A stretch of DNA of 63,704 nucleotides, filler included, from Sluysia triapertura (lineage: Eukaryota): the NCBI GenBank assembly GCA_046118255.1. It is 5 parts of 5 records of this genome, joined end to end, with 100 filler letters (N's around TTAATTAATTAA, not from the genome) between each part and the next. Parts side by side here need not be neighbours in the genome. Positions count along the whole stretch, not along the records: positions 11,449 to 23,870 come from JBJNIA010111312.1; 4 more parts are not named here. One strand, 5' to 3'. Below are positions 1-63,704 of the stretch, piece after piece. Under the pieces are notes generated by a model. That model worked only from the letters and a program-made list of their open reading frames with translations. It searched no databases and was not told where the DNA came from. A program made the position numbers and the translations under genes. The first letter of the stretch is position 1; the number at the start of each line of letters is the position of its first letter.

Positions 1-2851
1 AATAAATAAAAATTATTTAATTTTAAATTATTTATTAAATATTAGTTGTTGAAAAAATGCCGAAAGAAAAACCACGATTTTATGATCTCACGAAGTACTA
101 TAGGATTGTTCTATTATCCTTAATTATCCTTATTTAGCGAACTTCCGAATCTCAGATAATTTTTACAGCTATCGTTAATTTAGATTCCATGTTTGACAGT
201 TCGTATTGAGTTATTATTTCAAACAATTTAGTACACAAGTATGCAATGTTATTTATTGAGTAATTGATTTATTTACTGTGATAAAATCCATCCCAAGAAT
301 GATCAACAGTGATTTTACTCATCTTTTCAGTGTTTATCTATTAGTCGTTTCTTTTAGTCCAATTGAAATGTTTTTCTGTGTGAATTATTTTTGTTATTAA
401 TACAACTGAAATTAAAAACTAATTACTAAAAATTTAATAAAATTATTATTATCGTTGCGATAGCTGTATAAAAATCACAATAAATCAATAGTTGGTGAAA
501 TTATATTTAATTTTTTATTTTTAAAAATTATTAAAATAGTCAAAAACTCGTATAATTAATGATATAATTAAAAATAATAACCATAAAATATGAAATATAA
601 TGTATTAAAATTGATATTAAAAGCAAGACATTAAATTAAATAATAAATAATCGATAAGCTTTTTACTCAATGCAGTGTATGTTGTATTTTGCAATCATTC
701 CGTATACAATGATGAATTATTTTAGTTTATTATATTATTATTATTATTATTTCCAAAAAATGAATCAGTTGTTTAAGTTATATTATACATACTTTGCAGC
801 ATTTATTAGTTCATATCAAAATTGCATTAGTTTTTCTTTATTTTAAACAAGTTTAATATTGATATTTAATGTTAAAATTATATATATATATATATTTAAT
901 ACTTAAATACAGAATAATTTGTATTGGTTAAAAATATTTTGTAGTAAAATTTTTATAATTATACAGTAAAGAGATAAGATCACTGGAACATGTACACATT
1001 TTCTAATGAACTAACAATTTATCATAAATTCAAGATTTTATACTGGTTTTTGAAATACTACTTTATTTTGCTATTTCAATTTGAAAATATTTAGATGAAG
1101 AAACATTAAATATTCTCTCTACATATATATATATATGAACAAAAATGTAAATTCAGTGCACTCTGAGGTCAGTATTACAATTTTCTATTATTTCTTAATT
1201 ACTAGTTTTTTCCTTGATTCGTGGTATTTGCAAAAATAAATTTATCAGACATTATTATTGTCTGTAATCATAATGAAAACGTGAATTTTATTGAATATAT
1301 AATGTTGATCTTTTACTCTACTACGTATTTATTTATTTATACGTATTATTTTTTTCTTTAATCTGAGAAAGGTTTTCTACATTAAAAATTTACTTCTTCT
1401 ACATAGAAAATCAATATTAAAATAACAAACTATTTTAAAAATTTATAATATTGTGTCGTCTTGGTAGTAAGCTGTTTAGAAAGTGTTTACAAATTTTGAG
1501 TTGAAAAATACTGTTTTCTCTTTTTATAAGGATAACGTTTTCCCTTAAATGATGGAATCATGTTCACGATGAAATAGAAGAAAAATTAAAATAGATTATC
1601 GAATTGTCGACAGTATTGTTTCTTACTGAAACCGGATATTCCGTTTTTAAAATTCTTTGAGCTACAAATTATTTTCGTATATTTTTTCTTGGCTGCAAAA
1701 CTCAAATGTAACAGAATTACTCAACGAGTTAAATCGAAAAAAGTTCTCGTGTTCTGGAAACTAATTTAATCGCGGCGTTAAAAAAATATTGTTGTACATC
1801 TTGAAATTATTATCTCGATTATTATTGGTTAAAAATAAATAGTTGTACTTATAAAATGCCACAAATATTTGCTAAACATCTGAAATAATTATTGTAAAGT
1901 ATTGTTTTTAAAGATTGAAATATACTTGTTAAATATAGTCAACTGTGCAATTGTTTAAACATAATTTACTACTGAAATACATAATTGACAGTAGTACATT
2001 TATACAAATTATAAAAGTGATAGATTTATAAGTATATCACAATTTCTAATTATCTATATTTATAACAATCAGAAATTAATAAATATTAATTATTTTTCGT
2101 GTAGTAGTTTGAATTAAAAATTTCATTTTGTTTAAAACCTATGACGATTTTTCACTTATAATTTCTTGGATCTCTTATAATACAATTTCTTTAATACAAT
2201 TTTCATTACAATGTTCTAGTCATTGTAATAATGCTTAAAAATAATAAAGATATTCGTTAAGCAGTCAATATATAAGTGCTGTAACTAAATTTTGAAATAA
2301 AATCTAGTAATCAATAAATAATTTTATAAATTAATTAACAATATAATAGAGTCTATTTTCTTACTATTATGTAAATATTTTTAATAAATATTAACGATAT
2401 TGTTTTGTGATGACAACAGTTTGAAGACATTGCCATAAACTTTTTCAGATTGAACTATGTTTTCCATTAAAAATGTTTATCATAATGAAACAAATGTTGG
2501 CTATTTGTCTATAGGGTAGCCGTCGTAATATTTTCGCGGAAGTTTACAGTCTTTTGCGGAATTTATTCTAAAAAGATTTATAATTTTTTGATGTTCATAA
2601 ACAAAATATTTATAAATTTGCAAAATACTTGTATCATTTGATTTTATTTGACAAAGTACTAATTGTTTTGTTTTACTACGTGTATTATTATTACTATTAT
2701 TATTAGACTTTCAATAATAAAATGTTTTAATTTTTGATGATTTTGTTTTAATATTATATTTTCATTTAGTTATTGTTTTTATATTTAATTTAAAATAACA
2801 TTTTTGGTAAATATATATAAAAGTTTTTCTGTTTTTTATTACTTAACATTG

Positions 2852-5500
2852 TGGTGGCCAACCTATTTTCCTAATAAATTTTATTAAAAATTTACTTTAC
2901 ATATTCGCAAAACTTCTATTTAAATGTCCCTTTTACATAAACTTTCGCTAACTTAATATTCATTCTCAAAATTTACAAATTGCACCTAAAATCAACATAT
3001 TTTACTTAAAACTATACTCTTAAACATTTTAACATTCTCATATTTATCTCATACATCCACTAAAATCATCCCTTTTACATAAATTTTACTCAACACAACT
3101 TTTACTCCCAAAATCTACAACCTTATAACATAAACTACGGTGACATTCAATACCATCAAATTACAGTGAAAAAATTCAAAATATTTTGTTTTTCATTTTT
3201 TAACAATTAAATTAAAATCACATTCGAAATTAATCAACAGACATCTTCAAAACAATCCGAACATGATCTGCATCATTTAATTTTCAACAACACATCACTA
3301 CTTAAACATCAAGAAAATAAATCACATTTTTAACATTCTATAATCATTCTTGCAAACATACTAAAACCTAGACTAACTTATCTTCTTTTCATTCTCGAAA
3401 TCACTCTCTTTCAACATACTTGTAACCCATGATCTACTAACATCTAAAAACCATAGGTTTTTAACACCTAAACTTAAATTAGTAAATGATATTTAAGAAT
3501 TCATTTGGAGCATTTCACAATTATTTTATAATATTAGACTCACAATTCTTCAAGGTATCGGTTTTTATAGATTTTAAATAAGTTGAGAAAATTAAGATTC
3601 AGAAAAGAAAGTTCGTGTTAAGTTAAAAAGTTTGTGCTTAGTAATAATAAAAATAATAATATTAATAACGTTTTGTTATTATTATCACTATCACCATTTT
3701 TATTTTGCATTCATTTTTATTTTTGCGCTATTTTACAAATGAAATCCATAATCAACTGAGTAACTGCTATCATCAGCAGTGACATTTTGGTTAACATTTA
3801 TAATTTCATGTCACTGTTGATGATGGTTGTCATCACAGTGTGATTTCATTATTCGTCAACTATCCTTATTCTATTTATCTCGCTATTGGCCATCCAAGCA
3901 GAATAAGTATCACTGTGTTTTCTTGTAAATGCTTCTGGTTGGATGACCAATCAATAAACATTAAAACTAAAAATTTTTATTACTGCAAAAAATTTATAAT
4001 TTAACAAAAATCTGCAGCACAAAAATAATCTGAAATTATTCAACTACAATTATGAAACATTTTGATTATAAAGCTAACGACTGTAAAGGTGGCGATTATC
4101 AAGTTAATAATGATGTTAATGATAAAAACTTTCAAGTATATAATGATGAATATAAGTATAACGTTATTAACAATAGTAAAGATGATAATTCCAAGTTAAT
4201 AATGCTAAAGATGATCAGACTAAAGTTAATTATGTTAATAATGAAAACTTTAAAGCATATGATTATAAAGATCAGCATAACGCGATTAACAATACTAGAG
4301 TCGATGATTTCCAAACTAATAATCCCGAAGATAACATCGGCGAAGTCAACAATATTGAAGACGAAAATTATGAAGCTACTAATGACAAACCTAATGATGG
4401 CAAAGGTAACAGTGTTGGAGATGATGTTACGCAAGATAAGAAGAAAAAATGTGCTGATGATGATGTTAACAACAATAAAGAACATGCTTATCCGTTTTAC
4501 TGCTACAAAGACGACATCCATACATGTTTTTACGAATTTTATGATTATAAATTTAATGTATTCAATTTTATTAATGATAATAATAATATTTATAAATGTA
4601 ATGAAGATAAGTCTAAGGGTTATGGAGTGAACAACAACAATAATGATAATCTCTATTCACTTAATGATTATAAACGTAATGACTTTAAACTTAATGATAA
4701 CGAACATAAATATTACACGTTCAATAATCATAAAATTGCTCGTTTAACTGCTCTGTGTCCAGCTTCTACCGACAATGGGATTTGTTTAATGCATAGAATA
4801 TTCTGTCACTAGGCTCATTCTGTTCATGAATTGATGATCAGTAAAGAAGATGAAGCAGCCTGTAATAGCCATTTACAAAGAATTACATAATTACTAAAAA
4901 GTATTGTAGTTATCTCTAATACTTCGTCTGACAATATTTTAATGGACTGCAACGTTAAGGTAAATAATATTTACTTTTATATACTTTGTCTTAACAATTA
5001 TGATTATTTTTTATTAGAAGGTGAAACAACAAGAAGAATCATACATAGGAGCGAAGTATCAATATTAAAATTTCGCATAAATAAAATTTTGTTTTTATTT
5101 TCAACTTTTGTCTAAAGAAAATATAACAATTTGTTTAGAACTAAAAATTTCGAACCAAAACATAATTTATAAAGATAAATATAAATTAAATTTTACTTAT
5201 TATTTTAACCTAAAAAACATTCTAATCATTAACTATGCGCAACAATAATTAGATGAATCAAAGTCATCAACGTAGCCGATTCACTCTGTTTTCACGCTTT
5301 GTTGATAACCATTCTTATCAGCTTGGTAGATCCCTGTAATTTTTTCTTCTATTTTTCACATTTACTTTAGTTAAAACACGAATCTCAAGATACATTAACT
5401 TTAAAGCTATTACAATAGTGAGTTGTATTCTTGACTTGAAGGGTTAATTACAGAGCACAGTCTGACTGTTTTGTACGGTTGTAACTCTAATTTAGGTTTT
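2852..5500 (+). mobile_element. Decayed LTR-retrotransposon-like element (CCCH-ORF family, copy A)
   Basis: PBS-like TGGTGGCCAA at 2852-2861 shortly after ...TTAACA. A long G-poor leader (about 2880-3480) follows, then a broken Asn/Asp-rich ORF with a CCCH finger. The same layout occurs in inverted orientation at 60300-62210. 3' boundary approximate. Confidence 0.5.
4052..4890 (+). pseudogene. Asn/Asp-rich repeat protein with CCCH zinc finger (gag-like ORF), disrupted
   Basis: Frame from ATG 4052 (MKHFDYKANDC...) shifts near 4190 into an uninterrupted N/D-rich frame 4195-4809, ending RLTALCPASTDNGICLMHRIFCH*AHSVHEL (C-x8-C-x6-C-x3-H with an in-frame TAG at 4810). Internal repeats: VNNDVNDKNFQVY / VNYVNNENFKAY / VNNIEDENYEA. 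Confidence 0.6.
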
Positions 5501-6260
5501 AATAAGGTTGATAAGGTTAAACGCTTCGGGATTTAGATTTAATTACAATATCATACATTGAAATCGTTAACGGCTTTAGTTCATAAACACATTCAATAAC
5601 ATTTAAAAATAGTAACGAATTGACTAAATATCTATTGAAACTTCATTCGAAACCTTGATAAATAGATATCAACATCTATTATAATGTTAACGATGATGTC
5701 TTGCTTTACATAGTATACTTCAAGAATAGTTTGATGAATATTTACGTAAATAGATTCTTCAGGTAATTGCCAATAGATAACACTGAAGGATGGATCTCGA
5801 TTTATGTTCATTGTGACTGTACAAGGCATTAATCAACGCAGATCCTAAATCTAGTATCTGTTGCAATGTGATGATTGATATTACTTTCATAATTGTGGTT
5901 CATTAACAATATTATAAATAGTATTCAAAATTCATATTGACAAGTTCGATTGGCTTCACCGATTTTCTATTATTAAACAAGATTCATCGACTTCAGAAAT
6001 AATTGATGACATTAAACATAGAAAGTAAAAAAGAAATATTCAAATATTAAAAATTAAAATTTCTGACAATGATAATATACTTTCTAAATTTTCAACATAA
6101 CAATTTTATAATGATGATTCTTTGTGCTAAGTTAATCCTCATGAAATATGAATTAGTAATTATTGAATGAAATAAAGCATTAAATTAATGAATTGCTACT
6201 ACGAGCGTTTTTATTATTACTATTATTTTATTCCAGAATTTCAGAACTGTGTAGTAAAAT

Positions 6261-6638
6261 ATGGGGCAAAAAAATGCCAAATTAAAACCCGAAGTTATTT
6301 CCGATATTATGAAAGATACTGAATTCACAGAACCGGAACTACAGGAATGGTATCGCGGATTTTTGAAAGATTGTCCTAGTGGTGTGTTAACTAAAGCAGA
6401 ATTTGTTAAAATTTACAGTAACTTTTTCCCGGATGGAGATGCATCTAAATTTGCTGAACATGTCTTTAGAACATTTGATACCAATAATGATTCTACAATC
6501 GATTTTAAGGAATTTATTTGTGCTTTAAGTGTAACATGTAGAGGAACATTAGATCAGAAATTAAAATGGGCATTTTCTATGTATGATCTTGATGGAAATG
6601 GATTTATTTCTAAACAGGAAATGTTGGAAATTGTTCGG
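6261..6638 (+). CDS. Neuronal calcium sensor, neurocalcin/hippocalcin-like; first coding exon (126 aa)
   Basis: [11 protein letters not shown] myristoylation-type N-terminus, inactive EF1 KDCPSG, EF2 [14 protein letters not shown]3 [21 protein letters not shown]. Donor CGG|GTTTGT after MLEIVR at c.378, the intron position recalled for vertebrate HPCA/NCALD. Upstream acceptor ttccag at 6236. The exon starting AIYKM was not found in this contig. Confidence 0.95.
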
Positions 6639-9600
6639 GTTTGTGACTCATTTTTTGAAAATGTGTTTTGAAAACACCTTATAATTACAACCATATTTTA
6701 ATAAGTTTGTCTCTCAGTTTTACTATTGCATTAAAATATTTAATATTAACGACATTTGTATCCAAAACTAAAAATAAAGTAAAAACATTAGGTTTTCTAA
6801 AGTATACAAATATTTTTAATATATTCTTAGAATCAGATATTACTTACTTAATTATACATAGCAATTATTTAATATTTTTTAATATAATAAAATATCAATG
6901 AAGTTTTATTTAGACATTCAAGCAAACGTGCAACACAGTGAAAAATGAAAGTTAAGTATTTATGATAGTTTAAAATTATTAGAATTAACTTCAAATAAAT
7001 TTTATATTAAATATTAAATTTTTAAAGTTTTATTCTGTAATAAAATTATAATGCAACAATAAGTTCGATTTTTAACTGTAAGATTACAAAATAAAATTCG
7101 TTAAGATATCGTGGTAAAGAGGATGAACTTACACATGTACAGTAAAATTTGAAAATGGTATTTATAGTTATCAATGAGAGTAATAAAATAGTACTCTGAA
7201 ATACCTGAATAAAAAGTGTTTTGAACTTGTGGAGCTTACAAACCTTTTATGGCCACAACATAAATATAGTGTGCAAAACTTGAAAAAAGCTACAAATAAA
7301 TTGTTTTTACAAAACTTCTACTTTATTTATTAATTTGTTATGTTTATTTCCCCACTAATAATTTATTGATAAATAATTCTGACTCTACAAAACTACACTG
7401 CTTACCGATGAGAGACGTTTCAGATAAACTCGGAGTCACATTGTTCACTATTACGTGATTCCGTTATCTCTGAGTGGAAATAGAATCTAAGTAATCGTCA
7501 GCAGTGAATAACCAGCCTTTGTAAAATTACAGAAAATTATGTCCAGTTTTTTTTATAGTATTTTCATACTTTCATCAATTTATGTGATTCACGATTTGTT
7601 TTTTTTTTGCTTAAACGTGTTTGATTTTTATACATGTAAATGATTATTTATGAGAAAATATGATTATTTATCTTGAAATAATAAACTAAGTCTAATAATA
7701 AAACACTAATACTCAAAATATAAATGGCAAAGCGAATAACTTCATACAATTTAGGCTTGACAGCGAATGAGTTTTATTACTTTTACATTATAAAAATAAA
7801 TTTTATTGATTATTATTTTAAATTACTTTTTTATTCTTGATACTGTGACTGTATTTCGTTTTATAATACGATGAGTAAAACTTATTATATTAATCATTTT
7901 GGATAATAATTACGATTATTTATTTTATATTTTAATTTATATTGTATATAAAAAATACTTAAAAATTTATCTCTCATAAGTGAAATTTTTTGTAAAATTT
8001 ATCATAAACAATTAGTAGAATTATTTTTAAAATTATCAATTTAAGTTTGAAGTAGATATATTGTTATAAGCGAAATTTTCAACTTTCATTTGATATTTCT
8101 ATAATAATATTCCTTGAAAATTTTCTTTTGCTAGTTGTTGGAACTATTTTGGTGTTCATTCTTCATTTGCTTTCGAAATCAAGCATTTTAATGATTGTAA
8201 ATAATTTAAAAATAGTAATAATAATTACAAATATACATTATACTCTATTTTAATGAAAATGATTCACAATAATAAATTAACAAATTTCATAATACATTAC
8301 GAAGGATTTTATTTTATTCCATTTAATTATTATCTTAAATATTTACAATGATAAATAAATAAATTCTGATTTATTATTAATATTTAATTTAAATTTTTTG
8401 TGGCATAACAAAATCAATTAAATAATACAATATGTAAACATTTATTTATTTTAAAACAAACAACAAATCTTAAAATAATCAATATCATATTATATTTTTA
8501 AACATGTGCTTATTTCTTACAATTTTTTATTTTCACTACAACAACAACAATAATTACAATATTTTCTATACATTTTCTTAGGTAAAATAAACAAAACATA
8601 AAACATAAGATAATAAAATCATTATTTTTTTTAATAATTCATAACAATTATATTAAGTTCAATTTTAATTAAATATGTTACTTAGTAATTCACTCTTCAG
8701 AATTGTTTCATAAGAGTCAATTTATGTTCAAATTCGGATTTAAGTAATCGTACTTTCAAATGTGCCAATAATTGGATATAATTACATTATTCCTCGGGAA
8801 ATATTATCTTTAAACACTTTATTAATATGTTTGTGATAATAAGAATTTTAAAGATGTTTCTATTAGAAAATTAACTGAATATTAATTAAATTGTGAATAC
8901 TAAAGTTAAAATCATTATTTTTTAATATTTTGATATTAATAATAATTGTTGTTTTAATTTGTGAAGTAATTTAAATGAAAATAGATCGAGTAGAGGAGAT
9001 GAAAATAATGGCTTATCATTAATTTGTATTTTGTACTTAATGAAGTTTGACAAGTGTGGTGGTCAGAACTCCAAAATAATTTTATCATAATTTTACTACT
9101 ACAATTTATATATAATTTTCCAAGTCTTTCAAACCACCTTATCGCAGACACTGTCACATTTGCAAGCGTTATGTAAAATCTTTTACAAAGAAAATGTTTC
9201 TTTAAATAAAATTGTGCTCAAAGATTAAGCTATTTAAAAAAAAACCAGATGACTATCTTCAGTACCATTTTTAATAGCACTTAAATTTTGTTCCTAATCT
9301 AATGTTCATTGATCACACTGATTTTATTTTCGCAAATCTCATGTAGTTTTGTTTCAAGTTGAGCGGGATCACTTGATATGATAACATCGATTTTATAATG
9401 TTTTAAGGTTTAGGAAGTGAAGTTTTTGAAAAAGTGTGCATGGCTGGAGAAATAAAGTGTGCTTTAAGAAAATAATTACAGATTGTCAAGAAGAACATGC
9501 TATTTCTGAAAAGCGTTTGTTAACTTCAATTAACTTTCCATTTATTAAATTGTGTTTATGATTAATGAATGTATAATGTATACTTCCTCAAATTCTACAT

Positions 9601-10558
9601 GAGATGATAGCTCATTCATTCATTGAAGTTGCAGCAAGTGGCTAAAAATAATCGCTTTCTATCAGAATTATAAGAAGCTATTCAAGGCCATTCTGGAACT
9701 TCTATTTCTGTTTGTGTAATTCAAGACGGTTTATGTACCATCAGGCTTCACCTACAACTCAAGTACAAATACAATTATCATCCTGGTTTACCAGTTCAGT
9801 TCGGTATCGTTAATCTGGGTTCCGTTCCTTTCAGTGGTGGTGGTAGTAGTAGTAGTACTATTGCTGGTAAGAATAACAATAATTGATTGATCGCTATGGA
9901 TACTGTCATGAATCTAGAAACAAATATGGGATGCCGAAACGAACTTATTTGGTCCAATCAGCTTCAGTTTTATCGAATAACCGAAATGCAATACGATTAG
10001 GAAAAAGGGCCCTTTTAATAAAGTTAAGTTAATTAAAATTTGTATGGAAATTATAAGAAGGCCGGCCGAATTCTCATTCATTACAATTTGTTGCAATCAC
10101 ACAAAATCAATTTAAAAATATTAAATTATTATTAATACATTATTTAAAATGAATTTAAAACAATATTTATTATATAATAATAATTGCAAATAACTGTTCT
10201 TGTTACAGAATAACAAAATAACATGTTCTTTTTACTCGTTTTTATTATATTTTTATTTCTTTTGTTTTGTTTTATTGTTTAATACTACAATTATCTTAAA
10301 AAATAACTTTAGTCTTAATATTTTTATTAATATTATTATTGTTTTTTTTGTTGTAAAATTTATAACATTTTATGAATACCATTAACAATGTTGTGGTTGA
10401 GTATAATTTAATTTGAGTTTACATTTTATGTCTTAATTCTTTTACCTCAATTTACTCAAATATTTTTATAATTGTTTAACTCTGAAACCTTAATGTGATT
10501 TAAATTCTTAGCTCTCTTTGATGATTTTATTTAAGACTTATGCTATGTTAACTTAATA

Positions 10559-10590
10559 TTGGAATGTTGGAATGTTGGAATGTTGGAATG
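10559..10590. repeat. (TTGGAATG)4 minisatellite
   Basis: Four perfect 8-bp units. Confidence 0.9.
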
Positions 10591-11270
10591 TTAATTGGAA
10601 TTTTATAAACTACTATTTCAAATCTTAAAAAATCCACTCTCCAAAATATTCACAAAATAAATGCAACTACAGACTATAAAAAATGTTATAAATTTGTTAT
10701 TTATTTTAATTTTAAGAAATATAATATATGCAGCGAAGTTTATTCGCAATCGAACAATTCGAAGTATTGTTTACCAAAATTGTTTAATAATTCGTATCAA
10801 AATGAAATTAGAAGATAAAATAAATGTTAAAAGTGTTATTTATATATTACATTTTATAATTTTTCTACATACATAATTTTATTCATGATTTATTATTTTT
10901 ATGCATTCATTGCTTTAATTATTAACGAAATTAAAAAAATTAATTTATTTTAATATATTACTTACAAAATTTGTTTGTTTGTTAAAATTAGTTATTCATT
11001 GAAAAACTGTAATAAAATTACTCTTCAAATTCAACAAGCATTATCATACAATTTTTATTATTAATTTGCAGTTCACAATTTATCGTACAATCAGTTCCAC
11101 ATGTAACCTTGCAACCTTCTCATTAAAATTTATTAACATAATAACATTTTCATTTATATCTACTGCTTACAATGATAGAAATTATTCAGAATGCAGCATC
11201 TGTTCAGTAAATAGTTCTATTGTGATACATAGTCTATATTGGTTCATCATTATTCCTATTTTTATGGCTC

Positions 11271-11340
<70 letters not shown>
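11271..11340. repeat. (AAT)n microsatellite at contig end
   Basis: About 23 AAT units. Similar (ATT)n tracts at 11518-11581, 12026-12085 and 16466-16523. Confidence 0.95.
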
Positions 11341-11342
<2 letters not shown>

Positions 11343-11348
11343 TCAATA

Positions 11349-11448
11349 NNNNNNNNNNNNNNNNNNNNNNNNNNNNNNNNNNNNNNNNNNNNTTAATTAA
11401 TTAANNNNNNNNNNNNNNNNNNNNNNNNNNNNNNNNNNNNNNNNNNNN
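11349..11448. other. Artificial contig spacer
   Basis: 44 N + TTAATTAATTAA (stops in all six frames) + 44 N. Confidence 0.98.
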
Positions 11449-11519
11449 ATTTGTGTAGCACATAAAATTATAGTAAAATTTCTCGTAATTTTATTCAGCG
11501 GTTCATATTATTAAGCTTA

Positions 11520-11582
<63 letters not shown>

Positions 11583-12041
11583 GATTATGTAAGAATATCT
11601 TAAACTAAATAAAAATTATTTTATAAAATTTGATAAAAAAACCAATTGTGCCGATCGTTGTATTGAGGTATATGCTTAAAAAATGTCATTTAAAGAAATT
11701 TTATAATTGATAATAGCGGATGGCTCTACAGTAAGAGCCTTGGTTCTTTTTACGAAGTCTAACAATTTGTAAAATAGATAACATTTAGATGTCAAACCAA
11801 CTCTTCTTTATCTTCTATGGTACACTAGTTACATTTTATACATCGTATTGCTACAGTAAAGATTTCTTATTGTTTCACTTATTACTATTCATTATTATTC
11901 CACTTATTTAGTGTATTTTTTTAATTATTTCAGATCCAATTATTATTTACCGAAACATTTTACGAAGGAGATTTAGCTTATCAAGTATTTTGTATTTCTG
12001 AACCTCTAATTGGCAGATCGTGTGGTTATTATTATTATTAA

Positions 12042-12088
<47 letters not shown>

Positions 12089-12125
12089 TGTGCGGTTAAT
12101 TTTATGCATTTTTTAAACCTTTGTA

Positions 12126-12652
12126 CAGTGGTGGCCAAATTATTAGACTAAAACATGAAAAATATGTTTCTCGATGATAATGGCCTGGAAACTCTCCAGA
12201 CATGGATCCCATAGAAAATCTGTCAGAGATTGTCAAAAGGAGAGTTTCTACCTATAAACCAACCACCAGGACGGAACTTATTGAAACTATGATAAAAGTA
12301 TGGCATCACGATGACAAGATCAAAGACGTATGCCCCAAACTCATCCGTGGCATACGGATCAAGAAATTATTGGATAACAAAGGATGGCAAACAAAGCACT
12401 AATACAACAGTTTGTACATATTTGATTTGTAGTAAATTGTGTTATTATTCTACATGAATAAAATTTATGTATGTTTTGCGTTTCAGTATTTTTATCTATT
12501 ATTTTACTTTCACTGACTACTTTTTGGAGAAAGTAGTTATTTTCCAACATTTTACATATTCTATAAGTGTCATGTATTTATACACTTTTGATTAATAGTA
12601 TCCTTGAAAAATGTTGAATTTTATCACAAAAATGGTCTTTAGTCTAATAATT
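12126..12652 (+). mobile_element. Internally deleted Tc1-like DNA transposon
   Basis: TA|CAGTGGTGGCCAAATTATTAGACT left TIR and partial complement AGTCTAATAATT at 12641. Transposase remnant WPGNSPDMDPIENLSEIVKRRV matches the Tc1 WPxxSPDLNPIENLW motif. Confidence 0.85.
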
Positions 12653-13660
12653 AACATAATAATTCGTATTTATCATTTTCTTTTGTAAAATTATTAATTG
12701 TCTAATTATTTATACTAGTTATGCTTAATCCATTTTAGTGAAGGTTACGAATTTACAAAAATACTATTTTAACTTCTCGAGTCCCGAATTTATTTTTCCT
12801 GAAATTCGGCATAATGATAACGTGAAGGAAGAAAAGTTTTAAAATTAATAATTGTCTCGAGCGCGCGTGTGTTTCCCCTAGGAAGAAGAACAAAAAAATT
12901 TATTTCTGCACAATCGCAAAATCTGTTTTCATTGCGATTTTTGATGGATTATGATAAATTTTTTGATTATTTTTAACTAATATATTATTTTTGGATATTT
13001 ATTTTGATCGTATATGGTTATCCGTACCTCTTTTTAGCTATTAAACTTTCTCTGACTTAATTTTCGGTTATAATTTTCTGTTTATAGATTTTATCAGTGT
13101 CTGTTGTTTTTACAGATGTTACATAGTGAAACAATAGAATTTGTATTTCATTTTCGAGGGAAGTATCTGAAGTTCCGATTCTGTCTTCGAAAGACATTCC
13201 TCATTGCATACAGAAACTACTTTTTTATCTTAATATGATTATACTACTTTTAACGTGTAATTTCGATTATTGGAAGTATTATATATATAATTTATCGAAA
13301 TTCACATTCTTATGATCATTGAATATTATATAAGGAAATTTCCTTCAGATATTTAATTTAAAAAGACAACCAAATGAATAATTGTATTAGTCTTTTTCTG
13401 GCATTTAGCACGTTGAATGACATGCTAATTTCACATGGCTTGTCTGTCTGTCCAAAATGAATTTCTCAGTATGTGTTTCTAATAATCTTGGCCTCCCTGG
13501 TCACCGGTGACTCCATGGCATTCAACATGTTAAAATTAAAATATTAAATAAAAATGAAAACAATATCCATTAAATTATAAATACATTTATATCAGTATCT
13601 CTTAAGCCATTGTTATTATGAATCTGCCAAAAATTTTCATATTTTATTCCATGTATTTCA

Positions 13661-13864
13661 TTAACACTATTTTATACCTATTTCGACCAAAAAGTATAAA
13701 TTTAGATCTAGGATGAGCTGAAGGAAAATTATAAAGCTAAATAAATTCAACAATTATTATACGAAAAGTCAAAACATGATTTGAGAAAATGTGATTAAAT
13801 TTGGAAAATAATTTCAAATTAAAATGTTTAAAGGTGTCACCTTTGTGGTAGAAAATAGTGTTAA
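13661..13864. mobile_element. TTAA-flanked piggyBac-type MITE
   Basis: TTAACACTATT...AATAGTGTTAA termini. An inverted homolog at 55219-55330 shares TTTAGATCTAGGATGAGCTGAA and ATTATACGAAAAG. Confidence 0.75.
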
Positions 13865-14310
13865 AATATAATTATATATAATCACATTTTTAGTTTTTGT
13901 GATTATATGGCCAATTTCATTCTATATTATAATTTAGCTCGTTAGTTTACCTTGTTAGTTTGTATTAATTTGTTTGTGGTAGTAGTGTTTTTGTTTTTTT
14001 ATAAACATTACTTGTTTTGTATTTCCACTGTGTTTCTGTTCAATCGTATCTTTTACATTAAGTATGGCTAGTTCGATTCCATATTTTTATCCAATTTTCG
14101 TAATCTTCGTAATTTTTTCTAGTTATAAGTTCTTTGTAAAGAATTTCTGAAGATTACTTTCGGATACTATTGTTTTTCTTCACAAATTTCAATAGATATT
14201 TTCAGAGTTTCTCAATAATGTCTTTCAAACCTAAATTCATTATTTCATAAAATAATCTTTGAATTACACCTTAATATTGGTATTGGTATGGTGTCTTTCA
14301 ATATAAAAAA

Positions 14311-14773
14311 TATTAGGTTCAGTTTTTTACAATTATGAAAAGTGCATACTGATCAAGAATTCTAAATAACAAAATGAATTTATTAAATCATTAGAAAAAA
14401 CAAATATCAGAGTCTCAATAGGTGCGATATTCTCCACCACAATCGATCACTTCCTTGGTGAGTTTTGATCGAAAAATTCTTCAATCCATGTTGTTATTGC
14501 TTCTTCGTTCTCCATAAATGCAACAAAGCATTCTGGTCGCTTCTGTAGCTTTTAAATGTTGATTAAAATAGAAAAGGAGTAGATGCCGGTAATGTTCATT
14601 GTTATCCTCCTGACACTCCATTTTAATGACGGTAATGATAATGAAAGGTAGTCTAAAATGATTTAAATAGATAATTCAGCTGAATGAATATAACTAAAAT
14701 CAGTTAAAACAAGAAGTTGGTGTGTTTTCTTTGCAACAAATAAAATCGCACAAATTTATGCACCAACCCAATA
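14311..14773 (-). mobile_element. Internally deleted mariner element
   Basis: TIR TATTGGGTTGGTGCATAAATTTGTGCG on the minus strand from 14773. N-terminus MECQEDNNEHYRHLLLFYFNQHLKATEATRMLCCIYGE (ATG at 14621) is fused to C-terminal remnants ...TWIEEFFDQ...VIDCGGEY. Confidence 0.85.
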
Positions 14774-16199
14774 ATTATTAAATAATATAATTAAACTATT
14801 TCTTTCTTTCTTTATTCTGTGTACGATTCTTATGTGCAGTATTCTATAATAATTTTTTATAATCAATTTCATCTACATCGACGAATCTCACGTACAAAAC
14901 AATGTAAGACTGGTTATACGTTATTTAAAATATGTAGTGTGCATAACGGGTGGGACGGATGTCCTTGTCTTCGTATTGTGAGTTATTGACATATGTCCTT
15001 TAAAAATACCGTGAATCCGCTGTTCGTTGCATAGTTAAAAGATTGCACGCCTGGTTAACAACTTAAAATATTTGCTCGACCATTTTATAATGCACATGCA
15101 TAATCATATTCACTCATTTTACAGTAACTTGTTGGTTTGTATTTAGTATATATTTCTTAATTTCTATTTTAAGATCTATATCAATTTCAAATCTATATCA
15201 ATTTCAAATCTATATCAATTTCTTCTAATTAATTTTTATTCTCTTTTGCTTATTTTTGTTTTCAGGACATTTGAAGAGGTTTTTAGATTTATTTGAAATT
15301 ATATTTATTTTATTTTATTATTTAATTTTAATTTTACTAAATCAGTTTATAATTAGTCTCTGTATCGTGAACATTAGTTCTGAACTTGTTTCTGATAGTA
15401 GAGATGAAAATGCAAATTTAGTAATTAAAATACTTTGTTTCAAATTTCTTCTACACCTGACAATAAATAACACTAAGGTGTATTTACGATTAGTGTATAT
15501 GTAAAATAAATAATTCTTCATTACACACTTCATTTTGTTATAAATTAAACATAATACTCATCATTTAAACTCATTATAATTTTTCATTTTAAAAATAATT
15601 AATAAGCTATAAACTTATTTTTAATATGTTCATTTTTAAGAATTATTAAGATAAGTTCGAACAGAAATAATAATTCTAATATTTTATTATTATTATTATT
15701 TTTATTATTATTATTATCATCGTTTTGAATTTATTTTATTAACGTTACTGGATTATTATCTGCTAATTTATTAACCTACATGAATTTATTCTATTAACGT
15801 TACTGGATTATTATCTTCAAAAATTACAAGTTGAATTTATTAATATAATTTATTGAATCCTCAAAATCTATAATTTTTTGAATCTGCAAAATCTATATAA
15901 GGAGGAAGTAAAGAACAATAAACCAACCAAAAAATAATTTTATCAAAACAATTTAAAAGATTCGCTGTGTGATTCGAAGAAAATTTGCTATTTATTGATC
16001 GAGATCATCGAAACAATTGACAGTAACAATTGAACTTTATTAATTGTTCGAGAGTTATCAAGGGTAGGATTATTATTTTTCTTTGTTCGAATTATTCAAA
16101 TCTTAATAAAATTTCAGAATAAAATATGTGTTTAATTTGTATTATTGTTAAAATGCATTAACTGTTTTTAATTGATTAAATAACTTTATTTTAGTTTGC

Positions 16200-16273
16200 T
16201 GATTTTCTCCTAAGGGGTGGGAAATATCATCCCGAAACATCACGCTAGGTCTTATTTTAGGGGAAGCACGGTA
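16200..16273 (-). mobile_element. pogo/Tc2-like terminal inverted repeat remnant
   Basis: Minus strand TACCGTGCTTCCCCTAAAATAAGACC resembles TA-CCGT pogo/Tc2 termini. Partner end not found. Confidence 0.5.
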
Positions 16274-16462
16274 GTAATGCTTTATATTTCCATTTTTCTA
16301 AAATCGCATGTATTTTCATTCTGATTCTTTTGTTTAATCTGTAACTTTCCCTATTTGTTATTTAAGTATAGTGAGATGCGTTTGATATTTTTGTATTCGA
16401 TTTTTTCTTAATTTCAGAACTTTTCAGCTGTTTCTTTTGAAGTTATTGTAAATAAAAAGAAA

Positions 16463-16523
<61 letters not shown>

Positions 16524-16966
16524 TAGATAAATGTTTCTAAGCGAAATGAAAATGTTCAAAGTAGTCTAAAATTAGCCCTTGAAGTAATTTTTGTGCTACT
16601 TTTTGATAATTATTTATCACAATAATCTTTTTATCATTAGTGTTAAAAAACCGTGACTTGAGCATGAAAAATACAATTTTTATCCCACCACCAAAACTGA
16701 CCACTAAATTATGCTTCTGAATATGTTGCCAAAAATGAAACATAATTATAAACAAAATAGCATCTTTAGAAAAAATAAAATATATAAACACTGAAAACTA
16801 GAATTAAGAGTTACTTAACTTGGAATGTATGACTTAATACTTAATTCTTAAAAGGTATTGTTCGGGCGTTACATACATACCTTAGTTACACAAAGGTTTT
16901 TTATTAGGTGATATTTTTTAAGGATTAATAAATTTATATTTAACAAAAAAGTTAAGTTATTAATCT

Positions 16967-17200
16967 TTAATCCATTTAAATTTCATGTTTTTTTATCCAC
17001 AATCTACTATATTTTTGCAAAAAGAGTTTTAGGTTTAAATGGGTTAACCTTTAAATGTATCATTTCATTGCGGGGAAAAATAGCCAATTTAACCTTTTGA
17101 GATCCACTGACCAGTTCTATTGAACATGTTTTTAAGGGCTCTTTCTAAATTTATTTTAAATTATTTCTTTCTAAAATTAACTTGGACTCCAAAGGGTTAA
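16967..17200. mobile_element. Two small TTAA-flanked piggyBac-type MITEs (16967-17047, 17089-17200)
   Basis: TTAATCCATTTAAA...TTTAAATGGGTTAA and TTAACCTTTTGAGATCCA...TGGACTCCAAAGGGTTAA imperfect terminal inverted repeats. Confidence 0.6.
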
Positions 17201-17246
17201 ATTTTAATGCAATAGTTTTTTATTTTGATTGAATTATTAATTTTAG

Positions 17247-17389
17247 ATGTATATAACTCATCAGTTGTATAATAGTTTATTTTACGCATTAACCGATGTA
17301 GCTGCAGATAAAGACATGGAAGTCAACTTAGCAACTAGAAGATTTCAGCATATTTGTGCGTCGAAGTCAGGAATTCGATTTGATGTGTG
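17247..17389 (+). CDS. ANKRD27: ANKRD27/VARP internal exon (pre-VPS9 helical region)
   Basis: ttttag|MYITHQLYNSLFYALTDVAADKDMEVNLATRRFQHICASKSGIRFDV|gtgagt. Aligns with recalled human VARP IYVHHEIYNLIF...EDAAFNKITRSLQ. Phase 2 end matches the next exon. Confidence 0.85.
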
Positions 17390-18082
17390 GTGAGTTGCTT
17401 GTTTTTATTAGAACATTTCTGAGTATCTTAAAAACAATTAAACATTCCTAACTCTTATATCTTGTTTATATATACCATACTACCAATTATGACTGACAAC
17501 TACGTAGTAGGAGATATCGAATATGTGGATTTAAAAATATCTTGCCTTATGTCTTGATCAAAACTATGTATCCATTAAAGTTATATTATTAAATAATCAT
17601 TTTATCAGCACCTTCAAATAAGTAGGTAGTCTGAAAATTCTACCCTATTGAAACTTCTATTTTCTAGTTTTATATCGTTTGCTATTTTTATCCTTACCAA
17701 ACTAAATTAAGGTATTTATCATTTTTAAATTTCTTACTTTTCCATATATATTTAATGATTAAACATTATATATTAAATTAAGTTGCTATTCCATTGTTTA
17801 ATGATGATAGCTATTTCTATACTTGAATTTTTCTTTAATCAAAACGAGGTTGACTTTTAAACTTGATTAATACTATTTCATAACACACTTATAAGATAAA
17901 TATACGTTGAATAAAATTTAACAATTATGATCAAATACAAATGTAAAATTTCATAACATCTGTACGGCTTAATTTCTTAGTATTTAAATTTTATTTATAA
18001 CTTAAATATTTGCAACATTGCATTTCAAATTCTTAAATTATATAAAATAAGGTAAACCATATAAAAACGAATTTTTTGTTAG

Positions 18083-18216
18083 TGAAAATATGCCTCGAGC
18101 GCGTAAAGAATTGTTAATGATTCGTTATGCTACAACTCCAATCGGTATTTCAGAATGCCTTCGTAAAACAATAGCAGAATTAAGTTATCTAAAGAAAACA
18201 TCCAATGATAAAAGTG
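18083..18216 (+). CDS. ANKRD27: ANKRD27/VARP exon, VPS9 domain
   Basis: ENMPRARKELLMIRYATTPIGISECLRKTIAEL versus human NIPRAKRELAQLNKCTSPQQKLVCLRKVV. Followed by a 35-nt GT-AG intron. Confidence 0.9.
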
Positions 18217-18251
18217 GTTAATGCTTTTTAATTTGATTTATGGTTATTTAG

Positions 18252-18360
18252 ATTCGAACACATTAAATAAAGATTCTTTAAGACAAACAATAATGGTAAC
18301 TAGTGATGATTTATTAAGTGCTTTGATATTCCTAATAATAAAATCCAATATTCCAAATTG
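18252..18360 (+). CDS. ANKRD27: ANKRD27/VARP exon, VPS9 catalytic Asp region
   Basis: MVTSDDLLSALIFLIIKSNIPNW versus human TMCADDLLSVLLYLLVKTEIPNW. Followed by a 37-nt intron. Confidence 0.92.
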
Positions 18361-18397
18361 GTTAATTTTTATTAACTATTTTAATTTTATTGTGTAG

Positions 18398-18463
18398 GTT
18401 CACTTATTTAGAATATGGTGTAAATTTTCATTTTGCAGCTTGTTCAAGAGATGATGAATATCA
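18398..18463 (+). CDS. ANKRD27: ANKRD27/VARP exon, VPS9 domain
   Basis: FTYLEYGVNFHFAACSRDDEY versus MANLSYIKNFRFSSLAKDEL. Splice sites tgtag / gtaagt, phases consistent. Confidence 0.88.
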
Positions 18464-18624
18464 GTAAGTTTTTGTTTTCATAAAATTTTATTTTAGAATA
18501 ACGTCATCTTAAAATTACACAATTCCTTATTTTATGTAATTTTTTTTGTTTAAATATTAAAATTAATGATTTTTTTAAAATTTTAAATTAGTGTGACTAT
18601 TTTATAAAATTTGTAAAATTTTAT

Positions 18625-18690
18625 TTCCATAATGATGGTTTCTGACATCTCTTCTGAAATGAGATGATATTATTTTAACTGAATATGGAA
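18625..18690 (+). ncRNA. Box C/D snoRNA, SNORD60/snR48-type (28S G in GAGGUGUCAGAAAAG)
   Basis: Perfect 7-bp terminal stem TTCCATA/TATGGAA; C ATGATGG 18632; D' CTGA 18654; C' ATGATAT 18664; D CTGA 18679. The D' guide TTTCTGACATCTCTT is antisense to conserved LSU rRNA (A)GAGGUGUCAGAAA. The +5 rule lands on the G equivalent to yeast Gm2793, in the same register as the recalled human U60 guide TTCTGACACCTCGT-ATGA. Confidence 0.85.
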
Positions 18691-18702
18691 TATATGCAAA
18701 TT

Positions 18703-18778
18703 TTAAACAGTTAATGATTACACTTCGCCCCTTTATGATAAAGGTGATTTGTGATTAGTCTAAATGAAGCCTGTTTAA
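18703..18778 (+). ncRNA. Box C/D snoRNA, SNORD80/snR60-type guide, copy 1
   Basis: Stem TTAAACAG/CTGTTTAA; C ATGATTA; D' ATGA preceded by TTCGCCCCTTT (antisense to LSU AGGGGCGAA; +5 is the yeast Gm908 equivalent); C' GTGATTT; D ATGA preceded by GATTAGTCTAA (antisense to AGACUAAUC). Confidence 0.85.
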
Positions 18779-18851
18779 TAATGCATAATTTGTTAAATGT
18801 GTTTGGAAAACTCTTGATTTAAGTTGATGTTTTATATTCAAGAAAGCACGT

Positions 18852-18920
18852 ACAAGCTAATGATTAAATTTCGCCCCTTTATGATAAAGGTGATTTATGA
18901 TTAGTCTAAATGAAGCTTGT
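18852..18920 (+). ncRNA. Box C/D snoRNA, SNORD80/snR60-type guide, copy 2
   Basis: Stem ACAAGCT/AGCTTGT; same boxes and both guides as copy 1 (D' guide TTTCGCCCCT). Confidence 0.85.
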
Positions 18921-19005
18921 TTAATATTATTAATTTGCAATATAGAGATTTCAGATCTCTTCGATTTGAGCCTGACCTTTTATAATTAAGGTAACATTCT
19001 ATTGT

Positions 19006-19076
19006 AACAAGCTAATGATTAAATTTCGCCCCTTTATGATAAGGGTGATATGTGATTAGTCTAACTGAAGCTTGTT
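19006..19076 (+). ncRNA. Box C/D snoRNA, SNORD80/snR60-type guide, copy 3
   Basis: Stem AACAAGCT/AGCTTGTT; C ATGATTA, D' ATGA, C' GTGATAT, canonical D CTGA at 19065; both guides intact. Confidence 0.85.
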
Positions 19077-19257
19077 TATTAAATAAAATAATTTATAAAA
19101 TTTATCCTCTGTATATGGTTTAGTTAAGTTCGATGTGTCTGTCAATAACGGTACAATATTTATGAAAACCGGCTTTTTGTCATTGAGGTTTTGCATATAA
19201 TTAAGTTCATTATTTTTTATTAGATCTAGTATAAATTGATATTTAAAATGCTTTTAG

Positions 19258-19471
19258 ATTTTATTTGACAACTCTGGAAGCTGCACTAGAGCATATTCGG
19301 AGTTTACCAAATCAAGACAGAACAACAGACATATTAGATGAGATTAATGAATCTGATGCTTATTGCAATCAATTGTTAAATGATGACATTAATGATACTA
19401 AATTAATTGATGATAGTCGATTCGGAGCAGCAGTTGCATATCATTTTAAGCAAACGAAACATTTATTTCAA
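19258..19471 (+). CDS. ANKRD27: ANKRD27/VARP exon, end of VPS9 domain
   Basis: cttttag|(Q)FYLTTLEAALEHIRS...QTKHLFQ|gtaatt versus human GYCLTSFEAAIEYIR...TDCLFK. Confidence 0.88.
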
Positions 19472-19699
19472 GTAATTTGTATTTCTTAAAGTATAAATTA
19501 CGTCACTTTAATAAAATAAATTAAAATTTATATTGTTTTTTGGTCATATTTATGATATGCAAGAATAAAAATAAAAACCGTATTGAAGATATCTACTGTC
19601 TATCTATTTATTGATTAGTCTATTAATTAATATAATCAATCAGTCCGTTCCATTTCTGAAAAATCTGTATATCGAATAAATATAATTGTTTAATTTTAA

Positions 19700-21750
19700 A
19701 ATGTTATTTATACGGGGATTGATAGTGGCACTTTATTTATAATTCTAATTTAAAAAACAACAAATGAGTCTAACATTTCTTATGAATCGCATTCGATTTC
19801 AAGTAAAACTATTGTAGAATCTATTTTAAAATCAATTTTATTATATATTATGAAAAATAGTGTTTTCAAGTAGACAATGTAATATTTTATTGTGATGGAT
19901 TTAATATTAGGTATTAGTTTTTTACATTCACATTTTCTTGTAATGTAGGAATATGTAATTGTCTTTAACTTGCCAAACAAAACAAAAGTGAATCATTAAT
20001 AAATTTGTTTCTTTAATAAAGGAAAAAATGCAATTAATAGAAAAGAAATTACCGTGCCAAAATGAATTGGAATATCCTAAACTGTAAGATTTAAAATCTC
20101 GAAGAGAAGCAAACTTTATTCGTTTTTACCATTTTTATTGAATTAGTTTGTTACGAACGATTATTTTTAATTTTAACGTTTATTATTTAATTAATTTTTA
20201 TTTTTTCAATGATTATTTTTATTTCATCTATTCAGTTGTAATTGATGGCGCATTTATCGTATTGGAAATTGTTTAGTTTAATGTATGATTAAATTAATAT
20301 TTTATTTATATCTTCGTTTAAACAATATTTAGTATTGTTAGAATTTTGAAACGTATTTTTTTACTACTTTACCTTTGGTAAAGTTTTTCGTAATTTTTTT
20401 TTCGTAAGGTTTTTTATAGCCTATAGATTTGGCGGTTTGAGACATTTCCGCATTTGTATTATTCATTAGGTTAAATGGAATTTTATATTTTTTGGTGCTT
20501 AGTTATTTCTTTCTATTTAATTGATTCGAATTTCTCGATTGATAGTTTAGTGATTTTAGAGTTTACAGTCATCCAAGAAAGTAGATCTGATTATTTTATC
20601 TTTATTTGTAATGGTTATTCAAAAAGAAATTTTCTAGCTGGTTCTTGTTTGTCGAAAACGTATGAATTGAAATTTGTTCGAATTTAAAAGCATGAAAGGA
20701 ACTGATTAAAGTTATGGATAGCGTTCACGAGAATTGTACAGTTATCTCATGTGCAACATAATCTTCATTAAGGGGTGATTATATTTGGCCTTATGGTTAT
20801 TTTTGTGATTTTAAAAGATGGCCTAATATAACACAATTTGTTTCTATCTTGATATTATATCTAGCATTGTATTATATTTTATTAATTTTTCTTTTAAGTT
20901 CTTTATATACGTAATGTTTTGTTTTTTAAAGATATAATGACAATTCTAAAATATAAGGATAAAATTGTATTAGATAAATACATTTAAAAATTTAAGACTT
21001 AAAACAATAATGACAAAGATATTAGTTTTAAACTTTGTTTTAGCATGTTTGACCATTCTCCTCCACCAAAGCCCTTGCCGCACTTCTCGGTTCCTGTCGA
21101 AATATTTACAAACTAAATCAAGAATTAAATTATACGTAAAACTGATACTTACAAAATCGTTTTTTGACTCAGTTATGTTGTCGATATATTCAAGCTGCGA
21201 TTGTTCTGCTTGTAAGGGTTATGAACCGTGGTCTAATTGCATAAGATCGTTTCCATTATTTGTTGACATAACTTTACTAACTAATTTTTTGTGTATAAGA
21301 ATGTAACACTTCGGATCACTTGATTTACTAAGGGATTCCTTATTTCTTCTTGATGGATAATTTATGACTGAATTGGCCTTATTTTTAACTTTTATAATCG
21401 AGTTTATCATAATAGCATTAATGAGTTCGTAGTTTTCTGAGGAGTTGTCATCGGAAAATTGATAATTTATATTATGACATAAATCGTGTTTTGATTCCTT
21501 GATACTCTTTAATGTATTATTGAAATTGATCATATAATCATTTCTAGATTCTTCTTCAGAATTAGCATCCGTATCATTATGAATTCTATTATCATCGTCG
21601 ATATCATCATTGTTGTTTTTATTGCCATTAGTAGTGGTAGTATTTAAAGAACGATTAAGATTAGTATCAACACTTACAAAATGAGACCAACAAATCGATT
21701 TCTTCAAAAAAATGTTCAAAAATTAACAATTAAAACAAAGATAATTGAAA
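19700..21750 (-). mobile_element. Highly decayed retroelement-like sequence
   Basis: The broken Asn/Asp-rich ORF 21219-21719 continues past its stop. PLNEDYVAHEIT (about 20750) resembles PLMHFTVADIIT in the 60470 ORF. Weak protease-like DIPIHFG near 20060. Confidence 0.35.
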
Positions 21751-22098
21751 TACAATGTAATATATAAACAGTTACTGTATGATCATTGGATAATTTAAAA
21801 AGTACTAAAGTAATTTGTAATTTCAAGTATTTTTCTTCTTCATTATTAAAAGGTAATTCATTATTTTTGAAAATGTTCCATTCTTCTTTATAAAATAATA
21901 TTCAATAAGTGCTCATTATTAAAAAACTTCATTATCTCCAAAAGTTACTTTATTTACTTACTACTTTAAGTAACAAATAAGTAATAAAAAATAAAATAAA
22001 CATTATTCATGATTTCATTGTTTTTATATACAACCACAAAAAGGATTTAACACATTTTTGTAACGTTCATTTAACATATTTTAACTTTGTTTTTTTAG

Positions 22099-22574
22099 TA
22101 TCCAAAATTCTATTGCTTATATAAGGAGCCAATTAAAATTATTGTGGAGTTCTCGTATGATTCGTTCAATGTTTGATGAGCTTTATGATCAACCATTATT
22201 AGATGGTTATTCTGGTAATAAAACAACGTCACTAACTCAACCACTAGCACCGCAATCATCTAATAATGATGTAACCAATAAAAATCAAACTACCTCGCCT
22301 AATCATTCAAAATTAAGTAACAATAAAAAGCCCAATGCATCAATTGGTGTACCATTATTTAAATTACCTCGATTGGCTAACAGTGGATCTTTTTGGAAAA
22401 AGTTAAATTCCAAACTATCATTGGCTAATTTGACACCACATGTAAATCAACAGTCACCACCACCACCACCCACTGGTTCCATTTCGCAAATTCCATTATC
22501 GATCCAGTCGGTTTGTATGTTATATTTCTTTACAACCAGTTGTCTGTCACAAATTCGGGATGATGTATTGGCTG
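22099..22574 (+). CDS. UBE3B: UBE3B (HECT E3 ubiquitin ligase) internal exon
   Basis: tttttag|IQNSIAYIRSQLKLLWSSRMIRSMF...IQSVCMLYFFTTSCLSQIRDDVLAG|gtaaga versus recalled human [25 protein letters not shown]...[25 protein letters not shown], with a low-complexity insert between the blocks. Confidence 0.8.
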
Positions 22575-22875
22575 GTAAGAGCGGTTTATTATTTACAAAT
22601 AGTTATATGTATTTAATAATGATAGTTATAGTCTTACGTCTTTAAATTCTCCTCGAAGTCTCTTCTTCTCTTTGATAAGTTTTTCTTAATTGTGCTTTGT
22701 GTAAAAACTCATAATTTATTTATATTTTTTTAATTGTTTATTGTTTTTATAAATTCTAACCTTATCAATTACTTCTATTATTCTTTACTGAATTAACTTT
22801 AAAATCTGAATTATTAATCTAATGATTTTTGATCTAAATTAAATTTACTTTATAATTCTAGCTTAAATATGCTAC

Positions 22876-23500
22876 TTAACACGTTCGCTACCAGCGTCGC
22901 GTCTACCTTATCAGATTTCGATAATATGTTACAGTTAAAAAATCCGATGCCATTTAAAGTCATTCAGTTAATAAAGTTAACTGAAGAAGAGTCTCTGTTC
23001 CTAAAGATAGAAGTGTTAATCCAGAATCTTAGTGAAATGCTAATATAATATTTCCAATCTCTTTTTTATAACTTTTCAACAGATGGAAGACAAATAAAAT
23101 TAAAAGAAAAAACTTTTATTCAAATTAAACAATGCACCTACAAAGTATTTCCGCTGTTTTTGTATGATTTTACAAAAAAGATTATATACAACATTAATTT
23201 AAATCGAATAATTTATATAATTTACACTGGAATTCGAATAAGATATAATTCGTTTACCTTGATATCCTTCTACATTTTCCAATACTCTTCTGTTGATTGT
23301 TGTTTTGTCTTCTTGTGCGATAAACTTATCGAATATCGAATCTCTGAATGTTTTTAAATCTTTGCGCTCTTTTTCGTTTATTAATTTTCAGCAGATATAT
23401 AAAAATATTTATATATACCTGATGTATTATTAATGAATTTTCTGCGCATATTATATAATATTAATGTGATATGTTACTAATTTCCAGCGTCTACAATATA
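22876..23500 (-). mobile_element. piggyBac remnant (3' end)
   Basis: TTAACACGTTCGCTACCAGCG terminus; minus-strand fragments RRW, RRKFI and a Cys-rich tail. Confidence 0.45.
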
Positions 23501-23712
23501 TTAAATTTATATCAATTTTATAAAATTCTTTACTAATTTATTAATTTAATTTTGTCTAGCAGTATACGAGCTCCGTTAATATACAATTTTATTGGTATTA
23601 TATGGCTATCTTATATGACTCATCATTTTCATATTTACAAAGTTAAACTGATTCAAATGATTACGTAAACTTTTTTAGTAGTATAGTTTAATATTTCAGA
23701 ATTCATTGATAA

Positions 23713-23870
23713 TACAGTAGACTCCCGTATAACGCGAGTTTATACAACGCGTTAAAAAAAGTGCGACGACTTTATTGATATAACGCGATTCCCGTATAAC
23801 GCGGTATAGAATAAAATACGGGAATTTCCCTTTTAAACACTGTATAGATACATTTAATTTTTATGCACTC
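23713..23870. mobile_element. Tigger/pogo-type MITE end
   Basis: TA|CAGTAGACTCCCGTATAACGCG with internal repeats of ATAACGCG; truncated by the spacer. Confidence 0.6.
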
Positions 23871-23970
23871 NNNNNNNNNNNNNNNNNNNNNNNNNNNNNN
23901 NNNNNNNNNNNNNNTTAATTAATTAANNNNNNNNNNNNNNNNNNNNNNNNNNNNNNNNNNNNNNNNNNNN
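23871..23970. other. Artificial contig spacer
   Basis: 44 N + TTAATTAATTAA + 44 N. Confidence 0.98.
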
Positions 23971-25885
23971 TTATATATTATTCGAGTTAAAAAAATATTA
24001 TATTTTATTTAAGTTATGATATATTGGTGTAATATGTATTGGATGTTTGTGGTTGCCTGTGTTAGAGATTTATGAATGAGCTGAACACTACAATGGCTTC
24101 CTAAATTAATTTATTTTATTAAAAATAGTTTCTTAAAATAATTTATTTATTTATTTCAATTTCTAAAAATAGATAAAATTACTAAATAAAATATTAAACA
24201 ATTTATATTTAAAACAAAATAATTAAAAATTTTTTTGTTATTTATAATTTTTTAATAATTAAAATAAAAATACCATTTAAAATAATTAAAATTTTCTGTT
24301 ATTTATAATTTTTTTTATTTTTTGATTTTATTTAAAACTTTATTATAATATTTGATAGACAAATGAGACAAAACACTAAACAGTTATAATAAAAATTTTT
24401 ACATATTTTACAAAGTACTGAATATGAAAAATTCTTTACCTTAGGACACGTTACGCGATAAATATAATTAATTGCCATATCTTTTTTGTAAATAATAGTA
24501 GATCGACAATAAAATCACAAATTTATTTAAACTAATTATATCATTCACAAAGCTACTGAGTTGAATGATTATAATTAAATTAATTAACAAATATACTTTT
24601 AATCTTTAATAAAAAATTTTTTCCTTTCCTTATTTATTATTATTATTATTTAAACAACTCAATCAATGATCACATAAACAAATGTAATTAATTAATAAAT
24701 ATATTTCTAGTGATATTAATTTTTTTCTTTAATTATTTTTATTTCAATCTCACTCAGATTAAAATAACCAATTATATTATTCAGCCTTGTATCAGATTCT
24801 TTACATTCACTTAGTGATAAGAAGACACTTAATGCGAAATTTTAAGTTAACTAATTTTTATGCAGTGAAAGTTTCACAACATTGTTGATAGATCTTAAAT
24901 GCTGCAGAACAGAAGAAAGCTTGGCAATTTTTTTGTCTTTAGTATTCACTTTAACATTATGTTATTTATAATTTAAGTAATAATTAAATATTTTATTTAC
25001 AATTGTTATTTAAAATTTTGTTTAGTCCCGTTACTAATTTATCAAAATTGAGAAAAAATTAAAGGGTTATTGAGAGAAGGTTGTAGAGAATTTGGAATTT
25101 AATTAATAAGAAAACCCTCACATATGATGAAGATGTGGCAGTTGACTAATAAATTCTAATTAATGTTCATTGGGATAATTTAATAAATTATGATTTTAGA
25201 TGAAGTTATTCAAAAATAAAAGCACGAAAGTGATATTTCTATCTGGTTTTAATTAATCATTCAAATAATTAAAATAACATTATCATTATTAAGTAGAAAC
25301 AAAGAAAACTCAATTTTGTGATAAAATATAATTACTACTCAAAATAATACAAAATTCTAATTATAATTTCTCGCTTTAAATTTTTTCATAAGGTCAAATT
25401 ACAATATAAAAATGATTTAAAACTATAAAAATTTGCAAACACATTTCTTTTAGTATAATTAAATACATTAAAAATTCATAACTATATCAAAGTTTATTCA
25501 TAATTACATTCCACTTAATACATACAATTTGCTGTTCTGAAAGCATTAAAATAATGACATTTATTATAATTATAGTGCACAGTATAAACTACATTTAAAG
25601 TCAATTTTTAATAAAGTAAAATGGTTTTAATTAATATTGAGCTACAAATATTTCATTTTAATATTTGTGACAGAGAAAATAACAAATTTTATTTTGTTTT
25701 CATTGATTTTTAAATTAAAATATTAAATTTGTTTAATTAATCTTAATTTAGTGCGCGTACTTAAAAGTCAACATCTGCTTTTTAGATTGAATTAAGTTAA
25801 ATTATTATTTAATGAAACGTGATAACTACAATAGTTTGATTTTATTTAATTCGATACTAATGTTTCGATTATTTTGATTTCAGAA

Positions 25886-26506
25886 ATGTTTTATTCATCG
25901 AATTCAAATTACGTAAACAATTCTTCAAATTTTAATTCGGATTTATATTCAACTACTAATTTAATAATAAATAACATTCCTTCTTCAGCAACAGATTCCG
26001 AATTAAATGATTTGTTTTGCCAGTTTGGTACTATTAAGTCATATAAAGTAATTCGAAATAGTAATATTAAGAATTCTGAAAAAGAATCAAATGGAAAAAC
26101 ATATGGCTTTTGTGAATATCATAATCCAAAATCGGCACAGAATGCTATTGTTAATTTAGATAATTATAGGTTAAATGAAAGAATTCTCAGAGTATCATAT
26201 GCAAAATTATTTCCGAAACCAAAGGGAAAATCAGTTGGAGTTTCAAATATACCGCGTAATGTAACAGAAGAATGTATCAAAAATTTTTTCAGTCAGTATG
26301 GAAAAATTTCTAGGATGAGACTGATACCAGCGACTAATTCAAATAATCGATTAGCAGAAATTATTTATGAAAATAAAGATGATGCTGGAAAGGCAATTAC
26401 AGAACCAGAAAGGTCAATTTTATTTGAAGATAAATTATTTCCAGTGTCAGTTTATTTAATTAATGAGTCTAGTACTAATACTAATTCTACGTCTATAAGA
26501 GAGACA
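25886..26506 (+). CDS. ELAV/Hu/Sxl-like RNA-binding protein, exon 1 (RRM1 + RRM2)
   Basis: TNLIINNIP, KTYGFCEY, AQNAIVNLDNYRLNERILRVSYA (ELAV RRM1 signature), then RRM2 VGVSNIPRNVT...FSQYGKI. ATG at 25886 follows a tttcag acceptor. The phase-0 donor ACA|GTAGAT was chosen to match exon 2. Confidence 0.85.
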
Positions 26507-27011
26507 GTAGATTATTTGAGTAAGAAGGGAAGTCAACGTGAATATACTTGGAGTTATTTTGGGGTTATTTTATGTTTGATTTATTTAATCGAAGAATGTT
26601 CTGTGATAAAATGTTATGCAATGTAGGTTGAAACTTTGGAAACCCTTATTTGTTGTAATTACAACACATCAATTTGTATCAGTATGTAAAGTACTGAAGC
26701 AAATGATATTTTAAGTGTATTTTAAATAAATAAAATGATTAAATTTTATAATTTGTTCAAATTGCATGTATTGTTGAAATTATTAAAGGTTTTAACAATT
26801 AAAAAGTGCTTAAAAGTAAATTTAGTGAATAAAATTGTAATTTATGGCTTGTGTCATCGGTATGGTTTATCAAATTTGAACGTTGATAATATTTACTCAT
26901 TTTATTCAACTGATGAGTTTACTTGATAAAGTTATGAAATATTCAGGAAATCTCCATAATTCGAATTAGAGATTTCGATGATATAAATAATTTGATGAAT
27001 TATACTTTTAG

Positions 27012-27490
27012 AATGAACAAGTCAATAACGCCAATGTGTACGATGAAAATTGCATGTACTTTCTCAAAGCAGCAGCAAACGGTGTAAATGTTGCTTCAGC
27101 CAATACTGGAGTATCTGTTAATTCATGCCCAACTATGATAGCTCCATCTCATCCTCAAACAATATTTCAACCTCCCGCATTTGCTCATACAGCATCACCA
27201 GGTTTCACTACAACTCAGTATCCATTTGATTTATCAACATTGCAAGCCGCTCTTATTTATCATCAGCAAGCACAGAATCCATTTTCTGGTCCAACAATCG
27301 CCACTGGCCCTTCTACTCACACGTCAGCTCCACAAATAGGACCGCAGTTAGCTGCCGCAGCTGCTCTCTGTCACAATCCAAATACCGCCAGTGCAGCAGC
27401 CATCGCTGCTGCTTTTACGAACAATTCAGCGGCGGTTCAGCCACCTAATATTCAATACGCACATCCGTCGCATTATTCTGGATACATTAG
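27012..27490 (+). CDS. ELAV-like gene exon 2 (Ala/Pro/Gln/Ser-rich hinge)
   Basis: GC-enriched open frame, ttttag acceptor, AG|GTAATT donor (phase 2). Confidence 0.8.
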
Positions 27491-29364
27491 GTAATTTATT
27501 TTTATTATTTAATTTCAAATGTTGAAATTGTATTTCAGTAGACTCTTGTGTTCAAAGTTATACGCAAGAAGTAATGGTTTTATTTGGTTTTTAGTTTTAA
27601 ACATGATGCAATTACAATTTTCGCTTTTATTAATTTTCATTCTAATCATACGTTTAGGAATTTAAAATAAACAACTTGACCATTTTTTTAAAGAGATTAA
27701 AAACTACTTTATCTTATTAAAGTTACGTCGATCAAATTATTCAATTATTAATTTATATACTTGTATTATTTGATGCAGTCCTTGTTTTAGAATCTTGAAG
27801 GAGGTCTCATTAACTAGTCTCACTTATTAATTGATCTAATCTTAAAGAATTACTCAGACTATCGATAAAAGCAAGAATAGAATTCCAAATTACGACGATA
27901 ATCTAAAAATACTTATATTGTGAATATTTCAAAAATAAGAAAAAATTGGATACAAAAATGAATGTCTTTACACGGTATCCACAGTAATAATTCATTTTGA
28001 GTGCTTATAGTACATATTAGCGCTATATAAAGTAATATATTATTGTTTGATATTTAATTCAAATATTAATGTTAAATAATTGATTCAATCTATTTCTGAA
28101 ATATTTCATAATCTTCCAGTAATTTAGCATTCACTGGTAGCTAGTTGTATTTTTTTGAAACATTTGATACATAACCTATTACTTACCTTATTATCGTGGA
28201 TTTAATCATCCGTAACATAAAAATTATCTTTAGTTATTAAATCTTAATCTTAGTTTATTAAAAAAATTTACTTTGTTGTAAATCTTTAAAACTTCTTTTT
28301 ATACTTTCACTTCTAATCATCCTTTAGCTACGCAATTTAGCGTTCCTTTCACAAATCGTTTGAGTAACTTTAGAGATTCGAACTGATAGCTTTGATAGAC
28401 TTAGTTAAGTAAAAATTACAAATGATAAGCTGTTACTCTACTCGATCAACTTTAACCATCTGTGAGCCGAATTTTTATTAAATATAAAAAATATTTATTT
28501 TGACATCTGAGGTTGGCGGTGCTGCCAACCGTCATCAATACTTCCATTGGTTATGTCAGAGGCATTATATAATAAAAACATTCATCCCCTTGTGAAAAAA
28601 TCTAAAACTATTTCGTAAAATGTGACTTGAAAGTTACGTAGGTTAAGTAAAAAATTTGATTAATTATCAATTTTTAGAGTATTTAATGTACTTGAATTTA
28701 AATTAGTTCTTAAATTAAAAAAACAATTCTTAGTAATTGTTTTTTAAAATATGTCTGGTGTGTCGGCAGAACATTTCATTGTAAAACAATTAATACTACC
28801 AAACCAAAATCTTCCATCTAAATTGCAACATGAGGATTTACATTTACCTGTTTAATTATATTTCTCATTAATTTTATTGCTTCCTTTACATTCAAATTCA
28901 TCTTGTGTACATGTTTACATTATATGCACGCACACAAATAATTCTTCATAATTAATATATTATTAAATTATACATTATATTTTGCTAAATTTCCTTTATT
29001 CAATCTCGTATCATTTTATTTTAAATATTATTTTGGAAGCTATTAGTAAAATAAATTAATTTATAAAAATAACTTGAGAAATATAATCATTGAATATTCG
29101 AGGTCTTATGAATGTGTTCAATCGTTTCTTTTACATTGCCAGTTATGCTTTCCTAATATTTCAAGTTAGAAATAATTCGGAAGTGAATTAGATTTTAATA
29201 TTTAAGAGAACCTCAAAAACATTTTAGAAAATAATGACAAAAAACATTTAAATAAATTTTGAATACTATAAATATTAAAAATGATTTTAAAATAAAAATA
29301 TTAAAAAAAATTGTATTTCACTTACTTTACCACATCTAAAATTCATGAGTATTGACGGTATAAC

Positions 29365-29720
29365 TTAACCATTGGGTAGATATGAGCGCCATATAAATTA
29401 ATATATTATTATTATTATTATTACCAGATCTTTTGAGAAAAATTTAAAAAATAATGTAGAAATGTGTGAAATATAGCATATAATTACTTAAAATGATTTT
29501 TCAATACAAAGCATTCACCAATACAAAGAGCAGCATCACAATCTTTAAACATATCGAATATCCTTTCTTCTAATGTTTGCTGAGCAAACAACACATCTTT
29601 GCTTTTTGCCTAGTTTAGATGTATTATCTCTTCGGTAAAATTTTTTGATGATAGACGTATTGGAATGGATGATTGTGAATGGCCTTTCTGATGATGTTGA
29701 TACTGCCATGGTTAAAATGA
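29365..29720 (-). mobile_element. piggyBac transposase C-terminal remnant with TTAA terminus
   Basis: GKKQRCVVCSANIRRKDIRY, frameshift, KDCDAALCIGECF, the piggyBac Cys-rich C-terminal domain. TTAACCATTGGG end at 29365. Confidence 0.7.
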
Positions 29721-30259
29721 AGAATTTTGTTTTAATGAAATTTCTTCGTCGCCAGAAAAATAATAAATTTCTGTATCATCGCTTGATGGTGACATAAATA
29801 ATCATGCATTATTTTTGGGATTTATTCAAAAAAATATTAAAAAACTTGACAAGTATTATTAATTTTATGAATGAAAGGACGAATGTATAGGCGTGGAAAA
29901 TGAAATTTTGTGAGAAAGAAACTTAGTTTTAATATTTGAAATAATGAAAGTGACTTCTAAATGCAAATAAAATGCGAACGTATTTCATAAATTCATTGAA
30001 AATTGTTAACTTATTTTTTAAAACAAAAACTAATTAAACGAAGGAAACATTTTTGCATAAATATAATCGATTTTGAGAAAAGAAACTCCCCTTAAATATT
30101 AAAGCATTTCCTTTTCTAATAAATTTCTTCTGTGGTTTATGCTTCAAGATAAATACCATATCAACTAAAATAGGTAATACTTGAATTTTCATCTTAGAAA
30201 TTCGAACGATAGATCCACATGTTTGTTAAATTATAATACTTTTTTCGCAGTTAAATATA

Positions 30260-33200
30260 CTTGAATGAACTCCTATTATCGGTAAAGATGTATTTGTTAA
30301 ACAATTTAAATACCTGGATCCTAATGAAAATGCTCGTTAGTATAATTACTGATTGATTTCTCTATTTATATTTCAACAAAATCTTACATATTCGCAACCA
30401 TTGGTTCAACTGTTTTTCTTCTCTAGACAACATACATTTATATGCATTTATTTTATTCGACATGTTAATTTGACAAAAATTTGATAGGAATGGGATTTCA
30501 TTTCAAATCCGATTTTTTCACATAAAATTCCAAAAAATATATCATGAATCCAAAAGAATTTTGATTTCATGCCGTATTCAACTAAATGTTTCGATAACGT
30601 TATACTGGATATTATGTAATAAAGTGGATATTTATGTGAATAACATTAAACTCCTGCTCCAATAATAGGGAAGGAATAAAAGTAATAAAAAACAAGAAAA
30701 TCAATTATGACTCGTATTGACAACAATGAAGAAAAGAACTGAGATAATGGTAAATTTTCTTCTAATTTACCTCATTTTCCACACATACAATGACATATTT
30801 CAATGGTTATGCAATGTCATAATGAAATGTTCTATGTCAATTAGACATAATAAAAGTAAACATTTTAGTTAACATTTAGAATGTCGCTTATTTCTATATA
30901 AATTATGTGCAAAAATACTTAAATTGAATTTTATGGAAACGGATGCTCGAATTATTTACTGTAACAGCGTTTCGTAAATTAAAACTGTTATTTTAAAATT
31001 TTAGGAAGATTAATATCAATCTTATTTTCTATAGGTGGTCGTATGTTAAATAAGATTTTTGAACAAAATGAGACTGTGCAAAGCTAACAATTAACATTTT
31101 ATTAAATGCAGATATAAGACAACTTGAAAAAGACGAATGACACTCAGCCACTAATTTAGTTAAAGTCATGAACAGTTCATTAACAAATTGGAGCAAACAA
31201 TCATAACCCAAATGTGGGTCGAAGAAAATGTTATTTGCGTGTTCCAAGAAAAAATGTTTTAAAAGGTAAGAAAATCTAGATTCAAGAATGTTACATTAAA
31301 TTACAAAATTTATATAAGTAGATTTCGGTGATAGGTGTAATCAAACAGGCTTAATGTCATAAGCATTGAGTAATATTGGTTTAGAGATTTTGAACATACA
31401 TAAACTTGAATAATAAACAAATTTCTTTATTAATTTGCCAAAAATAAGTAATTTTTTAATAAAATTCAAATATAAATATTGAAAATATTTATATATCTGT
31501 TGACTTTAAGGACCGTTACGTTAATTAAAAAATTCTATAATAAAACAAAAAAAATTTGACTAATTTATTATATGCAGCATAAACTTTGGGATAAAAATTT
31601 TACTACGAAGAAAAACAAAAAATGTCAGTATTAAGAATAAGTTTTCACCGCAAAAATTTGACAATTCTAGCGTTGATTTCTTGAATTCAGCAAACGCTAT
31701 GATCAAATTTAATCTCTTTATCATGGTAGTACGATCTCAAATACATAATTACTCTTGGCAAAGCTAATATTCGAATAGGATCTATACATTCTACTTTTTT
31801 GTATAAGCAAGAAAAAAATAACAAAGTAATCTCTAGTTCTAGCATTTCGAAATGTGTTTGTTAGTTTATATGATTAGCACTCTTGTTAATTCCCAGATTA
31901 TACCATAAAATGATTGATTCACTTAGGATGAACTGGAAAGAAAGAGCATCATCAAAAAAATTTATTTCATTCTTTTTATCAAAAAAATATATTATAAAAT
32001 CTCCAGAGTAATATCTAACGTGATTAGGTACAAATTTCATATTGAATTATACTTGATTTCAAGTTCAATGTTTATCCGTCTTTCAATCATATCGTGTGAA
32101 TTGGTTATAAGAAATACTCTTTCCATTCGTTGCACGACTGAAAAAACATCAGTAGTTGTGTTTGATCGATGTTCTAATATTGTATGTCTACCTGAAACAC
32201 ATTTAGTAGGCCAATAAATAATTTCATGGAAAATAGATTCCGTTTGATTTTGACATCTTTTATACTAAATCCAATCCCAACTACTTCGGTTTTATTTTGA
32301 AATAGTTTTACATTATGCTCATTAGTCTATAAACTTCCTTTTGATTGAGTACTTTTGTTCAATTTCTTTAAATTAACAGCACCAAAATTATTCTTCATAG
32401 TTTCAGTATTTGAATTTGTTCGTTTGAATTAAATTGTGGTTCACTAATGTCGTGTTCAATTTTAAAAGTGACGTTCTTGATTTTTCTACCAATTGAAGTA
32501 ATGTTAGGGTTTAAATCAGATATTTATTTTTATTCTTGACTCGTCACTGCAATAATTAAATAGCCATCTTTAATTGTTTTAAAATTTTATTGATTGGATT
32601 TTTATTTTTTTTCCAATTTTTATTTTCATTACTAATATTATTTATTAAATTTATTTCACTATATTCTGGCATTCTGGCAGGAATTTGAATTTAAGAGCCT
32701 AAGTTGTACACCAATTGTATCAATAGCATCAATATCTAAGTCACTATCAAGAGAAATATTTAGAATTATCTATATCATTATCTTATTGAGTTTTATCATC
32801 GTAACATATCTTTACTTCAATTTGATTAAAATTTTTAGATAATTCATTGCATTCTTTATTACTTTCTGTATTTATCGTTGGCTCATTTTAAAGTCTTTGT
32901 TTATCACTTTCAATATTTTCATTTTTATTAAAATGATTTTTTGAGTGTTTATCGAGTTCGGGTTTAGAATTTTCAACATTTGTTTCAATTTTTTATATTC
33001 TATTATTCCAGGATTCGGCAAAAATTGAATACCTTTAACGTAACCGCCATGCAAAGTTGTGTAAACATTTTAATTAAATTCTTCCGATAATGATCGCTTT
33101 ATAACCCATACGTATTTTTTCATGTTTGTACAATGTTTCTAGTTATACTCACTATTCGATTAAAATGCTGGATTTCACGATTACGTACAATAAAAAGTTC

Positions 33201-33575
33201 CTTTATATAAGAAAAAGTCGGATATAAAAGGTAACGAATAATAAAAATAGAAAAATGATGACAAGAATAAAACAATAAAAAGAATACTGATATTATCATG
33301 ATTAATTATGCTCATTACCAACAATGATATTTGACTAATGTTTTGGAATGAAAGAATTTTGAGTGTATATGAAGAAAAATTGAAGTGAAAATGAGAGATG
33401 TTATTGTTTTCGTAGGAAGTGTGATATTTAAGAATTTGTGTTATCACGTGTTTTGATTAACGTATCGTGATTAATTGTTTATTTAATGTTGGGAGATTGT
33501 TTAAGTGAGTAATTTTTGTATCATGTAAAAATAGAGCAATGTAAAATTCTGCATTATGATGTGAACCACCATTAA
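30260..33575 (-). mobile_element. Decayed Gypsy-like LTR retrotransposon in ELAV intron 2
   Basis: Minus-strand order: PBS-like TGGTGGTTCAC (33571-33561), G-poor leader, Cys motif FTQLCMAVTLKVFNFC, RT thumb-like KLFQNKTEVVGIGFS...LFIGLLNVF, RNase H end GDFIIYFFDKKNEINFFDDALS, integrase Zn-like HLGYDCLL...SSC, integrase core YIFTDNRSSF (about 30280). Confidence 0.7.
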
Positions 33576-33767
33576 TCATAATATTATTTCAATCTATTTC
33601 TGCAGAACTTTCAGTGTCTATCACTTTCTAGTCACATTATATTATATTATTATATAATTATGTTAATGTATTAATAGAGTGTATTTTTTATTAAAGTTTT
33701 TAACAATTTATTTAGAAATTTATTTATTGTTTTCGTGACTTTAGAAACCTTCGATGGGAAAATTAGA

Positions 33768-34008
33768 TTAACCCTTTGATTACCAATGGGAGGATGGGTC
33801 CCACAGAAACTATGTTCTACATCAGTGGGTTAAAAGCAGCTTTAAACAGCCTAACAGATCGTCCAAATGGTTGTGTAGTGTTTAATGAATGACGTGAAAT
33901 CAGCTGGTCGGTTACATTTTTTCAATTATGCCATGGCCATAAGTTATTAGCCAATTAAGTTAATATTATAAAATGGGACCGAAAAAGGTTTGGTATTGAA
34001 AGGGTTAA
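33768..34008. mobile_element. piggyBac-type MITE
   Basis: TTAACCCTTTGATTACCAA ... TTGGTATTGAAAGGGTTAA; 17 of 19 nt inverted match including TTAA. Confidence 0.85.
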
Positions 34009-34516
34009 ACAATTTTTGTGCGGTTTATATTCATATATTAAATTTAAATATAGTTTTTGATTTAAAAAATTATTTAATTGTGTTTGAACAATAGATGGTA
34101 TTTTAGATAAAGTTTCTTTCAGTTTATTACAATATTAAAAAGAGAATATTTTAAATTTATTTGTATTTCTAAAGTTATGAAGGCATGTGCAAATGTGTCA
34201 TGATTTCACAATCAAAGTATTTGCTACATTTAATCATCTGTATAATTTGGTCTTTAAAATACTTGCATTAAATTTCGATAACATATTATTTTTGCATGAT
34301 ATTCTGTATTACTGTTAATTCGTTTTCGATCAATACAATAATACTTTAAATGATCTCAATCAAGCAAACTTGGGTCAGAACCATAATAAATGGTCTTACA
34401 ATTGTTGGATTTTTTATTTCAAATTATCCTAACATTTATTTGAAATTGGTGCGCCTAAGGTGAAAGACTTAAGTAATTATTTATTCTGTTAAGGAAGTCA
34501 TATATTTTTGGCTTAC

Positions 34517-34553
<37 letters not shown>
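34517..34553. repeat. (AT)n(GT)n compound microsatellite
   Basis: Directly visible in the sequence. Confidence 0.9.
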
Positions 34554-35669
34554 GAATATATACAATTCAAAAATTAAACAATAAACATTGCTATAATTTT
34601 AATATCGATATTCACTATTTATCATTATTGAGTTTATCTGTAATTTTATGGTATCTTTAGGGTACGTGAACAATAAAATTAGTTAAATTATGCTCGCAGT
34701 AAAGGTGCGAAAATTTATTACTTGTATACTTACTACATAATTGAAAAAATGGACTAAAAGCTGGATCTCAAAATAAATAATATGAATGTCCTGACGAACT
34801 AAAACACTGTAACTGTATTATACCAAATTTTTTAATTGTAACTTGTGGATGAGCTTATTGATGATTTCAACCGTTTAACATTAGATAGTATCCAATTAAA
34901 TAAATTTTTACTTCAAAAATGAAATCACTTTGTAAAGAATTGAAATAAAAGTTTATGTTACCGTTTTCCATCATTCATTAATAATATTTAATATTGTTGT
35001 ACAAAATAAAAGTGAAACTGTTGAAACGATTTTATAATAAATTTCAAATTTTGATTTAAATTTCAAAAATAAATTTATTATTACAATTTTGTCATATTCG
35101 ACATTGCATGTCTTTCGAACATAACGATGGTCCAATGTCAATATTGAAAATAATTTCATTAACCTTAGCCAGATCTGTAAGCCTTATAACAATTGAAAAG
35201 GGGTTTCAAAATTTTTCCACTTTTTTATTACGAATAGTACCATTATTTTGGAGATAAGTCAATTGTAGATAAAGAAACAGTTTTGGTACGTTTTATTTCA
35301 ATCCAATAATGGGAATCATTTTATAAATGATAATTTTCATCCAGACTGTGCCTACGGAATAGCAAAGTAAACTTAATTATTCATTGATACAGATTATAAT
35401 TTGATATTTCTAAAAAAATATGTTACGAAATTAGTTTTACTTAATTTAATTAAGCAGTCATTGGGTATTTGTCAAAAATACAAATAGTGTTTATATAATG
35501 CAGATTGTAAATGGTATTTAAACAGCCATTTTATTGAATAATTTTCAATATTAAATTCGAGAAATTTTGAAATTTTTTCTAAAAATGTTTTTGCATTGTG
35601 CTGCCTCTTTAAAATATTTTAGACTATTAATAAAGTGATTTAGTGAGAAATAAGCACAAATTTGTTTAG

Positions 35670-36642
35670 TTTTCAGACAGGTTCTGGTGGACCTGGTTGT
35701 CCTCAAATTCCAATACATTCTCAAAATATACCTGGAATTTCTGGTCATCCTGGACATGGTAATAGCAGTCCGCCATTCTTCACTGTATTTCCAACTACAG
35801 GAACTAATATTACTGCACATCCATGTCCTAGTTCCAATTCCAGCAGTGCAGGACCACTTCACGCTCCAGCGTATCCTCCACATTCTAATCCAGCTATGGC
35901 CGTTCCCGTCGTTAAAGAATCTGGAATTGCATCAAACACAAGTTCTTCTCTAGAAGTATCTTCTGGAGTAATGGCAGCTTCTGCATACGTAGGAAATACA
36001 AACACGAATAATAATAATAATATTAACCTTCCCGTAACGTTGCTTCCTTCCGGACTCTATTACAACATGCTTGCGGGAGGACCTAATAATAATTCAAATC
36101 TAGGGCCACCGTATTTCCAACGGCAAAATCTTCAACAATTCAATAAACTTTTCGATATGCAAACGACAGCTACAATTAGTGGTCCCAGTTGCTCTCCAAC
36201 TCTCTCTTGTAATGGAAGTCAAGTTGGTGGTGGTGGTGGAAACATATCCATGACAACATCACAATCTCAGGCTACCAATAGCGCTAGTTCCACTTCTGGG
36301 TCGTTTGTTGTGTACGTATATAATATTGGAAACAATACAAACCGAGAACAACTGAGGGAATTGTTTGGATCTCCAAATTACTCCTCGGAAATAGTTAAGA
36401 TTGATATTCCAAAGGACAATTCAGTATTATTACCACAAACAGAAGGAGTTAATTCCTGCTTAAATTCTAATTCCAATTCCTCTTCGAATAATTCCTTTTC
36501 GAATGTAATTGGATGTGGTGGTACAAACAAAAATTTTTGTTTCATCACATTTTCTAGTCTTCAAGCAGCCAAATGTGCCATTAAAGAAATGAATGGATTC
36601 GAATATCAAGGCAAAGTTCTTCAGGTCTCTTTCAAAAAATAA
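35670..36642 (+). CDS. ELAV-like gene last exon (rest of hinge + RRM3)
   Basis: Phase-2 acceptor gtttag|T. RRM3 FVVYVYNI...KNFCFITF...AIKEMNGFEYQGKVLQVSFKK*, where LQVSFK is the ELAV C-terminal signature. Joined model is about 690 aa. Confidence 0.88.
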
Positions 36643-38181
36643 ATCGACATTTTGGTCATTTGATTGAATCAAACTTGTGGTAACAAAAAAATGACTTTCT
36701 CCTCATACAAAACCCTTTAACCTAATTTTTTTATCTTCCATATCCTTCAGATATTTTGTTATTAGGCTTTCTATTACTACCGATAATTTTACCACAACGT
36801 ATGAATAAAATTGATGTATAACAAAATCAGCGTCCACTTTCATAATAGTTAAACGTTGTTGATGTAACAATAACGGTAGTTGAGGATGTCTGTAATTGTT
36901 AATTATCCATCCTTTTGTGTGAAGACTTGTCAGACGAGTAGCGATAATCTCGTCTCTCCTCACACACATTCTATACAAACCTATTTGTAATGTTTGTAGA
37001 CCAACTTATTTTCGTATGTTTCATTAGTAGAATATTTTTCAAAATTTTTATTTTTTATAATTTGTTATGAAAAATTAGCACAGCACAATAGTAATGGACA
37101 TAAATTAATTCAACATTTTTTAAAGTGATATTTATTTGACAAGCATCTCGCGTAATGTAAATTTTTCATTGCTGTAAACGCTTCAATATCGGTCTTAGAA
37201 TTGCTGTAATAATTAGACGCTTATGTGCAATTTTTGTATAATTACAAATCTATATATATCATTACAGCCCGTAAATAAGCAGATGCTAGTCCGTATATAC
37301 AGGTAATAAAAGTACAAGAACAAAGTAATCTTTGGATATAAGCACTAAAAGTATGATGTAAAAATATTTCAAGTAAATATTAGCATTTAAATGTCAAACT
37401 GTGAAAAGTAATGGAGTTGGTGTAAGTAAATTATATATTTAGGTGAACTTCTGACACAGAAAATCGATAGATTTGAAAAAAATCAGACATTTTAAAATAA
37501 TTGCGGTTCATGATGTTATCAACATCAAAAATTAAAATTGAGAAGGTAGCGACACTAGAAATAATCAGCAGATTAAAAGAAACAATTGTAATGTGAGGTA
37601 ATTAAAGTAGTTTAGTTTAAATTAAGTTAAAATTCAACTTAAACGTGAGTCTTCTATGATACTGGACTTATACACTTAAGGGCCAGACATAGATTTTTGC
37701 AGTTTTAAAATAAATACTGGAGGTTCTTGTTTATTATTTTACTAATTTTGTCAATTAACTAAATCAATCTATTTGTTATTGAATTTTCTTAAGTAGTGGC
37801 TTATTGCAACTTAATGAATGTAATTATTATAAAGAATTGTTAGATTTATTCTTAATTTAACAATTATGATTTTACTATAATTACAGGGTTCGCCAATAAC
37901 TCAAGATTTAAATCGTAAAGAAGACTTGGCTATTGGTTTGTGAATTAAAAACTACGAAAGAAATCTCTTAAATCTTCAAAAATGGATAGTCTTTATTAAT
38001 GAAACTGTAATAATTACTTTAATCGGAGGGTCTTTCAGTATGTGGTCAATTTTAATCCTTTCTTATTTTATCCTTTTAATGGTTTTCTTTTAATATTCTC
38101 TATTATACGATGAATAAATAACCAACAAATAAACACGTGTGTGTTCTATGAAAGTTTATTATCGACAATTAATAAAAAGAA

Positions 38182-38259
38182 ATGTAAACAACAATTAATA
38201 TAAAGAGATGTAAGCAACAATTAATATAAAGAGATGTAAACAACAATTAGTATAACGAG
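38182..38259. repeat. 26-bp tandem repeat x3
   Basis: Unit ATGTAAACAACAATTAATATAAAGAG. Confidence 0.85.
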
Positions 38260-38454
38260 ATAAGTAATAATAATAATTATAGCAAAATTAAAAATTAGAA
38301 TTATGTTTCTAATTTTTATAATCTTTGATTTTAAACTGAGATTAACTCAAGTTTAATACTTGAGTGGGATAATTAATAAGATTTTGCGTAGAAAATTAAA
38401 ACAACTATATAATTGTTTTCAAAACTTATTAAAAAATAGCTTACGAAAATCGTT

Positions 38455-38554
38455 NNNNNNNNNNNNNNNNNNNNNNNNNNNNNNNNNNNNNNNNNNNNTT
38501 AATTAATTAANNNNNNNNNNNNNNNNNNNNNNNNNNNNNNNNNNNNNNNNNNNN
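38455..38554. other. Artificial contig spacer
   Basis: 44 N + TTAATTAATTAA + 44 N. Confidence 0.98.
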
Positions 38555-38977
38555 TTTAACAATACAATTAATATTTTCTTCCATGTTCATTTTTGAATCC
38601 ATATAACAACCTATATTTCGTACTATTTGCTCCGTATCTAGTGTCTTGCCACCTGCAATTAACTTTGTTTCATTTTATTTTGAAGAAATCAATAAAATTT
38701 GAATTCGAATGACAGTTATTCGTTATTTTAAAACATTTTCTGGTTCTTCAAGACATTAATTTGAACTTATTACTCCGAAATTAAAAACCCTCAGTTATAA
38801 GAAATAATTTTATTTTGTAATTGCAAACGAAAAGTAAAATTATTAATTTTATTTCACTTCAATACAAAGTGACGATTTTAAAACATGAGAATAATGTTTA
38901 TCTCACATTGTATTAAAATTATTTTTTTCAAAATAATAAAAAACACAATTAAACAATGAATACGCATTATATTTCAG

Positions 38978-39054
38978 ATGGGATCCAATCAAATCGGAAT
39001 GTTTATGTAAACCTGGTTTTGAACGGGATCTTAAATTATTTGGATATTGTAAAG
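38978..39054 (+). CDS. Fibulin-like protein exon (C-terminal half of an EGF domain)
   Basis: tttcag|WDPIKSECLCKPGFERDLKLFGYCK G|gt, phase 1 end. Confidence 0.75.
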
Positions 39055-42000
39055 GTTGCTTTACTATTGTTAGAATTTTAAAAATGAGTATTGATGGTGT
39101 TTCTTAAGAAAAAATGGACTATCACAATTTAGTTTAAATTTATATTAGTGAGTTTGCCTGTGATCTAAGTCTTACAGATTTAAGGACTTATCCACGGCAT
39201 TTATAATCAAATCAAAAAATGTCAAAATTTTGGAGATTAAAATATGATTATGTTTACCTACTTTAAATACATTTTCTCAAAATAAAAATTAAGACATTGT
39301 GTTAAACAAAAATGTGTTAAATTGTGTTAAAATGTGTTAAACAAATTGGATTTGAGTCTCTGACTTGTTAATGAATGAGATTCTAGTAATTATTAGGTGA
39401 AATTAATAAATGATTCTAAGTCGTTCTTTAAAAGAGAACAGATTTTAAATAATTTTAAGAGATTGTTTAAGAGGACATCAAAACATAATGTAAAAATTGA
39501 TAATTCAATTCGATCAAAAAGTATTAATTTTTTTATATTGTTTCATGAAGATTTCAAAAGAAATGAATGAACTTACAATAAATATTTTACAAGTTTAAAA
39601 TTATAAATGCAACTGAAAAGAATTTGTAAAAATTTTTTTACGTAAGGATTTTACTACCACAGTAAACGATGTAAAACTTATAATATTAAAACTAACGTTA
39701 ATTTGGAAAATATATCAGTCTTAATGCATATATAGAGTGATTCAAATAGTTCAATTTTAATAATTTGATTTCACAGTAGATTAATTTACCAAACTGTTGT
39801 AATTTAATTGGTACGTGATTTTAAATTATCCAAAAAATTTCTTATGAAGTTTAGCTTTTCGTATTTTCAAAGTTATAGGTAAAACGCTGAATAATATTGT
39901 GACAATCTGTCCAAAATTCAAATATTTAAAATGTTATAAAAGTTCTGTTTATTCACGTGCATAAACATTTTCATATCACTGACCTTAGAGGGTCTTTATT
40001 GAATTTAATAAATCACGGTTTTTAAGCCTTTTAAAATAATTATTATTATTGTTACAATTATTTTTTATATTATTAATATTAAAATTATCATTATTACTTT
40101 TTTTATTATTGTGGCACAATTATTAAACGAATTATTATTTTTGTTATTTTATTTAATATTTAATATTATTGTATTTGATAAAAATTATATCATCATTACA
40201 ATATATTAATATATTTATTATTTTTTAATTATTTTTCCATCTAACGTTAGTTTTAATGCGTCTTTTATCGACTTGTCTTGCATATATAATATACCATTTA
40301 ATATAATATATATTCGGCTCTGTAAAAGCAAAAGTTTATTAAATTCGAACAAAGAAAGGCATTTTACTGAATTTGGCTTTCTTGATTGTAATAATGAATA
40401 TGGGTGGTTTCAATGCAAGGGACCTGCCGATTTAATTTTCTCAATATACAAAATGATTTATCAAATGTTCGATTATATAATTCATGCATTTGTTTCAAAA
40501 AAAATTCAAAATAATGCGAAATTTCTTGCTTTATTTGATTATTGTACGCAATTGATAAGAAAATTAATCCTTTTATCACAAATGCAAGTTTTGTGATATT
40601 CTACTACATATTAATCCTGTGATTTTAAACTTATGCATAATTAATCAAATTTCAACGATTTTGCATAATTTTCAATTGCATAATATTTTCATTGATTTAT
40701 TTAATTTTTGAACTTTCACTTTATTATGAAACTACTGTATCATTTCCCCTATCATTTTTTCAAATTTCCTTCAACAATTCTTATAGTAAAACATTTTAAT
40801 TTAATTTATTTTATTGATTTTTTAAATTCAAAATTTTATGTGAATTAGTGTTATAAGATTTTATAATTTCAATGAACTTTTTTATTAAGAAGTAAATAAA
40901 TTATGATTTGTAAACAAATGGATGCTTATCTAATATGTTGACCATGTGTAGATTAGACAATAATGTTTATTATGCGCTTAACGTGTTAAGTTTAATTCAA
41001 AATGCCAAAAAGAATCTGGTTTAACTAAAAGATAACTAAATAGAAAATTTATTAAATGCCAATTTCATAATTTACAGTCTAGAAATTTAAAATTAATTAA
41101 TTAATTAATTAATTAATAATAATAATAATAGTGCAAATGGTGTAAGGTAATTGCCCATGTCAGGTATTGTAATAATTTTATTTTTAAAAATTATAATAAA
41201 TTATTAATGCCACACATAATGTAAGAAATACAAATGTACAGTATGGCAAAGCAAAAAAAAACCATAAACACACAATTTTGATAAATAAAGCAATTCAAAT
41301 ATCGAGCTATTGAAATATTATTTTATTAGCTCTGAAATAATCTTTGACAGAAGCAGTAATAATAGTCATAACCGTCAAAGTCAACTTGTGAATTATATTA
41401 AAGCTTACAACTTAGATGAATAAGACTTATAAATTTGTAAATAAATTTGCGTACTTAACAAATTCATAATGCAACATTATGGATCAATATATTCTTCAAT
41501 TAGCTTAGAGATTTATAATAACTTAATAACTTAGGATATTATCTTACTTAAATCTTATGTATTTTATATGCTAATCGTATTTATATGCTGGTCCTATTTT
41601 ATACGCTGGTCCTCATTCTGACACCAGTTTTTTATGTAAGTTTTTGGTGATTATTTGTTTAGATTTTAATCTACATGAGTTCTTTACGATATTAGACTGA
41701 CTCACTTAAGGGCTAATACGTAAGTGACGTATAAAATACTTATTTGGAAGTTTTTTTATATCTCAAGATGTCAAGAAACTAGTTAAAGAACTATTGCTAT
41801 AATGTTAGGGGTTCCGTTTCTGTCTTATTGCAATGACAAGTTAAAATTATATATTTTACGTCGGATCCCAATTAAAAAGGATCTTCGAAAGTGAAATTTA
41901 ATATTACACTATGAAAACACAAAAGATTTTTGGGTTAGTTTATAACTGTGAAAATAATTTAATTAATTATGAAAACACAATTTGAATAATTTGTATTAGA

Positions 42001-43074
42001 TAAAAATTATAGCCAGCTTACGAAACTTTGTTGCATAATAAACATATAAATGTTACAAAAATTAAATACTAGTGGTATTAATTTTTCTTATAATAAATTT
42101 TTGAAATTAATTTTGCTTCAACCCTTTAAACGGTTAAAAAAAACAAATTAAATAAAAAGATTTTGAGTAAGACTTTTACGTCAACAACTAAATGGTTGCG
42201 CAAACTTAACTAAACTGACTAATGGATTATTTTTGTATGAATGTAGTCAATTCTGAATCGATGCCTTTATTCTCTATACTATTAGAATTTGTATAACGTC
42301 CAGGTTTTTGTTACTTCCAAGGTAAAACTTTCTGTCTGATTTTGTTAAGAATTCGTTGATTGACTGTCATGAATTTTATGTTGTTTGTTATGAAATATTA
42401 TGTGAGGTATATTTACCCTTAATTTCAAGGTTATTTGTGACAAAATTTAAACAAAAGTTTTTTACCCATTAAATATAATTTTACAAAATATTAAAAATAT
42501 TCTTTTTAAATAATCCGTTAAATATACATTTACAATTAATAAGTTATTTAAATAAAATAATAAACTAATAAATTATCAAATAAATTAATGGTAAAAATAG
42601 AATTTACATAATAAATAATGTACAGAAAATAATATTGATTTTAAATATAAAGTTAGACATACAATCAAATGTTAGATTATTCATAAAAATAGCTATTTAT
42701 AAATCGTATAAGCACACAACTTGAATTTGATTCATAAAAATTACAAGTACACAAGTTCACTTTGATATAGCATTCACAGCGATTTGTTATTGTATTCATT
42801 CAAGAATAATCCATAGTTTTTTAAAATCATAAAACCTCATAAAATAATATATAATTAATAGATCAAATGTTAAATTATTTATTAAACAAGTTTCATATTA
42901 GTTAAAATAAAAAATGTTTTTTCTTCTAACTTTAGTTTATTTTGTTAGTTTATTGCACTAAAATCTTGATTCAATTTACTTATTTATTATTATTATCATT
43001 TTTTTACTGATATGTAAAATAGAGGCATACTTATAATTATAATAGTAATATTATATAAAATTATTTTCATTCAG

Positions 43075-43197
43075 ATATTGACGAATGTAAGATGGAATTC
43101 AATATTTGTGGCGAAGGAGGTGAATGTATTAACGAAATGGGAAGTTATACTTGTAGCTGTAAAATGGGCTTTTATTTAAATAATTCTATTTGTCAGG
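43075..43197 (+). CDS. Fibulin-like protein exon (calcium-binding EGF)
   Basis: DIDECKMEFNICGEGGECINEMGSYTCSCKMGFYLNNSICQ; symmetric phase 1-1 exon of 123 nt. Confidence 0.92.
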
Positions 43198-44413
43198 GTT
43201 AGAGGAGATCATTTATTTATTTAATTATTCTTGGAATAATTTCTTTTTAAGGTTTTCCCATGTACGCTTGATAAATTATGTAATGTGCATATAAAGTCTC
43301 TTAAGATATCATTTACCAACGTAATCAACCATAAGTGTATTACCTTGATTCAGTCGTTTGTGAATCATAATAGTACATTATAATAGTACATAAACTAAAA
43401 TTCATAATATTCTGCAGCATTTAATATTTTAACATCATTTAAGATCTCTTTATTATAGAGATTGAATTTAAAAGGCAACCTTAATTTTAAATTATTTATT
43501 ATTAAAATCTTAAAGCAATAACTAATTAAACCAATTAATAATTTACGGTTTTGAAGATAAAGGTGTATCAAAAAGTTTATAATTTAAATTCATTACCATT
43601 TTTGACGATTTGTGAAATAAACAAAATGTGTCATAAATTTATACAATATTAAATCAAACTTTTTTGGGACAAAAGGATGTTGCTATTCATAACATAATGC
43701 ATTAATTAATTTCGAGTTTTTGATACAAATCCAACATTATTTATTGTTGTTTATTCAAATTTATCTTAAGTTTGGTTTAAATCCATAAATTGTAGTTTTA
43801 AAATATGTTAATTGATGTAAGAATGTGCCCATTTTCATTAAGCCACATGTTGACTAATTTAATCCTATAATATACCAGTTAATATTGCTTATTTCTACAC
43901 AAACTGGAAATTTAAACACATTTAGAAAAATTAAATAAACCTTTTTTTCATCGAAAAACAATATTAAATCCGAATCCTAAGGGAACATCAAATGTATGTA
44001 GTGCTGGTGCAGTGCTATTTTCACTAAAATTATTTTCTGGCATCCACAAACCAATAAAATTTCATTCCATCACTTAAACGATGAAATAAGTATAATTCAA
44101 CTATTAAATGACCAAAGAAGAACCACATACGTATCTAATTATTTGTTTCATTGATGTCTTAATAGTTATTACCCTTCTGAATGAATTTTTTTAATTATAC
44201 GAAAATAATTTAAATGATTGAATTTTATTATCGTAAAATTGTCAATAGTAATATGTTTTTTGAATTCGGTGTTAGAGTAATAGGGTATAGAACTTCTAAA
44301 ACAAATAAAGTTAATTAAACTTGTAATACATAAGTTCGAATTAAATTTGTAGTTCAAATTATTTTTGAATGTAAGTAAAGGAAAAACATTACAACTTATG
44401 CCGATTTTATTAG

Positions 44414-44536
44414 ATTTAGATGAATGTCATATGGGAATTTCTAAATGCGGTAATCTCATTTGTCAAAATACATATGGTTCTTATTCATGTCACTGTCCCT
44501 ACGGCTACAGTAATGGACCTAATCTTACATGTATAG
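44414..44536 (+). CDS. Fibulin-like protein exon (calcium-binding EGF)
   Basis: DLDECHMGISKCGNLICQNTYGSYSCHCPYGYSNGPNLTCI; 123 nt, followed by a 37-nt intron. Confidence 0.92.
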
Positions 44537-44573
44537 GTAATTTTTATTTTAGTTTAAAATAAATGGAAACTAG

Positions 44574-44724
44574 ATGTTAATGAATGTATTATGCCAAATA
44601 TTTGTCATAACACTAATATTGGAAGAAGAAAATCATTTTGTGTTAATTTGATTGGATCATATCAATGTTTGATGCATACGTGCGATTGGAACTATATAGC
44701 AGCTCCATTAAAATATGGATTTAT
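44574..44724 (+). CDS. Fibulin-like protein exon (last cbEGF, fibulin-type spacing)
   Basis: DVNECIMPNICHNTNIGRRKSFCVNLIGSYQCLMHTCDWNY...; donor AT|GTTAGT. Confidence 0.88.
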
Positions 44725-46758
44725 GTTAGTTTTGAATTTAAATATTGATTATTTCATAAAACCAATATATTTAATGTCTTTTCGAGCTAAAATGTTTTAA
44801 ATAAAATTCGAATTATTTAATTATTTTATATTTTATAGATTTCATTATATGTTACTGTGGTTTTCCTAAAGCTAACTTACGGCAAAATAAATTTTAGCAG
44901 GGTTCGGCTACAGTAGACGACTTAAACATACAGTAGGGGTGTCTGCAATTAACTGTGATAATTCTTATCGTAAATTTTAACCTTTAATCTCTAAATCTTC
45001 TAACTAATTCATTAAATAAATTGATTCAAATATATTTTAATATATATTATATCTACTTTAAGAGAAAGTCTATATACTTAACAGAGGGTCTATTCCTCTG
45101 TTCAAATCTTATAATTCAAATTTTATTCCTTAGATAATGAATAATTTTTTAATTAACTTACAATAATTAGTTCACAAGTTAAATGTCTATTAAATGTTTA
45201 TTAAATATGATATCACACTAAAATTGGTATAATGAACAAGTACACTAATAAAATCGAAATAGTGTCTATTCAAGATATAGAAAGCACTTTAGTACAATAT
45301 AGAAGGTAATTGCATTTTAGAATTAAACTCATTTAGGTATTTAATTCAGAAACTTGTGATTAAATCGGGGCATAAAAGTTTAAAACAAAGATTTTAAGAT
45401 AATTTTTATATTTTACTCTTACGAATAAAACAACCTTAAAAGCTTTTTGAAAAACTTACTAATTTCGTACATCATTTTTTTCAAAATGGCCGTCTTCCAG
45501 GAATGTAAAATTCTAGTACAATTGAATAAATTTGTGCTGAAATTGTGCTTGCCAGTGAAACGTGAGCTTTATTATTGTGATTGAATTGTGATTTGTGAAT
45601 GTGATTGAAATTTCACTGGTTTATATATCAGCTTCCATCCGATCACATTTTACTTCGTTTTTTAATACTTATGTTGTTAAATAAATTACTTAATATTATT
45701 ATATGTTAAAAATATATTTATTATTATTGCAATATTTTCTTATCTTACGAAGAAAGATTGTGATTTCACCTGTTATGGCTAGCCGTTAGATTTTAAAAGC
45801 AAACAAGTGTAGAAGGTCAAAGTTTCAATTTGAGTTGATCCATTTAAATCACTTTCAAAAATCTTTAGTGGATACGTTTCTTTCAACAAAAATTTAGGAA
45901 AATTAAAATATTATTAGTGATTATTTTCCTGGGTATCCGTTAAAAGGTTTCGAAAAATGGTTTAGTTTACGTTTTCGATAAATCTCGAATAAATACAAAA
46001 CGGGTATTAATTTTAGTTATTTTAAATTAATATAATTTACTTATGATTAATAATTCACCAAATAAGAAAAACCTTGTTACCAAGATATATTATCAACAGA
46101 TTAATACAATAAGAAATAAATTACGAAATTAACTTTTTTAAGTTAATATAAAAGAATGTAATTTTAATAGATATTTTATTATAGTACTTTTAAATAGTTC
46201 TACAATTATTAGGATTAATGATTTTTAGTAAATTTAACACAGTACCTATTAGGCACGACCTTAACAAAAATAAGCTAACGAATATTTAAATATTAAATAA
46301 TAATCATCTAAAAATCGGTTCCGAGAATTTCTTCTGATTGAAATTTTGGATCACATATCGTAAGTTAAATGTTCTAGAAAACGTGTGATTTTATTCTTAT
46401 TTATAGTAATTCTGGAACCGACCTTGACTTCATTAAAACAATTTAAAATAATTTTAATAATTTAAACAATAAAATGTTTAAAAAATTATAAAATATTTAC
46501 TTCAAAAATAAATTAAAATAATTACTTATATTAATTTAATCTTCAATTAAAATAAATATCCAAAAATTAATTAATGTTTACAATCAAATTTAATAAAATA
46601 ATTATGAAAATTTAATAAAAAATTATCAATTAATTATCACGTAAAAATTAATAAAAGTCAAAGTTAATAAGTTACACACACAATCTATACGTATAAAGCG
46701 ATTATTATATTATTATTATTTACTTACTAGCATGTATTTATTAGTAATATTTATTCAG

Positions 46759-46996
46759 GTGCATTATATCGAATTCTAACTGTAGTTTTCGAAATTCTAA
46801 TTTCCAGTGTTTAAAGCAGCTTCCACTATATAAAATACACAAAATTATCGAAATAAATGCACATAACATTAGAGAAATGATGCCATATCAATTTGATAAA
46901 ATTTCTCTTTACCAATTCGAATATGGTGGTTTTCATCTTAGCGGGACTGTAATAGATCGTACTAAAGGACCATTAAATGGCTATGAATGGGTTTCT
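46759..46996 (+). CDS. Fibulin-like protein exon (start of fibulin C-terminal domain)
   Basis: ttcag|G TGC, phase 2 match. CIISNSNCSFRNSNFQCLKQLPLYKIHKIIEI resembles fibulin C...C...CSKLPLRI. Donor is either 46991 or 46997, both phase 0. Confidence 0.75.
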
Positions 46997-49059
46997 GTTA
47001 GTGATATTGGAATTTTCAAAATTATATTAATAAATTTATTAATAGTGAGTTAACATGGTGTTTCAAATTCACAATAATATATCTCTTGATATTTCTATTA
47101 AAAAAATAAGTCCTTATGCTAACGCAATACTTTTATGATTAATTAGTGTGCATAAAATTTTATGAATCAAACATCCAATATATATTGACGATAGATAAGA
47201 TTTTGTTTCAAATTTATAATTATTATATAATTATAAATATTTATAATTTTTTATAAGTATTAGAACCATTAACAAATGAAAATGAACGAATCAATTATTA
47301 TTTTATTTTAGTGTAACAAAAATAAACGATGTCTAACAAGACCAATCTGTAACAATAAATTATTTCATTATGCTAAATTGGGACTGAATGACAAAACTGT
47401 TAGATTTCTTACTAAACAATTATAATATTATTTTCTTCGGGTTCGCCTGTGACATAAGATTTATATCGCACGAAGGCGTATTCATAGGATGTTAAATGTC
47501 AAAAAACTACGTTAAAGATTACTTAATCAATCTTGCGGCAATACAAATTTAATTGACTCAATCTGAGGGTTAATACACTAGTATATTTTTCTTTATTTAT
47601 TTCAATCAATTAAGTCTTGCTTAATCAATTAACTATACTATTTAGCTTACTCTACAAAGTCAATTTAAAAGGTCAATATTTTACTTTCAATATATATTTC
47701 TTTCAATATATATTTACTTTCAATATACGCAAAAAATCAATTTAATTTTTTTTGGATTTTACTTAAACCAATTTTATTCTATTAAACTTTACTTGAAACT
47801 CTATTCTATCAATTAACGACACTATCAATTTAACTGTACTAAAATTAGAAACTTTAAAAATAACCAAATTTTATTATTTAAATACAAAACAAATTGATAA
47901 ATATGTACAAAAAAACTTTGAATAATAAGTATAAAGAAATGTGCTCCAAGGTATTTGTCCTTGATTTTTAACAAATACAATTGAATTTAAGTAGATTTTA
48001 ACTCAGGCGAATGCTTGAGTGTAATAAAAAAGATTTTAAGTTGATTTTAACGCAAAATATTAATGCGAGATCTTAACAAAAATATCATACTTATTCATGA
48101 AAAAATATCTGCAAATTGTTGCTTGGTTCCAAAAAAACTGTTCAATTAATTTGAAAATGAATAGTTCCAAATGATTGAATATTGAATTAAAATTCTCCTT
48201 TAATGCTCGTACAATTGAAATTTCCATATAACGGCTTTAACAATTAATGTTCTATTCTGTTGAATGTCTAACAATTTATATATTTTAAAATTATTTGATA
48301 TTTGCCGATATCCCCATGTAAGTGAAATAATTAATTAAATTAATTTTTTGTAAATAAGTACCAAATTATAAATTGAATTAATTTACGTTAATTTTGTGAA
48401 CACTTGAATAAATAAATTATTATCATCATTAATTTTATAAACAATTTATAAATTAGAATAAATAATTAATTGATTAATTTACATAATTTTAAACCTTTAA
48501 TTTGCTTTATTTAAAATTATATTAATATTTACATAAACTTAAAATATAAACCTAATTTACACACTATTTACAATGTCTACATTATTTACAAAACTGAATC
48601 CAAAGTCGAATTCAGGATAGTGTTTAAAATTATCTAACTTTTTGTGGCAATATGTTTTACGAAGTACTTTAATTCTTGGGTCTGATTTAGACCCTGATTA
48701 ACAAAAGATGACATTGAAAACTTTAAAGAACAGATATGCTTTAGAGTTGTATTTTCTAATTAAAAGCAGCACTTTTGAAGCCTCTTAAACATTGTGACTA
48801 AAATCGTGAAACCAAGAATTTTGAGATCGGTTTTCACGACAAGAAACCAAGTGTTTGAGATTCTATTGCTGCCATGAAAAATGGTTTTGGGAAAAAGATA
48901 CAGAATTTATTTTACCTGCTTGATTTAAGATTCCCTACCGTGTCACTACCTTCACTCAACCGGTGATCTATTTGTTATGTTGCAATCCTGGAATATGAAT
49001 TTGGTGTACAAAGGTCTGGATAAATGGGATTTGTGATTTGTCAGGAGGTGCAAGATACC

Positions 49060-51100
49060 GACTGTGGTGGGTGAACAGATAACCGCGGTCATATTATATT
49101 AATAATACCACTCACAGACATGAAAATTTTATCAAAAAAGACATCATAACGTGTCTCATTTACATCATCACACAACATCCCATCAAACCCCACACTTTCA
49201 CTACTACATTTCAACTCCAAAATCAACAGAATTATTAAATTATCGATTAAAATTAAACTCTAAGTTAATAATGTTAATGTTGCAAATTTCAACTTTTACA
49301 ATAAATATAATCGCCATAACATCATTGTTATCATTTTAAACTTTTGTTCATACGTATATTTTATTGTTTTATATTTTATTATTTTTTATACTATCATAAA
49401 GATCCCGAAAGAACTCGAGAAATGTGTATTTTAAGAGAATGTTTTTATAGCTTCTTTCTTTCATAACTTCAATTGTTTGCGTGGTCTTGGTTGTACAATT
49501 CTCGATTTGTAATCGCACTAGTAACTGATGTATCTCAACAAATTGCTATGTCAACTTATCAGAGTACGAAGCAACCGTTATCAATTTTGGAATTAAATAA
49601 AAATTAAAATTTCCTATGTTACTTACTCGTTAAAAATTGCTATAACCGGTGTTTGTACAGAATTTTGAACACTTCAAAAATTTATCACAAAAGTTCAAAT
49701 TAAAGAAATCGTTTAATCAAAGAACTACAGAAGTAAAGAATTAAAGAACAGAAAGAAAAAATTTGATTAATAAAAATAAAAGTGCTCGAGAATAGAGTAA
49801 TAATAGAATAATAAAGAACTATATAATAATCTGGCCTTGGACTAAAAATAAAATTATTATTAATTTAAAATGTTTTAGAAATAACGATCTAAAAGTATAG
49901 ATAAAAATTTTTTAATGGAAGTTCTATAAAGCATGAATTTAAATTTAGTTCAGGAAGATGTTAAGTCAAGATCACTGATGTTCGATCGAGACAAAAACCA
50001 AGTTTATCTAGTCTTAAGTGGATGCATTCCAATTAACTTTCAAATATTATGCAGAATTCTCACTACTTACCGCCGTAACGAACTAAATAATTCAGTGTTA
50101 TGCAACATTAAAACTATGAATGATGCCAAACCAAATGTAACTCCAGACACTACAAACTCCGAATGTTTTAAATTGTTTACATAACGAGTCACGTGCAGGC
50201 AAATTAAAAGATGATACCTTAAATGCTAACGTCAAAGGTTTTAGATTTAATTAGTCTTGATGGAGTGAATTTGTGATTAGTTTAGTTTGTCTGAAGCTCC
50301 ATTTTAAAGTTAAGTGTTTCAAATTTAGATGTACAACACGGAGCGAAGTAATGACTGGTTTGAATTGTTCGACACTGCACGCGATAGATAACTAAATGTG
50401 TTTTACGTTTAAAGATCATCAATATAGAAAGTTAAAATTGAATGACTTCACGATTCTTTTAAATCATTTTTAACTGGGAATCATCGACGTGCAGGTTGGA
50501 TGTTATGCGAGCCATGTCCCAAGCAAGCTCGAAACGATACCAAGTTATATTATTTAGTTAATCTTTTTTTGATATTTTTACAAAATTGGTCCTAATGAGT
50601 TTAATTTTGTTATTAGTGATTTTTACATTTTTTGAATTGAATTTTTATTAATAAAATTCTTTTATGTTCGAAAGGATAATCACCATCATCAAACATGCAT
50701 AATCTCATGTAACAAGAATAGATTTCATCCTTTGTCACTAGAAATAGAGTTACAGTCACATACTATATTTCGTCTAAACAAGCATCTCCCCCAACTCGCC
50801 AGGTACATAGACGGGTTGCATGAATAGTTGTATCGAATCTTTTTGGTATTACAGAATCTCGTGGATTGCCAGGAAATTGTACAAAGCTGGTGTCATTCAC
50901 ATTCAGTAATACTGACTAGTGTTAGTAAATTCATCAGAGTAACTGAAAGTTTTATTCAAGATAATACAATAGTGACTTGTGGCCGAATTGAATATAAGCC
51001 ATCTTTTTATGTCTATTGTAACAGAACTAAAAACTGTTTTCCTTACTTTTGTATTTATAATTTAAATTTTCAGAATGAATTACCATATTCTATAATAAGG
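49060..51100 (+). mobile_element. Decayed retroelement (CCCH-ORF family candidate) in fibulin intron
   Basis: G-poor leader 49140-49330, then TREMCILRECFYSFFLHNFNCLRGLGCTILD (C-x10-C-x5-C-x3-D, His lost). Boundaries approximate. Confidence 0.4.
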
Positions 51101-51482
51101 TTATTTTAAAATTATGTATTTTTGATATTATCAAACACTGAGTATTATTGAACAACTGCTGTATTATTTCAGCATCACCAGCTACAAAATTAATACTTGA
51201 TTGTTTCTATGAATGGTATGCAATACTATGTTAATCTACCTACAATTATATAACTTTTCGAAAAAAATTTCATTGATTAATAAGCTTATTATTTAATGAC
51301 CATTCCAGACATCATAAATTTTTAAATCTAAAATTGCTTAGCTATTAAATTTAAATATCTTAACAAAAGAAATTATTATTTCGTAATATTATTTTATTAA
51401 AATTGAAAATAATATCACAAATTTTTTTCTTTCACATCTTTGATTAACTTTCTGTTTCTTACGAATATCATATAGATTATAA

Positions 51483-51616
51483 TGTTGGGATACAGACCTA
51501 AAATGCCATTTGGTATAATGGACTATAATAATCTAAAATTGTTAGACGAGGCTGATAGCTCAGTGGTAGAGGTTCCGAGTTCGATCCCCGGTCAGTTCAT
51601 TTGATGAAGTCTAACA
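51483..51616 (+). mobile_element. Mini solo-LTR-like element containing a tRNA-derived Pol III promoter, copy 1
   Basis: TGTTGG...CTAACA termini with ATAA on both sides. A box TAGCTCAGTGG (51556), B box GAGTTCGATCC (51577), acceptor-like stem GGCTGA/TCAGTT, no anticodon arm. Confidence 0.6.
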
Positions 51617-51881
51617 ATAATATATATCAGAATTACGCTTTATAATTTGATAAGCGTTAATTAATGTAATGTTAATATTTTCTAAATTTTTTAATCTTAA
51701 AATGTTCTGTAAGTGTGATTTCACATTTTCAGATCCATTAAAAATACACTAAAGACATTTAATCATTATCCAAATAAATATCTAAACCAAAAATCACAAA
51801 ACGTTTATATATAAAATACTTCGCACTATAATTAAGGATTTAAATGAATTGTTGGAAAGTTACAATTAATTTGTTATTAAG

Positions 51882-52061
51882 GTAACTAGCTCTCAAACGG
51901 ACGATACTTTACTAGAACTGTATTTATTAAAATATTCAGAATCCATTGTTGATATTGAAATATCAATTAGTATTCATATTGATTATTTAGACAATTCTCA
52001 ATTCACTCATCAATTATCGTATCAATTTATTATTTCAAAGAGTAAATTTGTATTAGAATAG
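51882..52061 (+). CDS. Fibulin-like protein terminal exon
   Basis: VTSSQTDDTLLELYLLKYSESIVDIEISISIHIDY...LSYQFIISKSKFVLE*. Alternating beta-strand pattern like the end of the fibulin C-terminal domain. Phase-0 acceptor attaag. Confidence 0.6.
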   Translation, partial: VTSSQTDDTLLELYLLKYSESIVDIEISISIHIDYLDNSQFTHQLSYQFIISKSKFVLE

Positions 52062-52722
52062 ATATAAAAGAGACTTATAGTTGTGTATTTATGGTAATTG
52101 GAACTTTAGAACTTTCTTACCCCATTAGATGATAAAATTTTTTTGAATTTTTAACGGGAAAAGTTATGCTTATGCGCAAAAGTTGTTCAACAATATAATT
52201 ATATTCAAATTTTATTCTACTGCAAGATAGACTTGTACTTGTATGGAAAGATGCCCCTTTAATATTACTATCATTTTAGCTTAAATTCGAAATTAAAGAA
52301 TAGATTTTTGTTAAAACATAATATCTGGAATATGGGAATTGAAGTCGTATATTTTATGGGTTTCGATGTTGTCGTGTATTTATGTTTGATTAGTGTATGA
52401 CACGTGCGAATGATAGAAAAGTTTGAGGGCGTCACACTCCCCATTTGAAGACAGCAGTAAGGAAGTCGGATGTCTGGTGCGAAGTGTAATTTAATTTCGT
52501 AATTAAATTGAGTATGAACTCTTGTATGTTTGTTGATAGACTTGTTTATAATTTGTCTCTGAGATTCGGAAACTTTAATTCTTTCAAAACATACGTGTAT
52601 TAAGAGTTGGGTGCTTAAGACATTACTTACTTTACGTGTATGATAACAAATTTTAAAAACAAACAGGTAAAAACTTTTGATATTTGAATATATTAAAACA
52701 TTATTTGGATTGTAGATTTTAC

Positions 52723-52822
52723 NNNNNNNNNNNNNNNNNNNNNNNNNNNNNNNNNNNNNNNNNNNNTTAATTAATTAANNNNNNNNNNNNNNNNNNNNNN
52801 NNNNNNNNNNNNNNNNNNNNNN
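52723..52822. other. Artificial contig spacer
   Basis: 44 N + TTAATTAATTAA + 44 N. Confidence 0.98.
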
Positions 52823-54106
52823 CTGTTTTATTATTAAGTGGGTTTTAATATATTATTAAAATTATTAAAATTACTTTAAGACTTATGAACTTTTTACTTT
52901 AAGATACGATGGATAATTTTATGTGCATTCACTTAATTTGATTGGTTCCCTCTTACCAATTGTTGCGTCTTATAATAATATTAATGCAACACTAAATGTT
53001 TCAGAATCAATGCTCAATCAAAATAAAATTTATATTATCAAATTTCACAAATCAATGTGCAGTTACAAATCAAATAATAGTTATTTAGCAATTATTTCTA
53101 TTGAGCACAAAAGTATCAAAATTACATGAATGCTAAAACCCAAGTTTGAGGCTATTTCTTACTGAGAAATATATCGTTTTTCCTCTTCTATTCGAAAAGT
53201 ATACTAACAATATTTTTTTGAAGCTAATTCAGAACCAAATCGAATTTTTCCGCATTCACTTTTTTAAAATTGCTAGGTTTTCATTAGCAAAAATTTTTAA
53301 TTATTCTCTTTTGCTTTCAATTTCAATTTAGTTTCCATTTGTTGTATTTCTACTCATTTAATAAAATGATTTTCGAGTATTAGATGAATATCCATTGTTT
53401 AAAATTATAAAACTTAGAATTGTAACCATTAAGAATAATGTCATAACAAAAACAAAAATAGTAATAAGTATAAAAATAATAAAAATAAAATTTAGGTAAT
53501 AATAATTCTATAATGATTCTATAAAAATTAAACTATGTAAAAATAGATTGTAATATTTTTACTTAAATTTAAATGTTTAAAAATTTAGATTTGTGAATTG
53601 TTATGTGAATGTTTTAACAGATTTGAATGTTCTATCAAAAAGGAATTAAAAATATTTATAAAATTAAATTCAAAACAAATGATAAAATTTTCAACAATTT
53701 TGATTATTAACTCTTAAACTCTTTAATAAATTTAGCAATTTATTTGTAGAGTTACAAAAAATTGTGGAAAGAAATGTAATTGTTTGCAAACTGAATTGTT
53801 TGGTCACCAAAATATCTGTCAGATTCGGAAGCGTGCCCAGCAAGATTTCATTCTGTGTTCATAATTTATTCCATTATCAAATTTTTTAGAATTAATAAAA
53901 ATAATAATTTTTTTCCTCAATTCTTTAATTGGCATCAGAAATTTCCAAAGTTTCCATGAATGATAAATTAATAACAACACATTTCATTCAATGTATAGCT
54001 TTAATCCAAAATTATTTTACAAAACGTTTTTTAATCAAGTTAATTAACAAATACAAGCTTACCAATTTTATATATTGGTAAAAATATAGAGCTTTTCATA
54101 AACTAT

Positions 54107-54274
54107 TTAATCCTTTCGCCACCAAGGGAAAATGTAAATATCGCCAGACCAATAACATCCTGTATCTATTATTTTATGATATAACCCATCTATGAACGTA
54201 ATGATTTTGTACAAATAATTATCATAAACTTATAATGAACAATAAAATCGGGACGCTGGTAAAGAAAGAGTTAA
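54107..54274. mobile_element. Degenerate piggyBac-type MITE
   Basis: TTAATCCTTTCGCCACCA...GCTGGTAAAGAAAGAGTTAA; terminus related to that at 22876. Confidence 0.5.
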
Positions 54275-54860
54275 AATTTTATATTATTGACTTGTACGAT
54301 TCATTCGTTAATCACCTTCATTATCATCACTTTATTATTACTATTATTGTTACTATTAATATTATCAATAATTATTAATTATTAATTTCTATAATTATTT
54401 TTATTTTATTATTACTACTTTTTTTATTATTATAATTTTTATTGTATTATAATATAATTTTTAGAAATTCCATAAATTTTACAAAATAGTGAATTTAATT
54501 GTGCATTAATCAATTTTGTAATCTTTAATCCATTTAAACAACTTAAATAAAACTCTTTCGAAATAATGGTTTATGTTATCCTTTAAAAAAAAATGCAGCA
54601 GGCGCATTCACCCCAATAAGAAAAATAAAACAGCAAAATAATATTAAAAGAACGTATAAAACTTTATGCATAACAAACAATTTCATTTGAATGTTTTGAA
54701 ATCGTGCTAACATTTTGTCAGCATGTGTTCAGCTATTTGTACAAAAACATTTTTCTTTATGTTTCAATGTTAATTCATGTTATCTGATATTTAATACAGA
54801 ATATTTGCTATTCATTTTAACAAACTATTATAAAAATATCTTTAGTTTCGTCTACTACAT

Positions 54861-55017
54861 TGTTCGGGTATAGGCCTAAAGTGCCATAGAATAATGATAA
54901 TATAATTGACTCTAATAAAACAAATTTCTAGATGTGGTTGATAACTCAGTGGTCAGATTATTGAAGCGAGATGAGTCGGATTCAATTCTCGGTCAGTTCA
55001 TTTACTGAAGTCTAACA
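54861..55017 (+). mobile_element. Mini solo-LTR-like element containing a tRNA-derived Pol III promoter, copy 2
   Basis: TGTTCGGGTATAGGCCTAAAGTGCCAT start is homologous to copy 1. A box TAACTCAGTGG, B box GGATTCAATTC, shared CGGTCAGTTCATTT...GAAGTCTAACA end. Flanks ACAT / AAAT. Confidence 0.55.
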
Positions 55018-56289
55018 AAATCATCAACTATATTAAGGTCTATATCTTTATTGTTAATTCTGTCATTCGTTATAAAATATACCATTAATAACATTAAATC
55101 ATGTAAATGTCGCCGTAATAGATCAGTCATCATTACTATATATAATGGTTCTTGAATTTTCAGGCGTAGTAAATGTCATCATAAATTACTACCTATCAAA
55201 ATTTCAATCTTAAATTAATTAACACTATTTCTACATTTTTATTTGAAATTATTTTCTAAGTTTAACAATTTTTTCTCAATTCGTGCTTTGGCTTTTCGTA
55301 TAATTCTTTCAGCTCATCCTAGATCTAAATGTGCCTGTCTGATGCACAAATAGATATAAACAAAATCGGGGTAGAAATGTAATTAAATTTGTTATAAAAT
55401 TATTAAAACGAAATTATTTATAAAGTAAAATGTCAATAAGAATATATTACAATCTCTTAATATTTATCTACTTTAATTCAAAATTTGATACTTTTCACAA
55501 TATATGTTTCATAATTCTTTAATTAATTCAAATGTAACCATATTACTATCAATGATGTGAATAAAATCTTTTTCAGAAAATCTTTTATAAATTCAGAAAA
55601 ACAGATTTCGATCTAATTGGTTTTTATTATTACTAGATCGTATAAACTTTTTCATGTAAACAATCATCGACAATATCATCAAAGAAATTACAACTGCAAT
55701 TAAAAAAAAATAAATAAATATGTAAACTTCTTCAGCTAACATATTAACCGATAATGCACATTGTGCTAAATATGATTTTATCTTTAATTCATTCTAATGC
55801 AAAAATATAAGCCGAATAAAATATTTTATTTTAATAAAATATTTTATATGTTCTAACTATTAAGAATCCTAACAACATCAAGGAAGATGGTTCTGATAAG
55901 AGAGATAGAATTACAAATTATTGTATTTAAATTTATTCACTATACTCAAAGTTAATTAAGCACTCTAAACATTAAAGTATATTTTGTAAAAATCAAATTA
56001 TTACAAAAAAGAGACCAACTTAATATGATGTTTTTGAAAGTTTTTATAAATTTTGTATTTACTAACTCAGTTCTATCGTAAATTATATCATTATCATTTT
56101 CTGCTTATTGTTTGTATAAATTCAATAGCAGTTACTAGTTCTTTTTTAGATAGTTTTAATTATAAAATCTATACTATCAAAAAAGCTTTCTATAGTTGGA
56201 TTTTAATTCCAACTTCGTAAAATAATTATCAACGATCCTTTTCATAGGATCTTCGCAAAACATTAATTAAAAAATATAACTAAATTACA

Positions 56290-58190
56290 AAACCTTCAGA
56301 ATTACTAAAAACTGTTAAAGTTAGGATCCACCAAAGAAGTTTTCCTTCTCAATCGACGTCGCAAGTCCTTTTTACTCTTATCTACAAAATCCAACGGCTG
56401 GCCCTATCTGGTAAGTCCAGTACATTGGTGAACTCATGCTAAGCTTTAAGCTTCTATTTTTTTCGCAGCATCAATAAGTAATCAAATTCGTATAGATGTC
56501 AATTCCAACGTACAAAACATTATTGTAAGAAACGTTAATCACACTATTCTGATTAACATAATGACAAGCCAAGATGTAATTTACCCATCATCTCAAATGT
56601 CTGGGAAAATCGAAAGAGAATTTCTAATGTCCAAAAGAATACTAAACTTCCTATCGCAAAAAATTATGTTATATAAAAGTAAACAAAAGAGTAATTTTAA
56701 TCAAATCATCCATTTCAACAACAAAAACAAAGATATGATTAGTCTCACATTAGTTTCACACAAGTGTTTGGCACAATGTTCTTCTCAGACCAATGAATTT
56801 GAAATGTGTTGAATTTGGCAAATGATGCAGCTATTACCACAATCTTAAAGAAATGGATCGCGATGGAACTACAAACGACAACTTTAATCAGCATATGAAA
56901 AGAATAAACAGACTTATTACATCTTTAGGAAACAATGAAGTAAATTTAAACTTTTATTTTAAACCAAAATCTAACCTTAATTGTGTTTATTACAGAAATT
57001 CGTATTTGGTAATAATGATAGGATGTCCGAAGTCAAACTCAATTGTCAACTTGACCGAAAATTTGACAATAATTATTAAATCTATTAAATTTCATAGCAG
57101 TTTGTAACAAGTATCAATGATTATGTATTGATCATGTACCAAAAAATCATTACGAATAATTATGTTTGTAATCATATGATGACGTATTGATAACTGTATT
57201 TATCTATTTATATCTGACATTATTATTGATTTTTGTTTGACTTTTTAATATTTGGAATTTTGTAAAGAAAAATCGATTGTTAATAATTATCTTGGAATTT
57301 TGTAAAAAAAATTTTTTAAGGTATGTAATTTTTAATTCTTATTAAAATCATCATTTTTAAATTAAATTATTTTAAATTAAACTAATGTGATTCAATTATT
57401 TTTAATTTAAAATTTTTAAAAAATATTGAAATTTCAAAATATGTCCTTTTGTTTTAATCTGACCATAGAAAAAAATTACAAAAACACACGTAAGAACAAA
57501 ATTTTTGATTATAAATCCAAACAATAAATTTTACTTACAAATTTTTATATAAAGAATATTTGGTTTGAAGAAATCTTCGTTGGAAAGAAACATTTTTCAA
57601 ATTCTAATTAAGGATCACGTTAGATTGATTTTTGTTAAAATTGGATATTCATAGAATATCAAGAGTAAAATCAACTTAAATTCATAAATCTTTATTTGGA
57701 TAGTATAACGATCTTGAAAAAAATAATTTTTAAAATTCTTTTATATACATAAACTAATTGTACTTAGTTTAATGCAATTTTGATATTTTTACTATTTTAT
57801 TTCTTAATTTATTGTATACATTCATTTTGATAATAAAACGTAAATTCGTTATTTTAAATTTTCTTTACTATAGTTTTAAAATCTCAAAATCAGTCGATTC
57901 CAAAGCTTTCACACACTAGAAGTTAAGTCTAGTAGGTAAACTATATTTTATTTGATTCCATATAACGGAATCTACGTAATATTATCATTTAAATTTACTG
58001 CATTTGATATTTAATTAATTTACTTAAATTATCTAAAAGACATTTACCTCCAGAACTTAGGTGTTAAGTAGAACTTTTATAATCCAAGTCAAGCATCTTT
58101 TCTTACGATTAAAATCCAACGGCTGGCCCTCGCTGGTAAGCCCAGTACGTTGGTGAACTCACGCTAAGTTTTATTAAATTTATTCTCAAC
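56290..58190 (+). mobile_element. Deleted LTR-retrotransposon remnant with direct repeats
   Basis: Direct repeats 56386-56448 and 58111-58173 (57/63 identical) flank RT-like TNDNFNQHMKRINRLITSLGNNEVNLN (Gypsy-type H..L...L....lN pattern). Confidence 0.5.
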
Positions 58191-60299
58191 TAAGTAAAAT
58201 TTCTTGCAGAATGATGCAAATATAATGTATTAAATGTGAGAAGATTTATATGGGAGAGGAGATTCTAGATATGAGTTTGAAATTTTTGTATACTGGCTTG
58301 TTTGAGAATAAGAACATTAAACATTTTCATAAGGAAATTGGGTGTTTTAATTCAAAGTTTAATCAGTAAGAAATATGTTATTAACCTTAATTCTAAAGAA
58401 ATAACTTTAGTTTCACCGTTATGCACTGATGAACTAAAGTAGCTTCCCTACAGCTATAAATTTTTATTAACTTGATTTCACTTGACCCAGTCCTATTGTT
58501 TTTTGTATAAATATTGTGCATAAATTAACTGCTTATATAGCTGTTTTATGATACTTTAGGAAATTAAAATTGGAAATTGAACAAGACGAAAATTAAATCT
58601 GCCAACTCTTTTAGTCCGTAATAAGCCAACAAATTTTACTGATTGAAATTTCCGTTATGTTCAACATCTTTATCATTTTAATTATCTAAGGACAATGGGA
58701 TTTGTGGTAAACAATCCCATTATCTATTCATTATCATCTAATTAAAATCCAAAATCATTATTATATCAATAACATAATTTGTCAACTTAATTTAAAGATA
58801 AAATTTGTAAAGGTGTATAATATATATAGTGGTTTATTTATATTGGTCCATTCGTGTAACAGTGTAAATATTTTTTATTTTTAGAAAATAAAAGAAAAGT
58901 ATAAAACAAATTTAAACGTTTAAATTTTTTTGTCATTCAAATGAAAAATATTAATTTTGATTATAATGAATTAATAATATTTTGATAGATAAAAATGTAT
59001 GGCTAAAAAAGTAAATAAATCATTTTTCTGTTAGAGATAAATTAATTAGAGGTAAATCGTTATTATTAATGGAATAAATATTTAGATATTTTCGGTCAGC
59101 TAAAATAAATAAATTATTTTTCTGCTAGAGACAAATTCTTTTTTCCGTTAGAATGCATCTTTACTAGAGGCAAAAATAATTGACTATAAATAGCAAATAA
59201 CTAACAAAAAATTGACACAACAAAAAACGGCTTTACCGTAACAGTGATTTTTCGTGATTAGAGTTTAAGACTTCTACTCAAAGGACTAAAACCAAAATTC
59301 GTCCAATCATTTGACCGGAAATTACTACCACAGAAAATTATCCTCATTATTTTCATATCAACGTAAGTTTTTAATGATAAGCTTCCTCTATAATACTTTA
59401 GAGTTAAAATCCTAGGTAAAATCTTGACATTTTTATTAACCAAGAATTAATCATGTTTCAAACTACATTTTTAGAATCAATTTTGATTAAGATTTTTACT
59501 CTTAATTATTAATTTTGAATATTTGTATTTATGTATTACACTTTGTAATTGTTTTATTTAATTTATTTATTTTGATTAATAAAAGTTAAATGTTATTTCT
59601 TGTTATTTTAATTTAAGTAGTGACTTATTTTTTGAGAATTAAATTGATTAGAAGTTTTATGTGAACCGCCATTAAGAGACAATATTTTGACATACTACTG
59701 TCCCAAGTAAGTTTTAACAATTAATGGAAATTTGTTCATTCTATTTTCAACAAAATTTTTAAAGTTTTAAATATCTTTTAGAACTATGATTCATTTATGC
59801 ATGCGAAACAGATAACTTTCCAAGAAAAAAATAGAACGGTAAAATATTAAGTCAATGTCATAAATTTGGCAATAGTACTAATTACAAATTTCATTCTTGT
59901 CAACCTATTAATTCATAAGGGCAAAAACTAAGGATGTATTTCGGTATAATTTTCATAATTTTGATCTACAATACTTGATTTAAATGGTTTTGATTTAAAG
60001 CAAGCAAATTTTGCTTAAATACAACATTCTCGAAAACCAAAAGAAATTAATAACCAATTTTATTACGACGAAGCTTAATCTGTAAATATATCATTTATTT
60101 CAAGAATACTCTGCTGTACTTAATTGATAATTATTTTTATCAATTATGCGTATTTTATTATTATTTATATTATTACTAATATTTTGATACTATTATAATT
60201 ATTATAATGTCATAAAATAAAAATTTGATAAAAATTTATAAAAAGGTACTTATAAATTAATTATAAATTATTATATAAATTATCATATTAAATTAAAAA

Positions 60300-62210
60300 T
60301 TTTGGTAGGTGATACAATATTGGTTTAAATTATAAATTTATGTTCAAGTTAATTTTCTTATTGATAAAGAATTTAGAACTATAAAATGTATTGATAAACC
60401 TTTCATGATCGACAATTGTTGTAAAGATTTGAAACAACTGGTCTTATGACAGACTATAAACTAGATTGATCACATGGTTAGGTTATGGGAGAAAATTTGT
60501 TCTTGATTTGAATCTTGCTGTACTTCAAAGATATTATGAGCATAATTGCAGTTTGCACCGAAATTGAAGCATTTTCCGTCAAGTAGCGTGGTAAAGAGAC
60601 CGATGTCACGCTTGTGATATTGATGTGACTTTTGTGAACGAGATAGAGATGCTTGGTGGTTCAATGAATTCATTAACAAATCAGATGTTATTATATCTGC
60701 CACGGTAAAATGCATTAAAGGGATATTATCTGACATTAAATATAAATTGGAAAAATCTAAATCTAGTGTTGATACATATTGCTTCAAATTTTATGAATTA
60801 GTAAATCTTATTTCGTACGAATTATAATTTGAATTATTTTGCATGTGCATAGCAATTTAGTGTATACAAATTTGTGGAAATATTGTTGAATTATGCAAAT
60901 TAAATTATTGAAGTGTAGAATTCGATAAATTAACAGAGGCAGTAGTTATTATCGATTTTGTAGATGTATTGATTAAAAAATAAACGTGTTTAACACTATC
61001 TTAAACATCTAAATCTGCCAAAGAGTACATCTTAATAATATTTTGAACTTGTCATTGTTGTCGTTGCTTTTTGATAACAGTGTAATAAAACGATTAGATT
61101 TAATTTTAACGAATAATAATGATCTAAATCTATTATTTGGGTTGTATGTCGATACAGATATAATTCAAACTTTTCAAATTGATTATCGATTTGTTGCATC
61201 AATAATTGGTTGCTTGATTTCAGAAGACTTTATTGACGAATTTAATTTTAAATAAAATAAGGATCTTTTAAAATTATAAAGTTTCGACATTTTCTCTTTA
61301 AAACTCATTTTATATTATAGTTAAAACTCCTTTTTTAAAACTAATAATTACTGACTCAATTAATTGTGATTTAACTCATTAAAATAATGTTATTTTTTTC
61401 TAACTTGTGCATTCTCAATCAACGAAATGTTTTGTGCTCATGAAACCATAAATAGTAGCCAATCGTAACCGTGGCTTAATATAAATTCTTGATTAAAATT
61501 AACGACAGTAGGCAACATGTAAAAATTGAAAAATAGTAATTAATATCAGTAAAAATAGTGACAGTAACCAGAAAACATCAAATAATGATAATGATGAATG
61601 ATAATTATTAAAATGACAATGAATTATAATTGATAATAGTAATAAACGTACTAATAATAATAATAAAATTAAAATAAAATCAATAATAATAATAAAAATG
61701 AAAATGATTATATAATAATGAAATATATAATAGTGATGACAACAAAAATGAAAATAATAAAAATTCAATACATGAATTCTTTACATAAACTCTCTACTTG
61801 ATTTTATCTAAAAGTTTCTGTCTTTCTTGAATAACGAAATATAATGTAACGAAGTTTTATGAGAAAATATAAAAAGAAGGTGTAAAAGTAGTTAAAATGT
61901 TGAAAGAAATTCCATTTTGATTGTAACGTTAACATTGATTTTGAAATGTGAATTTAATGTTTTTCAATGATGTTAATGAGTGAATGCCGAACAATTGTGA
62001 ACTTGAAATGTTTTGATTAAACTTTTAAAGTATACATTTGATGATTTAAGATGTTGAGTGAAATTTTAATGTTATGCAATTATGAGTTTAAAATGTTTTA
62101 AAATGTAAAGGAATTTTAATGAATCTGAAAAAGTGAAATGTGCAATGTTGTGAAATGTAATATTTCGTGTGATGTTAGATTAAAATTTCAGATGAAAAGA
62201 TTGGCCACCA
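60300..62210 (-). mobile_element. Decayed LTR-retrotransposon-like element (CCCH-ORF family, copy B)
   Basis: Minus-strand TGGTGGCCAAT at 62210-62200, G-poor leader (62180-61860), broken ORF with GKCFNFGANCNYAHNIFEV (C-x6-C-x3-H, same spacing as copy A). Confidence 0.5.
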
Positions 62211-63704
62211 CGAAAATAACTTCTAAATTAAATTTATAGTATAAAAGAATTATAAAATTTATTATTATAGAATAACTACAGAAATAATTAATATTCGAAT
62301 TTATATTAAAATTGGAATTACTGAAATAAATAATATTGGAATTTATTATTGCAATTGGTATATAAGGACCAATAAAATGCATTTTATTACCGCAATTATT
62401 ATCAGGACTGTATTGAAGTTAGGTTTCTTGAATTAAAACTTTGAATTATATTTAATTTAATTGTGAAGTCATACGTAGAAAAAAAGAATTCAACAATAAA
62501 TTTACTTATTAAAATAATACACAACTTAAAAGAAGAAGAGCGTTATTCAAAATCACCATTAAATTGCGTATGGTACTCTGAATTTTGTTAAAAGTATTTT
62601 TTATATATAGTTTTGTGGTTAATAAAACTTTTGTTTTAACTAAATCCTTTTATTTCTGACTAAGTCCAGAAAAGGACTAATCACACTAGTAGAGACTTTA
62701 ACCTTCAGAATAACTTTGACAATTCTAAAGAATAGAGTAGAATGAAAAGTCAATAGCAAATAACAAAGTAAAAGTTAAATGTAAAACTAAAGCTAAAATT
62801 AGATTACAAAACGTTATAATAATAAAATATTTATAATAATATTATCAATATTATTACTATATATTTTATACATAATTATTACATTGTTCCCAAAAATATG
62901 CAAATGTTTATACTAAGAAAATTGTCTGAAGGTTAGTTCGCCTAATAGATACGACTTAAATCTGTAAAGAAGGCGCTCTACCAGGATTTTTGTAAAGTAA
63001 TTATGTAATATGTAAAAATAGTCAAGAAATTGTGAGTTAAGAATCACGAATGAACAGATAGTCTCTTGTGAAATATTAGCCACAAATATTTTAATATCAA
63101 CAAATTGTGAACTTTAAGTCAGCCTGTTATGGTCTGCCAAAGTATTTTAAATTATTTAAAAAGAAAAATAAATATTACGTGGTAATATGTATTATCAAAA
63201 TTATACAATAAAAACAAACATATAACAAAATGGTAAAACAATAATAATAATAATAACGATTTTAAAACCTTAAGATTAATTCTTAGGTTTCACAAAATTG
63301 ATTTTAATTTAAATTAACCTAGCCTATAAGGTCTAGGATGATATGCAGTAATTTTAAGTAGAGATTTTAGTTGTCCTACTGCTTGAAGTTAGGATTTTTT
63401 ATTAAACTTATTTAGAATAACCTTACTTACTCATGGAAGCTGTACTGGACATTTAGAAGACATCGATGATTTAAATACCTTATAGAAACGTTGTTTTTAT
63501 AATTCCAGAAATGTTACGTTTTTTTGTTTATTTACAATATTTTAAATAATATTTATGCGATAAAAAAATTTATACCATAAGAAAATTATTTATTTACTGC
63601 TATCAATAATAAAAAACATTTAATAATTAAATTCTCTTTTATTTAATTTAGTAATAATATAATATTTATTAATTATAATAATTTAATAATAAAATAATAA
63701 AAAT

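What the first reader, a model, noticed from the sequence alone, without database searches (positions are those of the whole stretch)
18625..19076. Polycistronic box C/D snoRNA cluster hidden in one ANKRD27 intron
Seen: four complete C/D units (terminal stem plus C, D', C', D boxes) packed into about 450 nt of a 794-nt intron, sense to the host, the first two only 12 nt apart. The guides are antisense to universally conserved LSU rRNA, and the +5 rule hits the known Gm sites of SNORD60/snR48 and SNORD80/snR60. Knowledge: animal intronic C/D snoRNAs are usually one per intron and released by exonucleolytic trimming; polycistronic units (plants, yeast) need endonucleolytic cleavage, and typical hosts are ribosome or translation genes rather than a Rab GEF. 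Inference: this lineage has an intronic polycistron-processing route and an unexpected host gene. The repeat-spacer pattern superficially mimics a CRISPR array.
Basis: partly seen in the sequence, partly recalled or inferred. Interest (0 to 1): 0.8.

Follow-up and report, generated by a model that had tools for sequence, protein, structure and literature searches.

The report
Intronic box C/D snoRNA gene cluster
One intron of a VARP-like Rab-GEF gene carries four small guide RNAs for ribosomal RNA methylation, one of one ancient family and three tandem copies of another; this layout is rare in animals but already described in flies, rice and green algae.

Summary
Intron 18464-19257 (794 nt) of a VPS9-domain, VARP/ANKRD27-like gene carries four sense-strand box C/D units.

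- **Not four different RNAs.** Unit 1 (18625-18690) belongs to the SNORD60/snR48/Me28S-G3255 clan. Units 2-4 are three tandem paralogues of SNORD80/snR60/DmSnR60 (Me28S-G1083). Each carries the same two guides, for the G1083- and A1092-equivalent sites.
- **Family assignment rests on guides.** All Rfam scores are below the gathering scores.
- **The boxes are imperfect.** No C box is fully canonical. All three D' boxes of units 2-4 are AUGA, and so is the terminal D box of units 2 and 3.
- **The copies look selected.** They are 88-95% identical, against 69% for their homologous spacers.
- **The cluster is lineage-specific.** The same intron in two distant relatives is short and has no snoRNA.

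Not shown: expression, discrete products, complementarity to the species' own 28S, and any processing route. No RNA run holds the locus.

Several snoRNAs in one intron ("intronic gene clusters") are already described in rice, Drosophila and Chlamydomonas. Movement of snoRNAs between broadly expressed host genes is also documented. Verdict: real, ordinary in function, mildly unusual in layout; a new member of a known kind.

The parts
18398..18463 (+). Host exon upstream of the snoRNA intron. It encodes FTYLEYGVNFHFAACSRDDEY plus the first two bases of the next codon, within the VPS9 domain.
   Evidence: tblastn/tblastx to P0001 and L001. The donor GTAAGT starts at 18464.
18464..19257 (+). Host intron of 794 nt, phase 2, carrying the cluster.
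   Evidence: GTAAGT...TTTTAG. The same intron position and phase occur in L001 and L002. Pfam VPS9 profile positions 39-71 and 86-102 fall on the exon ORFs 18212-18394 and 19247-19486 on either side of it.
18625..18690 (+). Unit 1, a box C/D snoRNA of the SNORD60/snR48/Me28S-G3255 clan. Stem 18625-31 / 18684-90; C AUGAUGG 18632-38; guide 18639-53; D' CUGA 18654-57; degenerate C' near 18664-70; D CUGA 18679-82.
   Evidence: Rfam RF00527 at 26.9 bits (gathering score 44), with the 14-nt guide identical to the family consensus. 7-bp terminal stem. Guide unique in the window.
18704..18777 (+). Unit 2, SNORD80/snR60/DmSnR60-like paralogue. C AUGAUUA 18714-20; D' guide TTCGCCCCTTT 18724-34; D' AUGA 18735-38; D guide GATTAGTCTAA 18753-63; D AUGA 18764-67.
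   Evidence: Rfam RF00528 at 16.5 bits. Repeat family D1. Fold z-score -3.4. Pattern match.
18778..18851 (+). Spacer between units 2 and 3, homologous to the next spacer but much more diverged.
   Evidence: 48 of 70 aligned positions identical; no shuffle out of 500 reached the score.
18852..18920 (+). Unit 3, SNORD80/snR60-like paralogue. C AUGAUUA 18860-66; D' AUGA 18881-84; D AUGA 18910-13; same two guides as unit 2.
   Evidence: Rfam RF00528 at 22.2 bits..
18921..19005 (+). Spacer between units 3 and 4.
19006..19076 (+). Unit 4, SNORD80/snR60-like paralogue and the only one of the three with a canonical terminal D box. C AUGAUUA 19015-21; D' AUGA 19036-39; D CUGA 19065-68; 8-bp stem.
   Evidence: Rfam RF00528 at 24.5 bits, E 0.062, with both guides aligned to the consensus. 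Fold z-score -3.0..
19258..19470 (+). Host exon downstream of the intron, encoding FYLTTLEAALEHIRSLP... (end of the VPS9 domain). The 3' limit is approximate.
   Evidence: 55-62% identity to P0001 / L001. (VPS9 profile positions 86-102).

Best explanation
This is an intronic gene cluster of box C/D snoRNAs that guide 2'-O-methylation of large-subunit rRNA.

Unit 1 is the local member of the SNORD60/snR48/Me28S-G3255 clan. Its D' guide should place a methyl group on the conserved G of that clan's target region (helix 88 area).

Units 2-4 are three tandem duplicates of the SNORD80/snR60/DmSnR60 snoRNA. Their D' guide selects the G equivalent to Drosophila G1083 (human G1612). Their D guide selects the A nine nucleotides downstream (Drosophila A1092).

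The cluster arose by insertion into an ancient intron of a VARP-like VPS9 gene, followed by tandem duplication of a ~150-nt segment (snoRNA plus spacer). The snoRNA parts have since been kept by purifying selection.

Inferred, not shown: the RNAs are made from the host pre-mRNA. snoRNP proteins assemble on each long terminal stem plus k-turn independently of the 3' splice site. The units are then separated by endonucleolytic cuts in the spacers and trimmed by exonucleases up to the snoRNP.
For: Guides:
- The 14-nt guide of unit 1 is identical to the Rfam Me28S-G3255 consensus, and both guides of units 2-4 align to the Me28S-Gm1083 consensus in the same order.
- The chance expectation for these guides is 0.01 and 0.00.
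- Applying the +5 rule to the two abutting targets of units 2-4 puts the G and the A 9 nt apart. That is the G1083/A1092 spacing of DmSnR60 (PMC1821038) and G1108/A1117 in the revised numbering (10.1101/2023.05.25.542231).
- snR48 (RF00471) is in clan CL00066 (PMC3511168), the clan cmscan reports for RF00527.

Structure: terminal stems of 7-8 bp in all four units; fold z-scores of -2.2 to -3.4 for units 2-4.

Selection: units are 88-95% identical, against 69% for their homologous spacers. Binomial P is 1e-4 to 6e-8. Guides and boxes are invariant among the three copies apart from D position 1.

Position: sense strand, inside an intron whose position is confirmed by two relatives.

Assembly: contigs of a genomic run at about 17x tile the region with 0-1 differences.
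Against: - No Rfam family reaches its gathering score. The best scores are 24-27 bits against cut-offs of 44-48.
- No C box is canonical (AUGAUGG, AUGAUUA). The terminal D box is AUGA in units 2 and 3.
- The stem II positions that Nop5/Nop58 contacts (last GA of box C, C of box D; PMC5389607) are altered in all three SNORD80-like copies, so their assembly efficiency is uncertain.
- No RNA run holds the locus. Expression, product sizes and processing are untested.
- The species' own 28S was not available.
- The units lie about 180-570 nt from the 3' splice site, far from the ~70 nt optimum reported for animal intronic C/D snoRNAs (PMC1821038).
Confidence: 0.7

Rival explanations
1. Only part of the cluster is functional. 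Unit 1 and unit 4 (canonical CUGA D box) are the working genes. Units 2 and 3, with an AUGA terminal D box, are decaying duplicates that are unstable or not assembled into snoRNPs.
For: The D box is AUGA in units 2 and 3 and CUGA only in unit 4. The C of box D is one of the few sequence-specific contacts of Nop5/Nop58 (PMC5389607). Rfam scores fall in the order unit 4 > 3 > 2. Twenty-five of the 37 annotated Drosophila C/D snoRNAs not detected as expressed are suspected to be falsely annotated or pseudogenes (10.1101/2023.05.25.542231).
Against: Units 2 and 3 keep both guides, the C box, D' and a terminal stem intact, while the spacers have diverged to 69%. In units 2 and 3, the A at D position 1 can pair with the U at C position 6, restoring a Watson-Crick pair in stem II that unit 4 lacks (inference from the stem II description in PMC5389607). 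AUGA is a working D' box in yeast U18 (PMC5389607).
Confidence: 0.2
2. The intron is trimmed only from its ends, as in mammals. The stable product would then be one long RNA capped by snoRNPs at both ends (a sno-lncRNA-like species spanning unit 1 to unit 4), not four discrete snoRNAs.
For: In mammals, two snoRNAs in one intron give a lncRNA with snoRNA ends after exonuclease trimming (Yin et al. 2012, as described in PMC4233238). Units 1 and 2 are only 13 nt apart, which leaves little room for a cut.
Against: The inner copies (units 2 and 3) are under the same constraint as the outer ones, which is not expected if only the end units matter. Intronic clusters in rice, Drosophila and Chlamydomonas are described as snoRNA gene clusters (PMC2780460; reference list of PMC5122169).
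Confidence: 0.1
3. The cluster is transcribed on its own from a promoter inside the intron, as a polycistronic snoRNA precursor, independently of host splicing.
For: The units lie far from the 3' splice site (about 180-570 nt), which argues against splicing-coupled assembly. Polycistronic precursors cut by RNase III-type enzymes are standard in plants (PMC5122169).
Against: No promoter evidence was sought or found. All units are in sense orientation to the host, as expected for co-transcription. Most animal snoRNAs come from host introns: 95% of expressed snoRNAs in Drosophila S2 cells (10.64898/2026.05.21.726978).
Confidence: 0.1
4. Chance resemblance in AT-rich intron sequence, with no RNA gene present.
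For: Box-plus-stem motifs with one mismatch are only weakly enriched over shuffles (2 found against 0.43 expected). Rfam E-values are individually weak. The two-guide pattern alone finds many chance hits in a very large metagenome collection.
Against: Exact rRNA-antisense guides sit at the correct places relative to the boxes, three times over, with expectations of 0.00-0.01 in this window. There is a strong conservation contrast between units and spacers.
Confidence: 0.03

Closest known systems
Drosophila DmSnR60 = snoRNA:Me28S-G1083a-d (Rfam RF00528); functional equivalents are yeast snR60 and human SNORD80 (U80)
   Same: It is a bifunctional C/D snoRNA with a D' guide UUCGCCCCU and a D guide GAUU(A/G)GUCU, aimed at two sites 9 nt apart in 28S (G1083 and A1092). 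It is present as several tandemly duplicated isoforms in introns of a protein-coding host (PMC1821038).
   Different: Drosophila has four copies, one per intron, each about 70 nt from a 3' splice site, with canonical UGAUGA/CUGA boxes, in Nop60B/mfl. Here there are three copies in one intron, 180-480 nt from the splice site, with AUGAUUA C boxes and AUGA D'/D boxes. The RNAs are shorter (69-74 nt against about 85 nt). The Rfam score is below the gathering score.
SNORD60 / yeast snR48 / Drosophila Me28S-G3255 (Rfam clan CL00066)
   Same: Unit 1 has the same 14-nt guide as the RF00527 consensus, directly upstream of a D' box. The clan link to snR48 is in PMC3511168.
   Different: It scores 26.9 bits against a cut-off of 44. 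It has a canonical CUGA D' box, unlike yeast snR48, whose odd 6-nt D' gives two methylations (PMC5389607). The second half of unit 1 has no recognisable guide.
Intronic snoRNA gene clusters of rice, Drosophila (mainly H/ACA) and Chlamydomonas
   Same: Several snoRNA genes lie in one intron, sense to the host, with short spacers (PMC2780460; references in PMC5932544 and PMC5122169).
   Different: This is a box C/D cluster in a different, unidentified AT-rich lineage. Homologous and heterologous members are mixed. Processing is unstudied.
Mammalian sno-lncRNAs (two snoRNAs in one intron)
   Same: More than one snoRNA lies in a single spliced intron (PMC4233238).
   Different: There the product is a long RNA with snoRNA ends. 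Here the inner copies are conserved as well, which suggests discrete snoRNAs.

Membership tests
Box C/D snoRNA | C box RUGAUGA near the 5' end and D box CUGA near the 3' end | tested here: inconclusive
   The UGAU core is present in all four units, but C is AUGAUGG (unit 1) or AUGAUUA (units 2-4). D is CUGA in units 1 and 4 and AUGA in units 2 and 3. The tandem G.A-forming GA dinucleotides are intact in every unit.
Box C/D snoRNA | Terminal stem bringing the C and D boxes together | tested here: met
   A 7-8 bp stem is in the minimum-free-energy structure of all four units.
Box C/D snoRNA | Guide of at least 10 nt complementary to rRNA, ending next to D or D', with the target at +5 | tested here: inconclusive
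   The guides are identical or near-identical to those of two Rfam families whose rRNA targets are published (PMC1821038). The species' own 28S was not available.
Box C/D snoRNA | Accumulates as a 60-100 nt RNA bound by fibrillarin, Nop56, Nop58 and Snu13 | not testable with these tools
   No RNA run holds the locus.
Rfam RF00528 snoMe28S-Gm1083 (SNORD80/snR60 function) | Score at or above the gathering score (48 bits) | tested here: not met
   24.5, 22.2 and 16.5 bits; no hit at the gathering score. The units are therefore filed as functional equivalents or distant orthologues, not as curated family members.
Rfam RF00528 snoMe28S-Gm1083 (SNORD80/snR60 function) | Two guides for the G1083- and A1092-equivalent sites, in D' then D order | tested here: met
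   The +5 positions are 9 nt apart when the two targets abut, as in PMC1821038.
Rfam clan CL00066 (SNORD60 / snR48 / Me28S-G3255) | Score at or above the gathering score of a member family (RF00527: 44 bits) | tested here: not met
   26.9 bits, E 0.63.
Rfam clan CL00066 (SNORD60 / snR48 / Me28S-G3255) | Clan guide sequence upstream of D' | tested here: met
   UUUCUGACAUCUCU is identical to the RF00527 consensus and is followed by U-CUGA.
Intronic snoRNA gene cluster | Two or more snoRNA genes within one intron, on the host strand | tested here: met
   The intron limits are set by splice signals and by alignment of both flanking exons to relatives. No RNA evidence excludes hidden alternative exons.
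ANKRD27 / VARP (host gene) | VPS9 domain | tested here: met
   Exon fragments hit Pfam VPS9 below the cut-off (E 0.001 and 0.059). They are 52-74% identical to VPS9 proteins P0001 and P0002. P0001 matches solved VPS9 domains.
ANKRD27 / VARP (host gene) | Ankyrin-repeat blocks downstream of the VPS9 domain | tested here: inconclusive
   None were found in 19490-23870. In the relative L001, an ankyrin-repeat gene model follows the VPS9 fragment 40 nt later. The repeats may lie beyond the piece.

The most novel reading that the evidence does not exclude
An animal lineage routinely releases several box C/D snoRNAs from a single spliced intron by endonucleolytic cleavage of very short spacers (13 nt between units 1 and 2). 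This would be a plant- or yeast-like polycistron pathway operating on intron lariats. It would also tolerate, or compensate by copy number for, a re-wired stem II (C box AUGAUUA paired with D box AUGA).
Probability: 0.3. Interest if true: 0.45.

Novelty: new member of a known kind. Interest (0 to 1): 0.3.

Why it matters
**Annotation.** It adds two ancient rRNA-methylation guide families (SNORD60/snR48-type and SNORD80/snR60-type) to an unannotated AT-rich genome.

**Evolution.** snoRNAs can settle in a membrane-traffic gene and expand there by tandem duplication. This fits the view that they drift between broadly expressed hosts.

**Mechanism.** The practical interest is a compact natural test case of four units, one 13-nt spacer, and variant C/D boxes with a possible U-A covariation in stem II. 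It could show how several snoRNPs are cut out of one intron and how much deviation stem II tolerates. None of this changes current understanding unless RNA data show an unusual processing route.

Tried and rejected
1. **Rfam at gathering scores.** Nothing in the piece or in L001. Only sub-threshold matches were usable.
2. **Expression.** The look-up of sequencing runs returned one run, not on record as RNA. Its contigs lie at an even ~17x over exons and introns alike, so it is genomic DNA and supports only the assembly.
3. **Relatives of the host.**
   - The word search with exon 19247-19486 found nothing.
   - The full scan with exon 18212-18394 found only two proteins.
   - Their loci L001 and L002/L003 are distant relatives without snoRNAs in the orthologous intron.
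   - No close relative was found, so conservation of the cluster within the lineage is untested.
4. **Two-guide pattern scan of metagenome contigs**. It returned 120 or more hits, nearly all without C or D boxes, i.e. chance matches in a huge collection. Only L095 looks like a canonical snR60/U80-type snoRNA. This was not useful for the window's lineage.
5. **Further copies of the units elsewhere in the piece.** None found.
6. **CRISPR-array reading.** Rejected: the sequence is a eukaryotic intron flanked by VPS9-domain coding exons, and the repeats have box C/D architecture and rRNA-antisense guides.
7. **Retroposed snoRNA pseudogenes.** Rejected: the spacers between copies are homologous, which points to tandem segmental duplication.
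9. **Papers not held.** Huang et al. 2005 (RNA) and Chen et al. 2008 (Genetics) could not be read. They are cited only through other papers' text and reference lists.
10. **Joined exon model.** Searches were made exon by exon.

Full report
**What is in the sequence**

The region is very AT-rich (21-31% G+C across the piece). Reading 18300-19400 shows a donor GTAAGT at 18464 and an acceptor TTTTAG ending at 19257.

The exon before it (18398-18463) encodes ...FHFAACSRDDEYQ. The exon after it (from 19258) encodes FYLTTLEAALEHIRSLP... Both align to a VPS9-domain protein of a relative. Pfam places VPS9 profile positions 39-71 and 86-102 on the exon ORFs either side of the intron, below the curated cut-off because the domain is split.

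Four units lie inside the intron on the host strand.

| Unit | Coordinates | C box | D' box | D box | Terminal stem |
|---|---|---|---|---|---|
| 1 | 18625-18690 | AUGAUGG | CUGA | CUGA | 7 bp (UUCCAUA / UAUGGAA) |
| 2 | 18704-18777 | AUGAUUA | AUGA | AUGA | 7 bp |
| 3 | 18852-18920 | AUGAUUA | AUGA | AUGA | 7 bp |
| 4 | 19006-19076 | AUGAUUA | AUGA | CUGA | 8 bp |

Unit 1 has a 15-nt guide, UUUCUGACAUCUCUU, directly before its D' box, and a degenerate C' box.

Units 2-4 are copies of one sequence, 83-87% identical over 82 nt in register and 88-95% over the units themselves. Each has the guide UUCGCCCCUUU before D', a GUGAU-type C' box, and the guide GAUUAGUCUAA before D.

All terminal stems appear in the minimum-free-energy folds. 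Units 2-4 fold better than shuffled sequence (z -2.2 to -3.4). Unit 1 does not (z -0.9).

**Is it more than chance?**

Box-plus-stem architecture alone is weak evidence in this composition.
- With a strictly canonical C box, my scanner finds nothing in the piece.
- With one mismatch allowed, it finds units 1 and 4, against 0.43 expected.
- With a mismatch also allowed in D, it finds 15 candidates against 6.9 expected.

The guides carry the weight.
- TTTCTGACATCTCT occurs once, against 0.01 expected.
- The ordered pair TTCGCCCCT...GATTAGTCT occurs three times, against 0.00 expected.

The same two-guide pattern returns many boxless chance hits in a collection of hundreds of millions of metagenome records. 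Its significance therefore holds only for a 12-kb window and together with the boxes.

**What the units are**

Rfam gives no match at gathering scores. At permissive thresholds:
- Unit 1 aligns end to end to snoMe28S-G3255 (RF00527, clan CL00066; 26.9 bits, E 0.63). The whole guide is identical to the consensus.
- Units 4, 3 and 2 align end to end to snoMe28S-Gm1083 (RF00528; 24.5, 22.2 and 16.5 bits). Both guides sit on the consensus guides.

RF00528 is DmSnR60. The published work shows a bifunctional snoRNA whose D' and D guides select G1083 and A1092 of Drosophila 28S. [quoted passage not shown] The revised fly map gives G1108 and A1117 for Me28S-G1083b (10.1101/2023.05.25.542231).

I applied the +5 rule to units 2-4.
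- The D' guide pairs C18730 (and its equivalents in units 3 and 4) with the second G of ...AGGGGCGAA.
- The D guide pairs a U with the second A of AGACUAAUC.
- If the two targets abut, as the reverse complements of the guides imply, the two sites are 9 nt apart. This matches the published pair and serves as an internal consistency check. It is not a test against this species' own 28S, which I could not obtain.

For unit 1, clan CL00066 also holds yeast snR48 (RF00471; PMC3511168). snR48 methylates G2791 and G2793 in helix 88 (PMC5389607). The +5 position is C18649, so the target is a G. The exact rRNA nucleotide is inferred, not verified.

**Evidence that the copies are maintained**

The spacers between units 2/3 and 3/4 are still alignable (48 of 70 identical; none of 500 shuffles reached the score). 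They are far more diverged than the units and contain indels. If the units had drifted like the spacers, identities of 65/74 to 69/73 would have probabilities of 1e-4 to 6e-8.

Differences among the copies avoid the guides and boxes, apart from D position 1. They fall in the terminal stem, where each copy still forms a stem, and in the linkers.

Homologous spacers also show that the copies arose by tandem duplication of a ~150-nt segment, not by retroposition.

**The unusual boxes**

The stem II region of the C/D motif normally comprises three non-Watson-Crick pairs and one or two Watson-Crick pairs. The only sequence-specific Nop5 (Nop56/58) contacts are to the C of box D and the last GA of box C (PMC5389607).
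- In units 2-4 the last GA of box C is UA.
- In units 2 and 3 the C of box D is A. This would pair with the U at C position 6, a possible covariation.
- Unit 4 keeps the C of box D but then has a U-C mismatch.

This reading is an inference from the published geometry. It means all three SNORD80-like copies deviate where Nop58 binds. They may assemble less well, and multiple copies could compensate, or units 2 and 3 may be decaying. An AUGA D' box is known to work in yeast U18 and to loosen the choice of the methylated nucleotide (PMC5389607), so +5/+6 ambiguity at the G site is possible.

**Host gene and relatives**

The most conserved exon found only two relatives among 1.84 billion representatives.

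P0001 (57% identical) lies on a 1.15-Mb NCBI contig. There the VPS9 gene model is followed 40 nt later, on the same strand, by a gene model full of ankyrin repeats. That is the VARP/ANKRD27 layout. P0001 also matches solved VPS9 domains of Rab5-family exchange factors.

No ankyrin repeat was found in the window piece downstream of the VPS9 exons. 'ANKRD27' therefore rests on the best relative, not on the window's own domain set.

In L001, and in a Tara metagenome scaffold (L002), the intron sits at the same codon and phase, just before F-[YF]-L-x-x-[LI]-E-A-A. It is only about 285 and 140 nt long and has no snoRNA. The intron is therefore old, and the snoRNA cluster is a later, lineage-specific arrival. 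This is what the 'constrained drift' picture of snoRNA mobility among broadly expressed hosts predicts (PMC3511168).

**How it probably works, and what is not shown**

- Shown: sequence architecture, guide identity, conservation contrast, intron location, and assembly support. Genomic contigs at ~17x tile 16533-20884 with 0-1 substituted letters per contig (the third carries two small deletions, at 19573 and 20384). They break only at the repeated units, as expected for k-mer assembly.
- Not shown: transcription, product size, protein binding, methylation, processing.

The units lie about 180 to 570 nt from the 3' splice site, well outside the ~70-nt position reported as optimal for splicing-coupled assembly (PMC1821038). 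Their stems are long. From general knowledge of snoRNP assembly, I infer splicing-independent assembly on each unit.

Exonucleases working from the intron ends can only free the outermost borders. Separate RNAs therefore need cuts in the spacers, as in plant and yeast polycistrons (PMC5122169), or alternative splicing that isolates units (PMC4233238). Otherwise the result would be one long RNA with snoRNP ends, as in mammalian sno-lncRNAs (PMC4233238). Conservation of the inner copies favours discrete snoRNAs.

**Comparison with what is known, and novelty**

Both snoRNA families are ancient and well known. Multi-copy DmSnR60 in a protein-coding host is known, but there it is one copy per intron (PMC1821038).

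[quoted passage not shown] For Drosophila H/ACA snoRNAs and for Chlamydomonas I cite it only through reference lists (PMC5932544, PMC5122169).

The finding is a new member of a known kind. What sets it apart is that it is a box C/D cluster, the spacer is very short, stem II is altered, and the host is a membrane-traffic gene. I score interest at 0.3.

All protein searches were exon by exon.

Noticed in passing
window 17794-17872 (+): The upstream host intron holds a weak box C/D-like element. It has a canonical AAUGAUGA C box, but both D-type boxes are UUGA. It scores below threshold for SNORD11 (25.6 bits) and SNORD36 (24.4 bits against a gathering score of 30). No terminal stem appears in the fold (z 0.14), and the guides do not match those families.
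   Followed up: partly
L002 928-995 (and L003 976-990): In the Tara-scaffold relative, the neighbouring intron of the same VARP-like gene has a C/D-like element: AUGAUGU, then 15 nt, CUGA, 6 nt, CUGA. Its last 15 nt (UAACUGAAUAUGGAA) are identical to the D box plus 3' stem of unit 1 (blastn E 0.002). It has no Rfam hit and a poor terminal stem. It may be a relic or relative of unit 1, or chance.
   Followed up: partly
window 20900-22000: This is a high-copy repeat. Summed contig depth in the genomic run rises from about 17 to several hundred and up to about 2600, with many variant letters. It includes a 167-aa stop-free frame on the minus strand (21222-21722) with no Pfam match.
   Followed up: no
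window 14484-14675 (-) and 12181-12399 (+): Mariner/Tc1-type transposase remnants lie upstream of the host exons: a Mos1 HTH_48 domain (E 4.7e-8) and a weak DDE_3 C-terminal piece (E 0.11).
   Followed up: no
window 18361-18397: A very short 37-nt intron splits the W codon after ...KSNIPNW. It sits at the same position as introns of about 270 nt and about 880 nt in L001 and L002. The gene thus mixes tiny and long introns.
   Followed up: partly
window 11489-11605, 12002-12148, 16412-16537: Long trinucleotide microsatellites read as poly-Leu, poly-Tyr or poly-Asn runs in different frames.
   Followed up: no
L095 about 595-670 (+): One metagenome contig carries what looks like a canonical snR60/U80-type snoRNA. 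It has GUGAUGA, then UUCGCCCCUAU-CUGA, then GAUUAGUCUUA-CUGA, i.e. the same two guides with consensus boxes. The organism is unknown.
   Followed up: no
L001 about 10960-11150: The orthologous intron in the NCBI relative is largely a tandem repeat of a ~19-nt unit (TCTATCTTCTCCAGATTC-like). A one-mismatch hit to the unit 1 guide occurs inside it and is chance.
   Followed up: no
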